DNA of 64,000 nt, from positions 3,200,001 to 3,264,000 of the forward strand of contig CBDEFM010000002.1 in NCBI GenBank assembly GCA_965237415.1, given 5' to 3'. The notes under the pieces were generated by a model. That model was not told the DNA's origin and searched no databases. It saw only the letters and a program-made list of their open reading frames with translations. Within the stretch, counting starts at the first letter, position 1, and each line of letters opens with the position of its first letter. The stretch comes from Alphaproteobacteria bacterium (GTDB lineage Bacteria > Pseudomonadota > Alphaproteobacteria > UBA828). The translations under genes were made by a program, and so were the position numbers. Of this stretch, positions 1-64,000 are shown in pieces.

Positions 1-336
1 CGTCGCTTCGGGCTCGCCTGCCATCTGGGCCTCTGGCTGGACACGCCCACCATCGGGGTCGCGAAGTCGAGGCTTACCGGCTCTCACGATGAGCCAGGCC
101 CGGCGAAGGGCGATGTCGCGTGGCTTCTTGCCGGTAAGGGCGACAGGCCCCGCGAACGCCTCGGCGCCGTCCTGCGCACCCGCGAGCGGGTGAAGCCGGT
201 CTTTGTCTCGGCGGGACACCGTATCTTACTCAGGACTGCGCTGGCGCTGACTCTCGCCTGCGCTACGCGCTATCGGCTGCCCGAGCCCACGCGCCTTGCC
301 GACAAGCTCTCCAAGGCCCATCTGGCCGCAGGCTGA
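1..336 (+). CDS. nfi: Endonuclease V (C-terminal part; 5' end outside window)
   Basis: Frame 1 reads RRFGLACHLGLWLDTPTIGVAKSRL...VKPVFVSAGHRI...RYRLPEPTRLADKLS, typical EndoV motifs; TGA at 334-336. Confidence 0.9.
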   Translation, partial: RRFGLACHLGLWLDTPTIGVAKSRLTGSHDEPGPAKGDVAWLLAGKGDRPRERLGAVLRTRERVKPVFVSAGHRILLRTALALTLACATRYRLPEPTRLADKLSKAHLAAG

Positions 337-385
337 CCGGGCAGAGGCGTTCCCACGCCCGCCGTGTGCCCGCCGTTAGCGAGGA

Positions 386-628
386 CTACCGTTCTTGCAG
401 AGCGATATCCTCGTCGCTCGCGCCCACAGCCTCGTCTGCAGAGGCCGTCGCACCGTCGGCCATGTTCGCCGCGTCGTCGGCGCTCTCGCCCTCGACCGGC
501 TGCTCGGTTTTCTCCTGCCGTCTGAGTTCCGCCCGCTCGGCCTTCAGCTTGGCGCGGGCGGCCTTCCTCGCGGCCTTGTTGCGTTCGCGCTCAATGCGAG
601 CGAAGCGATAGTTGGGCTTGCGTGCCAT
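386..628 (-). CDS. Small protein with a basic N-terminus and acidic tail (MARKPNYRFARIERERNKAARK...)
   Basis: ATG start directly downstream of csp; resembles small proteobacterial 'KPNY...ERE..K' hypothetical proteins. Confidence 0.65.
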   Translation of the reverse strand: MARKPNYRFARIERERNKAARKAARAKLKAERAELRRQEKTEQPVEGESADDAANMADGATASADEAVGASDEDIALQER

Positions 629-777
629 TCGATTCCTTCTGGTTTGGCGGCGGCGCCCGCAGGGCGCACACGCCCGTGGACGCGGCGCAGGCTACCCCGT
701 CGCGTCCACGGGCGGACGACGCCGCATCGCCGGCGGCGTCTGCCGCCGGCGATCGATGGGGGAAGGTCTGTCGGGGC

Positions 778-987
778 TCAGTCCAGAACGACCAGATTCT
801 CTGCCGACGCTCTACCGTCGCGGCCCGGTGTCAGTTCGTACTCGACCTTCTGGCCTTCGCGCAGGTTGGTGAGTCCCGCCTGCTCGACAGCGGAGATGTG
901 AACGAACGCGTCCTTAGAACCGTCGCTCGGCTGAATGAAGCCGTAGCCTTTGACCGAGTTGAACCACTTCACCGTTCCAGTCGCCAT
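778..987 (-). CDS. cspA: Cold-shock protein
   Basis: GTVKWFN..KGYGFI and FVHISA RNP motifs, 69 aa, AAGGAG RBS. Confidence 0.95.
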   Translation of the reverse strand: MATGTVKWFNSVKGYGFIQPSDGSKDAFVHISAVEQAGLTNLREGQKVEYELTPGRDGRASAENLVVLD

Positions 988-1080
988 AACTACTCCTTTC
1001 GCATAGTTTTACGCCCGCGCCGCAATGTGCGGCGTCGCGGGAGCTCGGGGCGCAGCGTGTCTCTAGAGTAGCTTGGCCAG

Positions 1081-1109
1081 GCTATAGCCAGTCAGCGAAG
1101 ATACATCAA
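1081..1109 (-). promoter_or_regulatory. Candidate sigma70 promoter of csp
   Basis: Minus strand TTGATG-17 nt-TATAGC; would give a leader of about 90 nt. Confidence 0.5.
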
Positions 1110-1199
1110 GGTCACGTGCAACCGACCAGTTACTTGTTGGTCCATTGTTGCCCGCTTTGCAAGGGGTTTCGCGTCCCGCGGATCGCGCGGTGGGGTCCG

Positions 1200-2867
1200 T
1201 CAGCTGCCCTTCGGCAGAAGCTTGAACGCCCATTTGACCGTGATCGCATCCTCGATCGGCCCTGTCAGCGCGACCTGCGAGGTGCGCCGCCGGGTTACAC
1301 CGTCGCCGGCGTATACACTCTCGTCGATGCTCATCGACGCGCCGGCGGCTCGCACCTGCCATATCGCACCGCTGGGGAGTCGCAGGAGGACCGCACGGCG
1401 ATCCTCGGTCATCGCGCAGCGCACGTCGGGATGCAGGTGGAAACGCAGCGCAAACTCGCGTCCCCGTCGCCGCCGCTGCCTGAGGTGCGTGAGCGAATCC
1501 TCACCGCGCACATCGGCGCCCGCGGCGCCCACATATAGTCTGCGCTTGTGGATCAGGCCGAGCGTGTCCAGGTAGCCGTCGTGGCTGGCGTCGATCCAGG
1601 TCGAACCGTCCTGGTTGCGCCGCTCGACCTTCACCGTGTTCGGGCCCTCCGCAATCGTGCCATCCGCGCCGAGTGTCGCCGTGTTGGTGTCGTCGACGAC
1701 GAGTGTGCTGTGGGCCGCCGTCCCGCGCAGAGCCTCCTGCCACCCGTCGTCAGCTCCCCGCCAACCGCCGCAATTGACGATGAGGCGCTCCCGCCCGGCG
1801 CTCATCTCCAGGCTCAACGTGCCGGCATGGGCCCAGCGCCCGGTGGTCGACGGGGCGCCGGTGTCCGCAATCAGGGTGGTGTGCTTTCCCTGGATCCGCG
1901 TGAATCCGATATCGGGCGCATCGAGCGAGGTGCCGCCGCTGCTTGCCGCCCTTCGACTGAGGGCGAGATCGATCAAGCCCCGCTCCTCCTCGACGCCGCC
2001 GTTGAACAGGGCGAGCCCGCCGTCGCCGTGGCGGAACAGGCGCAGTGCCGACGCGAGGCGGCCGATCCCCTCAGAGAGCGCTTGTGACGCCGGGTGCCCG
2101 CCCTCGTCGAGAGTCGCCCGCAGCCCCGCGAGGCACCATAGCGCCGCGAGGTGCGCCGACGGGTTCCGGCCGAGTTGATTGCCGTTGCCTGCTGCGTGCC
2201 GCGCCAGCGCCGCTTCGAGGAGCTTGAGGCCTTGCGCGATGCGCCGCTCACCCTCCGGGAGGCAGAGTCCGCTTTCGATCGACCCCCGGAACGCGATCAG
2301 CTGCGGCAGCCCTTCGTCCGCGTTGCGCGCGGTGCGCGTCAGGTGGCTGGCCTGGAGCTCAAGCGCCTGATGGAAGCGCCGGGCGAACTCGTCGTCTGCG
2401 CCTTGCAGCAGAAACGCGCTGTGGGCGAACCAGGCCGTGAGCCGTCGCCCGAGGGTTTCGGGCCCCCAAGCCGACACCGCAGCGCTTTCGATCGTGCGGT
2501 GTTGCCGCAGCCAATCGAGCACCATCGCGCGGCCACGCTCCGCTGCCTGGCCCGTGCCAGCCGCATTCAGATCGCGCAGCCAGGCGAAGCCGTGGAGCTC
2601 GCTCAGCCAGTAATCACCGGCCTCCCGATGACGCCAGGGCGTTTCGCCGGGTTCGCCGACCTCGGCGGCGCGGACAACTTGGCCGCCGAAGTCGTAGAGG
2701 CCCGCGGCCAGTGCTTCGCCGCGCCCGGCAACCCCTGGCACGAGATCGATCGACCGGTGCAGGAGTTGCGGTATCTGTTCGGATGTTCCCCGCCCGGACG
2801 CACGACGGCGCAGCCGCCGCAGGGCACCGAGAAAGCCCTCCGAGGCCTGCTCGTCCCTCGCGCCCAT
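1200..2867 (-). CDS. Heparinase II/III family protein
   Basis: LHGFAWLRDL, RHGDGGLALFNG, HAGTLSLEMS, LIVNCG and RFHLHP motifs; start chosen at MGARDEQ, downstream of rpe. Confidence 0.85.
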   Translation of the reverse strand: MGARDEQASEGFLGALRRLRRRASGRGTSEQIPQLLHRSIDLVPGVAGRGEALAAGLYDFGGQVVRAAEVGEPGETPWRHREAGDYWLSELHGFAWLRDLNAAGTGQAAERGRAMVLDWLRQHRTIESAAVSAWGPETLGRRLTAWFAHSAFLLQGADDEFARRFHQALELQASHLTRTARNADEGLPQLIAFRGSIESGLCLPEGERRIAQGLKLLEAALARHAAGNGNQLGRNPSAHLAALWCLAGLRATLDEGGHPASQALSEGIGRLASALRLFRHGDGGLALFNGGVEEERGLIDLALSRRAASSGGTSLDAPDIGFTRIQGKHTTLIADTGAPSTTGRWAHAGTLSLEMSAGRERLIVNCGGWRGADDGWQEALRGTAAHSTLVVDDTNTATLGADGTIAEGPNTVKVERRNQDGSTWIDASHDGYLDTLGLIHKRRLYVGAAGADVRGEDSLTHLRQRRRRGREFALRFHLHPDVRCAMTEDRRAVLLRLPSGAIWQVRAAGASMSIDESVYAGDGVTRRRTSQVALTGPIEDAITVKWAFKLLPKGS

Positions 2868-2881
2868 GGAATTGGGTGGGA

Positions 2882-3613
2882 CTAGGAGACCGACGCGCCG
2901 ATCGCGCGCGGCCCTGCGCGGGTGCCTCGCGAGGCCGTGCGCCCCGCCTCCCCCGCTGCTCTCAGTCGCGCGATATTGCCATGATAATCGGCCCGGCCGC
3001 CGGCGAAGCTTGCAGAGCCCGCAACCAGCACGTCGGCACCGGCGCCAGACGCGAGGCCCGCCGTCTGCTCGTCGATCCCGCCATCGACCGAGAGGTCGAC
3101 GGCGCACCCGCTCGCGTCGATGAGCGCCCTCAGCGCTTCGATCTTGCCGAGTTGGCTCGGGATAAACCGCTGGCCGCCGAAACCGGGATTGACGCTCATC
3201 ACGAGCACGAGATCGATATCGCCCAGAACCGGCTCGACGGCATGGATGGGCGTCGCCGGGTTGAGCGCGACGCCTGCGCGCTTGCCCATGCCCTTGATGC
3301 GCTGGAGGGTCCTGTGCAGGTGGGCGCCCGCCTCGGCGTGAACGGTGATGCAATCGGCGCCGGCCTCAGCGAACGGCTCGATGAAGGGATCGGGCGGCGT
3401 GACCATCAGATGGACATCGAAGGGGCGTGTGCTGTGGGGTCTGAGCGCCGCCACCACGCCTGCGCCGATGGTCAGGTTGGGCACGAAGTGCCCGTCCATC
3501 ACGTCGATATGCAGCCAGTCGGCGCCGGCGTCCGAGATCGCTCGCACCTCCTCGCCCAGGCGCGAAAAATCTGCCGCTAGAACGGACGCTGCGATCCGAA
3601 GCTTCTGCTGCAT
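2882..3613 (-). CDS. rpe: Ribulose-phosphate 3-epimerase
   Basis: HIDVMDGHFVPNLT, DVHLM, MSVNPGFGGQ, VDGGI. Confidence 0.95.
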   Translation of the reverse strand: MQQKLRIAASVLAADFSRLGEEVRAISDAGADWLHIDVMDGHFVPNLTIGAGVVAALRPHSTRPFDVHLMVTPPDPFIEPFAEAGADCITVHAEAGAHLHRTLQRIKGMGKRAGVALNPATPIHAVEPVLGDIDLVLVMSVNPGFGGQRFIPSQLGKIEALRALIDASGCAVDLSVDGGIDEQTAGLASGAGADVLVAGSASFAGGRADYHGNIARLRAAGEAGRTASRGTRAGPRAIGASVS

Positions 3614-3632
3614 GGCGAGGTCTGGTACCAGC

Positions 3633-4946
3633 TTAGCCAAGGTGCCGCAAGCGTGCGGCGTAGAAGCCGTCCATCCCGCCGTCTTTCGCCCAATGGCAGG
3701 GGAGCGTGCGGAGATCGCCGGCTGTCGTGATGGCTTCGCCGACTCCCGCTAGCTCGCCCGGGCGCACCGGCAGGCGTGCGAAATCCGTAGCCGCCTCGAG
3801 AAACGCGTCCACCTGGCGCTCGCATTCTTCCGGCTGGAGCGAGCAGCTCGCGTAGACCAGGAGCCCCCCCGGCGCCACCATGGCAGCGGCACGAGCCAGC
3901 AATCGGCCCTGCAATTCGGCGAGGCGGGCAACGTCGGCGGGGCGGCGGCCGTGCAGAACATCGGGGTGGCGTCTGATGGTCCCGGTCGCCGTGCACGGTG
4001 CATCGAGGAGCACCAAGTGGGCCTGCGCCGCCGGGTGCCAGTCGAGCGCATCCGCCTCCACGATCTCGGCCTCGAGGTGGAGCCTGGCGAGGTTCTCCCT
4101 GAGCCGGGCAAGGCGGGGGGCGGAGCGATCGACAGCGGTGACCCGCGCGCCGGCGGCAGCGAGCTGCGCGGTCTTGCCCCCAGGCGCGGCGCCGATCTCC
4201 AATACCTGCTTGCCGGCGACCGGGCCAAACAAACGGGCCGGCAGCGCTGCCGCCGCATCCTGCACCCACCACTCACCCGCCTCATAACCAGCCAGCCGCG
4301 TCACCTCGCCGGCGCCGCGCAGCCGCAGCGTGCCGCCGGGCAGACGCTCGGCGGCGAGTGCGGCGCAGAGCGCCTGGGCCCGCTCTTCCGTATCGGTGAG
4401 CGGCGAGAGGTCCAGCGGCGGCTCCTTGAGGTGGGCCTCGGCGATGGCCCGGCAACGCGCGTCGCCATAAGCTTGCGCCCAGCTCCGCCAGAGCCAGTCG
4501 GGGGTATTGAGGCGGGCCGCATCGAGCGCCGCGATCGCGCCGTGTTCGCGGCTCGCCCGGCGCAGCACCGCGTTGACGAGCCCGCGATAGGGCGCGAGCC
4601 GCGGCCCTTGTGCGAGCGCGACGGTGCTCGCCACCGCCGCGTGAGCGGGCGTCTCCAGGAAGGCGAGCTGGGCGATACCGAGCCGAAGCACGTCCTGCAC
4701 CGGCCCGCGCCGTGCGGGTAACGGACGATCCATGAGTCCGGCCAGAAAGGCATCGATCTGGCCGAGGCGGCGGAGCGTCGTCAGCAGCAGCAGTCGTGTG
4801 AAAGCAGCGTCGCGCGGCGAGAGCGCATCCAGCCCTGGTGCTGCGGCGAGCGCCTGATCGAGGGTACGACCCCGGCGCAGGATCGCACCCAGCGCATGGG
4901 CCGCGACCGCGCGTGCATCGCTCGGCGGGCTACTGGTCGACGACAA
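3633..4946 (-). CDS. rsmB: RsmB/NOP-family rRNA m5C methyltransferase with NusB-like N-terminal domain (start uncertain, TTG)
   Basis: VNAVLRR, VQDAAA, AAPGGKT, LLDAPCTATGTIRRHPD, YASCSL; overlaps the stop of the upstream gene. Confidence 0.88.
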   Translation of the reverse strand: MSSTSSPPSDARAVAAHALGAILRRGRTLDQALAAAPGLDALSPRDAAFTRLLLLTTLRRLGQIDAFLAGLMDRPLPARRGPVQDVLRLGIAQLAFLETPAHAAVASTVALAQGPRLAPYRGLVNAVLRRASREHGAIAALDAARLNTPDWLWRSWAQAYGDARCRAIAEAHLKEPPLDLSPLTDTEERAQALCAALAAERLPGGTLRLRGAGEVTRLAGYEAGEWWVQDAAAALPARLFGPVAGKQVLEIGAAPGGKTAQLAAAGARVTAVDRSAPRLARLRENLARLHLEAEIVEADALDWHPAAQAHLVLLDAPCTATGTIRRHPDVLHGRRPADVARLAELQGRLLARAAAMVAPGGLLVYASCSLQPEECERQVDAFLEAATDFARLPVRPGELAGVGEAITTAGDLRTLPCHWAKDGGMDGFYAARLRHLG

Positions 4947-6093
4947 AGCCGTCGCGGTGCGGGCGCATGCTGACCGGGCGCTGGATCGGCGGACGGCTCT
5001 CCGCCGCGCCGGGCGCGATCGCAACGCCGAGGCCAGGCACGGTGGGGATGGAGACGAAGCCATCTTCCATGGGCGGCACGCCCGTCACCACGTCCGAGCC
5101 GAGGAGCGCCAGGCTGGTCTCCATCTTCAGCGCCTCGAAGCCGGTCGTGTATTCCTGGATCGCGAAGTTCGGGATCGCGGCGGCAAGGTGGAGGCAGGCG
5201 GCGAGGCCCAAGGGCGAGAGAGGATTGTGCGGCGCCACCATGACGTGATGGGCCTCGGCCATCGCCGCCACCTTGCGCCCCCCGGTGATGCCGCCGCAGA
5301 GCGCGACATCGACGCGCGCGAAGCCCGCGCCGCTGCGTGCGAAGAGGGCGCGGAAGTCGTGGAGAGAGGCGTAGCGCTCGCCGGTCGCGATCGGCGCATG
5401 CACCCGACGCGCCACCTCGGCCATGGCGTCCGGGTTCTCCGGCCGGATCGGGTCCTCGCACCAGTAGGGCAGATAGCGCTCGATGCGCGGGATGAAGTCG
5501 ATCGCCTCGGCGGGCGTGAGCCGCCGGTGCAGCTCCAGCAGCATGTCGACCTCGCCGCCCAGCGCCTCGCGCACGCGGCGCACGGTCTCGACAGCGCGGC
5601 TCATGTGGCTCACGTGGGAGGCGAAGAAGGGCTCGTCCTCGCGCTCGTCGAGGAAGGGGTTGATATGGCCGACCGCGTTGAAGCCGGCCTCCTTGAGGGC
5701 GACGCAGTTCTCCACCAGCTCGTCGGTGGTCTTGCCGTAGGCGTGGCCGTAGACCCTGGCATGGGTCCGGCACGGCCCGCCGAGGAGGGAATGGACCGGG
5801 ACGCCCAGCGCCTTGCCCTTGATGTCCCAGAGCGCTATGTCGATCGCCGCGATGGCGCCATTGATCGCTCCGCCCTGGAAGTGGCTGAAGCGGTGCATGA
5901 GGTTCCAGTGGCGCTCGATGGGCCCCGGGTCCTCGCCTAACAGATGCCCGGCGAAGGTCTCGATGGCCGCGCGCGAAGCCGCGAGATGCCCCCATGTGCC
6001 CGATTCGCCGAGCCCGGTGATGCCGGCGTCGGTCTCGATTTCGACGAAGAGGAACTGGCCGATCGAGACCGGCGTGACTGCGGTGATCTTCAT
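4930..6093 (-). CDS. Mandelate racemase/enolase-superfamily dehydratase (galactonate dehydratase-like)
   Basis: VEIETDAGITGLGE, IDIALWDIKGK, ELHRRL, EDP, ATGER, APHNP. Confidence 0.88.
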   Translation of the reverse strand: MKITAVTPVSIGQFLFVEIETDAGITGLGESGTWGHLAASRAAIETFAGHLLGEDPGPIERHWNLMHRFSHFQGGAINGAIAAIDIALWDIKGKALGVPVHSLLGGPCRTHARVYGHAYGKTTDELVENCVALKEAGFNAVGHINPFLDEREDEPFFASHVSHMSRAVETVRRVREALGGEVDMLLELHRRLTPAEAIDFIPRIERYLPYWCEDPIRPENPDAMAEVARRVHAPIATGERYASLHDFRALFARSGAGFARVDVALCGGITGGRKVAAMAEAHHVMVAPHNPLSPLGLAACLHLAAAIPNFAIQEYTTGFEALKMETSLALLGSDVVTGVPPMEDGFVSIPTVPGLGVAIAPGAAESRPPIQRPVSMRPHRDGFVVDQ

Positions 6094-6112
6094 GGGCGCT
6101 CCCATAGAGGGG

Positions 6113-7279
6113 CTAGTCAGCTGGCTCCAGCCTGAGCAGCATCCCCTCGGGGTGGTCGGTGAGCAGATAGATGAGGCCGTCCGGCCCCTGGCGCACGTCG
6201 CGGATGCGCTCCTCCAGGTCTTCGAGCATGCGTTCCTCCACCACCGCCTTGCCGCCCGCGACCTCGAGCCGCACCAGAAGCTCGCCCGAGAGCGCACCGG
6301 CGAAGAAGCTCCCTTGCCAGGCGGGGAAGCGATCAGCGTCGTAGATCATCAGCCCCGACGGCGAGATGGATGGCACCCAGTAGTGCACCGGCTGGGCCAT
6401 CCCTTCCTTGTGGGTGCCTTCGCCGATCTTGAAGCCCATATAGCTCTTGCCGTAGGTGATCACGGGCCAGCCGTAGTTCACCCCCGGCTCGATCAGGTTC
6501 AGCTCGTCCCCGCCCTTCGGCCCGTGTTCCACGGCGTAGATTCGCCCCGTCGCAGCCTCGCGCGCCATGCCTTGCGGATTGCGGTGGCCGATGGAGTAGA
6601 GCTCGGGCCGGGCGTCCGCGGTTCCGACGAAGGGGTTGTCCTCGGGCACGCGCCCGTCGTCCTGGAGGCGGATGACGCTGCCCGCCGGGTCGCCTACGTC
6701 CTGGGCGCGGTCGGGCTCGCCCCGCTCGCCCGCGGTGACGAAGAGGTAGCCATCGGCGAACAGCAGGCGCGAGCCGAAATGGCGGCCGCCGTCGTCGCGC
6801 GGCAGGGCGACGTAGATCTCCTCGACATCCTCCAGGCGGGCGCCCGCGAGCCGGCCGCGGGCGACCGCGGTGGCGGCATCGCCATCGTCGTCGGGGCTCG
6901 CGTAGGAGAGGTAAATCAGGCCGTTCTCCGCGAAGCCGGGGTGCAGCGCCACGTCGAGCAGCCCGCCCTGGCCATCGTCCCACACCTCGGGGACGCCTGT
7001 GACGGGCCCGGACAGGAGGCGGCCGTCCGCGACGATGCGGAGCCTGCCGGGGCGCTCCGTCACCAGCATCCGCCCGTCGGGCAGGAAGGCGAGGCCCCAG
7101 GGGTGCTCCAGCCCATCCACCACCTTGACCAGATGGAAGCGGTGCTTGGCGCTCTCGAACGTGCCGAGCCGCTCGGCCGCCGCGAGCGGGCAGGCCGTGC
7201 CGAGGGCAACCGCCGCCATCGCGAGCAACGCCCGGACGGCGCCTATGGTTCGTACCCCTCTACCGCGAGCCTTCGGCAT
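6113..7279 (-). CDS. PQQ-dependent glucose/sorbosone dehydrogenase family, exported
   Basis: Signal peptide; PWGLAFLPDG, TERPGRL, QGGLLDV, GHRNPQG, EHGPKGGDELN, NYGWP. Confidence 0.9.
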   Translation of the reverse strand: MPKARGRGVRTIGAVRALLAMAAVALGTACPLAAAERLGTFESAKHRFHLVKVVDGLEHPWGLAFLPDGRMLVTERPGRLRIVADGRLLSGPVTGVPEVWDDGQGGLLDVALHPGFAENGLIYLSYASPDDDGDAATAVARGRLAGARLEDVEEIYVALPRDDGGRHFGSRLLFADGYLFVTAGERGEPDRAQDVGDPAGSVIRLQDDGRVPEDNPFVGTADARPELYSIGHRNPQGMAREAATGRIYAVEHGPKGGDELNLIEPGVNYGWPVITYGKSYMGFKIGEGTHKEGMAQPVHYWVPSISPSGLMIYDADRFPAWQGSFFAGALSGELLVRLEVAGGKAVVEERMLEDLEERIRDVRQGPDGLIYLLTDHPEGMLLRLEPAD

Positions 7280-7418
7280 GGCCTGCGTTCCTCCCCGATG
7301 CGTGGAACCTATCACCGCGCGCTAGAGCCGTGCCAGTGGCCGCGCCGCCCTGGGGTTGCGGCTGCCGGTGGCTTGGGCCACCGTGCCTGGCACGGAAGAT
7401 GCGATAGGATTGCGCGCC

Positions 7419-7994
7419 ATGACACGGCAGCGAAGCCCCGCCCTGCTGCAACGGGACCGCTCGGCCCTCGTCGTCATCGACATGCAGGAGCGGCTCATGC
7501 CTGCCATCGCCGATGCGGACGCGGTGACCCGCGCGGCGGGTATCCTGATCGAGGCATCGCGGCAGCTTGAGGTCCCGGTGGTCGTCACCGAGCAATACCC
7601 CAAGGGCCTCGGCCCCACCGTCGATGCCATCGCGAGCCGGCTTCCCAACGGTGCGGCAGTGGTCGAGAAGATGACCTTCAGCGCCGCGCGCAATTTTGAT
7701 TTCGCGTCTCGGATCGATGAGCTCCGGGCCGCAGGCCGCGATCACATCGTGGTCTGCGGGGTCGAGAGCCATGTCTGCGTGATGCAGACGGCCGCCGACC
7801 TTGGCGCAGAGGGCTGCACCGTTCACATAGTCGCCGATGCCTGCAGCTCGCGTGCGCCCGCCAGCAAGGAGGCCGCGCTGGCACGGTTCGGGGCGTTGGG
7901 GATCTCCCGCGTGACCACCGAGATGGTGCTGTTCGAATGGCTGGAGGCCGCCGGCACGCCGGAATTCAAGGCCGTCTCCCGCCTCGTCAAGTAG
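7419..7994 (+). CDS. Isochorismatase-family cysteine hydrolase
   Basis: VIDMQERL, TEQYPKGLG, EKMTFS, GVESHVCV. Confidence 0.9.
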   Translation: MTRQRSPALLQRDRSALVVIDMQERLMPAIADADAVTRAAGILIEASRQLEVPVVVTEQYPKGLGPTVDAIASRLPNGAAVVEKMTFSAARNFDFASRIDELRAAGRDHIVVCGVESHVCVMQTAADLGAEGCTVHIVADACSSRAPASKEAALARFGALGISRVTTEMVLFEWLEAAGTPEFKAVSRLVK

Positions 7995-8048
7995 ACCCGC
8001 GCAAATGACCGCCCGGCCGCTACGCGTCTCGCGGGGAGGGAGCGGATC

Positions 8049-8612
8049 ATGCTGACGCGCCGAACCGTGCTCGGCGCGGCCGCCGCGGCGGTGCTGCTCG
8101 CAGGCGCCGCGCCCCACGCCAAGGCGACGCAGACCGTCCTGATCGGCGGCGGCCCGGCCGACGGCGTCTACACATTGGCGGCGCGCCAAATCTGCACGCT
8201 GGTGGACGAGCGCGCTGGCCACAAGTACGGCTGCATACCCCGTGCTGTGCCTGGATCGGTCTTCAACATTCGCGCGATCGAAATCGGCCTGATGGAGTTC
8301 GGCCTCGCACAATCCGACCGCACGCACGAGGCCGTCGTCGGGTCAGGCGCGTGGGAGGGCAAGCCGGTGGCGAGCCTGCAGAGCGCCTTCCGCCTGCACC
8401 CCGAGACGGTGCTGCTTGTGACCGGCGCCGACGTCGCTGACGATCTCGTCTACGATGTGGTGAGAGTTGTCTTCGAGAATCTCGAGGTGTTGAGGGGCGC
8501 ACACCCGTCGTTCGGCGCTCTCGAGCCTGCGGCGATGCTGCAGGACCTCGCGGCGCCCCTTCATCCCGGCGCCGCGCGTTACTATCGGGAGCGGGAATGG
8601 ATCCAGCCGTAG
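8049..8612 (+). CDS. TAXI-family TRAP solute-binding protein, internally shortened (187 aa)
   Basis: Tat-like RRTVL signal; GVY..A..IC, GSVFNI, AQSD, HPE; then directly the C-terminal VY.V...VFEN...HP...APLHPGAARYYRE. Confidence 0.75.
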   Translation: MLTRRTVLGAAAAAVLLAGAAPHAKATQTVLIGGGPADGVYTLAARQICTLVDERAGHKYGCIPRAVPGSVFNIRAIEIGLMEFGLAQSDRTHEAVVGSGAWEGKPVASLQSAFRLHPETVLLVTGADVADDLVYDVVRVVFENLEVLRGAHPSFGALEPAAMLQDLAAPLHPGAARYYREREWIQP

Positions 8613-8640
8613 CCGTGACGACGATCGGAGCACAACGGCC

Positions 8641-9420
8641 ATGCGCCTCTTCCTGAGTCAGCGGGAGCGCTCGATCCGGCGCTCCGAGTGGAGCCCCGCA
8701 CCCGCGCAGGTGCCCGAGGGCGAGCGGGTCTACGCCATCGGCGACATCCATGGCCGGCTCGACCTGCTCAAGATGCTGGTCGCGGCGATCGAGGAGGAGC
8801 AGCGCCTTCTGCCGCCCGGCCGCCCGACTGTGGTGTTTCTCGGCGACTATGTGGACCGCGGACCGGACTCCTGCGGGGTCATCGATTGGCTGTGCGAGCG
8901 CCCGCTGCCCGACTTCGAGCGCGTGCACCTGCGCGGCAATCACGAGGAGTGGTTCGAGGACTTCCTCACCGACATCAGCGTCGGGCCGAGTTGGCTCTAC
9001 TGCGGCGGGGTGGCGACGCTCGCAAGCTACGGCATCCGGGCGGCGCTCGGAGAGGACAACCCGGCGCGGCTTAAGGGATTGCAGGCGGACCTCGCGGCGG
9101 CGTTGCCCGGCTCCCACCGCGCCTTCCTGCGCGCGCTCGATCACTATCACGAGATCGGCGGCTATCTCTTCGTCCATGCCGGCGTCAGGCCCGGTGTGCC
9201 GCTCGCCGAGCAATCGCTCGACGATCTGCTGTGGATTCGCGATGCCTTTCTGCACGCGACTGCCGACCACGGCCATGTCGTCGTGCACGGCCACTCGATT
9301 TCGAATGAGGCGGAAGTTCTCCCCAACCGCATCGGCATCGATACCGGCGCGTTTGCCACAAACGTGCTGACTTGCCTCGTGCTGGAGGCGGACCGCTATC
9401 GCCTGATTCAGACGGCTTGA
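8641..9420 (+). CDS. PPP-family serine/threonine metallophosphatase
   Basis: GDIHG, GDYVDRG, RGNHE, HAG, HGHS, IDTGA. Confidence 0.92.
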   Translation: MRLFLSQRERSIRRSEWSPAPAQVPEGERVYAIGDIHGRLDLLKMLVAAIEEEQRLLPPGRPTVVFLGDYVDRGPDSCGVIDWLCERPLPDFERVHLRGNHEEWFEDFLTDISVGPSWLYCGGVATLASYGIRAALGEDNPARLKGLQADLAAALPGSHRAFLRALDHYHEIGGYLFVHAGVRPGVPLAEQSLDDLLWIRDAFLHATADHGHVVVHGHSISNEAEVLPNRIGIDTGAFATNVLTCLVLEADRYRLIQTA

Positions 9421-9456
9421 GAATGTGGCCGCGGGCTCGGGGCCGCGGCGCGCGGC

Positions 9457-10023
9457 CTATTCGGTCGGCAGGTCCGCCGGCGTCGCGCTGAAGGAGCGGA
9501 GATAGGCGAGGACGTTGGCGCGATTACCGTCCTTGGAGACACCCTTGAAGGCCATCTTGGTGCCCGGCACGGTGCCTTTCGGGTCGGAGATGAACTGGTT
9601 CAGGCGCTCGAAATCCCAGACACCCTCTTCGGCCGCCATGGCGTCGGAGAAGTTGAAGCCCTCGTGGCTCGCGATCGGCCGGTTGACGACGTTCCAGAGA
9701 TTGGGCCCGACCTTGTTCTTGCCGCCTTCGTCCGCGGTGTGGCAGGCGGCGCATTTCTTGAACACCCTCTGCCCCTTGGCAGGGTCGGCCTCGGCCAGCA
9801 GTTCTGCCAGAGACATCGCCGGCATCTCGGGCTCGTCGGCCGCCGCCTCGTCGTGCATGGCGTCGTCCTGCTCGAGGCCGGCGACCTCGTAATGGATCAC
9901 CCGCTCGTGGTGACCATGCTCGAGTTTGCCATAGGCCGCGAGGGAGATGAGCCACGCCGTCATCGCGGTCAAACCCGCAAAGAGGATCGCGCCGAAGACC
10001 TTATTCAGCTCGTAGGTATTCAT
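9457..10023 (-). CDS. cycM: Membrane-anchored cytochrome c (CycM type)
   Basis: N-terminal anchor [12 protein letters not shown]; CAACH; GPNL; PGTKMAF; divergent from kdsB. Confidence 0.88.
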
Positions 10024-10213
10024 GCCGCCCGTTGGAGTGGGTGGAACCGGATCGTCGGGAGCCGACGGGCGGCGAGATTAGCCGCTTCAACCGGCCATGT
10101 CCAACGATCCTCATGGCCCTCGACGATCCTTCTCGACAAGAGCGGCGCGGCGCCTTATCTGGCTCAACGATGACGATGCGTACAGAGAGCGCGGTGCGGG
10201 CGAGGGGGCGCAG

Positions 10214-10987
10214 ATGAGCGCTTCTGCCGCAGCCAGACCGCCGCCCCGGAACCCGATCGTGCTCATTCCGGCGCGCATGGCCTCGCTGCGATTGCCCGGT
10301 AAACCGCTCGCCGATATCGCCGGCCGGCCGATGATCGTGCACGTGCTGGAGCGTGCCGAAGCTGCGGCGATTGGCCCCGTGGTCGTCGCCTGCGCCGAGC
10401 CCGCGATCGCCGATGCAGTCGAGAGCGCCGGCGGGCGCGCGGTGCTCACGCGCCCCGACCACGCCTCGGGCTCCGATCGGATCTTCGAGGCGTTGCAGGC
10501 GATCGATCCGGCGGGCGAGCACGATGCCGTCGTCAACCTGCAGGGCGACCTGCCCATCCTCGACCCGGCGTTGCCGGCCCGAGCGCTCGCACTGTTGGCG
10601 GACCCCGCCGTGGATGTCGGCACGCTCGCGGCCGAGATCGCCGATCCGGCGGAGCGGGCGGACCCGAATGTGGTCAAGGCCGTGGTTTCGCATCGGCCGG
10701 GCAGCGCCGGGGGCCGCGCGCTCTATTTCACCCGCGCGACCGCGCCCTCGGGCGAAGGCCCGCTCTGGCACCATATCGGCCTCTACGCCTACAGGCGCGA
10801 GGCGCTGGCCCGCTTCGTCGCGCTCCCGCCCAGCCCGCTGGAACGGCGCGAGCGGCTGGAGCAGCTTCGCGCGCTTGAAGTCGGGATGCGTATCGAGGTC
10901 GCCTTCGTTGACACGGTCCCGCTCGGCGTCGATACGCCGGCACAGCTTGCGCGGGCGCGAGCGCTGATCGCGGGCAACTTGGAGTGA
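10214..10987 (+). CDS. kdsB: 3-deoxy-manno-octulosonate cytidylyltransferase
   Basis: [40 protein letters not shown]. Confidence 0.95.
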
Positions 10988-10994
10988 AGCAAGG

Positions 10995-11531
10995 ATGATC
11001 GAACAGGTTCTCTCGTTCTGGTTCGAACGCCACGGCCCCGAGCAGTGGTGGGCCAAGGACCCCGCCTTCGACGAGGCGATCCGCACCGAGTTCGGCGCGC
11101 TCCACGCCAGCGCCGCCCTGGGCGAGCTGTACGACTGGCGGGATGTGCCGGACGGCCGCCTTGCCGAGATCATTGTGCTCGACCAGTTCTCCCGAAATCT
11201 CTATCGCGAGGACCCGCGCGCCTTCGCCTGCGACGGCATGGCGCTGGCGTTGGCGCAGGAGTCGGTACGCATCGGCGCCGACCGGGCGGTCCTGCTGGAG
11301 CGCCGGAAGTTCTTCTACATGCCCTACGAGCACAGCGAATCGCCACGCGTCCACGAGATTGCCGTGACCCTCTTCGAATCGCTGGACGATCCCGAGAGCC
11401 TGAAATACGAGCTGCAGCACAAGGCGATCGTCGACCGTTTCGGGCGCTATCCGCACCGCAACAAGGCGCTCGGGCGGGAGTCCACGGCGGAGGAATTTGC
11501 CTTCCTCAAGACGCCCGACTCGTCGTTCTGA
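10995..11531 (+). CDS. DUF924 family protein
   Basis: VLSFWF, LDQFSRN, FFYMPYEHSE, RFGRYPHRN. Confidence 0.9.
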   Translation: MIEQVLSFWFERHGPEQWWAKDPAFDEAIRTEFGALHASAALGELYDWRDVPDGRLAEIIVLDQFSRNLYREDPRAFACDGMALALAQESVRIGADRAVLLERRKFFYMPYEHSESPRVHEIAVTLFESLDDPESLKYELQHKAIVDRFGRYPHRNKALGRESTAEEFAFLKTPDSSF

Positions 11532-11621
11532 ACCGGCGCCCAAGGGCTGTTGACGCTTACCCCGGCGGGGGGCATGGTGCGCGCACTTTCGGCGCGGCGG
11601 CGCGGCACAGGACGGGGGCTC

Positions 11622-13643
11622 ATGCCTTCCTTATCGGCTGAAGGGCGCGTACCGCGCGCCGGTCACGCGGATATGGCGAACGCGATCCGCGCTCTCGCTA
11701 TGGACGCGGTGGAGCAGGCGCGTTCCGGCCATCCCGGCATGCCCATGGGCCTTGCCGATGTCGCGACCGTTCTCTTCGGCCGCTTCCTCAAGTTCGACCC
11801 CTCGCGCCCCGACTGGCCCGACCGGGACCGCTTCGTGCTCTCGAACGGGCACGGCTCGATGCTGCTCTATGCGCTGCTTTATCTGACCGGCTATCCGGAT
11901 ATCGATATCGACGAGATCCGCAATTTCCGCCAGCTCGGCAGCCGCACCGCCGGTCATCCCGAGTACGGCGTCGCCGCCGGGATCGAGACCACCACCGGCC
12001 CGCTCGGCCAGGGCCTTGCCAACGCGGTCGGCATGGCGCTGGCGGAGCGCAACATGGCTGCCCGCTTCGGCAGCGAGCTTGTGGACCATCACACCTATGT
12101 CGTGTGCGGCGATGGTTGCCTGATGGAAGGCATCAGCCAGGAGGCGATCTCGCTCGCCGGCCATCTGAGGCTGGACCGCCTGATCGTGCTCTACGATTCC
12201 AACGATATCTCGATCGACGGTCCCACCAGCCTCGCTTTCTCCGACGACGCTCGCGCGCGTTTCGAATCCGCCGGTTGGCATACGCAGCGCGTCGACGGCC
12301 ACGGTCCGGAGGCTGTCGCGGCGGCAATAGCCGCAGCCAAGGCCGAGCCCCGGCCCTCGATGATCGAATGCCGGACGGTGATCGGCTTCGGTGCGCCGAC
12401 GAAGGCCGGAACTGCCGCGAGCCATGGCGCGCCCCTCGGGGCCGAGGAGATCGCGGGCGCCCGCGACAGGCTGGACTGGCCCCATGCTCCCTTCACGGTG
12501 CCGGACTCGATCCTCGCGGCCTGGCGCACCATCGGCGAGCGGGGAAGGGACGCGCGAACGGCCTGGGAGGCGCGCCGTGCCGCGCTCGGCGAGGGCCGCC
12601 GGGCCGCCTTCGACGCTGCCGTGGCGGGCGATCTGCCTGCCGGCCTCTCGGAGGCGCTCGCGGCATTGAAGCGAAGCTTCGCCGATGAGGGGCCCACCAT
12701 CGCGACGCGGGTGGCGAACCAACGGGTGATCGGCGCGATTGCCGATGCCGTGCCGTGCCTCATCGGCGGCTCAGCCGACCTCACGGGCTCCAACGGCACC
12801 AAGACCGACGCTCTCGTCCCCATCGCCCCCGGCGACTACGGCGGCCGCTACCTCTATTTCGGCGTCCGCGAGCACGCCATGGGCGCGGTGATGAACGGCA
12901 TGGCGCTCCACGGCGGCGTCATCCCCTTCGGCGGCACCTTCCTCACCTTTACCGACTACTGCCGGCCGGCGATCCGGCTGTCTGCGCTCATGGAGCTCCG
13001 CGTCATCTACGTGATGACCCACGATTCCATCGGCCTCGGCGAGGACGGCCCGACCCATCAGCCGATCGAGCACCTCGCGAGCCTGCGGGCGATGCCCAAC
13101 CTCTTGCTGTTCCGGCCGGCCGACGCCGTCGAGACGGTGGAATGCTGGGAGCTCGCATTGGCGAACGCCGAGCGCCCCTCGGTGCTGGCGCTCACGCGCC
13201 AAGGCGTGCCGTGCCTCAGGGCGGGCGCGGGCGGCACCGGCACCGGAAACGCCTGCGCACATGGCGGCTACGTGCTGCGCGAGGCGAGCGGCGAGACACC
13301 CCGCGTCGTGCTGCTCGCCACCGGCTCGGAATGCGCGATCGCCGACGAGGCACGACAGACGCTGGAGGCCGCCGGCGTGCCGACGCGGCTGGTATCGCTC
13401 CCCTGCTGGGCGCTGTTCGATGAGCAGGAGCCCTCCTATCGCGAAGGCGTGCTGGGCGGTGCCGATACGGTGCGGATCGCGGTCGAGGCGGCAAGCCCCT
13501 TCGGTTGGGAGCGCTACGTGGGCCCCGCCGGCGCCATCGTCGGGATGCGGGGTTTTGGCGCCTCTGCGCCTGCCAAGGACCTCTACGCCCACTTCGGCAT
13601 CACGGCCGACGCCGTGGTCGCGGCGGCCAAGACGCGGCTGTAG
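11622..13643 (+). CDS. tkt: Transketolase
   Basis: [41 protein letters not shown]. Confidence 0.97.
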
Positions 13644-13759
13644 AGCGCTCCGGGTAGGCGCGGGCCGCGCCCGCCGGGATGGCCCTGGGCCGGCACGGCG
13701 GTTGACCGCCAAAGACCAAGCCGATAGCAAGGCGCGGCATCTCAGTCATTGGAGGGGGC

Positions 13760-14764
13760 ATGACGGTTCGCATCGCCATCAACGGGTTCGGGCGGATCGG
13801 CCGCAACATCCTGCGCGCAATTCACGAATCCGGCCGCACCGATCTCACCGTCGTCGCCCTCAACGACCTGGGCGACGTGGAGACCAACGCGCACCTGCTG
13901 CGCTACGATTCGGTCCACGGGCGCTTCCCCGGCACGGTCGAGGTGGCGGAAGGCTCGATCGACATCGGCGCGGGGCCGATCCAGGTGCTCAGCGAGCGCG
14001 ACCCGGCGCGGCTGCCCTGGGCCGACCTCGGCATCGACGTGGCGCTGGAGTGCACCGGGATCTTCACGGCGCGGGAGAAAGCGGCGGCGCATCTGGAAGC
14101 CGGTGCGCGGGCGGTGCTGATCTCGGCGCCCGGAACGGATTCCGACCTCACCGTGGTCTATGGCGTCAATCACCAGGCGCTCACGCGCGAGCACCGCATC
14201 GTCTCCAACGCGTCGTGCACCACCAACTGCCTGGCCCCGGTCGCCTCAGTGCTGCACGACGCCATCGGGATCGCGAGCGGCTTCATGACCACGGTGCACG
14301 CCTACACGCTGGACCAGCCGGTGCTCGACACGCTGCACAAGGACCTGCGGCGCGCACGGGGCGCGGCAGGCTCGATGATCCCCACCTCCACCGGGGCCGC
14401 GCGCGCCGTGGGGCTCGTGCTGCCTGCGCTTGCCGGCAAGCTCGACGGCACCGCGGTCCGGGTGCCGACGGCCAACGTCTCGATGGTCGATCTCAACTTC
14501 GTCGCCAAGCGGTCGACCTCGGTGGCCGAGATCAACGAGGCGGTGGCGAGCGCCGCCGCCGGTGCCATGGCTGGCGTGCTGGCCTATAGCGAGGAGCCTC
14601 TGGTCTCGGTCGATTTCAACCATCGGCCGGAAAGCTCGATCGTCGATGCCGGCCAGACCGCCGTGGTCGATGGTACGCTCGGCCGCGTGCTCTCCTGGTA
14701 CGACAACGAATGGGGCTTCTCCAACCGGATGGGGGATGTCGCCGCCCATCTCGGCAACCTGTGA
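13760..14764 (+). CDS. gap: Type I glyceraldehyde-3-phosphate dehydrogenase
   Basis: [28 protein letters not shown]. Confidence 0.97.
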
Positions 14765-14789
14765 CGGAGACGGCCCCGCCGCAGGCGGC

Positions 14790-16010
14790 ATGACGGCGTT
14801 CAGATCGCTCGACGATATCGAGGTCGCCGGTAAGCGCGTCCTCGTGCGGGTGGACCTGAATGTGCCGATGCGCGAAGGCGCGGTGGGCGATGCCACGCGG
14901 ATCGACCGGGTGGCGCCAACTCTGAGCGAGCTCGCAGGGCGCGGCGCGCGGGTCATCGTCGCCTCGCACTTCGGCCGGCCCAAGGGAAAGCCCGTGGCGG
15001 CGATGTCGCTCAGCCCCCTTGCCGAACCGCTTTCGCATGCACTCGGCGGCCTCCCGGTGCGCTTCGTCCCCGATTGCATCGGTGAGCAGGCGGAGACCGC
15101 AGTGACTTCACTCGCGCCCGGCGATGTCGCACTGCTGGAGAACCTGCGCTTCCACCCTGGCGAGGAGGCGAACGATCCCGCCTTCGCCGATGCCCTCGCA
15201 CGGCTCGCCGATCTCTACGTCAACGATGCGTTCTCCGCCGCGCATCGCGCCCATGCGTCCACCACCGCCGTGGCGGCGCGCCTGCCGAGCGCGGCGGGGC
15301 GCCTCATGCAGGCCGAGCTGGAGGCGCTCGGCAAGGCGTTGCGGGCGCCCGAGCGGCCTGTCATCGCCGTCGTCGGCGGCGCCAAGGTCTCGACCAAACT
15401 CGCGATCCTCGCCAACCTGATCCGCCGGGTCGACCGCCTCGTCATCGGCGGCGCCATGGCCAACACGTTCCTCCATGCGCAAGGGGTCGCCGTCGGCGCG
15501 TCGCTCCACGAGCCCGACCTCGCGGCGGATGCGCGCCGCATCATGGGGGCGGCGGAGGGAGCCGGGTGCGAGATCGTGCTGCCCACCGACGTGGCGGTGA
15601 CGCAGGAGTTCAGGGAAGGCGCCGAGGATACAGTGACGCTTGTTGGCGATGTGCCGGCAAATGGAATGATCCTCGACCTCGGGCCCGAGACCTGCGTGCG
15701 GATCGAAGCGGCGCTGGCCGAGGCGCGCACGCTGGTGTGGAACGGCCCGCTCGGGGCCTTCGAGATCGCCCCCTTCGACCGGGCGACGACGACATGCGCG
15801 CGCGCGGCTGCCCGGCTTACCGGGGTGGGCAGGCTGCTCTCTGTCGCCGGCGGTGGGGACACGGTCGCGGCGCTCCAGGGCGCCGGTGTGCTCGGGGCCT
15901 TCAGCTATGTGTCGACTGCCGGCGGTGCCTTCCTGGAATGGCTGGAAGGGCGCACCCTGCCGGGGGTCGCGGCGCTCGAGGCAAGCGTCGTGCCGAAGAG
16001 CGGGCCATGA
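14790..16010 (+). CDS. pgk: Phosphoglycerate kinase
   Basis: RVDLNVP, SHFGRP, LENLRF, GGAKVSTK, STAGGAFLE. Confidence 0.97.
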   Translation: MTAFRSLDDIEVAGKRVLVRVDLNVPMREGAVGDATRIDRVAPTLSELAGRGARVIVASHFGRPKGKPVAAMSLSPLAEPLSHALGGLPVRFVPDCIGEQAETAVTSLAPGDVALLENLRFHPGEEANDPAFADALARLADLYVNDAFSAAHRAHASTTAVAARLPSAAGRLMQAELEALGKALRAPERPVIAVVGGAKVSTKLAILANLIRRVDRLVIGGAMANTFLHAQGVAVGASLHEPDLAADARRIMGAAEGAGCEIVLPTDVAVTQEFREGAEDTVTLVGDVPANGMILDLGPETCVRIEAALAEARTLVWNGPLGAFEIAPFDRATTTCARAAARLTGVGRLLSVAGGGDTVAALQGAGVLGAFSYVSTAGGAFLEWLEGRTLPGVAALEASVVPKSGP

Positions 16011-16444
16011 CCACCGCGCGCCGGCCCGCGATCGTCGTGCACGATCTCGACCAGGCCATCGGCGCGCTCAGGGCGGCGGCGGCGGCCGGGGTCGCGGTGA
16101 CGCTCTGGTCGGCGCCGGGCGCCGCGTCCTACGCAGGGCTCGGGTTCTTGCGTGCGGTCTTCGAGAAGGCAGGCGAGGCGGTTCCGGAAGCCGAACACGA
16201 CGCGGTCGTCGATTGCGCCGGCAGCGGCGTGCTCGCCCACGAGGCGCTGAGCCGCAACTTCGCCGGAGTCGCTTTCACCGGCCGCGGTGCCATGCAAAAG
16301 ACGCTCCAGGCCATCGCCGATGCGGAGGGGAGGCGGCTGATCACCAGCGGGCCGGGCCGGGGGGTTCTCGATCTCGCCCATTCCAGCGAGCCTGAGCGGG
16401 AGAGCGCCGCCTATCTCGCGAAACGACGCGCCGGCCGCCCATAA
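16007..16444 (+). CDS. Hypothetical protein resembling the N-terminal half of a class II fructose-bisphosphate aldolase
   Basis: ATGA overlap with pgk; AIVVHDLDQA..ALRAA...VTLWSAPGAASYAG..FL...VVDC...AL...GVAFTG. Confidence 0.7.
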   Translation: MTTARRPAIVVHDLDQAIGALRAAAAAGVAVTLWSAPGAASYAGLGFLRAVFEKAGEAVPEAEHDAVVDCAGSGVLAHEALSRNFAGVAFTGRGAMQKTLQAIADAEGRRLITSGPGRGVLDLAHSSEPERESAAYLAKRRAGRP

Positions 16445-16483
16445 ACGCTGGCAAAGGAACTGCGCCTCGGTCAGGATGCGGCC

Positions 16484-17404
16484 ATGCGAATCACCCGGCG
16501 CGTCAGAGAGATTCTCTCCTGGTACGAGAGCGACAATCCGGGCACGAAGGCCAATCTCGCCCGCATCCTGATGCATGGCCGCCTCGGCGGCACCGGACGG
16601 ATGGTCATCCTGCCGGTCGATCAGGGCTTCGAGCACGGGCCGGCCCGCAGCTTCGCGCCAAACCCGCCCGCCTACGACCCGCACTATCACTGGCGGCTCG
16701 CCATCGACGCGGGTCTGAACGCGTTTGCGAGCCCGCTCGGCATGATCGAGGCGGGTGCCGACAGTTTCGCCGGCGCGATCCCGACCATCCTCAAGGTCAA
16801 CAACGCCAACTCCCTCGGCTCGGCCAAGGATCAGGCGGTGACGGGGTCGGTCCGCGACGCGCTCCGGCTGGGCTGTTCGGCGATCGGCTTCACCATCTAT
16901 CCCGCCTCCGATCATCAATACGAGTTGATCGAGGAGATCCGCGAGCTGGCGGCGGAGGCGAAGGCGCACGGGCTCGCGGTGGTCGTCTGGTCCTATCCGC
17001 GCGGCGGCACGCTCTCCAAGGAGGGCGAGACCGCGCTCGATGTGGTGGCCTACGCCGCGCACATGGCGGCGCTCGCCGGTGCCCACATCATCAAGGTCAA
17101 GCCGCCGACCGCCCACCTGGAGCAGGAGGCCGCCGCCAAGGCCTACCGCGCCGCCGGCGTGGACGGGGAGACGCTGGAGAAACGGATCGCCCATATAATG
17201 CAGTCGGCCTTCGCCGGCCGCAGGCTCGTGGTCTTCTCCGGTGGTGCGGCGAAGGGGTTGGAGGGACTCTTCGGCGAGGTCCGCGCCATCTACGCGGGCG
17301 GCGGCAGCGGCTCGATCATCGGCCGCAACAGCTTCCAGCGCCCGCACGCCGACGCGCTCGCCATGCTGGATACGGTCATCGGCATCTACCGCGGCAAGGG
17401 GTAG
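16484..17404 (+). CDS. fbaB: Class I fructose-bisphosphate aldolase (DhnA/FbaB type)
   Basis: ILPVDQGFEHGP, WSYPRG, AHIIKVK, FSGG, GSIIGRN. Confidence 0.93.
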   Translation: MRITRRVREILSWYESDNPGTKANLARILMHGRLGGTGRMVILPVDQGFEHGPARSFAPNPPAYDPHYHWRLAIDAGLNAFASPLGMIEAGADSFAGAIPTILKVNNANSLGSAKDQAVTGSVRDALRLGCSAIGFTIYPASDHQYELIEEIRELAAEAKAHGLAVVVWSYPRGGTLSKEGETALDVVAYAAHMAALAGAHIIKVKPPTAHLEQEAAAKAYRAAGVDGETLEKRIAHIMQSAFAGRRLVVFSGGAAKGLEGLFGEVRAIYAGGGSGSIIGRNSFQRPHADALAMLDTVIGIYRGKG

Positions 17405-17488
17405 GGGAAGCGCGCCCCAGAGCTTTCCGGCCCGCGGGCTGTCCGGCTCGACGACGCAGGGCCGGTCATTTCCCCGCCGATCCAGCGC

Positions 17489-18739
17489 TCACGCGAGCGA
17501 AGGCGAGTTCGCAGGAAAAGTTTCTGTCAAGCATTCGCGGATCAGCCTGTCGTAATGCTCCGCACAGGCCTCGGCCGAGAAATGCTGGGCCCTTGCCCTC
17601 AGAACCGCGCTATTCGGAGGATTATCGAGCAAGTGCTCCATGGCTGCTGCCAGCGCCGCGTCGTCGCCGACGGGAACAAGCGGGCCGATTTGACCGTTGC
17701 ACAGAATTTCCGCCGGCCCGGAGGGGCAGTCGGTACTCACCACTGGGCAACCGCAGGCCAGCGCCTCGATGAGAACCAAAGAAAGGCCTTCATACTTCGA
17801 CGATACGACAAGAACCGACGCGCGATTCATGTAGGCGAAGGGATTGGGTGCCCAGCCGGGTAGCGAGATCCTTTCTGCCATGCCCATTCTTCTGACGAAG
17901 CGTTCCAGCCGGTTCCGCTGAGGCCCTTCCCCCAGGATGACCAGGCGCGCAGGCCGGCTGCTGGAGACCCGATGGAAGGCGCGCAACAGGGTCATGAAAT
18001 CCTTGGCCGGAACCAGTCTTCCGACGGAGAGGAACACGGGGGGGCCCGGCTCCGACAGCCAAGAGTGGTCAGGTATTTCGCCGGTCAGCGCACCGATTTC
18101 CGGGCGGGCCACGGGATTGTAGATCGTCACGATTTTCGTGCGAGGAACGCCCAGTTTTCGCACCAGGCTGTCGGCGACGCCTTCCGATATGGCGACGATG
18201 CGATCCGCGGCGGGAAACAAGAACCGATACAGGATCCGAAGCGGAAAGGACCGGTTCATGACGACGTTGCGCATGACAGGGATCAAGATGGGGCGCGGCG
18301 ATACGAAGAAGCACGCAAGAATGGCTGATACCTTGGCTTCTCCGAGCGTGGGAAACAGGACATCCGGCCGTTCACGCCGGATATAGGCGGCGATGAACCG
18401 CACATTGCCGATGAGATCGATCAGTCGGAGGCAACGCAGAAGTATCCGACGAATTCCGAAGGCGGGCGCTCGGAGGATCCACTCGCGGAAGGTGTGAGCA
18501 CGGGCCGACCTCCGCACGAGCCGGCGGGCTTCCCGCGGAGTCTCGTTCGGATAGGCGTTCGAGTCTTCGAACAGGATAAGGTCCACCGCGTAACCGCGCG
18601 CGAGCAGGCCCCTGGCAATGCCGAGTGTGGAACGCTCAGCGCCACCGCCGCGCAGGTCCGGAATCGCGAGAGCGATTCGCTTGCCTCTGGCGGATTCGAA
18701 TTTCTCTACTGTCTTTTCCCTCTGCGCAGTGTCGGTCAT
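17489..18739 (-). CDS. GT4 glycosyltransferase
   Basis: GGGAER, IYNPV, VGRLVPAKDF, SKYEGLSLVLIEALACGCPVVSTDCPSGPAEIL. Confidence 0.9.
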   Translation of the reverse strand: MTDTAQREKTVEKFESARGKRIALAIPDLRGGGAERSTLGIARGLLARGYAVDLILFEDSNAYPNETPREARRLVRRSARAHTFREWILRAPAFGIRRILLRCLRLIDLIGNVRFIAAYIRRERPDVLFPTLGEAKVSAILACFFVSPRPILIPVMRNVVMNRSFPLRILYRFLFPAADRIVAISEGVADSLVRKLGVPRTKIVTIYNPVARPEIGALTGEIPDHSWLSEPGPPVFLSVGRLVPAKDFMTLLRAFHRVSSSRPARLVILGEGPQRNRLERFVRRMGMAERISLPGWAPNPFAYMNRASVLVVSSKYEGLSLVLIEALACGCPVVSTDCPSGPAEILCNGQIGPLVPVGDDAALAAAMEHLLDNPPNSAVLRARAQHFSAEACAEHYDRLIRECLTETFPANSPSLA

Positions 18740-20505
18740 ACCGGTTGCCCATCGGCATCCGTCGGCTGCCGTGCCGTCGTCCGTTCCTCGGCGTATTCCA
18801 ATGTCGCGATGCCATCGTTCAGGTCGTAAACGACCGTCGCGGCGCTCTGCATGGCCGGTTGGTGTGAGATCGAGAGCACGGTGAGCCTGCCGGTCAGGCG
18901 CTTGACCGTGTCCACGATGCCGGCTTCCGTCTCCGGGTCGAGCGCGGTGGTGGCTTCGTCCAGGATCAGCAGTGCCGGATTGCGGACCAGCGCCCGCGCG
19001 ATGGCAATGCGTTGTCGCTGGCCGCCGGAAAGCCGCGCGCCGCGCTCGCCCACCACCGTGTCCACGCCGTCCGGCAACGCGGCGACGAAGTACCACGCCT
19101 CGGCGCGGCGCAGCGCCGTCTCCACGTCGGCGCGGGAAATGCCGGGTTCGCCGAGTGTGACATTGGCCATCACGGTGTCGTGGAAGAGGAAGGTTTCCTG
19201 CGGCACGTAACCGATCATGCGGCGCCATGCCGTGGCGTCGACATCGCCGAGCGGCAGGTCGTCGATCCACACTTCGCCGCGCTGGGGCCGCAGCAGCCCG
19301 ATGATCAGATCTGCCACGGTCGTCTTGCCGGCGCCCGAGGAGCCGACGACGGCGATGAAGGCTCCGGCGGGCAGGGTCATCGAGACGTTCTCCAAGATGT
19401 TCTCGCGACCGTAGGAAAAGCTCACATTCCGGAGCGAGATGGCGGAGGCGAGCCGGGGCGCCCTGCTCCCCAGGTCCGGCTCCTCCTCCCCCTCGGCGGC
19501 GGCGATCGTGGACTGCAGGAAGGCGAACGCCGGCTGGTTGGTTGCGGCGATCTGATACCGGTCGTGCACATTTTTCACTTTCTGCAGGGTTCGTATGAAG
19601 AGCACCGCGAGGACCAGCAATCCGTCCACCGGTTGGCCCCAGACCGCCACGAAGACGTAGAGGCCTCCCGCCACCGCCAAGGCACGGATGAGTTCGTACG
19701 ATTCGGCCAGAGCCTCCCGGCTGATGACGATGGTCCGCTGTGCGTTGTTGAGGCCCCGGACGTCTCCTTCGAACAGGGGCCGCATGCTTTCCTCGCGGCC
19801 CATGGCCTTCAGCGGCTTCATGCCGTCCAACCCTTGCAGGAGCAGCGTCATGAAGGATTTCTGGAGGTCCGTCTGATTCTGCCCCGCGCGCCGGCTCATG
19901 GTGACCAGCCGGTTCAGGGCGATCATGCCGAAGGCGCCGACGGCGAGGGCGAGCAGCGAGACCTCCCAGGATATCGCCATGCAAACCGCCAGGTAGATAA
20001 GGATTTGAAGCGCGCCCGACAGAATGTGGCAGGCAGCCACATAGGCGTCGGCTGTGCGTGTCGGCTCCACGCTGACCGCGCTTGCCAGATCGCCGGTGCG
20101 CCGGTCCACGAAGTGCAGCCAGCGCGCCCGCAGAATCGCGCGGATGAACGCGAGCCGCAGGTCCATCGCGACATGGGCTGCGGAGTACCCGACTTGCGCC
20201 ATGGCCAGCAGCATCAGAAGCGCTTTGAGCGCCATGGCAACGACGATCAGAACCAACAACCCACCGAGGGACACGTTCTGGCCGGCTAAGGCGAAGACCT
20301 GCTCGACGTAATGCGTCAGCGCGCCGCCGGCGCCCTCGGCATCGATCACCAGGCCGATCATCGGCAGCAGCGCCGCGATCCCGACGCCCTCCGCCAGAGC
20401 GGCGGCCGTGATCGCCAGCAGCATGAGCGTGCTGCGTACGGGATAGGCTGCGAAAAAGTGCCGGAATAGCCGGGCGGTGTCTCTCGCGGTATTCCCGACA
20501 ATCAT
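18736..20505 (-). CDS. ABC exporter, fused permease and ATPase (MsbA/PglK-like)
   Basis: N-terminal TM helices; GSSGAGKTT, LSGGQRQR, ILDEAT. Confidence 0.9.
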   Translation of the reverse strand: MIVGNTARDTARLFRHFFAAYPVRSTLMLLAITAAALAEGVGIAALLPMIGLVIDAEGAGGALTHYVEQVFALAGQNVSLGGLLVLIVVAMALKALLMLLAMAQVGYSAAHVAMDLRLAFIRAILRARWLHFVDRRTGDLASAVSVEPTRTADAYVAACHILSGALQILIYLAVCMAISWEVSLLALAVGAFGMIALNRLVTMSRRAGQNQTDLQKSFMTLLLQGLDGMKPLKAMGREESMRPLFEGDVRGLNNAQRTIVISREALAESYELIRALAVAGGLYVFVAVWGQPVDGLLVLAVLFIRTLQKVKNVHDRYQIAATNQPAFAFLQSTIAAAEGEEEPDLGSRAPRLASAISLRNVSFSYGRENILENVSMTLPAGAFIAVVGSSGAGKTTVADLIIGLLRPQRGEVWIDDLPLGDVDATAWRRMIGYVPQETFLFHDTVMANVTLGEPGISRADVETALRRAEAWYFVAALPDGVDTVVGERGARLSGGQRQRIAIARALVRNPALLILDEATTALDPETEAGIVDTVKRLTGRLTVLSISHQPAMQSAATVVYDLNDGIATLEYAEERTTARQPTDADGQPV

Positions 20506-20659
20506 GATCGCGCCTAACCCCTTACATCACGCGCGGTTGGCAAAGGTTATGAGTCGACCGCCCCACGTAGGTGGGTAGCCACAAGTGACGGTCTCCATGT
20601 GCCGTCCTCGACCCGTGAGGAAGAGTGGCGCACAAACTACGAACAACAATTTACACGTC

Positions 20660-21565
20660 CTAATCCGGCGATTTGTCAAGAATGCGTTTCATCCTTTCGC
20701 CTAAGGAGAAATCGGCCGATACCGGTGAAAAATTCCCTCCGCCACCCTCGGGATTAAACGTGATTTCTCCCGCCTTTATCACATCATTCGGCAGCAAGTA
20801 TAGGTCCACGCGGCATATCGGAAAATCATGCGAGAGCGCCGGCGCAACTTCAAGTGCAGCATCGAGTGTTGTCGGCCTATCGATCGCAACAGGATTCCGT
20901 GGAAACTTAAATCCAACATCCAACAGCTCCCAATCCGTGGAATAAAGCTGCCGTGTGTGTTTGTCGAAGCGGTCGATATCCACTTGAATCATCAATGGTT
21001 GTCCACGGCACAAGAAGAATTTGTAGTCCATGGGAATATCATTTCCAGAATCCAACAAGAGTTGTTCGCATATAAGCCTCTTTCGAACACCCTTGTAGGT
21101 CTTCTCTCTGCTTTTCCTGTAATAGTCGGTACTAAGCCATTTCTTCACATTTGATAGCTCGTCAACGCGCAATTTTCTGGATTCGTAGAAGGGGAGCACC
21201 CAGCCGCTCAAGTGGGTTGGCTTAAGTATGGTGTTCTCTTCAAAGATGACATTCCGGATCTCTTCCACACTATTGTAGAGACCGACGGTAGGAACGACAA
21301 GATCGTCAAATCCCTTTTCCCTTAGCCAATCCTTGAAGAAGTACTTGTCTGTCAGCCGCCGTGCAAGCTCGATATCGCCTCGAAAGCGCCACTTGTTTGA
21401 CAGGATGTGCTCATTGAAGGAGCGGGGAGAGGAAACGTGTGGTACGTAGCCCAGCCTGGCCCACCCGTGAATATAGTTGAGGAGATCGTCGGTGAGATCC
21501 CCGGTGGGAAGCGTCTGTTTCGCGACGGAAATCGCTTTCGCAAGAAGTCTCCGAAGACGTCTCAT
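20660..21565 (-). CDS. TupA-like ATP-grasp amidoligase, low GC
   Basis: PRSFNE, TDKY, ILKPTH.SG, ICEQLL, DYKFF, RVDLY, GEITFNP; GC about 45-50% in sampled lines. Confidence 0.85.
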   Translation of the reverse strand: MRRLRRLLAKAISVAKQTLPTGDLTDDLLNYIHGWARLGYVPHVSSPRSFNEHILSNKWRFRGDIELARRLTDKYFFKDWLREKGFDDLVVPTVGLYNSVEEIRNVIFEENTILKPTHLSGWVLPFYESRKLRVDELSNVKKWLSTDYYRKSREKTYKGVRKRLICEQLLLDSGNDIPMDYKFFLCRGQPLMIQVDIDRFDKHTRQLYSTDWELLDVGFKFPRNPVAIDRPTTLDAALEVAPALSHDFPICRVDLYLLPNDVIKAGEITFNPEGGGGNFSPVSADFSLGERMKRILDKSPD

Positions 21566-21613
21566 CCCTTGTTTCGCTATGGGCCATCCAGGCCTGGCGT
21601 GCGGCCGCGCCGC

Positions 21614-22114
21614 TCAAGCGGCGGCGATGACCGCCCGTTTGGGCAGCCGCGCCGGAACCCGCCCGCCCAGCACATCCAGCAGCACCTCGATCCGTTCACG
21701 CGGCGCGAGCCGCAGGACAACCGCCGCGCATTCTACGAAGGGGCCGGTGGCGATGGTGACGGCATCGCCCGGCTGCAAATCGGGGGGCGCAGGTGTGCTC
21801 ACGCCGTCGGTCCCGGTCGCCTCCCGCAGCGCGGTGACGAAGTCTTTGGGGACGGCCTGCGGGCGCGGGCCGTCGGCGAGAAGCCGCCTCACCCCGAAGG
21901 TACCGTTGATCGCGCGCCACGGCTCGCGCCCAACATCGAGTTCGACGAACAGATATTGGGGAAAAAGCGGCGCCCGCCCGGTCTCGATGCGTTTCGCCCG
22001 CCGGCGGGAGCGCTCCATCACCGGCAGCCAGACCCGATACCCCTGGCGCGCCAGGTTGATCTCGGCTCGCTGCTCCTGATGGGGCCGCGTATGGACCACG
22101 TACCATCGGTTCAT
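21614..22114 (-). CDS. rfaH: NusG paralogue, RfaH-like transcription antiterminator
   Basis: WYVVHTRPHQE..A..NL..QGY, PLFPQYLFV, INGTFGV, KOW motif PGDAVTIATGPF. Confidence 0.85.
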   Translation of the reverse strand: MNRWYVVHTRPHQEQRAEINLARQGYRVWLPVMERSRRRAKRIETGRAPLFPQYLFVELDVGREPWRAINGTFGVRRLLADGPRPQAVPKDFVTALREATGTDGVSTPAPPDLQPGDAVTIATGPFVECAAVVLRLAPRERIEVLLDVLGGRVPARLPKRAVIAAA

Positions 22115-22360
22115 CGGCACTCCTCGTTCGGCTCGACTAGCGGCGCGGGCGTGAGGGCCACAGGCTCGCGCACGATGCACAACAAGGGCGGCGCCAGCAC
22201 CTGCCGGTCCGGCACCGCCCCGCCCACCATATCCGCGATGGCCGTCCGATGAAACAAAAGGAGGACGTGAGCGGTCTTCCACCGAGACGAGGAGGATAGC
22301 CGCCCGGCGTCCGCTCCACTAACATCCCTGCCGCGAGTTGGTGAACCTGCCGGAGAGACG

Positions 22361-23293
22361 ATGAGCACGATCAAGGAGACCGAGTGGATCTGGCGCAACG
22401 GGCAATTCGTACGCTGGCAGGACGCCACGGTCCATATCCTGGCCACCGCCGTTCAATTCGGCTCCTCGGTCTTCGAGGGTATCCGCTGCTACGACACCGA
22501 GCGCGGCCCCGCCATCTTCCGCTTGGCCGAGCACTTGAAGCGGCTCCGCAATTCCGCGCGGATCTACCGTATGGAGACCGTCTACAGCGACGAGGAGCTG
22601 ACGGAGGCCTGCTTCGCCCTGATACGGCGCAACGGGTTCCGCCACTGCTACATCAGGCCGGTGATCATGCGCGGCTACGGCGCGATCGGGATGGACGGCG
22701 TCGGCAGCCCGATCGAGACCTACATTCCGGCTTGGGAGTGGGGTGCCTATCTCGGCGCGGACGCGCTGGAAAAGGGCGTCGACGTCTGTGTCTCCTCATG
22801 GAGCCGCGCCGCCCCCAACACCTTCCCCGGCATGGCCAAGGCGACCGGGCACTACAACAACGCGCAGCTCATCAAGCTGGAGGCGATGGCCAACGGCTTC
22901 GTCGAGGCGATCGCGCTCACCCACGACGGGCTGATCAGCGAGGGCAGCGGCCAGAACCTCTTCGCGGTGATGGACGGCGCCGTGCTGACGCCGCCGATCG
23001 ACGGCAGCAACCTCTCCGGCGTCACGCGCAACGCGGTGCTGACGATCGCGGCCGACCTCGACGTGCCCGTCCGCGAGTGCACGATGCCCCGCGAGTTGCT
23101 CTATTGCGCCGACGAGCTGTTCTTCTCGGGCACCGCGGCGGAGATCACGCCAATCCGCTCCGTCGACCATATCGCCATCGGCCCTGGAGGGATCGGCCCG
23201 GTCACACGGCGGATACAGCGGCGCTTCGCCGACATCGTGAACGGCCGCTCCAACGACGATCACGGTTGGCTGACTCTGGTCCCGCCCTCCTGA
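22361..23293 (+). CDS. ilvE: Branched-chain amino acid aminotransferase
   Basis: FEGIRCY, AKATGHY, SEGSGQNLF, GVTR, FFSGTAAEITP. Confidence 0.93.
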   Translation: MSTIKETEWIWRNGQFVRWQDATVHILATAVQFGSSVFEGIRCYDTERGPAIFRLAEHLKRLRNSARIYRMETVYSDEELTEACFALIRRNGFRHCYIRPVIMRGYGAIGMDGVGSPIETYIPAWEWGAYLGADALEKGVDVCVSSWSRAAPNTFPGMAKATGHYNNAQLIKLEAMANGFVEAIALTHDGLISEGSGQNLFAVMDGAVLTPPIDGSNLSGVTRNAVLTIAADLDVPVRECTMPRELLYCADELFFSGTAAEITPIRSVDHIAIGPGGIGPVTRRIQRRFADIVNGRSNDDHGWLTLVPPS

Positions 23294-23340
23294 GCGGGAT
23301 CGCGGCACCCAGCGCGCCCGGAACATCGGGGAGGATCTGC

Positions 23341-24141
23341 ATGACCCAGAGCCACGATTCGGCGGCCGCGCTCGCCGAGCGGCTCTTCGCCGAACACGCC
23401 GAGGGCCGGCCGTTCCGCCGCCTGCAGGTCAGCGACCGGCCCGCGTCGCTTGACGAGGGATACCGCGTCCAGCACCTGCTCAACCGGCGCTTCGCAGAGG
23501 CCGGACGGGGTGTTCCTGCGGGCTACAAGGTGGGCCTCACCTCCGAGGCCATCCAGACGATGTACGGGAGCGACCAGCCGATCAGCGGCGTGGTCTTCGA
23601 GACCGCGGTGCACCGCTCGCCCGCCAGGATCGCGCTCGCCGATTACACCCATCTCGGGATCGAGTTCGAGCTTGCCGTGGAGGTTGGCGAAGCCTTCCGG
23701 CCCGAGGATGCACCCTTCGCCCTCGACGATGCGGCAGCCCGAGTTGCGGCCTGCATGCCGGCCTTCGAGCTGATCGAGGACCGCCATGCCGACCACGACG
23801 ACGTCGACGCTCTCTCCATCCTCGCGGACAACGCATGGTGCGCCGGAGTCGTTCTGGGGTCGAGCCGCACCGATTGGCGCACGCTCGATCTCGCCACGAC
23901 GCCGGTTTCCCTGCGGTTCAACGACACCCCGCCGGCTGCGGCCGCGACCGGCGCCGCCATGGGGAATCCGCTGAACTCGCTGGTCTGGCTCGCCAACCGG
24001 CTCGCTTCGAGGGGGACGACGCTCGAGGCCGGCATGGTCGTGATGACAGGGAGCACGCTCGCGACGCAGTTTCCCGAGGCGGGCGATCGCTTCGTCTACG
24101 AGATCGAGGGGCTGGGCACGGTGGAGGCCACGATCGTCTGA
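23341..24141 (+). CDS. 2-keto-4-pentenoate hydratase / FAA-hydrolase family protein
   Basis: GYKVGLTS, IEFELA, PAFELIEDR, ADNA, GNPL, VMTGS. Confidence 0.88.
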   Translation: MTQSHDSAAALAERLFAEHAEGRPFRRLQVSDRPASLDEGYRVQHLLNRRFAEAGRGVPAGYKVGLTSEAIQTMYGSDQPISGVVFETAVHRSPARIALADYTHLGIEFELAVEVGEAFRPEDAPFALDDAAARVAACMPAFELIEDRHADHDDVDALSILADNAWCAGVVLGSSRTDWRTLDLATTPVSLRFNDTPPAAAATGAAMGNPLNSLVWLANRLASRGTTLEAGMVVMTGSTLATQFPEAGDRFVYEIEGLGTVEATIV

Positions 24142-24187
24142 GCCGCCACGCAGGCAGCGTGCGCAATGGAAACCGCAGCCGCTCCGC

Positions 24188-25339
24188 CTACGACGAGCTG
24201 CCGCCGGGGCGGCGCGTGATGACGACGTCGCGGTGGACGCCCACGCAGAGCAGCAGCCCGAGACCCAGCATCAGGCTCAACATGGCGCTCCCGCCATAGG
24301 AGATCAGCGGGAGTGGCAGGCCGACGATGGGGATGAGCCCGATCACCATCGCGATATTGAAGAAGACGTGGAAGAAGAACGTGATCGTGATCCCCATGCC
24401 GAGCATGCGGCCAAAATGGTTGTTGCTCCGGGTGGAGATCACCACGCCGTAGGTGGCGATCCCCAAGTACAGCAGGAGCACGCCGGCCACGCCGAAGAAT
24501 CCCAGCTCCTCCGCCATCATCGTGAAGATGAAATCGGTCTGCTTCTCCGGCAGGAAGTTGAGGTGGCTTTGGGTCCCCTGCAGATATCCCTTGCCGAACA
24601 TGCCGCCGGAACCCAGCGCGATCTTCGACTGCAGGATGTGGTACCCCGCGCCCAGCGGATCCGCTTCGGGATCGAAGAAGATCAGAATGCGCGTCTTCTG
24701 ATAGTCGTGCAGGAATTGCCAGGCGATCGGGCCGGAGCCGAGTACGAGCACGATGCCTACACCGATCTTCCATGCCTTGATTCCCGCCAGGAACAGCATG
24801 ATCCCGCCGCCAAGCGCCAGCAGCAGCGCAGTCCCCAGGTCGGGCTGGCGCAGGATCAGCGCGGCGGGTGCGAGGATCATGAGCAGCGGCGGGAGGTAGG
24901 TCCGGATGCGCCCGAGTGCGTCGAGGGCGACGCCGTGGAAATAGCGCGCGAGTGCCAGCACCAGCGCGATCTTCATGAGTTCCGATGGCTGTAGCTGGAT
25001 CACGCCGAGGTCGATCCAGCGCTGCGCGCCCATGACCGCCGCGCCGAGATGATCGACGCCGACCAGCAGGGCGAAGGCGAGGCCGTAAATCGTGTAGGCC
25101 GCGCGCAGCCAGAAGCCGATGTCGATCATCGCCACTGCGAGCATCACCAGGAGACCCGCGCCGAACCACACCATCTGGCGCGATGCCCACGGTTCGGTGG
25201 AACCGCCCGAGGCGGAAATCAGCATCCCGATGCCGACCGCACCGATGGTGCAGACGAGGACGACCAGGAACCATTCGAGCCTGAGGAGCCGCTCGGCAAT
25301 CCGAAAGCCCTGATGGCTGCCAACGTCCAGTTGTGCCAT
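24188..25339 (-). CDS. rodA: Rod shape-determining SEDS protein RodA
   Basis: GAQRWI, QPSELMK, QPDLGT, LPEKQTDFIF, ISYGGS. Confidence 0.96.
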   Translation of the reverse strand: MAQLDVGSHQGFRIAERLLRLEWFLVVLVCTIGAVGIGMLISASGGSTEPWASRQMVWFGAGLLVMLAVAMIDIGFWLRAAYTIYGLAFALLVGVDHLGAAVMGAQRWIDLGVIQLQPSELMKIALVLALARYFHGVALDALGRIRTYLPPLLMILAPAALILRQPDLGTALLLALGGGIMLFLAGIKAWKIGVGIVLVLGSGPIAWQFLHDYQKTRILIFFDPEADPLGAGYHILQSKIALGSGGMFGKGYLQGTQSHLNFLPEKQTDFIFTMMAEELGFFGVAGVLLLYLGIATYGVVISTRSNNHFGRMLGMGITITFFFHVFFNIAMVIGLIPIVGLPLPLISYGGSAMLSLMLGLGLLLCVGVHRDVVITRRPGGSSS

Positions 25340-27216
25340 CAGGCGGTCTCGTTCGGTCGTGGCACGGGCGTGAGGGAGCGTGCGCGCGCCGAGGGGTCAC
25401 GGCGCTGAACCTCGCGCAGGATGTCGCGTGCGATCGGCGCCGCTACGGAACCGCCGTCGCCTCCGTGCTCGACGACGACGGCGACGCCGTACCGCGGCCG
25501 CTCGAGCGGCGCGTAGGCGACGAAGAGCGCGTGGTCGCGCTCCTTCCACGGGCGGTCCTCGTTCTTCACCACGCCCGAGCGGCGCTCGCGCTCGGAAATC
25601 CGCCGTACCTGCACGCTTCCGGTCTTGCCGGCCATGGCGAGCGTCGGTTCCTCGATGCGCGCGCGGTAGGCGGTGCCCTTGGGGTCGTTCACGACCTTGA
25701 GCATGCCCTCGCGGACGATATTGAAGTGCGCCGGCGAGATTCCCATCGTGGAGAAGGTCTCGCGCTCCCGCGCAATCGGTTGCCCATCGCGGATGACCTC
25801 AGCCAGGACGCGCGGCTCGACCGCAATGCCGCCGTTCGCGATGCGCGCCACCATCACCGCGAGCTGGAGCGGTGTTGTGAGCAGGTAGCCCTGGCCGATG
25901 CCGACGATGAGCGTCTCACCGCCCTGCCAGGGCTCGCCGATCTTGGCGAGCTTCCACTCGCGTGTCGGCACCAGGCCCGGTTTCTCCCCCGGCAGCTCGA
26001 TGTCGAGCTTGCGGCCGAAACCGAACCGCTCCGCCATCGCGGCGATCCGGTCGATCCCGACACGCTTGGCGAGCTCGTAGAAGTAGACGTCGCACGATTC
26101 CGTGAGGCCTTTCACCATGGCGACGTGCCCGTGGCCGTAGCTCCGCCAGCATCGGAATCGGCGTTTCCCGAGCTTGAGAGATCCGGGGCAATAGAAGCTG
26201 TGATGCGGGCTGACCTCGCCGCTTTCGAGCGCGGCCAGCGCCACGATCATCTTGAACGTCGATCCCGGCGAATACTGGCCGGAGATCGACTTGTTGGTGA
26301 GTGGGAAGCGCGGATGGCCGATCAGCTCGCGCCACTGCCGCTGGCTGATGCCGGACGTGAACAGGTTGGGGTCGTAGCTCGGCATCGACGCCAGTGCCAG
26401 AATCTCGCCGGAATGGACATCGAGGACCACGGCCGATCCGCTCTCCTCGCCGAAGCGTGCCGAGACGTACTGCTGAAGCCCGAGGTCGATGGTCAGCATG
26501 TGGTCGTCGCCCGGTCGGCCGGTCCGGCGGCTGAGCTCGCGGATCACGCGACCATAGGCGTTGACCTCGACCTGTCGGGAGCCGGCTTCGCCGCGGAGCG
26601 AAGTCTCCAGCACCTTCTCGGCGCCGTTCTTGCCGATGCGGAAGTCCGGAAGCGTGAGCAGCGGATCGCCCGTCAGCTCCGATTCATTGACGGCGCCGAC
26701 GTAGCCGACGATGTGGACCGTGTCGGGCCCGAAGGAGTAGAGGCGGCGGCGGCCGACGTCGATCATCACGCCGGGCAGATCGGGCGCGTTGACCTCGATC
26801 TGCGAGACTTCCTCCCACGTCAGGTTCTCGCGGACCGTGATGGGAACGAACTTCTGCTTGCGCCTGGCCTCGCGCAGGACCCGCTCGCGATCGTGGTCTT
26901 CGATCGGCACCAGCTGAGCGATTTCGTCCAGGGCCCGGTTGAGATCCAGCGCCGCCTCAGGCACCAGGATCAGCCGATAGTTGAGCCGGTTCTCAGCGAG
27001 AATCTGGCCGAACCGGTCGAAGATGCGGCCCCGCGCCGGCGGCAGAAGCTGCATGTTGATGCGGTTCTCGTCGGCGAGAACCTGATAGCGCTCGGAGTCG
27101 ACGACCTGAAGTTGATAGAGCCGCCCGGCGAGGCCGGCCGTCAGCAGCGCCTGCGCGCCGCCCACGATGATGGCGCGGCGCGTGAAGAGGTTGGCGCGCC
27201 CTGTCTCGCCCCGCAT
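25339..27216 (-). CDS. mrdA: Penicillin-binding protein 2
   Basis: RGRIFDR, PGSTFK, SCDVYFY, GKTGS. Confidence 0.96.
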   Translation of the reverse strand: MRGETGRANLFTRRAIIVGGAQALLTAGLAGRLYQLQVVDSERYQVLADENRINMQLLPPARGRIFDRFGQILAENRLNYRLILVPEAALDLNRALDEIAQLVPIEDHDRERVLREARRKQKFVPITVRENLTWEEVSQIEVNAPDLPGVMIDVGRRRLYSFGPDTVHIVGYVGAVNESELTGDPLLTLPDFRIGKNGAEKVLETSLRGEAGSRQVEVNAYGRVIRELSRRTGRPGDDHMLTIDLGLQQYVSARFGEESGSAVVLDVHSGEILALASMPSYDPNLFTSGISQRQWRELIGHPRFPLTNKSISGQYSPGSTFKMIVALAALESGEVSPHHSFYCPGSLKLGKRRFRCWRSYGHGHVAMVKGLTESCDVYFYELAKRVGIDRIAAMAERFGFGRKLDIELPGEKPGLVPTREWKLAKIGEPWQGGETLIVGIGQGYLLTTPLQLAVMVARIANGGIAVEPRVLAEVIRDGQPIARERETFSTMGISPAHFNIVREGMLKVVNDPKGTAYRARIEEPTLAMAGKTGSVQVRRISERERRSGVVKNEDRPWKERDHALFVAYAPLERPRYGVAVVVEHGGDGGSVAAPIARDILREVQRRDPSARARSLTPVPRPNETA

Positions 27217-27217
27217 C

Positions 27218-27733
27218 TCACTCGGGCCGTGCGGCGGCGAGCGCGCCGAGAGGACGGAAGAACAACACGAATACCGGGAAGAGCAGAATCGTCAGGACGA
27301 CCTGCACGACGATCGGCAGCGGTGGAATGACCATACCGAAACAGGCGGAGCCGATGATCCAGCTGAGCAGCCCGATGGCCGGCATGACCATGGAGAAGCC
27401 CCACCAGACGACGAGAAAGGGCTTGCCGCGGAAAAACGTTCGCTGCGAGGCGACGACTCCTTGCACGATGAGAAGCACCAGCGCCGTCATGCCGAGCGGG
27501 GTGCCCGCCAGCAGGTCCTGCAGCAGGCCGATGGCGAAGGTCGCCGCATAGGGGAGTCGCTCCGGCCGGTAGATGGTCCAGTAGAAGATCGCCATCGCCG
27601 CGAGGGCCGGCGTGACCTCGACGACGCCGGGCAGCCGCCAGGGGAGCGAGCCGGCGAAGACGAACACCACCGTGACGGTCACCGGGATCAGGCCGCGCAA
27701 TGAGCGATCGGCCGATTGCAGCCATTCGCCCAT
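27218..27733 (-). CDS. mreD: Rod shape-determining protein MreD
   Basis: Hydrophobic, YW..YRP, GLLQDLL.G.PLG; synteny. Confidence 0.9.
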   Translation of the reverse strand: MGEWLQSADRSLRGLIPVTVTVVFVFAGSLPWRLPGVVEVTPALAAMAIFYWTIYRPERLPYAATFAIGLLQDLLAGTPLGMTALVLLIVQGVVASQRTFFRGKPFLVVWWGFSMVMPAIGLLSWIIGSACFGMVIPPLPIVVQVVLTILLFPVFVLFFRPLGALAAARPE

Positions 27734-28614
27734 CACTCAAGGCTCCCGGTGCGGGCGGCGCGGCGTGTCTCGGGGAAGACGCCCGGCACCACGTAATCGA
27801 GGACGGTGACGAAATCGAGCCGCTCCCAGACCACGAAGGGTTGCACCGTTGCCTGGTCCTTGTCGACCGCAGAAACGATTCCGACTTCGAGCGCCGGCGG
27901 GAACATCCCGCCTTCGCCCGACGTCACGATCCGGTCGCCGGGCTTCACCCTGGCGTCGGTCGCGAGGAAGGCGAGGTAAGGATTCGGGCTGTTGTCGCCG
28001 CGAAGGATCGTCCGGTCCCGGCTCTCCTCCAGGACCACGGGAATGCGCGAGTTCAGATCCGTGAGCAGGAGGATTCGCGCCGTATGGTCGCCCACCTCCA
28101 GCACGCGGCCGACCAGCCCGTCGTGGTTGACCACCGCCTGGCCCTTGCGCACGCCGTGGGTTTTGCCCGCGTTGACCATGACCATATGGATAAAGGGCCC
28201 GCCCGAATCCGCAATCACGCGGGCGGTGATGAACTGCGCCCTCTGATCGGGCACGACCTTGAGCATCCGGCGGAACATCTCGTTCTCGTAGCCCAGCTGC
28301 TCCGCCACCGCCTGCCACTTGCGGAGCTGGGCGTTGTCGTACTCGAGGCGTTCGTTGCGCTCGTGGACGGCCAGGATACCGTTAAGCTCGTCGAACCCGT
28401 CGGCGATGGTCGCCGCCGGGCGCGAGAAGAAGCTGAATAACGGGGCTACCGTGTCCGCGACGCCGACACGCAGCGTCTCGACCAAGCGGGGCTCCGCCTG
28501 GCTCAAGATCATCAGGGTTATCGCCGCACCGGCCAGAATCGCGTAGCCGAAGCGGTGGGCGAAGACCCTGCCCGGCACGGCCAGGACAAGATTGCGCCCC
28601 CGGCCAACCCTCAC
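27733..28614 (-). CDS. mreC: Rod shape-determining protein MreC
   Basis: TM segment, coiled coil, GLVGRV, TSGEGGMFP; synteny. Confidence 0.93.
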   Translation of the reverse strand: MRVGRGRNLVLAVPGRVFAHRFGYAILAGAAITLMILSQAEPRLVETLRVGVADTVAPLFSFFSRPAATIADGFDELNGILAVHERNERLEYDNAQLRKWQAVAEQLGYENEMFRRMLKVVPDQRAQFITARVIADSGGPFIHMVMVNAGKTHGVRKGQAVVNHDGLVGRVLEVGDHTARILLLTDLNSRIPVVLEESRDRTILRGDNSPNPYLAFLATDARVKPGDRIVTSGEGGMFPPALEVGIVSAVDKDQATVQPFVVWERLDFVTVLDYVVPGVFPETRRAARTGSLE

Positions 28615-28671
28615 TCAGACCTCCATACAGTACGCGGTGTATTCCGAATCGAGGCCCGCGTAGCGGGATGT

Positions 28672-29727
<1,056 letters not shown>

Positions 29728-29786
29728 CTAAACGGCAGCGGGGCGGGCCGGGGCGGGCAGACTGCAGCCGCAGCCCGCCCCGTCGT

Positions 29787-31337
29787 TCACGCTGACAACG
29801 CCTCCGGGGCCGTCTTCTGCCGCTTGACCAGAAGCTTGTTGAGCGCGTGCACATAGGCCAACACCGAGGCCACGATGGTATCGATATGTGCACTGTGCCC
29901 GTTCACAGTTCTCCCGTTCTCCTCCAGCCGCACGCTTACCTCGGCCTGCGCATCGGTCCCTTCGGTCACCGCGTGGACCTGATAAAGCTGCAGCTTGGCC
30001 TCGTGTGGATAGATCGCCTTGATGGCGTTGAACGCCGCATCCACGGGGCCGTTGCCCGTGGCACGCGCCTCGCTCTCCTCGCCGTCGACGCTGAGCGAGA
30101 GCGACGCCTCCTGCGGTCCTGACGATCCGCAGGATACCGAGAGAGATTCGAATCGGATCCGGTCGTTCGCGCCCGCGACCTCGGTGTCCACGAGCGCGAT
30201 GATGTCCTCGTCGAAGAGTTCTTTCTTCTTGTCGGCGAGGTCCTTGAAACGCACGAACGCTTCCTGAAGCGCGTTGTCGCCGAGCTCGGTATAGCCGAGG
30301 TTCCGCAGCTTCTCGCGGAAGGCATGCCGGCCCGAATGCTTGCCCATGACGAGCGTGGACTGCACGAGACCGACGGATTCGGGCGTCATGATCTCGTAGG
30401 TCTGTGCGTCCTTGAGGACGCCGTCCTGGTGAATCCCCGCTTCGTGGGCGAAGGCATTGGCGCCGACGATCGCCTTGTTCGGCTGCACGACGAAGCCGGT
30501 GACCGCCGAGACCAGGCGGGACGCCCGCATGATGTTCTCGGTCTTCACCCCGGTCTCGTAGCTGAGCAGGTCGTTGCGGGTGCGGATCGCCATGACGATC
30601 TCTTCCATCGCGGCGTTGCCCGCGCGCTCGCCGAGCCCGTTGATGGTGCACTCCACCTGCCGCGCGCCGGCCTGCACGGCGCTCAGCGAATTCGCGACCG
30701 CGAGGCCAAGATCGTTGTGGCAATGGACGGAGAGCACCGCCTTGTCGATGTTGGGCACCCGGTCGAAAAGCATTTCGATCAGCGCCGCGAACTCGTCGGG
30801 CACCGCGTAGCCGACCGTGTCGGGGATGTTGATGGTGCCCGCACCCGCCTTGATCGCCGATTCGACGCAGCGGCAGAGGAAGTCATGCTCGGTGCGCGAG
30901 CCGTCCTCGCAGGACCACTCGACATCGTCGGTGAACTTGCGGGCGTAGCTCACACTGTCGATCACCGCCGCATGGACGTCCTCGGGCTCCATCTGCAGCT
31001 TGACGCGCATGTGGAGCGGGCTGGTCGAGATGAAGGTGTGGATGCGCCCGGACCTTGCCGGCGCGAGCGCCTCGGCCGCCCGGTCGATGTCCCGCCGGCC
31101 TGCGCGGGCGAGGCCGCACACGGTGCTCTCAGTCACCACCTTGGCAACCTCGCGCACCGCTTCGAAATCGCCGTTCGACGCGATGGGGAAGCCCGCCTCG
31201 ATCACGTCGACCCTCATCTCCTCAAGGGTCTCGGCGATCCGGAGCTTCTCTTCCAGATTCATCGACGCGCCCGGCGACTGTTCGCCGTCGCGCATCGTTG
31301 TATCGAATATTCGGACTCGGTTCCCTGTATCGGTCAT
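29787..31337 (-). CDS. leuA: 2-isopropylmalate synthase
   Basis: DTTMRDGEQ, HCHNDLG, GERAGNA, HEAGIHQDG, GNGPVDA. Confidence 0.96.
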   Translation of the reverse strand: MTDTGNRVRIFDTTMRDGEQSPGASMNLEEKLRIAETLEEMRVDVIEAGFPIASNGDFEAVREVAKVVTESTVCGLARAGRRDIDRAAEALAPARSGRIHTFISTSPLHMRVKLQMEPEDVHAAVIDSVSYARKFTDDVEWSCEDGSRTEHDFLCRCVESAIKAGAGTINIPDTVGYAVPDEFAALIEMLFDRVPNIDKAVLSVHCHNDLGLAVANSLSAVQAGARQVECTINGLGERAGNAAMEEIVMAIRTRNDLLSYETGVKTENIMRASRLVSAVTGFVVQPNKAIVGANAFAHEAGIHQDGVLKDAQTYEIMTPESVGLVQSTLVMGKHSGRHAFREKLRNLGYTELGDNALQEAFVRFKDLADKKKELFDEDIIALVDTEVAGANDRIRFESLSVSCGSSGPQEASLSLSVDGEESEARATGNGPVDAAFNAIKAIYPHEAKLQLYQVHAVTEGTDAQAEVSVRLEENGRTVNGHSAHIDTIVASVLAYVHALNKLLVKRQKTAPEALSA

Positions 31338-31381
31338 GACGGGCATCCTTTCACCCCGGCGGCTACGACGGTCATCGCACT

Positions 31382-31520
31382 CCCCTGGACAGCGGCCGCG
31401 TGCGCGGCGCACCGCTCAGGGGCGAATAAGTCGCAGCCCGCGTGGGATGGGACATGCCGTGGTCGCCGCAACGCACGAATCGGTCCTGCCAGCCGGCTTA
31501 CTCTCCGTAGGCACCGTCAT
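31382..31520 (-). promoter_or_regulatory. Candidate leuA leader: 34-aa leader peptide plus long helix
   Basis: ORF 31520-31416 ends ...GLRLIRP* (CCC TGA); CCCCTG-AGCGG pairs with CCGCT-gtc-CAGGGG upstream of leuA. Confidence 0.5.
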
Positions 31521-31682
31521 CGGACCATCGCCCTCGACCCCATTCGCACGACATAGGCAACCGGTCGGCGCGGCACAAGGCCTATTCGCCGCCCCGAACT
31601 GCTGACCTTGTACGCCCAACCTCTTGGGCGAAGCAATGAATTTGTCGCCTGCCGCTAGTTTCCCTGTCCGTTCGGGGCCTCG

Positions 31683-32702
31683 TCAGTTCTTGCTGCGGTC
31701 CACCAGCCGGGCTTCGGTGATCCACGGCATCATCGCCCGCAGCCGCTCGCCCACCTCCTCCAGCGGGTGTTCGGCCGCCCGCGCGCGCATCGCCTTGAAC
31801 GACGCTTGCCCGGCCACGTTCTCGGTCATCCACTCCGTGGTGAAGCGGCCGTTCTGGATATCGGCGAGAATCGTCTTCATGCGCTCCCGAGTCCCCTCGT
31901 CGATCACGCGGGGTCCCCGCGTGTAGTCGCCGTACTCTGCGGTGTTGGAGATCGAGTAGCGCATGTTGGCGATGCCGCCCTCGTACATCAGGTCGACGAT
32001 CAGCTTGACCTCGTGGAGGCACTCGAAATAGGCCATCTCGGGTGCGTAGCCCGCATCCACCAAGGTTTCCCATGCGGCAGTGATCAAGGACGTGAGCCCG
32101 CCGCAGAGCACCACCTGCTCGCCAAAAAGATCGGTCTCGACCTCTTCGCGGAAGCTGGTCTCGATAATCCCGGCACGGCCGCCGCCGATCCCCGACGCGT
32201 AGGAGAGGCCGATCTCCTTGGCGTTGCCCGAAGGGTCGCTCGCGAGCGCGAGCAGGCAGGGAACGCCGCCGCCCCGCTGATATTCCGAGCGCACCGTGTG
32301 CCCCGGGCCCTTGGGTGCCACCATGAAGACGTCGAGATCGGGCCGCGGCTCGATCAGGCGGAAGTGGATGTTCAACCCGTGGGCGAAAGCCAAAGCCGCG
32401 CCTTCCTTCATGGAGCCGTGCAGGACGTCGGCGTAGAGCTGGCGCTGAAGCTCGTCCGGGGTGAGCATCATCACCACATCGCCGAAGCGCGCAGCCTCCT
32501 CGATATCCATGACCGTGAGCCCGGCGGCTTCGACCTTGGCCGTGCTCGTGGAGCCCGGCCTAAGCCCCACGGCAACCTGCTCGACCCCGCTCTCTTTCAA
32601 ATTGTTCGCGTGGGCGAAGCCCTGGCTGCCGTACCCGATGATCGAGACCTTCTTCGACTTGATCAGGTTCAGATCGGCATCGCGATCGTAGTAGACCCGC
32701 AT
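31683..32702 (-). CDS. ilvC: Ketol-acid reductoisomerase
   Basis: [29 protein letters not shown]. Confidence 0.97.
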
Positions 32703-32744
32703 CGTGCTCTCCCAAGTTGGCGTTGCGCGCGGCCGGCTGCCGCG

Positions 32745-33251
32745 TCAGATCGACTCCTTGCCGCGCGAGATCGCGACCACGCCCGTGCGCGATATCTCGG
32801 TCAGCCCGAGCGGCGTCATCAGCCGGATGAAGGCGTCGATCTTGCCGCCCTTACCGGTCAATTCGAATACGAACGAATCGATCTCGCTGTCGACCACATG
32901 GGCGCGGAAGACATCCGCGATTCGCAGCGATTCGACCCGCTTCTCGCCGGTGGCGACGACCTTGATGAGCGCGAGCTCGCGCTCGATGTAGGGGCCTTCG
33001 CTACCCAGGTCCGAGACCTTGTGGATCGGCACCAGGCGATCGAGCTGCGCCTTGATCTGCTCGATGACCATGGGCGAGCCCAAGGTCACCAGATTGATGC
33101 GGGAGAGTCGCTTGCCGCGCTCGACCTCGGCGACGGTCAGGCTCTCGATATTGTAGCCGCGCCCGGAGAAGAGGCCGATGACCCGCGCCAGAACCCCCGG
33201 CTCGTTCTCGACCAGCACGGAAAGCGTGCGGCGCTCGGCGGAGTCGTCCAC
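32745..33251 (-). CDS. ilvH: Acetolactate synthase small subunit
   Basis: LVENEPGVLARV.GLFSGRGYNIESL, ERELALIKV. Confidence 0.94.
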   Translation of the reverse strand: MDDSAERRTLSVLVENEPGVLARVIGLFSGRGYNIESLTVAEVERGKRLSRINLVTLGSPMVIEQIKAQLDRLVPIHKVSDLGSEGPYIERELALIKVVATGEKRVESLRIADVFRAHVVDSEIDSFVFELTGKGGKIDAFIRLMTPLGLTEISRTGVVAISRGKESI

Positions 33252-33355
33252 GGCCGTTCCTCCCGGCCGCCTACAGGCGGGCGTCCCGCTGCGGCCGGCG
33301 CCCCGGCGCGGCGAGCGGATTGGCGACGTGTGTCATGGTCTGGCGCCGCGGGGTC

Positions 33356-35149
33356 CTAGACGAGCACCATCCCGTCTTCGGAGCGCTCCTCAAGCTCGCC
33401 GTGCTCCGGCCCCAACTTCATCTCGTAGTGCGCGGCACCGGCCGGGATCATCGGATAGACGTTCTCCTCCTTGTCGACTTGGATGTCGGCAATCACGGGG
33501 CCGGGCGTCTCGATCATGGCCTGAATCACGTCGTCCACGTCCTCGGGCCGCTTTGCCCTGAGCCCCGTGGCCCCAAAGGATTCCGCCAGCTTCACGAAGT
33601 CGGGGAGCGAATCCATGTAGCTCTCGGCATAGCGGCCGCCGTGGAAGAACTCCTGCCACTGGCGCACCATGCCCATGTATTCGTTGTTGAGCAGGAAGGT
33701 TTTTACGGGCAGCCGGTACTGCACCATGGTGGACAGCTCCTGAATCACCATCAGGAGAGACGCCTCGCCGGCGATATCGATGACCAGCGAGTCGGGATGG
33801 GCGACCTGCACGCCCATCGCTGCCGGAAAGCCGTAGCCCATGGTGCCGAGGCCGCCCGAGGTCATCCACCGGTTGGGCTCCTCGATCTTGAGGAACTGAG
33901 CCGCCCACATCTGGTGCTGGCCCACTTCGGTGGTGAAGTAGACGTCCCGCCCCTTGGTCGCCTCATAGAGCCGCTGGAGGGCATATTGCGGTTTGATGAC
34001 GGTGCCGGAGTTCTTGTAGCGCAGGCAATCGCGCCCGCGCCACGCATCGAGCTGCCGCCACCATGCCGCCTGCGCCTCGGCGTCGGGCTCGGCGCCGCTC
34101 GCCTCCCACTCGGCCATGATGGCGTCGAGCGCGAGGCCCGCATCGCCGATGATGGCGACGTCGACCGGCACATTCTTGTTGATGGAGGACGGATCGATGT
34201 CGATCTGAACCTTGGTCGAGCCACGCGAGAAATCGGCGAGCCGGCCGGTGACGCGATCGTCGAAGCGCGCGCCGACCGCGATCATCAGATCGCACTCGGC
34301 CATCGCCATGTTGGCTTCGTAGGTGCCGTGCATGCCCAGCATGCCGAGGAAGAGCGGGTCGGTCCCCGGATAGCAGCCGAGCCCCATCAGCGTGTTGGTG
34401 ATCGGATACCCGGTGCGTCGCACCAGTGCAGCCAGGCTCTGCGCCGCGCCGGGGCCTGAGTTGATGACTCCGCCGCCCGCGTAGAAGAGGGGGCGCTTGG
34501 CGCGCGCCATCAGCTCGACCGTGCGCTTGACCGCATCGGCATCGGGTATCCGCCGGGGTCGGTATGAGCGATGATCCCTGCCGTTGCCCGCCGCCTCCGC
34601 TTCGACGTAGGGCGCCTTGGTCATGACCACGTCCTTCGGCAGGTCGACCACCACGGGGCCGGGCCGGCCGGCGCTCGCGATGTAGTAGGCCTCGCGGATC
34701 ACGCGGCAAAGATCGTTAGCGTCCTTCACCAAATAGTTGTGCTTGGTGCAGGGCCGGGTGATCCCCACCGTGTCGGCTTCCTGAAACGCGTCGTTGCCGA
34801 TCATGTGGGTCGGCACCTGCCCGGTCAGGCAGACGACGGGGATGCTGTCCATGAGCGCATCGGTGAGCCCGGTGACGCTGTTGGTGGCGCCGGGGCCGGA
34901 GGTGACCAGCACCGTGCCGACCCTGCCGGTGGAGCGCGCATAGCCCTCGGCGGCATGCACGGCGCCCTGCTCGTGCCGCACCAGGATGTGACGCAGCTCG
35001 TTCTGCTTGAAGATGGCGTCGTAGATCGGCAGGACCGCGCCGCCGGGATAGCCGAACACGACCTCTACGCCGAGATCGACCAGAGTGCGAACAACCAGTT
35101 CGGCCCCGGTCGGCTCGGCCGGGGCGTGATCCTCGGCATCCGTTGTCAC
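33356..35149 (-). CDS. ilvB: Acetolactate synthase large subunit
   Basis: FGYPGGAVLP, RHEQGA, TSGPGATN, SGGLGTMG, LNNEYMGMVRQWQ; GTG start after GGAGA. Confidence 0.95.
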   Translation of the reverse strand: MTTDAEDHAPAEPTGAELVVRTLVDLGVEVVFGYPGGAVLPIYDAIFKQNELRHILVRHEQGAVHAAEGYARSTGRVGTVLVTSGPGATNSVTGLTDALMDSIPVVCLTGQVPTHMIGNDAFQEADTVGITRPCTKHNYLVKDANDLCRVIREAYYIASAGRPGPVVVDLPKDVVMTKAPYVEAEAAGNGRDHRSYRPRRIPDADAVKRTVELMARAKRPLFYAGGGVINSGPGAAQSLAALVRRTGYPITNTLMGLGCYPGTDPLFLGMLGMHGTYEANMAMAECDLMIAVGARFDDRVTGRLADFSRGSTKVQIDIDPSSINKNVPVDVAIIGDAGLALDAIMAEWEASGAEPDAEAQAAWWRQLDAWRGRDCLRYKNSGTVIKPQYALQRLYEATKGRDVYFTTEVGQHQMWAAQFLKIEEPNRWMTSGGLGTMGYGFPAAMGVQVAHPDSLVIDIAGEASLLMVIQELSTMVQYRLPVKTFLLNNEYMGMVRQWQEFFHGGRYAESYMDSLPDFVKLAESFGATGLRAKRPEDVDDVIQAMIETPGPVIADIQVDKEENVYPMIPAGAAHYEMKLGPEHGELEERSEDGMVLV

Positions 35150-35261
35150 GGCGATCTCCCTTCCGCACAAGCGTAAACGACCCACCCTTCGACCAGGGTC
35201 GGCCGGCCCGCGTCGGTGCGCCTGGCCGCGCACCCGTCTCTGGAGGGCGGACAGTAGTCCC

Positions 35262-36209
35262 TCACCCCTTGCCGGTCAATAGCAGGCGTTCCACGAGGGC
35301 GAGAGATTCCCGTTTCGATTCCGCGCGGTAACGGTCCGGCATGCGGGCTGTGCCCGGCATTTGGTTGCGGAACCAGGTGGTCTGGCGCTTGGCGTAGCGG
35401 CGCGTCTCCTGCCGGCCGAGCACGATCGCCCGCTCGAGGGAGGTGACGCCGCTCAGGTGATCGTGCAGCGCACGCACGCCGACCGCCTTCATCACAGGCA
35501 ACCCGGGATCGAGACCGCGGGCCTTGAGGCACGCTGCCTCGTCGAGGGCGCCCGCCGCCATCATGCCCTCGAAGCGCGTGTTGCAGGCGTCGTAAAGCTC
35601 TGCCCGGGGCGGCTCGAGGACGAGCGTTGCGGCCCGGCCGCCGAAGCTCTCGTGCTTCTCCGCCTGCCACGAGAGGAGCGAGCGTCCGGTCGCCTCGACC
35701 ACCTCGTAGGCCCGCATCACCCGCTGGCTGTCGCCGGGTTCGAGCCGGCGGGCCGCCTCGGGGTCGCGCGCGGCGAGCCGCGTGTGGAGGCCGGCGCTGC
35801 CCTCTCGTTCATAGAGCGCCCGCACTGCCGACCGCACGGGCTCAGAGATCGCCGGCACCGGTGCAAGCCCCGCGAGGAGCGCCCGCAGGTAGAGCCCCGT
35901 TCCGCCGACCAGGATCGGCAGCGCGCCATCGCCACGGATCCGCTCGATCTCAGCCATTGCCAGAGCGCGCCAGCGGCCGGCCGAGCAGCGCTCGGCGCCG
36001 TCGAGAACGCCGTAGAGCCGGTGCGGCGCCCGCGCGCGGAGCTCGTCGTCCGGCCAGGACGTGAGAATCGGCAGATCGCGGTAGAGCTGCATGCTGTCGG
36101 CGTTGACGACGGCACCGCCGAACTTCTGGGCGGCATCGGCCGCAAGCGGCGACTTGCCGCTCGCCGTCGGGCCGCCGATCACCAGGATCGAAGGGGGGCC
36201 TTCGTCCAC
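35262..36209 (-). CDS. miaA: tRNA dimethylallyltransferase
   Basis: GPTASGKS, NADSMQLY, VGGTGLY, TRRYAKRQ.TW. Confidence 0.96.
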   Translation of the reverse strand: MDEGPPSILVIGGPTASGKSPLAADAAQKFGGAVVNADSMQLYRDLPILTSWPDDELRARAPHRLYGVLDGAERCSAGRWRALAMAEIERIRGDGALPILVGGTGLYLRALLAGLAPVPAISEPVRSAVRALYEREGSAGLHTRLAARDPEAARRLEPGDSQRVMRAYEVVEATGRSLLSWQAEKHESFGGRAATLVLEPPRAELYDACNTRFEGMMAAGALDEAACLKARGLDPGLPVMKAVGVRALHDHLSGVTSLERAIVLGRQETRRYAKRQTTWFRNQMPGTARMPDRYRAESKRESLALVERLLLTGKG

Positions 36210-36226
36210 AGCGTGTTCGCCTGCCT

Positions 36227-37459
36227 TCAGGAGAGGACCAGCGAGACCAGTCCGTCGGCGAGCTTGGGCTCGAACCAGGTGGTTTTCGGCGGCAGGATCG
36301 CGCTTGCATCGGCGACCGCCATGAGGTCCTCCACGGAGGTCGGATAGAGCGAGAAGGCCACTGTCGCGTCGCCGTTATCGACCGCCGCCGCGAGCGCCTC
36401 CACGCCGCGCACGCCGCCCACGAAGTCGATCCGCGCATCGAGCCTGGGATCGCCAATGCCGAGGATCGGCCCAAGAACCAGGCGCGCGAGGAGCGAAACG
36501 TCGAGACGATCGACCGCCGCACCGCTGGCTGGCACCAGTCCTCCGGCGGCGAGGCGGTGCCAGCGGCCCCCCACATACATGCCGAAGTGCGCCGGCTGCG
36601 CGGGCTCCACCGGCCCCTCCGCCGGCTCGCAGCCGAGCGTCTGGCCGATCCGGCGCAGGAACGCGGCGGATGTGAGCCCGTTCAGGCCCCGCACGATTCG
36701 GTGATAGCCGAGGATGCGCACCTCGTCGGCGGGGAAGCTCACCGTCAACAGACGGCCGGCTGCCTCTCCCGTCCCTGCTCCCATCGCCTGGGCCGCTGTC
36801 TGCGCCGCGGCGGCGCGGTGGTGGCCGTCGGCGATATAGAGCGCGCCGATCCGGTCGAACCGTTCCGTCAGCGCGCCGATCTCGTCGGCGCCGTCGATCG
36901 GCCAGAGCATATGCGTCACCGTTCCGCCGTGCACGGAGCGGCAGAGCGGCGGCCCCGCGCAGGCCGCGGCGATCAGGCGGCGAACCTCTTCGTCTGGCCG
37001 GTGAATCAGGAGCAGGGGGCCCGTCTGCGCGCCGAGCGCTTCTATGTGCCGGGCGCGATCCTCCACTTTGGGCGGCCGGGTCGATTCGTGCCGCTTGATC
37101 GCGCCTTGCTCGTAGGCCGCGAGGGAGGCCGCAGCCACCAGCCCCGTCTGCGCGCGGCCTTGCGCCTCCATGCGCCAGGCGTAGAAGCGGGGCGCCGTAT
37201 CGCAGATCAGGACTCCGCTCTCGATCATCCGCGAGAACGCCGTCGCCGCCCCTTCGTAGAGCGCAGGCGCGCCAGGTGGCGTCTCGGGCGGCAGGTCGAT
37301 CTCCGGTCGGGAGACGTGGAGGAAGCTCCGCGGACGCCCCTGAGCGGCGGCCCGCGCCTCCTCTGTGGAGAGCACGTCATAGGGCGGCGCCAACACTGCA
37401 TCCGCATGGTGCGGGGCGACGCGGAGCCCAGCGAAGGGCGCGAGCAGTCGCTCGCTCAC
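36227..37459 (-). CDS. DUF1015 family protein (ParB/Srx-like DGHHR motif)
   Basis: PPYDV, IKRHE.T, YIADGHHR, PPKTTWFEPKLADGL. Confidence 0.9.
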   Translation of the reverse strand: MSERLLAPFAGLRVAPHHADAVLAPPYDVLSTEEARAAAQGRPRSFLHVSRPEIDLPPETPPGAPALYEGAATAFSRMIESGVLICDTAPRFYAWRMEAQGRAQTGLVAAASLAAYEQGAIKRHESTRPPKVEDRARHIEALGAQTGPLLLIHRPDEEVRRLIAAACAGPPLCRSVHGGTVTHMLWPIDGADEIGALTERFDRIGALYIADGHHRAAAAQTAAQAMGAGTGEAAGRLLTVSFPADEVRILGYHRIVRGLNGLTSAAFLRRIGQTLGCEPAEGPVEPAQPAHFGMYVGGRWHRLAAGGLVPASGAAVDRLDVSLLARLVLGPILGIGDPRLDARIDFVGGVRGVEALAAAVDNGDATVAFSLYPTSVEDLMAVADASAILPPKTTWFEPKLADGLVSLVLS

Positions 37460-37499
37460 GTGGTGTGCCCCTTCCTCGTCACGACCGTCCCCGTCGCCG

Positions 37500-37694
37500 C
37501 TAATTGACCAGCCAGACCAGCAGGAGGCCGACCAGGGCCGCGCTCATTCCGATGGTTCGTATCCGCGCGGACGGCTGGGCGAGCACGCGCGCGATGCTGC
37601 GCCGCATCGCCTCGGGGAACAGCGCGTAGAGCCCGCCTTCGATGACGAAAATGAGCCCGATAGCGGTCAGGAATGCGGTGAGCCCGTCGCTCAT
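37500..37694 (-). CDS. DUF2065 small membrane protein
   Basis: AIGLIFVIEGGLYALFP; follows hflC. Confidence 0.88.
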   Translation of the reverse strand: MSDGLTAFLTAIGLIFVIEGGLYALFPEAMRRSIARVLAQPSARIRTIGMSAALVGLLLVWLVN

Positions 37695-37753
37695 GGCCGG
37701 GTCGTTCGGAGCAGCCTCCGGCCGGCCGGGGGACGGCCCGCGGCCCGGGCGCG

Positions 37754-38668
37754 TTACTCGGTCGCCGCCGGAGCGCGCGCCTGGTTGCCGGCGATCTCAC
37801 CGAAGTAACGGAAGAACTCGCTGTTCGGCGACAGCACCATCGAGGTATCGGAGTCCCCGAGGGCTTCGCGATAGGCCTGCATGGCCCGGTAGAAGGCGTA
37901 GAATTCGGGGTCCCGGCCATAGGCCTCGCGCGAGATCCGGTGCGCTTCGCCGTCGCCGTCGCCGCGCAGGATCTGGGACTCGCGTTCCGCCTCCGCGAGG
38001 AGCACCACACGCTCGCGATCGGCGCGCGAGCGGATGCGCTGCGACTCTTCCTCACCCTGGGCCCGGAACTCCTTCGCCTCGCGCTCGCGCTCGGTCTGCA
38101 TGCGCTGATAGACGGCCTGGCTGTTCTCCTCCGGCAGGTCGGCGCGGCGGATGCGCACGTCGATCACATCGACGCCGAAGCCGGTGGACTGACGGTTCAC
38201 CTGGTCCCTGATCTGAGTCATCAGCTGGGCGCGCTCGCCGGAGAGCACGGTGATCAGCTCGACCGTGCCCAGCACCTGCCGCGTGCTGGCGTTGAGGATG
38301 GCGCCGAGCCTGGCGCGGGCCACCGCCTCGTTGCCGACGGACTGGAAGAAGCGCAGGGGATCGATGATCCGGTAGCGGATAAAGGCGTCCACGACCAGCC
38401 GCTTCTGATCTCCGAGGATCATCTCCTCCGCCGGCGCGTTGAAGTCGAGGACCCGCTTCTCGAAATACTCGACGTTCTGGACGAAGGGCGTCTTGAAGCG
38501 GAGCCCCGGCTCGTCGGTGCCCCACTGGTTCACCACCCTGATGGGCTCGCCGAGCTGCAAGAGGATCGCCTGTTGATCCTCTCGCACCTTGTAGGTGGAG
38601 ATCAGGAGCAGGACGATGGCCACGAAGATGACCGCGGCGCCGATGATGAATTTGAGTCGGGTGCTCAT
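37754..38668 (-). CDS. hflC: FtsH modulator HflC
   Basis: PGLRFKTPF, DVRIRRADLP, RMQTERER, DPEFYAFYR. Confidence 0.95.
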   Translation of the reverse strand: MSTRLKFIIGAAVIFVAIVLLLISTYKVREDQQAILLQLGEPIRVVNQWGTDEPGLRFKTPFVQNVEYFEKRVLDFNAPAEEMILGDQKRLVVDAFIRYRIIDPLRFFQSVGNEAVARARLGAILNASTRQVLGTVELITVLSGERAQLMTQIRDQVNRQSTGFGVDVIDVRIRRADLPEENSQAVYQRMQTEREREAKEFRAQGEEESQRIRSRADRERVVLLAEAERESQILRGDGDGEAHRISREAYGRDPEFYAFYRAMQAYREALGDSDTSMVLSPNSEFFRYFGEIAGNQARAPAATE

Positions 38669-38674
38669 GGCCTA

Positions 38675-39808
38675 CTACTGCGTGCCGCCCTGGCGGCGTT
38701 GAAGCTCGGGCAGGGGCAGGTAGGGCACGACGCCGGAGGAGCCCCCCGCGCCCGAATCGATGATGATCTTGTCCAGCCCGCCGAGCACTTCCTCCATCGT
38801 CTCCAGATACATGCGCCGGCGGACGACATCCGCGTTCTGCGCGTACTCGGCGTGGACCGCAACGAAGCGCGACGCCTCGCCCTGGGCCTCGGCGACGATC
38901 TGCTCCTTGTAGGCCGTGCCCTCCTGCACGAGGCGTTCCGCCGCGCCGCGTGCACGCGGGATGATGTCGTTGCGGTAGGACTCGGCCTCGTTCTTCGCCC
39001 GCTCCTGGTCCGCCCGCGCGGCCTGCACGTCGCGGAAGCTGGCGATCACCGCGTCCGGCGGCGCAATGTCCTGCGGCTCGATCTGGGTGACTTCGATGCC
39101 GGCGCCGTAATAGTCCAGGATCGACTGGGTCAGTTCGTGAGTCTGCTGGGCCAAGAGAAACCGCTCCTCGGCAAGGGCGGATTGCAGGCGGGTCTTGCCG
39201 ATCACCTCGCGCATCGCGCTCTCGGCCGCGTCCCTCACCGTGCGGTCCGGCGCCTGGATGTTGAACAGATACTGGCCGGCATCGCGGATGCGCCAGAAGG
39301 CGGTGAACTTCACGTCGATGATGTTCTCATCGCCGGTGAGCATCAGACTCTCGTCCGGCACTGGCCGCGTGAACGCCCCCCGGTTGGAGTCAACCAGGGT
39401 CCGGTAGCCGATCTCGGCCCGGTTGATCTTCGTCACCTTGGGCAAGAGAACCGTCTCGAAGGGCCAGGGCAGATGATAGTTGAGGCCCGGCTGGGTAGTC
39501 TGGGTCCACTCGCCCCAGCGCAGCACCACGCCCTGCTCGTCGGGCTCGACGCGGTAGAAGCCGGTCAGCAGCCAGATGCCGAGCACGATGATGAGGAGCA
39601 GGATGAGGCCGCGGCCCCCGCGCACTCCGGGCATAAATCGGCGGAAGCGATCCTGCCCACGCCGGAGCATCTCTTCGAGGTCTGGCGGTGGGGTTTGCTG
39701 CCCACCACGCCGGCCGCCGCCGCCCGGTGAGCGGCCCCACGGGCCGCCACCACCGCCGCCGCCGCCGCTTTGCCAGCCGCCACCGCCGCCTTGGCTAGAC
39801 CAGGGCAT
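38675..39808 (-). CDS. hflK: FtsH modulator HflK
   Basis: MPW...GPWG...PPDLEE N-terminus, MLTGDENI, RRMYLETME. Confidence 0.95.
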   Translation of the reverse strand: MPWSSQGGGGGWQSGGGGGGGGPWGRSPGGGGRRGGQQTPPPDLEEMLRRGQDRFRRFMPGVRGGRGLILLLIIVLGIWLLTGFYRVEPDEQGVVLRWGEWTQTTQPGLNYHLPWPFETVLLPKVTKINRAEIGYRTLVDSNRGAFTRPVPDESLMLTGDENIIDVKFTAFWRIRDAGQYLFNIQAPDRTVRDAAESAMREVIGKTRLQSALAEERFLLAQQTHELTQSILDYYGAGIEVTQIEPQDIAPPDAVIASFRDVQAARADQERAKNEAESYRNDIIPRARGAAERLVQEGTAYKEQIVAEAQGEASRFVAVHAEYAQNADVVRRRMYLETMEEVLGGLDKIIIDSGAGGSSGVVPYLPLPELQRRQGGTQ

Positions 39809-39938
39809 GGTTCGGCCTCTCCTCCAAGGCTTTGCAAGCTATCATCGGCGCCTTATAAGTCATGCGGTCGCCGCACGCAACGGCGCGCTTGCACGCTCGC
39901 AGCTATCCGCGGCGCGCCCCCCGGGTCGGAGTGGAACG

Positions 39939-41105
39939 ATGGCGTCAGTCACCAAGGAGCAGGTTCTGGCGGCGCTGACCGATGTCTTGGACCCGGACAG
40001 CGGGCAGAACGTCGTCGCCGGCGGGCTGATCAGCGGTGTGGTGGTCAAGGACGGCAACGTCGGTTTTGCGCTCGAGGTCGACCCGGCTCAGGGCGCGGCG
40101 AAGGAGCCGCTGCGCAAGGCCTGCGAGACGGCGGTCGACCGGTTGCCCGGCGTGCTCTCGGTGACGGCGGTGATGACCGCCGAGAGGCAGGCCTCCGGCC
40201 AGGCGAACGGCCACAGCGACGCGCATGGACATGGTCACGCTCATGGCGGGCAGGCCCAGGCGGGGGCGTCGCAGGCGGGGGCGTCGCAGGCGGACCAACT
40301 CCTGCCCGGCGTGAAGAGCTTGATCGCCATCGCGTCGGGCAAGGGTGGAGTCGGCAAGTCGACGACAGCCGTGAACCTCGCTACGGCCATGGCCGCCCAG
40401 AACGTCCGGGTCGGTCTGCTCGACTGCGACATCTACGGCCCCTCGATCCCGCGCATGCTCAATCTGAGCGGCCAGCCGGAGTTGGTGGGGGAGCGCACGC
40501 TGCGCCCCATGGCGAATTACGGGATCAAGTGCATGTCGATCGGGTTCCTCGTCGCCGAGGACACGGCCATGATCTGGCGCGGCCCGATGGTCATGCAGGC
40601 GCTCGAACAGATGATGCGCGACGTCGATTGGGGCGAGCTTGACGTGCTGCTTTGCGACTTGCCGCCGGGCACCGGCGATGCGCAGCTCACCATGGCGCAG
40701 CGGGTCCCGCTCACCGGCGCCGTGATCGTCTCGACCCCGCAGGATATCGCGCTGCTCGACGTGACCCGGGGCATCAACATGTTCCAGCAGGTCAACGTGC
40801 CGATCTTCGGGGTCGTGGAAAACATGAGCTACTACGTGTGCCCCGAGTGCGGCCACCGCGCCGAGATCTTCCACCATGGCGGCGCGCGCGAGACGGCGCG
40901 CCGTCTCGGTGTCGACTTCCTGGGCGAAATTCCGCTCGACCTGGACATCAGAACGACCTCGGATTCGGGCCGCCCCATCGTGGTCACCCAGCCTGACAGC
41001 CCCCACGCCGCGTCCTACCGGCGGATCGCCGCCGGCCTCATCGACAAGGCGACCTCGGCGGTGGGCGGCGCGGGGCGCCCGCAGCCCCGCATCGTCATGA
41101 TGTGA
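39939..41105 (+). CDS. apbC: Mrp/ApbC Fe-S cluster carrier ATPase
   Basis: SGKGGVGKST, DIYGPS, WRGPM, DLPPGTGD, ENMS..CPEC. Confidence 0.93.
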   Translation: MASVTKEQVLAALTDVLDPDSGQNVVAGGLISGVVVKDGNVGFALEVDPAQGAAKEPLRKACETAVDRLPGVLSVTAVMTAERQASGQANGHSDAHGHGHAHGGQAQAGASQAGASQADQLLPGVKSLIAIASGKGGVGKSTTAVNLATAMAAQNVRVGLLDCDIYGPSIPRMLNLSGQPELVGERTLRPMANYGIKCMSIGFLVAEDTAMIWRGPMVMQALEQMMRDVDWGELDVLLCDLPPGTGDAQLTMAQRVPLTGAVIVSTPQDIALLDVTRGINMFQQVNVPIFGVVENMSYYVCPECGHRAEIFHHGGARETARRLGVDFLGEIPLDLDIRTTSDSGRPIVVTQPDSPHAASYRRIAAGLIDKATSAVGGAGRPQPRIVMM

Positions 41106-41117
41106 AGGTCGCCGCCG

Positions 41118-41801
41118 ATGGCGCGCAGGCGGATCGACGACGTTCTTCAGGTACTATCGGGCCATCTGGGCCGCCGACGGTGGATCGGCGCGGGCCTCGT
41201 CGCCCTTCTCCTGGCTGCGCTGGTTGCCGGCTGCGCTCCCTCGGTTCCGGATCGTCAGCAGGACCTCTGCGCGGTCTTTCACCAACATCCCGACTGGTAC
41301 GACTACGCGAAGGACGCAGCGAACGAGTGGGGCGTGCCGATCCCCGTCCTCATGGCCTTCGTGCACCACGAATCGAGTTTCCGGAGCGATGCGCGGCCGC
41401 CCCGCAAGTACGTCCTCTGGATCATCCCCTGGGGCCGGGTGTCGTCCGCCAAGGGATACGCCCAGGCGCAGGACCCGGCCTGGAGCGACTACACGGACGA
41501 GCGCGGCTCGTTCTTCCGCAGCCGTTCTGACTTGGAAGACGCCCTCGATTTCATCGGCTGGTACAACCACGGGACGGCGCGCGAGCTCGGGATCGCCAAG
41601 ACCGACGCGCGCAACCTCTATCTCGCCTATCACGAGGGTCGCGGCGGCTACCGGCGCGGCACCTGGAAAGGCAAGCCGAAGCTGCAGCGCATTGCCGAGC
41701 GCGTGGCCGAGACCGCGCGGCGCTACCAGGCGCAGCTCAAGCGCTGCGAATCAGAATTCCGCTGCGACGCCTGGTACGAGCTATGGCCCTTCTGTAGCTG
41801 A
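41118..41801 (+). CDS. Lipoprotein with SLT/lysozyme-like transglycosylase domain
   Basis: Lipobox LVAGC; MAFVHHESSF, SAKGYAQA, LYLAYHEG. Confidence 0.75.
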   Translation: MARRRIDDVLQVLSGHLGRRRWIGAGLVALLLAALVAGCAPSVPDRQQDLCAVFHQHPDWYDYAKDAANEWGVPIPVLMAFVHHESSFRSDARPPRKYVLWIIPWGRVSSAKGYAQAQDPAWSDYTDERGSFFRSRSDLEDALDFIGWYNHGTARELGIAKTDARNLYLAYHEGRGGYRRGTWKGKPKLQRIAERVAETARRYQAQLKRCESEFRCDAWYELWPFCS

Positions 41802-41876
41802 TCGCCCGCCCGGCATTCTCGCCACGATTCCCGCCCCTTCCTTTGGGGATTATACGCCTAACTAGCCATTTTCCGT

Positions 41877-41905
41877 TTGACGCCAGCCTGCATTATCGCC
41901 ACAAT
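41877..41905 (+). promoter_or_regulatory. Candidate sigma70 promoter of the IS operon
   Basis: TTGACG-17 nt-CACAAT just inside the left TIR; followed by ACTAGCCA, a copy of the inner TIR segment. Confidence 0.55.
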
Positions 41906-41949
41906 ACTAGCCAAGAAAGCGCTTGCGGCGAATCGAGAGGATGCTGAAG

Positions 41950-42891
41950 ATGGCTAAGCGTGGTCCTGGCAAGGCGCACCGAGAGGGGCTGACGGTCATT
42001 GAACTGTTCAAGCTCTTTCCCGACGATGCCACCGCCGAAGTGTGGTTTGAGGCACAGCGCTGGCCGGAAGGCCGGTTCTGCCCGGACTGCGGATCGACCA
42101 ACACGGTTGAGGTCAAAAGCCGCAAGCCCATGCCCTATCGGTGCCGCGACTGCCGCCACCACTTCTCCGTCCGCAAGGGCACGGCAATGCAGTCCTCCAA
42201 GATCGGGCTGCAAAAGTGGGTCATCGCGCTCTACATGATGACCACCGGCCTCAAGGGCACATCCAGCATGAAGCTCTACCGCGAGGTCGGCATCCGGCAG
42301 GCCACGGCATGGTTTTTGATGCAGCGCATCCGGGAAGGCTTCACGGACGGCGAGAACCAGCCCTTTCCCGGCCCCGTAGAGGCCGATGAGACGTACATGG
42401 GCGGCAAGCGGAAGAACATGCCGAAAGCGAAGCGCAAGACGCTGACGGGGCGCGGAGCGGTCGGTAAGGTGGCAGTCGCAGGCGTGAAGGATCGAGCGAC
42501 CAACCGCGTCGTGGCTCGGTCAGTTCCGGCTACCGACAAGCCGACCCTTCAAGGCTTTGTTGCCCAGCATGCGGCTCCCGACGCCAAAGTGTTCACCGAC
42601 GATGCCAGCGCCTACGAAGGGCTGCCCTTCGATCACGAGGCGGTCTGTCACTCCGCCGGTGAGTATGTTCGCGGTATGGCGCACACCAACGGCATCGAGT
42701 CGTTCTGGTCGATGCTCAAGAGGGGCTATCAGGGCACCTATCACCACCTGAGCGAGAAGCACTTGGATCGCTATGTCGCGGAGTTCGCGGGTCGCCATAA
42801 TGTTCGCGAGTTTGACACGATCACGCAGATGTCCCAGCTGGCGAAGGGCATGGTCGGCAAGCGCCTCACCTATCGCGAGTTGGTCGCTTGA
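41950..42891 (+). CDS. IS1595-family transposase
   Basis: Zn finger CPDC...CRDC; VEADETY, FTD, H..V.H....YV, HTNGIESFW, Y..EF. Confidence 0.95.
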   Translation: MAKRGPGKAHREGLTVIELFKLFPDDATAEVWFEAQRWPEGRFCPDCGSTNTVEVKSRKPMPYRCRDCRHHFSVRKGTAMQSSKIGLQKWVIALYMMTTGLKGTSSMKLYREVGIRQATAWFLMQRIREGFTDGENQPFPGPVEADETYMGGKRKNMPKAKRKTLTGRGAVGKVAVAGVKDRATNRVVARSVPATDKPTLQGFVAQHAAPDAKVFTDDASAYEGLPFDHEAVCHSAGEYVRGMAHTNGIESFWSMLKRGYQGTYHHLSEKHLDRYVAEFAGRHNVREFDTITQMSQLAKGMVGKRLTYRELVA

Positions 42892-43835
42892 GCGGGGAGA
42901 CGCTTGAAACGAGAGGGTATGCTGGGACTGGTGCGCGCGGCGCCCCCTACATCAAAGCGGACACCTACACCCCTTCCCATCATGTTCGGGTCGACGATCT
43001 GGAGAGAGACCCGTTCACCGAAATCTCGCAGTGCTTGCTACTATGCGGAGACGCAAGGCAGGCCCTCTCGCTTCTCCCGGATAACTCGGTTCAGACCGTT
43101 CTGACTTCGCCACCCTATTGGTCTCTCCGAGACTACGAGGTCGAGGAACAGACTGGGAGGGACGACAATCTGGACTCCTACATTGAGAGCGTTGTCGGGA
43201 CCTTCGACGAGGTGTTCCGTGTCCTTCGGGACGACGGCACCGTTTGGCTGAATGTCGGGGATTCCTATACCTCCGGGAATCGCCGCTACCGAGCCCCTGA
43301 TCGAAAGAACCGCGCGCGAGCAATGCAAGTTCGCCCCCCGACACCTGAGGGGTTGAAGCCAAAGGATCTGATCGGCGTTCCATGGCGGTTGGCATTCGCC
43401 CTTCAGGAAGCCGGGTGGTGGCTCCGCAGCGAAGTTATTTGGCACAAGCCGAACGCGCATCCTGAATCGGTTCTGGATCGGCCGACAAAGGCGCACGAGA
43501 CGATATTCCTGCTATCGAAGGCCAAGGATTACCACTACGACATTGAAGCCGTTCGTGGCCCTAAGGGCCGTCGCCTGCGTTCCGTGTGGGATTTGCCTAC
43601 CGAGCCGGTGAAACGATCGAACGGTCGGGCCGACGACCATCCAGCGATGATGCCGCTCACACTCGCCCTGCGGTGCATCGCGATCACCGGCCGCAAGGAT
43701 GGTGTTGTGCTCGATCCTTATGCAGGTTCCGGGACCACCCTGCTGGCGGCGGCCGAACACGGATACATGTGGGTCGGAGCCGAAATCAAGCCGTCTTTCG
43801 TCGACCTGATCGAGCACCGGATAGACGACGCGTGA
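42888..43835 (+). CDS. Site-specific DNA methyltransferase, beta class (N4-C likely)
   Basis: TSPPYW.LRDY precedes DPYAGSGTT; KPKDLIGVPWRLAFALQ..GWWLRS, HP; TTG start overlaps the transposase stop. Confidence 0.92.
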   Translation: MSGETLETRGYAGTGARGAPYIKADTYTPSHHVRVDDLERDPFTEISQCLLLCGDARQALSLLPDNSVQTVLTSPPYWSLRDYEVEEQTGRDDNLDSYIESVVGTFDEVFRVLRDDGTVWLNVGDSYTSGNRRYRAPDRKNRARAMQVRPPTPEGLKPKDLIGVPWRLAFALQEAGWWLRSEVIWHKPNAHPESVLDRPTKAHETIFLLSKAKDYHYDIEAVRGPKGRRLRSVWDLPTEPVKRSNGRADDHPAMMPLTLALRCIAITGRKDGVVLDPYAGSGTTLLAAAEHGYMWVGAEIKPSFVDLIEHRIDDA

Positions 43836-44587
43836 CCCTCGAAGAACTAAAGGCGACGCTCGACTCCTTCTCCTCCGTGCAGATCGAGTTCGTGGCGAGA
43901 GTCATGGACTCCCTCGCCAACCCGCCCAGCGCTGACATCCGGCGAGCCGGAACATGGCTCACGGGGACGCCGGAATGGATGGAGTATTTTGGGCTAGCGC
44001 TGTCCGTTCATCACAGCGCGACCACCGAGCCATTGGGGTTGACGGCCTTCGAGGCCGTGTTCCGGAATGCCTGCGAGCATCTCGGCTGGCCCGTCGACCC
44101 TCCGGGATCGCGGACGCGCCGGTTCGTCGATCTGACCGTTCAGCCGGACACTGGACCGGAGCGGCGACTATCGCTGAAATCTACTGCGGCCGGCAATCTC
44201 TCACATACGTCCGTCCACATTTCCAAGCTCACCGAGGCTGCTTGGGTGCAGGACACACGCACCGCAAGAGCGAGGCAGAGTCGGACGTGGGAACTGTTCC
44301 GGGAATACCAGTCCGCCGTCAGCCATATCGTCATGCTTCGAGCGTTCCGAGAGGGGCAGGACCGTGTTCCGCGCCTCTATCAACTCGTAGAGATACCGGC
44401 CAGCATCTTCGACTCGATCCAGTCTGCCCCGCTGTCTGTATTCGAGCGCGATGCGCCGCTCATAGAGTGCGAGGTCGACGGCGAGGCGGCTGCCGTGGTT
44501 GCCATTGATCGATCCGACGCCAAAATCACCATCAGGCGGATACAGCTTGCTGCCTGTACTGTTCACGCCGAATGGAGCCGAGCATGA
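43832..44587 (+). CDS. Putative type II restriction endonuclease, SmaI-like
   Basis: GTG start overlaps the MTase stop; blocks FG..L..HH, F...F, SRT...D.T, LSLKS.A, H.SK..E, YQLVEIP, C.VH..W match R.SmaI as I recall it. Confidence 0.72.
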   Translation: MTLEELKATLDSFSSVQIEFVARVMDSLANPPSADIRRAGTWLTGTPEWMEYFGLALSVHHSATTEPLGLTAFEAVFRNACEHLGWPVDPPGSRTRRFVDLTVQPDTGPERRLSLKSTAAGNLSHTSVHISKLTEAAWVQDTRTARARQSRTWELFREYQSAVSHIVMLRAFREGQDRVPRLYQLVEIPASIFDSIQSAPLSVFERDAPLIECEVDGEAAAVVAIDRSDAKITIRRIQLAACTVHAEWSRA

Positions 44588-44748
44588 CCGAAAAGCCGAA
44601 ACCGCGTGGCCGTCCGCCAAAGGCAATCCCGAAGCTGAACGCCACGCCGGAGCGCGCAGCCCGCGCCATATTCTCCGCCGTGAAACCCGCCGACCCCACA
44701 ATCCGCGTTCAGAAGCCCCACATGCGGAAGCCGAAACCGAGGGATTGA
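44584..44748 (+). CDS. Small basic protein (54 aa) with AT-hook-like PRGRPPK
   Basis: ATGA overlap with the endonuclease stop; MTEKPKPRGRPPKAIPKLNATPERAARAIF...; below the ORF-track length cutoff. Confidence 0.6.
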   Translation: MTEKPKPRGRPPKAIPKLNATPERAARAIFSAVKPADPTIRVQKPHMRKPKPRD

Positions 44749-44752
44749 TGAG

Positions 44753-45040
44753 ATGGGGGAACGATGGATCGCCAACCCCGAGATGCCCAAGCCGTTCCCG
44801 CTGAAACTGGAGTCAATCCGCAGAGCGGCTGTGGAACGATGGGGTGATGCTCCCATTTTGGAAGATGAATCCGCCAGGGCCACAATTCTGCTGTGGGTCT
44901 ACGCTGGGTGCCCAGACGCAGCGGATGTTTGCCTCAACGTCGCAACACGCCAACCACCCGTCCCAGGACAGGGAGAGATGAATCCCGAAGCATTCATGAC
45001 CGCGCTCTTCAAGCGCGGGGTCTTTCTGCCTGCAGAATAG
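44753..45040 (+). CDS. Hypothetical IS passenger protein (95 aa)
   Basis: ATG 4 nt after the previous stop; ends 9 nt before the right TIR; no recognised motif. Confidence 0.5.
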   Translation: MGERWIANPEMPKPFPLKLESIRRAAVERWGDAPILEDESARATILLWVYAGCPDAADVCLNVATRQPPVPGQGEMNPEAFMTALFKRGVFLPAE

Positions 45041-45246
45041 CCGACGGGTTGGCTAGTTAGGCGTATAATCCCCCTTCCTTTCGGGTTCCCAGAACCATGG
45101 TGCGGTGCCCGGCGTGCGATTCCAGCGCCAGGATGGCGCCATGCAAAGCGCGAGCAAGTGGGGCATGGCATCGAGAATCGGGGTCAGCGGGCGTTCTCTG
45201 GGCGCGCGGTTGCCGCGCGTGGTTTGCGCGGCCTCTTGTCTCGCGG

Positions 45247-45286
45247 AATCCCACTTAATCCCACTTAATCCCGGCGAATCCCGCTT
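45247..45286 (+). repeat. 10-bp periodic AATCCC repeat, four copies
   Basis: aatcccactt aatcccactt aatcccggcg aatcccgctt. Confidence 0.75.
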
Positions 45287-45424
45287 CGATTTAATTTGTC
45301 GCCCAAGGTGGGACGCGGAATCGGACCGCGAGCGTGGTGAGAAATGAGGGCGACTGGCCCGTTTCCGAGGTTTCTACGCTTTCGACCCAATGCGTGTTCT
45401 TTTTTGGACCTCAGTTCCTCACTC

Positions 45425-45519
45425 CGTCATGCCCGGACTTGTTCCGGGCATCTCCGTCCGTCAACGCCGTCGGAGGTTGGACGGCCGCGTGGATGGCCGG
45501 AACGAGTCCGGCCATGACG
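45425..45519. repeat. REP-like palindromic element (two inverted units around a spacer)
   Basis: CGTCATGCCCGGACTTGTTCCGGGCATC ... GATGGCCGGAACGAGTCCGGCCATGACG. Confidence 0.85.
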
Positions 45520-45565
45520 AGGAGGGGACACCCTGCGAATGTGTAAGAATCTCTCGAACGGGACA

Positions 45566-46609
45566 CTAGGGATCGCGCCCCAGCACCGCCATCAGCTCGC
45601 GCCACTCGCGCTTGGAGAGCCCGCTGCTCGCCTGATCGACCGCTTCGCCGGCGAGCATGCGCTTGACCGCGGCGAGCCCGCCTGCGGAGAGCGACGCGGC
45701 GTCCATCGCATAGTCGCGGAAGGCTTGGTACGTCGCAGGCACCCAGCTCATGACGATCTTGTCGAGGATCACGTCGGCATAGGCGCGGATTTCGTACTGG
45801 GCGTGGGCATCGGCCCGGAGCGAGAGGAAGTGCAGGAGGTTGTGCAGGTCGATCTTCCAGTAGAACTGGGTGTAGTAGTTGACCGGCAGCGCCGCGCGCG
45901 CGAGCTCGCGGGCGAGCCCGGCACGATCCGGGTCCTTTCGATCCCCGCTGTCGTCCTCGTTGAGCAGGTTCTTGTAGACGCCATAGGCGCGGGTCGAAAT
46001 CCAATCGAGGCGAGAGAGTGCCTGCCGGGCCTCCTCGTCGGTCAGCACATCGTCCCGGCCCTGCATGTTGGAATCGGATTGCGCGGCGAGGGCCAACCGC
46101 TCACCCGCTGCCTCCGTGCTGCCGAACAGGTCGTCCATGCCGCTGCTGCTGGCCCGCTGGCGCCCGATCTGCTCCTCGTGGACCGATTGCAGGTGGTCCG
46201 CGTCCGGCACGTAGAACTCGCGGTCCAGCCGCGAGTAGCGCGCCGAATATTCGTTGACGCTGGCGGTGCGGTGGCGGAGCCACTGCCGCGCGACGAAGAT
46301 CGGCGCCTTGATGTGCAGCTTGAGCTCGCACATCTCGAAGGGCGTCGTGTGGCGGTGGCGCAGGAGATAGCGGATCAGCGCGCGGTCCTCCCGCACCTTG
46401 CGCGTGCCCGCGCCGTAGGAAACCCGCGCCGCCTGGACGATGGCCGCGTCGTCGCCCATGTAGTCGATCACGCGGACGAAGCCGTGATCGAGCACGTCGA
46501 AGCGCTCGTAGAGGATCGCCTCCATGGCCGGCACCGTGACGCGCCGGGTCTCCTGCGAGGTGGCGCGTTGGGCCTCGATCTCCGCCCGCTTGTGGTCGTC
46601 GATCGGCAT
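45566..46609 (-). CDS. thyX: FAD-dependent thymidylate synthase
   Basis: [41 protein letters not shown]. Confidence 0.96.
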
Positions 46610-46734
46610 GGTGTCGGTGATCCCCGGTGGCGCGGTTCGGCCGGCCAAGTCGGCGGTCGCGCTTCGCTCGGACGGCCGCTCGTGGCGCCCTATTGGCCGC
46701 TTCCATTTGGCGCCGCGACCTCCTATATTAGCTG

Positions 46735-47016
46735 GGTCGGCGGGAGACCGTCGACTATGGCGATAAACGCTGCTCGGAATAATCGTTGCGGACCCGGGGG
46801 CAGTACCCGGCGCCTCCACCACCCTTTGGGCCGGCGGCCCGCGTTGCGGGGGCGAACCAGGATCGACGTGCGTGGTAAAGGTGTAGTTTTCGCCCGGCAT
46901 GGTACCGCCGTTATCGGGCCAACGCAGAGGTGCGAATGACAATGAAGTCGCACTCGCTGCCTAGCATCGCTAGGTAAGCGCGGCTTGGGGGGCGCCGGGC
47001 AACAGAAGCCCCCCGC
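46735..47016 (+). ncRNA. ssrA: Circularly permuted two-piece tmRNA (ends approximate)
   Basis: Acceptor piece ends GGACCCGGGGGCAGTACCCGGCGCCTCCACCA (46821); coding piece begins GGGGGCGAA (46848); tag [10 protein letters not shown] at 46932-46964; upstream TTCCAT-17-TATATT. Confidence 0.95.
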
Positions 47017-47275
47017 TTACCGCGCATTTCTCACCAAGGCTACGGCCCGCGCCACCCGGACCATGGTCCTGGTGACATTCGGGGTGGGCCCGGCATGATC
47101 GCCAAGGCCATGGTTTGCTGCGAATGGGGCCGGTGGCTGAAAACAAAAAATCGCAAAACGAAGCCAATTTCACATAACTGGTTGTTTCACAATCAGAATC
47201 GGAGATTCGAACTGATCTCAACGTCTGGCGGAGCGGACATCTGGGCGCACCGCGCCCCCCCTGGCGCTTCCCACG

Positions 47276-47378
47276 TAACCCAAACCGCGCGCGTCCCGCG
47301 TAACCCAAACCGCGCGCGTCCCGCGAGCCTCATACCGCGCGCCTCCGGCGCGACCCAATATACCGCGCGCGTCCCGCG
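47276..47378 (+). repeat. About 25-bp tandem repeat, four copies
   Basis: TAACCCAAACCGCGCGCGTCCCGCG twice exactly, then two degenerate copies. Confidence 0.85.
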
Positions 47379-47462
47379 CGACGCAGGCCGTGACCCTGGC
47401 GAGGCATCCGGGCTAAGCTGCCTGCGGGCCAAGTTGCCGGGCGAGCGGACACGGACGCGGGA

Positions 47463-48044
47463 ATGGGCAAGGATCTGATCGGCTACAACACGATGGTGGA
47501 AAGCGGATTGCGCTCGGTGGTCCGTGAGGCGCTCCGCCGGGTCGCCGCCGAGGGCTGGCCCGGCACCCATCACGCCTACATCGCCTTCAAGACCGCTGCG
47601 CCCGGTGTCGAGTTGCCGGACTCGCTCCTCGCGCGCCACCCCGACGAGCTGACGATCGTGCTTCAGCACCAGTTCTGGGGCTTGGAGGTCGACGACGACT
47701 CCTTCGCCGTGACGCTTAGTTTCAACAAGGTCGGCCAGCGTATCGTCGTGCCCTTCGCAGCGCTTACCAGCTACGCCGACCCTTCGGTCAAGTTCGGCCT
47801 GCAATTCGGAATTCCTCCGGAGGCGCGCGGAGAGGCTCCGCCAAAGGCGCGCGGCCACAAGGTTCTGCCCGAGGCTGACGGCGCAGAGGCGGGCGGAGAA
47901 GAGGTCGCGCCGGAGGCGAGCGGAGAAGAAACTTCGCCGGAGGCGAGCGGAGAAGAAACTTCGCCGGAGGCGAGCGGAGAAGAAACCGCGCCGGAGGCGG
48001 GCGGCGAGAAGGTCGTGGCGCTCGACCGCTTTCGTAAGAAGTAG
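47463..48044 (+). CDS. sspB: ClpXP adaptor SspB (alphaproteobacterial type)
   Basis: H.YI.F.T..PGV, TIVLQHQFW, F.VTLSF, DPSVKFGLQF, C-terminal KVVALDRFRKK; next to ssrA. Confidence 0.9.
   Translation: MGKDLIGYNTMVESGLRSVVREALRRVAAEGWPGTHHAYIAFKTAAPGVELPDSLLARHPDELTIVLQHQFWGLEVDDDSFAVTLSFNKVGQRIVVPFAALTSYADPSVKFGLQFGIPPEARGEAPPKARGHKVLPEADGAEAGGEEVAPEASGEETSPEASGEETSPEASGEETAPEAGGEKVVALDRFRKK
47883..48011 (+). repeat. 27-bp coding tandem repeat (PEASGEETS) in the sspB linker
   Basis: CCGGAGGCGAGCGGAGAAGAAACTTCG: two exact copies, one near-exact, plus degenerate flanking copies. Confidence 0.9.
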
Positions 48045-48818
48045 TTACTCCTCCCATTCGAGGTTGCCGCAGACCCCGATCAGTTGCCCGGTGATGTTGC
48101 GCGCCGTGTCCTGCGCCAGGAAGAACGCGGCGTCGGCGACCTCCTCGCAGGAAATCAGCGAGCGCGTGGAGATGAAGCTGACGTAGCGCTCGTGCGCCTC
48201 CTCGACCGACTGCCCTCGCTCGCTCGCGAGATGCGTGATCAGGCGCCGCCCGCGCGGATTGTCGATGATCCCCGGCAGGATCGCGTTGCAGCGGATGCCG
48301 AAGGGGCCGAGCTCCCGCGCCAGATTCCGGGTCATGCCGTCCACCGCACACTTGGAAGTGACGTAGGCGGTCCTGAGCGGCATCCCGACCCTGGTGGATG
48401 CGGTCGAGATGTTGATGATCGCGCCCTCGCCCTTGGCCTTCATCACCGGTACGGCGCGCTTGATGCAATGGAACATGCCGTTGAGGTTGACGTCGATCAC
48501 CCGATACCAGTCGTCGTCCTCGATCTCCTCCACCGGTGCGCGCGGCCCGCTGATGCCGGCGTTGTTGACCAGCACGTCGAGGGTGCCGAGGGCCTCGAGC
48601 CCGTCCTCGAACCAGCGCGCGACTGCGTCCGCCGAGCCCACGTCCGCGATGCTGCCGGACATGCCGGGGTTGGCACCGAGCACATCCTCCAGGCTCTCGG
48701 TGGTCACGCAGCAGATATGGACGCGCGCGCCTGCGGCGTGGAAGCGCTCTGCCACGGCGCGGCCGATGCTGCGGCCGGCGCCGGTCACCATCACGGCCTG
48801 TGACGTATCGCTCGTCAT
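48045..48818 (-). CDS. SDR-family oxidoreductase
   Basis: TGAGRSIG, NNAGI, YVTSK, NAILPG. Confidence 0.9.
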   Translation of the reverse strand: MTSDTSQAVMVTGAGRSIGRAVAERFHAAGARVHICCVTTESLEDVLGANPGMSGSIADVGSADAVARWFEDGLEALGTLDVLVNNAGISGPRAPVEEIEDDDWYRVIDVNLNGMFHCIKRAVPVMKAKGEGAIINISTASTRVGMPLRTAYVTSKCAVDGMTRNLARELGPFGIRCNAILPGIIDNPRGRRLITHLASERGQSVEEAHERYVSFISTRSLISCEEVADAAFFLAQDTARNITGQLIGVCGNLEWEE

Positions 48819-49086
48819 GGCACACCCTCGGGCTTCCCTGGGATGACGGCGCGAAGATAGAGCGGTGGCCGGCGCGGGCCAAACCCCAGTCAGATGCACG
48901 CCAGCAGCAGAAGTGACAGGAGAGATGGGTGCCCGGGCCGCAGGCCCGGACGGCGCGACTGCGCCGCGCGCGGATACGCGCGTAGTGTCGCGCGTCCACG
49001 CGCGCGGAGCGCACGATCGAGCGGCGCGAGCGCCCGGCGACTGAGGGATATGGTAAAGGAGGCCCGCAACCGGAGAGGGTACGGCC

Positions 49087-50493
49087 ATGACCGACACATC
49101 GGCGGAGACCCGGCGCGAGACGGACTCGATCGGCGCGATCGACGTGCCCGCGAGCGCCTATTGGGGTGCTCAGACCCAGCGCAGCCTGCAGAACTTCAGG
49201 ATCGGCGGTGAGCGCATCCCGCCGCCGCTGATCCGGGCGCTCGGCATCGTCAAGCAGGCGGCGGCGCGGGTGAATGTCGAAGCGGGCCTGCTCGATGCCG
49301 AGGTCGGCGCGGCGATCGATACGGCTGCGGGCGAGGTCATCGCGGGCGCGCTCGACGACCACTTCCCCCTCGTCGTCTGGCAGACCGGGTCGGGCACCCA
49401 GAGCAACATGAACGCCAACGAGGTGATCGCAAACCGGGCCTGCGAGATCCTGGGTCAGCCGATGGGCCAGAAGACCCCGGTCCACCCCAACGACCACGTC
49501 AACCGGAGCCAGTCGTCCAACGACACCTTCCCGACCGCGATGCACGTCGCCGCCGTGGAGCAGTGCCATCACCTGCTGCTTCCGGCGCTCGAGCATCTGC
49601 ACCGGGCGCTTGCGGCGAAATCGGAGGCCTTCGCCGATATCGTCAAGATCGGCCGGACCCATCTCCAGGACGCGACGCCGCTCACCCTCGGCCAGGAGTT
49701 CTCCGGCTATGCGACGCAGGTGGAGTACGGCATCGAGCGCGTGCGTGCCGCGCTGCCCAGGCTTTGCGCGCTCGCCCAGGGCGGCACCGCCGTCGGCACC
49801 GGGCTCAACACCAAGGCGGGCTTCGATGCGCGCTTCGCGGCCGAAGTCGCCGCGCTCACCGGGCTTCCCTTCAGGACCGCCGAGAACAAGTTCGAGGCCA
49901 TCGCCGCCAACGACGCGGTCGTCGAGATGTCGGGCGCGCTCAACACCGTGGCTGCGAGCCTGATGAAGATCGCGAACGACATAAGGCTGCTGGCGTCGGG
50001 CCCGCGCTGCGGCCTGGGCGAGCTCGAATTGCCGGCGAACGAGCCAGGCTCCTCGATCATGCCCGGCAAGGTCAACCCGACTCAAGCGGAGGCGCTGACC
50101 ATGGTGGCCGCCCAGGTCATGGGCAATAACGTCGCGATATCGGTGGGCGGCGCCAGCGGGCACTTCGAGCTCAACGTGTTCAAGCCCGTGATGATCTACA
50201 ACCTGCTCCAGTCGATCCGGCTGATCGGCGACGGTGCCCGCAGCTTCACCGACAATTGCGCCGCAGGCATCGAGCCCAACCGCGCGCGTATCGACCAGCT
50301 CCTCCACGAATCGCTGATGCTGGTGACCGCGCTAAACCCGTATATCGGCTACGACAACGCCGCCAAGGTGGCGAAGAAGGCCCACGCCGAGGGCACGACG
50401 CTGAAGGAGGCCGCGCTTGCCCTGGGCGTGGTGAGCGATGCCGACTTCGAGCGCTGGGTCGATCCAACGAAGATGACCGGCCCGACGCCTTAG
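49087..50493 (+). CDS. fumC: Class II fumarate hydratase
   Basis: [33 protein letters not shown]. Confidence 0.97.
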
Positions 50494-50514
50494 GCGTCGA
50501 GACCCGGCCTCGGC

Positions 50515-52545
50515 TCAGGCGGCTCCGAGAGGCGCGGTCGCGGCGCGAAGCCAGGCCAGCGTGGCCGCATCGTCCGCGAGCAGGGGCGCAAGGGTCTCCT
50601 CCACGCGCGCATGATAGGCGTCGAGCCAGGCGCACTCGCCCGCCGTCAGCATGGCAGGGTCGATGAGCGCCCGGTCGATGGGGGCGAGCGTGAGCGTCTC
50701 GAAGCCGAGGAAGCCGCTATCGGCCCCATCGGCTTCGGTCACCGCCACCAGATTCTCGATGCGGATGCCGTAAGCGCCGGTCTTGTAGTAGCCGGGCTCG
50801 TTGGAGACGACCATGCCGGGAGCGAGCGCCGCGCCCGAGCCCAGGCGCGAGATGCGCTGCGGGCCTTCGTGCACGTTCAGGTAATGGCCCACGCCGTGCC
50901 CGGTGCCGTGATCGTAGTCGAGGCCTGCTTGCCACAGGAACTGACGGGCGAGCGTGTCCAACTGCGCACCGGTAGTGCCGCGCGGAAAGCGCGCCAGGGC
51001 GAGCGCGATGTGGCCGCGCAGCACGCGGGTGAAGCGGTCCCGATGCTCCGGCTCGGGCGTGCCGATCGCGACCGTCCGGGTCACGTCGGTGGTGCCGTCC
51101 AAGTACTGCCCGCCGGAATCGACGAGGTAGAGCGTGCCCGGCTTCAGCGCGCGGTTCGTCTCCGCCGTCACCCGGTAGTGGACGATGGCACCGTTGGGGC
51201 CGGCGCCCGAAATCGTGTCGAAGCTGGGGCCGCGGAAGCCCTCGCCGCCGGCACGCATCGCCGCCAAACGGGCAACGGCATCCAGCTCGGTGACGGAGCC
51301 GGGCGGGGCGGCCGCGAGCCAGGCCAGGAAGCGGGTCAGCGCCGCACCGTCCCGGCGATGGGCGGCACGGATGCCGGCAAGCTCGACCTCGTTCTTGCAT
51401 GCCTTGGGCAGTGCACAGGGATCGGTGCCGCGAATTACCTGGGCGCCGCCCTCCGTCAGGCGATCCACCATCCAGACCGGCGTCGCCGCCTCATCAATCA
51501 GCACCGCGCTGCCTGCCTCGGCAAGACCATCGAGCACGCCCGCCAGCGCATCCGGCGACTGCACCCGCACCGTATTGCCAAGATGAGCCGGGACTTCGGG
51601 CAGGAGCTTGCGGCGATCCACGAACCAGTCGACATCGCCCTCGCCATGAACGATGGCGAAGGAATGGGGGAGGGGGCTGTTGGCGACGTCGGCGCCCCGC
51701 ACGTTGAGCAGCCAGGCGATCGAATCGGGCGCGCTCAGCACCACGGCGGCGGCACCCTTCTCTGTGAGCCGGGCGGCGATTGTTTGCCGCTTCTCGCCAG
51801 TGTCTGTGCCCGCGAAGCGCACCAGGTGGGGGCCGATGGGGCCGAGCGGCGGCGGCGGCTGGTCGTCCCACACGGCGTCGATGGGGTTGTCCTCGCATGG
51901 GACGAGGCGCGCGCCAACGGCCTGGCACGGCGCCGCCAGCCGGTCGCGGCCGTGCGCGCTGTGCAACCTGGGGTCGTAGCCGAGCGCGGCATCCGCCGAT
52001 AGGTGGCTCCGCAGCCACGCGTCGGCGGGCTCGTGGGTGATGTGGCGATGCTCGTAAAGGGCGCCGTCCACCTGCGCCGCCGCCTGCAGGGTATAGCGCC
52101 CGTCGACGAAGAGTGCCGCCCGCTCGGCCAGCACGATCGCCATGCCGGCCGAGCCCGAGAAGCCGGTGAGCCAGGCCAGGCGCTGCGAACGCCGCGCCAC
52201 GTACTCGCCCTGGTGCTCGTCGCTGAGCGGCACCACGAAGCCGTCGAGCCCCCGCCGCGCGAGCTCGGCCCGGAGCGCCGCAAGGCGGTCCGCTATCTGC
52301 GGGGCGTCGATCCCATCCGGCGCCTCGGCGTGCGCCTGCCGGAGCGCCTCGAGCCGCTCGGCCAGCGCGCCGTTGGTCTCGGCGTCGGGGTGGATCAAGC
52401 GCAGCCAGTGCCGATCCAGTACCGCAGCCGCGGCGACGCCCTGCACCAGTGCCTCGACCTCGTCGATGGGTGTCTCGATTCCGGCGTCGGCCAGCGCTTG
52501 GGCCAGCGCATCGCGCCTTTCGGTCGTCGCGTTTTTCTCCGACAT
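50515..52545 (-). CDS. pepP: Aminopeptidase P (M24B) with N-terminal extension
   Basis: TGFSGSAG, DSGGQYLDGTTDVTRT, HGTGHGVG, HEGP, SNEPGYY, GIRIEN. Confidence 0.92.
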   Translation of the reverse strand: MSEKNATTERRDALAQALADAGIETPIDEVEALVQGVAAAAVLDRHWLRLIHPDAETNGALAERLEALRQAHAEAPDGIDAPQIADRLAALRAELARRGLDGFVVPLSDEHQGEYVARRSQRLAWLTGFSGSAGMAIVLAERAALFVDGRYTLQAAAQVDGALYEHRHITHEPADAWLRSHLSADAALGYDPRLHSAHGRDRLAAPCQAVGARLVPCEDNPIDAVWDDQPPPPLGPIGPHLVRFAGTDTGEKRQTIAARLTEKGAAAVVLSAPDSIAWLLNVRGADVANSPLPHSFAIVHGEGDVDWFVDRRKLLPEVPAHLGNTVRVQSPDALAGVLDGLAEAGSAVLIDEAATPVWMVDRLTEGGAQVIRGTDPCALPKACKNEVELAGIRAAHRRDGAALTRFLAWLAAAPPGSVTELDAVARLAAMRAGGEGFRGPSFDTISGAGPNGAIVHYRVTAETNRALKPGTLYLVDSGGQYLDGTTDVTRTVAIGTPEPEHRDRFTRVLRGHIALALARFPRGTTGAQLDTLARQFLWQAGLDYDHGTGHGVGHYLNVHEGPQRISRLGSGAALAPGMVVSNEPGYYKTGAYGIRIENLVAVTEADGADSGFLGFETLTLAPIDRALIDPAMLTAGECAWLDAYHARVEETLAPLLADDAATLAWLRAATAPLGAA

Positions 52546-52570
52546 GGCGGCGTTTCTGCCAGTGCGACGC

Positions 52571-53476
52571 TTACGGCGTCAATATCAGCGTGGCCCAGGC
52601 GCCCAGGCGTATACGGTGCCAAAGCCTGAGCCGGACGGCGCGAAAGGCCGCGAGCACGCGTGTTTCCTCCGTCGTCAGAAGGCCTGAGAGGACCACGGCG
52701 CCGCCGGGGCCGAGGTGCCGCGCGAAGGCAGGCGCCATCGCCGCGATGGGTTTCGCCCTGATATTGGCGCAGATCAGATCGGCGTGTCCGAGCCGGACAC
52801 CGCTACGCAGGCGGAAGCCCTCGCCCTGCGTCACCGACACGCGGCGGGAGAGCGCGTTCTGCCGCACCGTCTCGCGCGCGGCAGCCACTGCCGTGGGGTC
52901 GCTATCGAGTGCGAGCACCTGTGCCGGCCAGAGGCGCGCGGCTGCCACGGCGAGGATTCCGGAGCCTGTGCCGATGTCGAATGCGCGGCGCACCCGCCGG
53001 CGGCGAGCCATCCAGTCGAGCGCGAGCAGGCAGCCTTGCGTCGTCTCGTGGCGGCCGGAGCCGAATGCGGGGCCGGCGTCGATGGAGAGCGCGAAGCGCC
53101 CGCGCGGTGGGCCTCGGTGCGCGCCCATAATCGTGAAGCGCCCAACCGAGATGGGCGGAAATGAGGCCAGGGACTTCGCTTCCCAATCGGCCGGGTGCAC
53201 GGGCTCGACGGCCGTGCCGTCGGGCGCCACGCCGGCTGTGCGGAGCAGCGCCAGCAGCCGCGCGGGCCTTGGATCGTCGGCCGCCGGGGCGGTGCCGAAC
53301 AAGGTGACGCGCAACGCGTCCGATAGCGCATCGCGGGCCGGATGCGCCGCCACCATCGTCTCGGCCACCACGGCGTCCGCATGGTCTGCGAGCGCTTCCT
53401 CCAGCGCCTCGAAGCCTGACCGGCTGAGGGTCACCGTGAGCCGCCAGCCTTGCGCCCCGGGGCGATCTCCGCTCAC
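52571..53476 (-). CDS. prmA: Ribosomal protein L11 methyltransferase
   Basis: AFGSGRHETT, DIGTGSGILA, ANI, LSGLL; start uncertain. Confidence 0.88.
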   Translation of the reverse strand: MSGDRPGAQGWRLTVTLSRSGFEALEEALADHADAVVAETMVAAHPARDALSDALRVTLFGTAPAADDPRPARLLALLRTAGVAPDGTAVEPVHPADWEAKSLASFPPISVGRFTIMGAHRGPPRGRFALSIDAGPAFGSGRHETTQGCLLALDWMARRRRVRRAFDIGTGSGILAVAAARLWPAQVLALDSDPTAVAAARETVRQNALSRRVSVTQGEGFRLRSGVRLGHADLICANIRAKPIAAMAPAFARHLGPGGAVVLSGLLTTEETRVLAAFRAVRLRLWHRIRLGAWATLILTP

Positions 53477-53544
53477 CGCCGCCCCCGGCGCGGCCAATTC
53501 CCGGCTATGATGGAGGCCGCGGAACGCACGGTCGGAGACCCACA

Positions 53545-54249
53545 ATGCCTGAGATGCCGGACTGGCAGCGCTTCCTGAGCGACGACGACAGGACCACCAT
53601 CGAACGCGGCCGTTGGGCCAGGCGGGTCGGCTTCGGCGCGCACCCGGCCGTCATCCTCATCGACGTGCAGAACTACATGGTGGGGGAGAAAGGCCGCCAC
53701 GACCTCGGCGCCTACCCCTACAGCTGTGCTTCCGGCTGGGCCGCCGTGGAGCAGACCAAGCGCATCGTCGGCGCGGCCCGCGCCGCCCGGACACCGGTGA
53801 TCTATACCCGCTTCGCCATCGACCGCACCGTCGGCGATGCCGGGCTCTTCGACGCCAAGATAGGCGCCGAGGCGGGGGAGAACGTCTATTTCGAAGGCAC
53901 CCACGGCAGCGCGATCGTGGACGCGGTGGCGCCCGAGCCCGGCGATCTGGTCTTCACCAAGAAGAAACCCAGTTCGTTCCACGGCACGCCTCTCCTGCCC
54001 TATCTGATCGACCGCGCCATCGATACGCTGATCGTCACCGGCGGCGCTACCTGCAACTGCGTCCGCGCCACGGTCTTCGACGCCTTCTCGTACAACTATC
54101 GCACCATCGTACCGGCAGCCGCGGTGTTCGACCGTCTGCCCATCTCTCACGAGATCAACCTGTTCGACATGAACCGCTGCTCCGCGGACGTGACAGACAC
54201 CGAGGCCGTGCTCGCCTATTTTGCCGATCTGGCAGCGCGCGCGGCCTAA
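53545..54249 (+). CDS. Isochorismatase family (N-carbamoylsarcosine/maleamate amidase-like)
   Basis: GFGAHPAVILIDVQ, KKKPSSF, GGATCNCVRAT. Confidence 0.85.
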   Translation: MPEMPDWQRFLSDDDRTTIERGRWARRVGFGAHPAVILIDVQNYMVGEKGRHDLGAYPYSCASGWAAVEQTKRIVGAARAARTPVIYTRFAIDRTVGDAGLFDAKIGAEAGENVYFEGTHGSAIVDAVAPEPGDLVFTKKKPSSFHGTPLLPYLIDRAIDTLIVTGGATCNCVRATVFDAFSYNYRTIVPAAAVFDRLPISHEINLFDMNRCSADVTDTEAVLAYFADLAARAA

Positions 54250-54280
54250 ACGCCGCCGGCGGCACCTGCTATAGTGGCTG

Positions 54281-54378
54281 CGGGAGATCGGCGGCGGACG
54301 GCTTTCTCGCTAACCCGGTCAGGTCCGGAAGGAAGCAGCCGTAACGAGTTTCAAGCCGGGTCGTCTGCCGGTCTCCTG
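54281..54378 (+). ncRNA. ffs: Signal recognition particle RNA (4.5S)
   Basis: Core CCGGTCAGGTCCGGAAGGAAGCAGCC within a long hairpin, upstream of dnaX. Confidence 0.95.
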
Positions 54379-54436
54379 CCGCCAACCGGACGCGCCGCCC
54401 GCCGCGCACTGTGGGCCGAAGGACGCCGATGCACCG

Positions 54437-56161
54437 ATGAGCGAGGACGCCGCCGCCTATCGCGTGCTCGCGCGCAAGTACCGGCCGGCGAGCTTCGCCG
54501 GCCTGATCGGCCAAGACCCCCTCGTCCGCACGCTGAGCAACGCGATCGCGATGGATCGCCTGGCTCACGCCTACCTGCTGACGGGTGTGCGCGGGGTGGG
54601 CAAGACCTCGACCGCGCGGATCATCGCGCGTGCCCTCAATTGCATCGGCGAGGACGGAACCGGCGGCCCCACGCCCGACCCCTGCGGTACGTGCGACCAC
54701 TGCGTCTCGATCGCCGAGGACCGCCACGTCGACGTCATCGAGATGGACGCGGCCTCGCGCACCGGCATCGACGACGTGCGCGAGCTGATCGAGAGCGTGC
54801 GCTATCGCCCCGTCTCGGCGCGCTACAAGGTCTACATCATCGACGAAGTGCACATGCTCTCGAAGCAGGCCTTCAACGCGCTGCTCAAGACGCTGGAGGA
54901 GCCGCCGCCCCACGTCAAATTCGTGTTCGCGACGACCGAGGTGCGGCGCCTGCCGGTGACGGTGCTCTCGCGCTGCCAGCGCTTCGACCTGCGCCGGGTC
55001 GATATGGAGGTGCTGATCGAGCATTTCTCTCGGATCGCGGTCGACGAGGGTGCCGAGGTGGAGCCCGCGGCGCTCGCGCTTATCGCCCGCGCCGCCGACG
55101 GCTCGGTGCGGGACGGGCTCTCCGTGCTCGACCAGGCGATGGCCCACGAGGGCACGCGCATCACCGAAGAGGCGGTGCGGGCCATGCTGGGACTCGCGGA
55201 CCGGACCCGGCTCTTCGACCTCTTCGATATGCTGATGAAGGGCGCGATCAAGGACGCGCTGGACTGCTTCTCCGAGCTCCACGATGCGGGTGCGGAGCCC
55301 CAGGCGTTGCTGCAGGACCTGCTGGAGCTCTGCCACTGGCTGACCCGGCTGAAGCATGTGCCCACTGCAGCGGACGACCCAGCGGTGCCCGAGGTGGAAC
55401 GCACGCGCGGGCGCGCCATGGCCGAGGCGTTGACGGTGCCGTCGCTTACTCAGACATGGCAGATGCTGCTGAAGGGGCTTGAGGAGACCAGCCGGGCGGC
55501 GCGTCCGGCGCTTGCGGCCGAGATGACGCTGGTGCGGATCGCCTACGCCGCCGACCTGCCGAGCCCCGCCGATGCGCTCCGCGCCATCGGCGCAAGCGGC
55601 GCGGATGCACGGCCGAAGGGTACGCCCGAGCCATCTACCCCAGCGCCGGCACCACGCGGCGCCGCAAGCGCCGCAGTCGCTACTGCGGCTGAACCAGCTC
55701 CCGCAACAGCGCCGGCGCCCGTGCCCGAACCGACGCCGGCGAGCGCACCAGGGCCGCGCCTGGACTCGCTCGCGGCGATAGCCGCACTGGCCGAGGAGCG
55801 GCGCGAACCGATCCTCAGCGCGTGGCTCAGGACCGAGGTGCGCCCGGTGCGGGTCGGCGCCGGCGCGGTCGAGATCAATTGCGGCCGCTCGCCAGACAGC
55901 AGGATGCTCGACCTGCTGCGGGACAGGCTTCAGGAATGGACGGGCGAGCGCTGGATGATCGCGCTGAGCGAGGGCGGGGGCGAGCCGACCCTCGAGGAGC
56001 AGGATCGAGCCGCGCAGGAAGCGGCCGACAGGGCGGCGATAGACCACCCCCTGGTGCGCCAGGTCCTCGATGCCTTCCCCGGCGCGCGCGTGCGCAAGGT
56101 GCACCGGACGACGACCCCATTGCCGCCGGACGGCGGAAACGACGGAGGCTCTCCCTCATGA
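54437..56161 (+). CDS. dnaX: DNA polymerase III subunit gamma/tau
   Basis: YRVLARKYRP, GVRGVGKT, DEVHML, LKTLEEPP, SRCQRF. Confidence 0.96.
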   Translation: MSEDAAAYRVLARKYRPASFAGLIGQDPLVRTLSNAIAMDRLAHAYLLTGVRGVGKTSTARIIARALNCIGEDGTGGPTPDPCGTCDHCVSIAEDRHVDVIEMDAASRTGIDDVRELIESVRYRPVSARYKVYIIDEVHMLSKQAFNALLKTLEEPPPHVKFVFATTEVRRLPVTVLSRCQRFDLRRVDMEVLIEHFSRIAVDEGAEVEPAALALIARAADGSVRDGLSVLDQAMAHEGTRITEEAVRAMLGLADRTRLFDLFDMLMKGAIKDALDCFSELHDAGAEPQALLQDLLELCHWLTRLKHVPTAADDPAVPEVERTRGRAMAEALTVPSLTQTWQMLLKGLEETSRAARPALAAEMTLVRIAYAADLPSPADALRAIGASGADARPKGTPEPSTPAPAPRGAASAAVATAAEPAPATAPAPVPEPTPASAPGPRLDSLAAIAALAEERREPILSAWLRTEVRPVRVGAGAVEINCGRSPDSRMLDLLRDRLQEWTGERWMIALSEGGGEPTLEEQDRAAQEAADRAAIDHPLVRQVLDAFPGARVRKVHRTTTPLPPDGGNDGGSPS

Positions 56162-56481
56162 AGAACATCGGCAAGATGCTGAAGCAGGCGCAGGCCATGC
56201 AAACCAAGATGGCCGAGCTGCAGGAGAGTCTCGGCACGCTCGAGGTCGAGGGAACCGCCGGTGGCGGCCTGGTGCGGGTGACGCTCACGGGCAAGGGGGA
56301 GATGCGCCGCCTCTCCATCGACCCGGCGCTGGTGAAGGACGACGAGGTGGAGGTACTGGAAGACCTCATCGTCGCCGCCTTCAACGACGGCAAGGCCAGG
56401 GTCGAGCAGCTCGTTCAGGAACGGATGGCCGAGGTCACCGGCGGCCTCAAACTGCCGCCGGGACTCGACCTCGGTCTCTGA
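56158..56481 (+). CDS. ybaB: YbaB/EbfC nucleoid-associated protein
   Basis: [28 protein letters not shown]. Confidence 0.94.
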
Positions 56482-56518
56482 GCGCGCGTCGCGGCCCCTT
56501 CGCGAGCGGCGATTGGCG

Positions 56519-57115
56519 ATGACGAGCCAGGCGATCGAACGGCTGGTCGGACATCTCGGCAAGCTCCCCGGTCTCGGGCCGCGCTCTGCGCGCCGTGCCG
56601 CCCTGCACCTGCTGGAGCGGCGCGAATCGCACCTGGAGCCGCTGCTCGCCGCGCTCCGCACCGCGGCCGAAAGCGTCCGCGCCTGCTCCGTCTGCGGCAA
56701 TCTCGATGCCCAGGACCCTTGCGCGATCTGCGCCGATCCCGAGCGCGACCGCGCGGCCATTTGCGTCGTCGAGCAGGTCGCGGATCTCTGGGCGTTGGAG
56801 CGCACGCTGATGTTCCGCGGTCGCTATCACGTGCTGGGCGGACTGCTCTCCGCGCTGGACGGGATCGGGCCTGAGGACCTCGCCATCGCGGCTCTCGTCG
56901 CGCGTGCCGGCGCGCCGGAAGTCAGCGAGATCATCCTCGCCACCAGCGCGACCGTGGACGGGCAGACCACGGCGCACTATCTGGCCGACCGGCTCGCCGA
57001 GAGCGACGTCGCGATCTCCCGCCTCGCCCACGGTCTGCCGATCGGTGGCGAGCTCGACTATCTCGACGACGGCACGCTGGGCACCGCGCTCAAGGCGCGC
57101 CAGCGGCTTCTCTGA
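56519..57115 (+). CDS. recR: Recombination mediator RecR
   Basis: [12 protein letters not shown]4 Zn finger, [14 protein letters not shown]. Confidence 0.96.
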
Positions 57116-57251
57116 GCGGCCGGCAAGGCAGCACCCTGGATTGTACCAAAGCCGCTCTCTATGGTCGGCGCGACTGCCGGCCTGGCGCTAAATCTTGAGT
57201 TAACGGCCGCGGCCGCAGGCGGCACAATCGATACGGGCAGCGGAGCGAACG

Positions 57252-58181
57252 ATGGCGAATGAGGCGAAGAGCGCAGGTCGGTTGGAACGCGTGCTGCGCG
57301 CAGGCGAGTTCGCCATAACGGCGGAGATGGGTCCGCCCGATTCCGTGGACCCGGCCGACGTTCTGGCCCACGCCGGATGCCTCAAGGGGCTCGCCGATGC
57401 CGTCAACGTGCTCGACGGTGCCGGCGCACGCGCCCATCTTTCGCCGCTCGCGACCGCTGCGATCCTGGCCCGCGAAGGCATCGAACCGGTGCTCCAGTTC
57501 ACCATGCGCGACCGCAATCGCCTCGCGCTGCAGGCCGATGTGTTGGGGGCGGCAGCGCTCGGCGTGCACAGTCTGCTCTGCCTAACCGGCGATTCGGTCG
57601 ACGCCGGCGATCAGCCGGAGACGAAGCCGGTGTTCGACCTCAAGTCTAACGAGTTCATGGCGCTGGTCCGTACCATGCGGGACGAGGCGGTGCTCCCCGG
57701 CGGGCGACGCCTCGCCTCCTCACCCAGGCTGCTGATCGGCGGCGCCGATGCCCCGCGCGAGCCGAAAGCCGGCGAGACTCCCGCCAGCCTTCAGGCCAAG
57801 ATCGACGCGGGCGCAGATTTCTTCCAGACCCAGTTCAGCTTCGACATGGCGATGCTGAGGCGCTACCTCGCCTGGCTCGCGGACTTCGGGATTCCCGAGC
57901 GCACATCCATTATCGTCGGCATCGGGCCCATAAGGTCGGCACGCTCGGCGCGCTGGATGAACGAGAACCTCTTCGGGGTCCATATCCCGGACGCCGTCAT
58001 CGCCCGCCTCGGCGGCGCCAAGGACCCGCAAGCCGAGGGAATTCGCATCTGTGTCGAGCTGATCGAGGAGCTGCGCGGCGTCAAGGGGGTCGCTGGCGCG
58101 CACCTGATGGCGCCCCGCGGCGAACGGGCGATCGCAGAGGCCATCGCCCAATCGGGCCTTCGCCGCCCCGGCGGCGCCTGA
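57252..58181 (+). CDS. metF: Methylenetetrahydrofolate reductase family protein
   Basis: TAEMGPP, RDRNRLALQ, CLTGD, KIDAGADFFQTQ. Confidence 0.88.
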   Translation: MANEAKSAGRLERVLRAGEFAITAEMGPPDSVDPADVLAHAGCLKGLADAVNVLDGAGARAHLSPLATAAILAREGIEPVLQFTMRDRNRLALQADVLGAAALGVHSLLCLTGDSVDAGDQPETKPVFDLKSNEFMALVRTMRDEAVLPGGRRLASSPRLLIGGADAPREPKAGETPASLQAKIDAGADFFQTQFSFDMAMLRRYLAWLADFGIPERTSIIVGIGPIRSARSARWMNENLFGVHIPDAVIARLGGAKDPQAEGIRICVELIEELRGVKGVAGAHLMAPRGERAIAEAIAQSGLRRPGGA

Positions 58182-58404
58182 ATGCGCCCGCGCCGTGAGT
58201 AGAATTTCGTGACATTTGTGCCACAGCGGCGGAGAAAATTGCGGCACAGACATGAATTTGTCATTGTCCATCCGAACCTGGGCTGGCGCAGCCGAAGCAT
58301 TTTGAGTAGGGTGCGCCGAGTGTTGGGGCGCTCGGCACCGGCAACAGCAACAGAGTAGGCTGGGGAACCGCATGTCGGGTGCGCGAATCGATCGGGAGGA
58401 TCGC

Positions 58405-59439
58405 ATGAAGAAGTTTCTGCTCGGCACGACGGCTCTGATCGCCGCCGGTGCTTTCGTCGGTGCCGCACAGGCGGCTGACGATGAGATGATGGCCGGGCCG
58501 GTCACGGTCGGAATCGCCGGCTACACGACGTCGGCCATCGGCTTTGCAAGCGACAGTGATGACAGCACGCGCGCCCATGGCATCGACTACGTTTTCGAGT
58601 TCGGCGTTTCCGGTTCCACCACTCTGGATAACGGCATAACGGTGGCCGTCAGTGCGCAGTTGGGTCAGTCCTCCGGCAGCTGGAATGCAGCCAATGGAGG
58701 CAATGGCGACCAGAATCCCGAAGCCGTTTTCGACGAGCAACACATCACGATGAGCGGGTCGTTCGGTTCATTCAGGATCGGGAGGACTGAGAGCGCGGCC
58801 TTCAATAGCACGGTCGCCGCTCCGGGAGCTGGCATCGGCGGAATGCTCGGCGTCAACTATAGCTGGTTCAGCACGGCAGTGGGGACCGTCAACACCTACT
58901 CCGGGATCGGACCAGAAGACGCGATCAAGGTGGTCTACACCACACCTAACTTCAACGGCTTGACGATTGGGATGAGTCACGCGCCCGAAGGCAGCGAACA
59001 GGCTCCCTATGCCGGTCGGAAAACCGACGACGCCGGGCAAAATTCGGGACACACAGCGGTCGGTGCGAACTATTCGACGGATTTCATGGAAGGCGGCTCC
59101 CTCACCCTTGGCGCTGGCTTTGAAACGGCCGAGAGTGAAGACGTCGGGGGCGATGACCCCAGCGCCATGCGTGCCGGGCTCAATATAAGCGTCGACCAGC
59201 TCTCGTTCGGCGGCAGCATGTACGATGCAGATCCAGGCGGCATGCAATTCGATATTGGGGCGTCGTGGACCGAAGGGGCGACAGAGTTGGGCCTCCAGTA
59301 TGGCCGCAATGCTAGTGATACCGGCTCAACGTTTGCCCATTTGACCTACACGCTCGGGCCGGGCGTCCTGGTTGGGGGGCAGATCGCCAGTTCGGAAAAT
59401 GTGACCCAGTTCATGCTTGGCACGGCGATCTTCTTCTAA
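58405..59439 (+). CDS. Alphaproteobacterial porin
   Basis: MKKFLLGTTAL signal, TTLDNG.T, GSFGSFRIG, KVVYTTPNFNG, terminal Phe. Confidence 0.88.
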   Translation: MKKFLLGTTALIAAGAFVGAAQAADDEMMAGPVTVGIAGYTTSAIGFASDSDDSTRAHGIDYVFEFGVSGSTTLDNGITVAVSAQLGQSSGSWNAANGGNGDQNPEAVFDEQHITMSGSFGSFRIGRTESAAFNSTVAAPGAGIGGMLGVNYSWFSTAVGTVNTYSGIGPEDAIKVVYTTPNFNGLTIGMSHAPEGSEQAPYAGRKTDDAGQNSGHTAVGANYSTDFMEGGSLTLGAGFETAESEDVGGDDPSAMRAGLNISVDQLSFGGSMYDADPGGMQFDIGASWTEGATELGLQYGRNASDTGSTFAHLTYTLGPGVLVGGQIASSENVTQFMLGTAIFF

Positions 59440-59461
59440 TCGACCATCGCCGCTTGGCGAG

Positions 59462-59491
59462 AAAGGGGAGCACCCACGTGCTCCCCTTTTT
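59462..59491 (+). terminator. Rho-independent terminator, probably bidirectional
   Basis: AAAGGGGAGCAC-cca-CGTGCTCCCCTTTTT between convergent porin and phoB. Confidence 0.88.
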
Positions 59492-59606
59492 CTTGTGTGC
59501 GGAGCGTGAGCGGAGCGTGATCGGTAGCTTTGAGGCGCAAGACCTCCATCGAGTCCGATGGCGGCATCGGGGCGTGGCTGTCAGTGCAGCCTGCGCCCTT
59601 GACGGT

Positions 59607-60299
59607 CTATCCCGCGCTTGAATCGAGGGCGTAGCCGGCCGAGCGGACGGTCCTGATCAGGTCCGGGCGACGGTCGGCGTTGAGCGCCTGCCGCAGCCGG
59701 CGCACGTGCACGTCGACCGTCCGGCTCTCGATGAAGATGTCCGGGCCCCAGACCGAATCGAGGAGCTGCTCGCGCGAGAAGACGCGGCCGGGATGCTCCA
59801 TCAGGTGGCGCAGCAGCCGGAACTCGGTCGGCCCGAGATGGATCGGCGCTTCCCCGCGTGTGACCTTGTGGGCGGCGAGGTCCATCCTGAGGTCGTCATA
59901 ATTCAGTACTTCGTCGCCGAGCGCAGGCCGCATGCGCCTCAAGATCGCGCGGATGCGGGCCAGAAGCTCGGCCGGCGAGAAGGGCTTGACGACATAGTCG
60001 TCGGCGCCGCCGTCGAGGCCGCGCACCCTGTCCGCCTCTTCGCCTCGCGCCGTCAGCATGACTATGGGGAGCGGCTGCGCGTCCGGCTTGCGCCTGATCC
60101 TGCGGCAGACTTCGATGCCGGAAAGCGTCGGCAGCATCCAGTCGAGCACCATCAGGTCGGGGCGCCGCTCCTCGACCATGAGCAGCGCCTCTTCGCCGTC
60201 GACGGCCTCGCCCACCTCGAAGCCGCCTTTCTCCAGGTTGTAGCGGAGCAGCGTGAGCAGCGCCGCCTCATCCTCGACGACCAGAATGTAGGGCTTCAT
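59607..60299 (-). CDS. phoB: Phosphate regulon response regulator PhoB
   Basis: LDWMLP, LTARGEE, HLGPTEFRLL, RTVDVHVRRLR. Confidence 0.95.
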   Translation of the reverse strand: MKPYILVVEDEAALLTLLRYNLEKGGFEVGEAVDGEEALLMVEERRPDLMVLDWMLPTLSGIEVCRRIRRKPDAQPLPIVMLTARGEEADRVRGLDGGADDYVVKPFSPAELLARIRAILRRMRPALGDEVLNYDDLRMDLAAHKVTRGEAPIHLGPTEFRLLRHLMEHPGRVFSREQLLDSVWGPDIFIESRTVDVHVRRLRQALNADRRPDLIRTVRSAGYALDSSAG

Positions 60300-61024
60300 G
60301 GCGCAGTCGCCTCCGAATCGTCATCTGCCTGGTGGAAGGATGTGACGTCGCCCTTGGGCCGTTCTTCCTGCACCGGGGTGCCGGTCACCACGTAGCTCAC
60401 GGTCTCGGCGATGTTGGTCGCGTGATCGCCGATTCGCTCGATGTTCTTGGCGATGAAGAGCAGGTGCGCGCACGGCGTGATGCGGCGCGGATCCTCCATC
60501 ATGTAAGTGAGCAGCTCGCGGAAGAGGCTGTTGTAGGATTCGTCGACATCCTCGTCCCGCCGCCAGACCGCCATGGCGCGCTCCACATCGCGGTCGCGGA
60601 AGGAATCGAGCACATCCTTGATCATGCCCTGGGCGATGCCCGCCATGCGCGAGATTGCATGGGTCAGGCGGATGGGGTCGATTTCCTGGATGGCGATAGA
60701 GCGCTTGGCGACGTTGGCGGCGTAGTCCCCCATTCGCTCGAGGTCGCTCGCAATCTTGAGCGAGGCGGTGATGACGCGGAGGTCGACCGCCACCGGCTGG
60801 CGCAGTGCCAAGATGCGTACCGCGAGCTGGTCGATCTCGGCCTCCAGCGCGTCCACACGGCGATCGTCGGTGATGACGCGCGAGGCGAGTTCGTCGTCGC
60901 GGCGGGCCAGCGAGGCGATCGAAGCGGCGAGCTGCTGCTCGACGATGCCACCCATCTCCAGGATCGCGTTGTTCATGCGATCCAGCTCCTCGTCATAGGC
61001 CTTGACCGTGTGCTCGGCAGCCAT
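60296..61024 (-). CDS. phoU: Phosphate signalling protein PhoU
   Basis: RQPVAVDLR, DLERMGD, NIERIGDHATNIAE. Confidence 0.96.
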   Translation of the reverse strand: MAAEHTVKAYDEELDRMNNAILEMGGIVEQQLAASIASLARRDDELASRVITDDRRVDALEAEIDQLAVRILALRQPVAVDLRVITASLKIASDLERMGDYAANVAKRSIAIQEIDPIRLTHAISRMAGIAQGMIKDVLDSFRDRDVERAMAVWRRDEDVDESYNSLFRELLTYMMEDPRRITPCAHLLFIAKNIERIGDHATNIAETVSYVVTGTPVQEERPKGDVTSFHQADDDSEATAP

Positions 61025-61059
61025 CGGTCGCTCTCCTTATCCTCCGCCCGCGCCCTTGT

Positions 61060-61911
61060 TTAGCCGAAGCGCCCGGTGATGTAGTCCTGCGTCCGCTGAT
61101 CGTGCGGATTGGTGAATATCTGCTCGGTCGCCTCGAACTCCACTAGTTCGCCCAGGTGGAAGAACGCGGTGAACTGGGAGACCCGGGCGGCCTGCTGCAT
61201 ATTGTGGGTGACGATGGCGATCGTGTAGTGCTCCCTGAGCTCGTCGATCAACTCCTCCACCTTGGCCGTGGCGATGGGGTCCAGGGCCGAGCAGGGCTCG
61301 TCCATCAGGATGACCTCCGGGCTGATGGCGATGGCGCGCGCAATGCAAAGCCGCTGCTGCTGCCCGCCGGAGAGGCTGGTGCCCGGTTGTTGGAGCCGGT
61401 CGGAGACTTCGTCGAAGAGGCCGGCACGTCGGAGGCTCTGTTCGACAACATCGTCGAGCTCTCGGCCCTTGCTGGCGAGCCCGTGGATGCGTGGGCCGTA
61501 GGCCACGTTCTCGTAGATCGACTTCGGGAACGGATTGGGCTTCTGGAACACCATGCCCACGCGCGCCCGCAACTGCACCACGTCGATATCGCGGCCGTAA
61601 ATGTCCCGGTCATCCAGCGTGATCGATCCGGTCACCCGGCAAATGTCGATGATGTCATTCATGCGGTTGAGGCAGCGCAGGAAGGTGGACTTGCCGCAGC
61701 CCGACGGGCCGATCAGCGCCGTTACCTTGTTCTGGGCCAGATCGATGTCGACATCGAAGAGCGCCTGCTTCTCGCCATAAGAGACGTTGACGTCGCGCGC
61801 GCGCATCCTGATGAGTGCTGGCGCCTCGGCACGGGCGCCGACGGGTGCGGCTGCGGGAGCGCCCGTCTCCTCCATCATCAGTGTGACCACTCCGTCGGTG
61901 TCGTCGGTCAC
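61060..61911 (-). CDS. pstB: Phosphate ABC transporter ATPase
   Basis: [33 protein letters not shown]. Confidence 0.96.
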
Positions 61912-61929
61912 GATACCACTCCCGCCCGC

Positions 61930-63240
61930 CTACCAGCGGATCTCGAATTTGCGCCTGAGATAAATCGCCACCGCGTTCATCAGGATGAGGAAGGCCAGCA
62001 GCACGAGAATTGCCGCCGAGACCTTCTCGACGAAGCCGCGCTCCGGGCTGTCCGCCCAGAGGAAGATCTGCACCGGCAGCGCCGTCGCCGGATCGAAGGG
62101 GCCGCCGGGGATGTCCACGATGAAGGCCACCATCCCGATCATCAGGAGGGGCGCGGTCTCGCCTAGCGCGCGCGCCATGCCGATAATCGTGCCGGTGAGG
62201 ATGCCGGGCATGGCGAGCGGCAGCACATGGTGGAAGACGACCTGAATCGGCGACGCGCCGACGCCGTAAGCGCCCTCGCGGATGGAGGGCGGCACCGCCT
62301 TGAGCGCAGAGCGGGCCGCGATGATGATCGTCGGCAGCGTCATCAGCGTGAGTGTGAGCCCGCCCACGATGGGCGCAGAGCGCGGCAGGTGGAACAGGTT
62401 GATGAACACCGCGAGCCCAAGCAGCCCGAACACGATGGAAGGCACCGCGGCGAGGTTGTTGATGTTGACCTCGATCAGGTCGGTGATGCGGTTTTTGGGC
62501 GCAAACTCCTCGAGATAGATGGCTGCGGTCACGCCGATCGGGAACGTCAGCACCAGCGTGACCAGAAGCATATAGAACGAGCCTGCGATCGCGCCACCAA
62601 TGCCTGCAATCTCAGGTTCCCGCGAATCTGCGTTGAAAAAAAATTCGCCGTTGAACCCGGTCTCCACGAAGCCGGCGGCATCGAAGGTGTCGATCCAGGC
62701 AATCTGCTGGTCGTCGAGCCGGCGCTCGTCTTCCGGCACGTCGCGGGGCGCGCTCCCCTTGATCAGCATGTCAACATCGCTGGACGCGGTGAGCCAGACG
62801 CGCCGCGTTGTGCCGATGATCGAAGGATCGTCCACCACCAGACCGCGCAACTCGAAGCGCGCTGACGTGCTCACGAGCTTGAGCAACTTGCGCCGCTCCT
62901 TCCGCGCTGTCACCTCAGGGAAGGTGGCAAAGACGGATTCTCTCAAGAGCCTGCCGTAGTCTGCTTTTCGAAGCTCGTCCGCGCTCGGGGCTTCGCCCAC
63001 GCCGAGGACCTTGGGATCGAAGCTGACCTCGAGCGCGACCGAGGTCCTCACGAAGGCGGGGTAGCCTTCGGCGATGACACTGCCGATCAGGAGCGCGAGG
63101 AAGGCGAGAGCGACCGCCACCGCGATGATGCCGTAGGTCTTGAAGCGCCGCTCGGCGCGGTAGCGCCGGCGGAGGCGGCGCTTCGCCCAGTCAGCATCCT
63201 GCCAGGCGCCGCCGAGCGCCGGCTCTGCGAGGTCAGTCAT
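61930..63240 (-). CDS. pstA: Phosphate ABC transporter permease PstA
   Basis: NLAAVPSIVFG, ARALGETAPL. Confidence 0.95.
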   Translation of the reverse strand: MTDLAEPALGGAWQDADWAKRRLRRRYRAERRFKTYGIIAVAVALAFLALLIGSVIAEGYPAFVRTSVALEVSFDPKVLGVGEAPSADELRKADYGRLLRESVFATFPEVTARKERRKLLKLVSTSARFELRGLVVDDPSIIGTTRRVWLTASSDVDMLIKGSAPRDVPEDERRLDDQQIAWIDTFDAAGFVETGFNGEFFFNADSREPEIAGIGGAIAGSFYMLLVTLVLTFPIGVTAAIYLEEFAPKNRITDLIEVNINNLAAVPSIVFGLLGLAVFINLFHLPRSAPIVGGLTLTLMTLPTIIIAARSALKAVPPSIREGAYGVGASPIQVVFHHVLPLAMPGILTGTIIGMARALGETAPLLMIGMVAFIVDIPGGPFDPATALPVQIFLWADSPERGFVEKVSAAILVLLAFLILMNAVAIYLRRKFEIRW

Positions 63241-64000
63241 ATTGCTCTCGGTACTTGCGCGCGATGTGGAGCGCGAAGATGTTGAGCGCGAGCGTCACGA
63301 TGAAGAGCATCAGCCCCAGTGCGAAGGCGGCGAGGGTCTTGGCGCTGTCGAACTCCTGATCGCCGACGAGCAGCGTCACGATCTGCACTGTGACGGTGGT
63401 TACCGCGTCGAGCGGATTGGCGGTGAGGTTGGCCGCGAGGCCTGCGGCCATCACCACGATCATGGTCTCGCCGATGGCGCGGCTCACCGCGAGCAGGCAG
63501 GCGGCGACGATTCCATGCAGCGCCGCCGGCAGGATCACCCTGACCACGGTCTCCGACTTGGTCGCCCCCATGGCGAGCGAGCCTTCGCGCAGCGAATTGG
63601 GCACGGCGACGATGGCATCGTCGCTCAGCGACGAGATGAAGGGGATGACCATGATCCCCATGACGACGCCGGCGGCGAGCGCGCTCTCGGACGCCACGTC
63701 GAGGCCGATCGATTCGCCAATCCCCCTGATCGACGGTGCCACCACCAGTGCCGCGAAGAAGCCATAGACCACGGTCGGCACGCCGGCCAGGATTTCCAGG
63801 ATCGGCTTCGCCACGTTGCGGAACCTGGGGCTCGCGAATTCGGCCATGTAGATGGCGGCGAAGAGGCCGACTGGCAGAGCGACGAGCATGGCGATCAGCG
63901 TGATCATCAGCGTGCCGGTGAAGAGCGGGATGGCGCCGAACGCACCGGTGCTGCCGACCTGATCGGCGCGGATGGCTGTCTGCGGGCTCCATTGCAGGCC
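63233..64000 (-). CDS. pstC: Phosphate ABC transporter permease PstC (5' end outside window)
   Basis: EILAGVPTVVYG, SRAIGETMIV. Confidence 0.94.
   Translation of the reverse strand, partial: GLQWSPQTAIRADQVGSTGAFGAIPLFTGTLMITLIAMLVALPVGLFAAIYMAEFASPRFRNVAKPILEILAGVPTVVYGFFAALVVAPSIRGIGESIGLDVASESALAAGVVMGIMVIPFISSLSDDAIVAVPNSLREGSLAMGATKSETVVRVILPAALHGIVAACLLAVSRAIGETMIVVMAAGLAANLTANPLDAVTTVTVQIVTLLVGDQEFDSAKTLAAFALGLMLFIVTLALNIFALHIARKYREQYD

Follow-up and report, generated by a model that had tools for sequence, protein, structure and literature searches.

The window analysed here, a 64,000-nucleotide stretch of contig CBDEFM010000002.1 from an alphaproteobacterial genome, contains an element of 3229 bp flanked by convergent SLT-transglycosylase and thyX genes (Table 1). 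Its ends are perfect 24-nt terminal inverted repeats (TIRs; GGGGATTATACGCCTAACTAGCCA, 100% complementary), and an 8-bp duplication, CTTCCTTT, abuts both arms from the outside. An initial annotation had described these repeats and the intact duplication as enclosing unbroken genes on a single strand; we re-found both, directly adjoining, and an ORF check likewise placed five uninterrupted ORFs inside the ends, all on the plus strand. When the TIR 24-mer was searched against the whole 4.75-Mb genome with up to three mismatches allowed, only these 2 places matched (reversed control, 0), and the element is single-copy. More than 20 places in the same genome match IS1595-family transposases (tblastn). 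The GC content of the element is 61.0%, versus 66.7% for the genome.

Table 1. Features of the element, with positions counted in the window.
Feature	Position	Strand	Remarks
Left target-site duplication copy	41837..41844	.	CTTCCTTT; identical to 45074-45081
Left TIR, 24 nt	41845..41868	+	only inverted-repeat pair partner is 45050-45073
Promoter-like TTGACG-17-CACAAT	41877..41905	+	just inside left end; consensus match only
IS1595-family transposase, 313 aa	41950..42891	+	ATG start; N-terminal zinc ribbon and ISXO2-like DDE domain
Beta-class DNA methyltransferase, 315 aa	42888..43835	+	TTG start overlaps transposase stop (TTGA)
Type II restriction endonuclease (predicted), 251 aa	43832..44587	+	GTG start overlaps methyltransferase stop (GTGA)
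s1, 54 aa	44584..44748	+	AT-hook-like RGRPPK; ATG overlaps endonuclease stop (ATGA)
s2, 95 aa	44753..45040	+	function not assigned by family search
Terminator-like stem-loop	45000..45018	+	end of s2; consensus match only
Right TIR, 24 nt	45050..45073	-	inverted-repeat search
Right target-site duplication copy	45074..45081	.	CTTCCTTT; joined contigs resume flank at 45082

The assignment of the transposase to the IS1595 family, made in the initial annotation, agrees with both the Pfam (PF12762, 2e-39; PF12760, 2.5e-8) and the NCBIfam profiles (NF033547, 190.8 bits; cut-off, 75). We set its start at the ATG because sibling transposases start likewise. In an alignment with 7 relatives the protein retains CPxCG...CxxC, DET, TDD/E, and TNxxE, and every column without variation among 8 relatives is intact here. 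IS1595-family elements duplicate 8 bp of their target, and the features of the family, namely a zinc-ribbon/DDE transposase, short TIRs, and an 8-bp duplication, are all present. The element end, GGGGATTAT, fits what we take to be the ISNwi1 subgroup consensus, with ends of the form GGnnATTAT.

The methyltransferase start was placed at TTG because there is no other in-frame start. The protein covers 220 of the 221 positions of the Pfam N6_N4_Mtase profile (PF01555, 1.4e-44), matches PADLOC MTase_II at 2.2e-95, and has 2zie, CcrM, and N4-cytosine methyltransferases as relatives in the PDB. SPPY (motif IV) precedes DPYAGSGTT (motif I) in its sequence; such a motif IV is characteristic of N4-cytosine methyltransferases, and the enzyme is probably of this type.

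The GTG start of the endonuclease gene gives the protein the length of most of its homologues. It aligns over its full length with the Pfam SmaI family (PF17411), with a score (27.4 bits) that sits at the cut-off (27.3), so it would be related to SmaI only distantly; among 27 homologues, 22 hit the same profile at E <= 0.001 (best 2.5e-9), and PADLOC REase_II is matched at 2.4e-16. The predicted structure (pLDDT 82) has 3ndh_B, which we take to be ThaI, as its best fold match (VIA-align Z 10.4, rmsd 3.6, 166 aligned), followed by entries that we take to be BglI, NaeI, SfiI, SwaI, and EcoRV; the top 15 fold rows include 13 restriction endonucleases and 1 homing endonuclease. A Foldseek search of the PDB with this model reached only E of about 0.01, with EcoRV and similar entries, and no sequence relatives of the enzyme were found in the PDB. 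Across 27 sequences, residues D100, S114-x-K116, and E135 do not vary. The enzyme is a predicted PD-(D/E)XK nuclease, whose model shares its kind of fold with the blunt cutters ThaI and EcoRV. The earlier reading of this gene and the methyltransferase gene as a type II restriction-modification (R-M) pair is borne out by three profile libraries and the fold.

Since the Pfam score is borderline and the Foldseek matches are weak, the recognition site cannot be read from homology. The SmaI hexamer CCCGGG has an observed/expected ratio of 0.52 in the genome, the third lowest of 64 palindromic hexamers, many of which are also rare; the element itself contains 0 such sites against about 0.9 expected, figures that do not single out CCCGGG as the recognition site. 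Both enzymes are under purifying selection, with dN/dS values of 0.05-0.11 for the nuclease and of 0.06-0.12 for the methyltransferase in the 6 of 8 comparisons with estimable dS (pN 0.12-0.25 versus pS 0.66-0.80 for the two genes compared with 8 loci).

The small protein s1 has 30 homologues and matches the Pfam AT_hook family weakly (0.039). Its gene adjoins the right end of sibling elements that carry other cargo and is also present in an actinomycete element with the same R-M pair (L030); it is part of the IS backbone and not of the R-M cargo. We observed s1 even in derivatives that have lost the transposase.

Transposase, methyltransferase, endonuclease, and s1 genes overlap successively by 4 nt, and therefore probably form one coupled operon. 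The promoter-like site at the left end precedes all four; the region holds 2 such sites versus 0.8 expected from shuffles. Another element, L042, has TTGAC at the equivalent position. Terminator-like stem-loops (2 versus 2.5 expected from shuffles) are not above chance, and a scan of positions 41000-46000 gave no Rfam match at E <= 0.1.

We compared the locus with those of relatives. The initial annotation had named, as evidence against a mobile unit, R-M genes at this locus without TIRs or transposase; among the matches listed for 20 congeneric species none crosses the element junctions, and thus none of them shows R-M genes here. In 10 of these 20 species the genes on either side of the element lie next to each other, 0-330 nt apart. 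As a precise empty site we rejected the closest species, G004, whose flanks are 96% identical around a different 247-nt spacer without CTTCCTTT, as well as the other congeners, in which the flanking genes abut and the spacer is not conserved. Metagenome contigs of 2 of 4 runs, one of the two an RNA library, do join position 41824 to position 45082 with 20 other letters between (matched at 90% likeness). The net loss, 3237 nt, is that of the element plus one duplication copy, so that an unoccupied site exists in a relative. The left flank of the joined contig differs at 17 of 209 letters, and only 5 of the 8 nt at its target site agree with CTTCCTTT, indicating a diverged relative and not the pre-insertion allele. 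Junction contigs from two runs, X1 and X3, overlap the flanks by 30 and 27 letters, short of our 31-letter threshold, and were not counted as bridging.

The same R-M pair was found at 12 loci, methyltransferase and nuclease together in 12 of 12. Three of these are intact elements, 3 have a transposase remnant, and 6 have no trace of the transposase, so most of these loci keep the pair without being mobile. Both other intact elements have the order TIR-transposase-methyltransferase-endonuclease-s1-TIR within duplications of their own: AAACTATA around L030, from an actinomycete metagenome-assembled genome, and AAACGAAT around L026, from an alphaproteobacterial one. The 4-nt overlap of transposase and methyltransferase genes is kept in all three intact elements, while their transposases are only 50-64% identical. 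Two species share one of the loci with a transposase remnant as orthologues (L021/L022, 90% identical), which argues that the pair was long retained after mobility was lost. Frames are broken at three loci: the endonuclease gene in L023 and in L031, and both genes in L032. No left TIR was found for L025 with up to 7 mismatches allowed, and a plasmid collection contained no sibling elements, its closest relatives reaching at most 42% (transposase) and 40% (nuclease) identity.

Sibling elements with different cargo, for which the initial annotation had proposed a search, are present in the genus. They have near-identical TIRs, transposases 69-72% identical to that of the element, and s1 at the right end, and their cargo includes a nuclease of the Eco29kI type as well as a HicB-like gene. 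Genome G011 carries two sibling copies of 4392 bp, each with a different duplication, and exact 8-bp duplications flank L030, L026, L042, L060, L064, L065, L066, and L068. A clean duplication was not found for L043, nor were left TIRs for L061, L062, and L063 with up to 8 mismatches allowed. Pfam gave nothing for the 138-aa and 212-aa ORFs of L042 or for most sibling cargo ORFs. A TIR 17-mer, searched with up to 1 mismatch against 400 further genomes from the class, returned 5 single-end matches and 0 pairs, and is uninformative. Across elements, the slot between transposase and s1 was seen to hold nucleases of at least two unrelated types, SmaI and Eco29kI, as well as a methylase remnant and HicB-like or toxin-antitoxin-like pairs.

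We conclude that the element is very probably an autonomous transporter insertion sequence (tIS) of the IS1595 family, inserted as one unit and carrying a type II R-M system in a coupled operon. One transposase, TIRs, and a duplication are present, with the methyltransferase, endonuclease, and s2 genes as passengers between the transposase gene and the right TIR. That the R-M module is carried as a unit, as the initial annotation proposed, is supported by the repeats and duplication that bound it, and movement of the whole unit is shown by the joined contigs of the diverged relative, by the distinct duplications of L030 and L026, and by the two G011 copies. The GC content, the single copy, and the junctions in relatives support a foreign origin and insertion. 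The element inserted between the SLT-transglycosylase gene and thyX, duplicating 8 bp of an AT-richer target. The four overlapping genes are probably expressed from a single transcript with translational coupling, the methylase being made ahead of the nuclease, and the R-M pair would methylate the host DNA and cut unmethylated incoming DNA. The cargo occupies a slot, bounded by the transposase stop codon and s1, that siblings fill with other modules.

An arrangement of this kind could be an accident, with a resident R-M pair caught by an ordinary IS1595 copy on one side and a stray solo end on the other, and with an 8-bp repeat due to chance. IS1595-family transposases are numerous in the genome, but the 24-mer occurs at these two places only, the 8-bp repeat lies exactly outside both arms, and the entire unit is missing from the joined contigs. 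Moreover, gene order, end type, and individual duplications recur in two other phyla or classes, and the methyltransferase start overlaps the transposase stop; an accident is thus exceedingly improbable. It is unlikely that a recent insertion has since become inert, with the transposase or ends dead and the R-M pair turning into a fixed chromosomal system. The single copy, the 9 of 12 loci that have the pair without an intact transposase, and the long retention in L021/L022 would fit such a fate, whereas the perfect TIRs and duplication, the transposase with all its invariant columns, and the site unoccupied in a related population speak against it.

The cargo could also have ceased to restrict, for example if the methylase served as an epigenetic or orphan enzyme and the nuclease were inactive or repurposed. 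This is consistent with the nuclease matching the SmaI profile only at the cut-off, and contigs of the X15 metatranscriptome, which barely cover the two genes, give no evidence either way. Purifying selection on the nuclease is nevertheless as strong as on the methyltransferase, the residues named above are invariant, its predicted fold is that of a restriction endonuclease, and the two genes occur together at every locus, though with the broken frames noted above; we therefore regard loss of restriction as very unlikely.

Transporter ISs of the IS1595 family were reportedly described by Siguier, Gagnevin and Chandler in 2009 (Res Microbiol 160:232). In the portions of the literature available to us, a tIS is defined by an IS-like organisation with passengers unrelated to transposition (PMC3129680; 10.1101/2021.05.26.445724; PMC11891212), and those of the IS1595 family combine, like our element, one IS1595-type transposase and short TIRs with an 8-bp duplication and passengers enclosed by the ends (PMC3129680; 10.1101/2021.05.26.445724; PMC11891212; PMC2853133). 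SmaI-family cargo, 4-nt coupling of transposase and cargo, and a right-end s1 were not found among described IS1595 tIS in the literature searched, and a named ISfinder entry may exist. Furuta, Abe and Kobayashi (2010), in the parts available, report an R-M unit in X. oryzae with 65-bp inverted repeats and one in N. gonorrhoeae with 26-bp repeats, a type IIG gene, and a COG3677 transposase-like gene, both with 8-bp duplications (PMC2853133). These units share with ours R-M genes within inverted repeats, the 8-bp duplication, and a relative with an empty site; compared with them, on that partial account, our element has an intact and clearly IS1595 transposase, its cargo consists of classical separate methyltransferase and endonuclease genes, and siblings with varied cargo define the slot. 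The same source treats post-segregational killing as established for some type II R-M systems (PMC2853133), by analogy with which the present pair may be addictive.

Our literature search found no paper on this element or on any SmaI-type R-M pair carried by a tIS of the IS1595 family. Both passenger-carrying IS1595 tIS and R-M systems on transposons have been described before; the element adds a further example and leaves current concepts unchanged. It is a compact, intact case of how one transposase alone can carry a type II R-M system along, and illustrates the movement of defence genes between genomes. The unoccupied site, the intact elements in two other lineages, and the decayed descendants at several loci together lay out a whole life cycle of arrival, spread, transposase loss, and prolonged maintenance of the two R-M genes. 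The family of elements in this genus would be convenient for testing whether addictive cargo stabilises IS insertions, how cargo is exchanged in the slot, and what role s1 has.

A broader reading is possible, though we hold it with considerable doubt: the subfamily may act as a modular carrier in which self-stabilising modules are exchanged at one fixed slot, the R-M forms being chained to the transposase, and s1 may be an undescribed accessory protein or site. If so, translational chaining to the transposase would hinder loss of the insertion, and s1 would be needed for transposition or its control.

The last ORF, s2, has 11 homologues with 54-97% identity; Pfam gave no family for it, and no counterpart was found in the sibling elements. 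Contigs of three runs show an in-frame loss of 15 nt in s2, which is a single gap in runs X1 and X3 and is split into 4 + 11 nt in X10.

The initial annotation's observation that perfect inverted repeats and an intact 8-bp target duplication enclose uninterrupted, same-strand genes is confirmed, and its interpretation, an IS1595 element carrying a type II restriction-modification (R-M) system, is supported. A repeat search of the region returned a single pair of terminal inverted repeats (TIRs), identical at 24 of 24 nt and directly flanked on both sides by CTTCCTTT, and all five ORFs between them are intact. Across the whole 4.75-Mb genome (two contigs, the window being positions 3,200,001–3,264,000 of contig 2), the 24-mer occurs with up to three mismatches only at the two window arms, with no occurrence for the reversed control; the element is single-copy in its genome and has a GC content of 61.0%, versus 66.7% genome-wide.

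Siguier et al. 2009 based their definition of transporter IS (tIS), insertion sequences that carry passenger genes, on the IS1595 family, as cited in PMC3129680, 10.1101/2021.05.26.445724, and PMC11891212. Furuta et al. 2010 (PMC2853133) cite that work among reports of IS-flanked R-M systems and solitary M genes. They also describe R-M units that resemble transposons, bounded by inverted repeats and 8-bp duplications and with empty sites; a COG3677 transposase-like gene belongs to one of them. Transposon-borne R-M systems also appear in Khan et al. 2010. The window element resembles a tIS in its IS1595 transposase, TIRs, and passenger genes inside the ends, and resembles the units of Furuta et al. 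2010 in its R-M genes, inverted repeats, and 8-bp duplication. It is a very clean instance of an already known type of element; a full-text literature search, with ISfinder and REBASE outside its scope, found no description of the window element itself.

Coordinates and properties of the features discussed (positions refer to the window unless a genome or locus is named)
Feature	Position	Size	Description
Window element	41845–45073	3229 bp	IS1595 family
TIR arms	41845–41868 / 45050–45073	24 nt	
Target duplication	41837–41844 / 45074–45081	8 bp	
Transposase	1st ORF, +		PF12762 2e-39; PF12760 zinc ribbon; NF033547 190.8 bits (cut-off 75)
Methyltransferase (M)	2nd ORF, +		beta-class; PF01555 1.4e-44; PADLOC MTase_II 2.2e-95
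Nuclease (R)	3rd ORF, +	251 aa from GTG	type II, distantly SmaI-like; Pfam SmaI at the cut-off; PADLOC REase_II 2.4e-16
s1	+	54 aa	AT-hook-like RGRPPK (Pfam 0.039 only); 30 homologues
s2	+	95 aa	11 homologues
Length variation in s2	44869–44885	15 nt	in-frame loss
Intergenic repeat	45248–45569		contains AATCCCACTTAATCCCACTTAATCCC
Mrp/ApbC-type Fe-S ATPase ORF	39576–41105		
L021 / L022	G011:C1:169000–177000 / G009:C9:1200000–1208000		orthologous M+R locus
Further end at L026	~6128–6150		GGGGCTTACATCGAATAGTCACC
L042	G000:C1:277500–284500, element 861–4277	3417 bp	25-nt TIRs; exact GAACTTTT duplication
L043	G000:C2:360000–367000, about 1029–3640		imperfect 31-nt inverted repeats
L060		2809 bp	complete, exact 8-bp duplication; HTH_73 gene
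L064		5754 bp	complete, exact 8-bp duplication; another transposase gene
L065 / L066	G011:C1:1156800–1163000 / G011:C3:119000–125200	4392 bp each	complete, exact 8-bp duplications TAATTTTA / AAAACAAT; cargo includes DUF1902 gene
L067		2837 bp	methylase remnant as cargo
L068		1145 bp	no transposase; ends and s1 kept
L069	G016:C1:2713400–2720500	1585 bp	no transposase; ends recognisable, s1 kept

The family matches in the table uphold the assignment of the first gene to the IS1595 transposases, and an alignment with seven relatives finds the CPxCG...CxxC, DET, TDD/E, and TNxxE columns retained. The methyltransferase has 2zie, CcrM, and N4-cytosine enzymes as PDB relatives, and its motif IV reads SPPY, which is typical of N4-cytosine enzymes. 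The nuclease aligns across the whole Pfam SmaI model with a score only at the cut-off (27.4 versus 27.3 bits), and 22 of 27 aligned homologues match this model. Its AlphaFold model (pLDDT 82.3) gave weak Foldseek matches to EcoRV (E ∼0.01), and an exhaustive VIA-align comparison placed 3ndh_B best (Z 10.4, rmsd 3.6 over 166 aligned positions), with BglI, NaeI, SfiI, SwaI, and EcoRV next; restriction endonucleases account for 13 of the top 15 rows and a homing endonuclease for one more. The PADLOC matches and this restriction-endonuclease fold agree with the earlier reading and predict a type II R-M pair. Asp100, Ser114-x-Lys116, and Glu135 are invariant in the alignment of 27 sequences and are candidate catalytic residues. 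CCCGGG is under-represented in the genome, its O/E of 0.52 ranking third from the bottom among the 64 palindromic hexamers, which is not decisive for the recognition site.

Consecutive genes overlap at the transposase stop and methyltransferase start (TTGA), the methyltransferase stop and nuclease start (GTGA), and the nuclease stop and s1 start (ATGA); the TTG at 42888 is the sole standard start upstream of the conserved N-terminal region of the methyltransferase frame. A promoter-like TTGACG-17-CACAAT, a consensus match only, lies just inside the left end. The genes would be expressed as a single operon with translational coupling, in which the methylase precedes the nuclease. A Pfam search assigned no family to s1 or s2. 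Contigs of three runs lack 15 nt of s2, in X1 and X3 through one continuous gap and in X10 through two, of 4 and 11 nt; this loss is in frame and agrees with the 90-aa homologues P0121 and P0122, which suggests that s2 is a real coding region tolerant of length change.

The element sits between the 3′ ends of two housekeeping genes, an SLT_4 transglycosylase gene and thyX. Its flanks are matched in 20 of 20 congeneric species genomes, and neither junction is crossed by any match among those listed (a further 106 are weak); the flanking genes are direct neighbours, 0–330 nt apart, in 10 of the 20. The closest species (G004) has flanks 96% identical and an unrelated 247-nt spacer without CTTCCTTT. 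The unoccupied site expected by the initial annotation is not present in exact form among the species representatives; contigs of public sequencing runs include a site that lacks the element plus one duplication copy. When contigs of four runs were mapped on 40300–46900 at 90% likeness, two runs (X1 and X15, the latter an RNA library) contained a contig joining 41824 to 45082, with 20 other letters replacing 41825–41844, a net loss of 3237 nt, which is the summed length of the 3229-nt element and a single 8-bp duplication copy. This contig differs at 17 of 209 letters on the left and 1 of 141 on the right, and of its 8 nt at the site, 5 agree with CTTCCTTT. Its source is, on these differences, a diverged relative; because of the diverged flanks and the 5/8 match, we read it as an unoccupied site and not as the progenitor allele. 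Three runs, each from a different study, carry near-identical copies of the element, with 1–8 other letters over 1.9–2.4-kb contigs; the source sample may be among them.

The nuclease family comprises 906 proteins at E ≤ 0.001, the best 120 of which are 68–88% identical, and a one-genome-per-species scan gave nine rows, seven of them real M+R loci. On an actinomycete MAG contig (L030), the order is TIR-transposase-M-R-s1-TIR, with a transposase 64% identical, ends GGGGATTATACGCCTAAGTTGC, and exact AAACTATA on both sides. In an alphaproteobacterial MAG (L026), the ends are imperfect, with AAACGAAT on either side of the element; they enclose transposase (50% identical)-M-R together with an s1-like and a small membrane-like ORF. 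L030 and L026 share the 4-nt overlap between transposase stop and methyltransferase start. Straight after the right duplication of L026 starts a further IS1595-type end resembling that of L042, which suggests a back-to-back insertion. Elsewhere, a 41-aa transposase remnant is kept with M+R (L027), M+R stand by themselves (L028, L029), or the locus is frameshifted (L031, L032). Four congeneric species have the M+R pair at other loci. L021 and L022 are 90% identical and retain the last 25–32 transposase codons upstream of M+R, with s1 and ends absent, and represent an immobilised descendant retained through speciation; the G016 locus has its nuclease split over two frames, and no transposase is detectable at the G016 and G003 loci. 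In total, 12 M+R loci comprise three intact elements with duplications, three with remnants, and six without transposase. For M and R, pN is 0.12–0.25 versus pS 0.66–0.80, and dN/dS is 0.05–0.12 where estimable, with dS near saturation; by these values both genes are under purifying selection.

Of most interest is the combination of a proposed modular cargo slot with the conserved s1 ORF. Seven of the 20 congeners carry s1 homologues; 28 genomes from other genera of the order carry none. The congener homologues have a transposase 69–72% identical 1–4 kb upstream, and the adjoining right end is, in most, 1–3 letters off that of the window element. Sibling elements with other cargo, which had been anticipated, do exist in the genus, for example L060, L064, and L065/L066. 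The last two are copies on two replicons of one genome with differing duplications, and provide direct evidence for transposition of IS subfamily members that bear cargo; their DUF1902 gene is HicB-like. L069 carries an Eco29kI-family restriction nuclease (2.5e-56) and a 268-aa ORF with a weak N6_N4_Mtase match (0.0062), that is, an apparently intact nuclease beside a doubtful methylase. A conserved stretch of ∼60 nt precedes s1 in siblings without R-M cargo and is absent from the window element, L067, and L069, which carry a methylase or nuclease and in which s1 directly adjoins the upstream gene.

The window's own genome contains two further cargo-bearing IS1595 elements, L042 and L043, that are more distantly related. 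Besides its transposase, L042 encodes a 475-aa methyltransferase-HNH nuclease fusion and two ORFs of 138 and 212 aa. No clean duplication was found at the ends of L043, whose sole cargo is a 540-aa methyltransferase-Mrr_cat fusion overlapping the transposase stop by 4 nt.

Next to the window element lies a dispersed intergenic repeat with no Rfam match, several copies of which occur in the same genome (C2:1055211, 1281205, 3919897, 94348) and also in G004; its summed metagenome contig depth reaches 9722, versus ∼200–400 for the flanks. On the other side, the longest ORF of the Mrp/ApbC-type ATPase gene opens with ∼120 Pro-/Arg-rich codons that precede the Pfam domains, which probably reflects an ORF called too long rather than a real extension.
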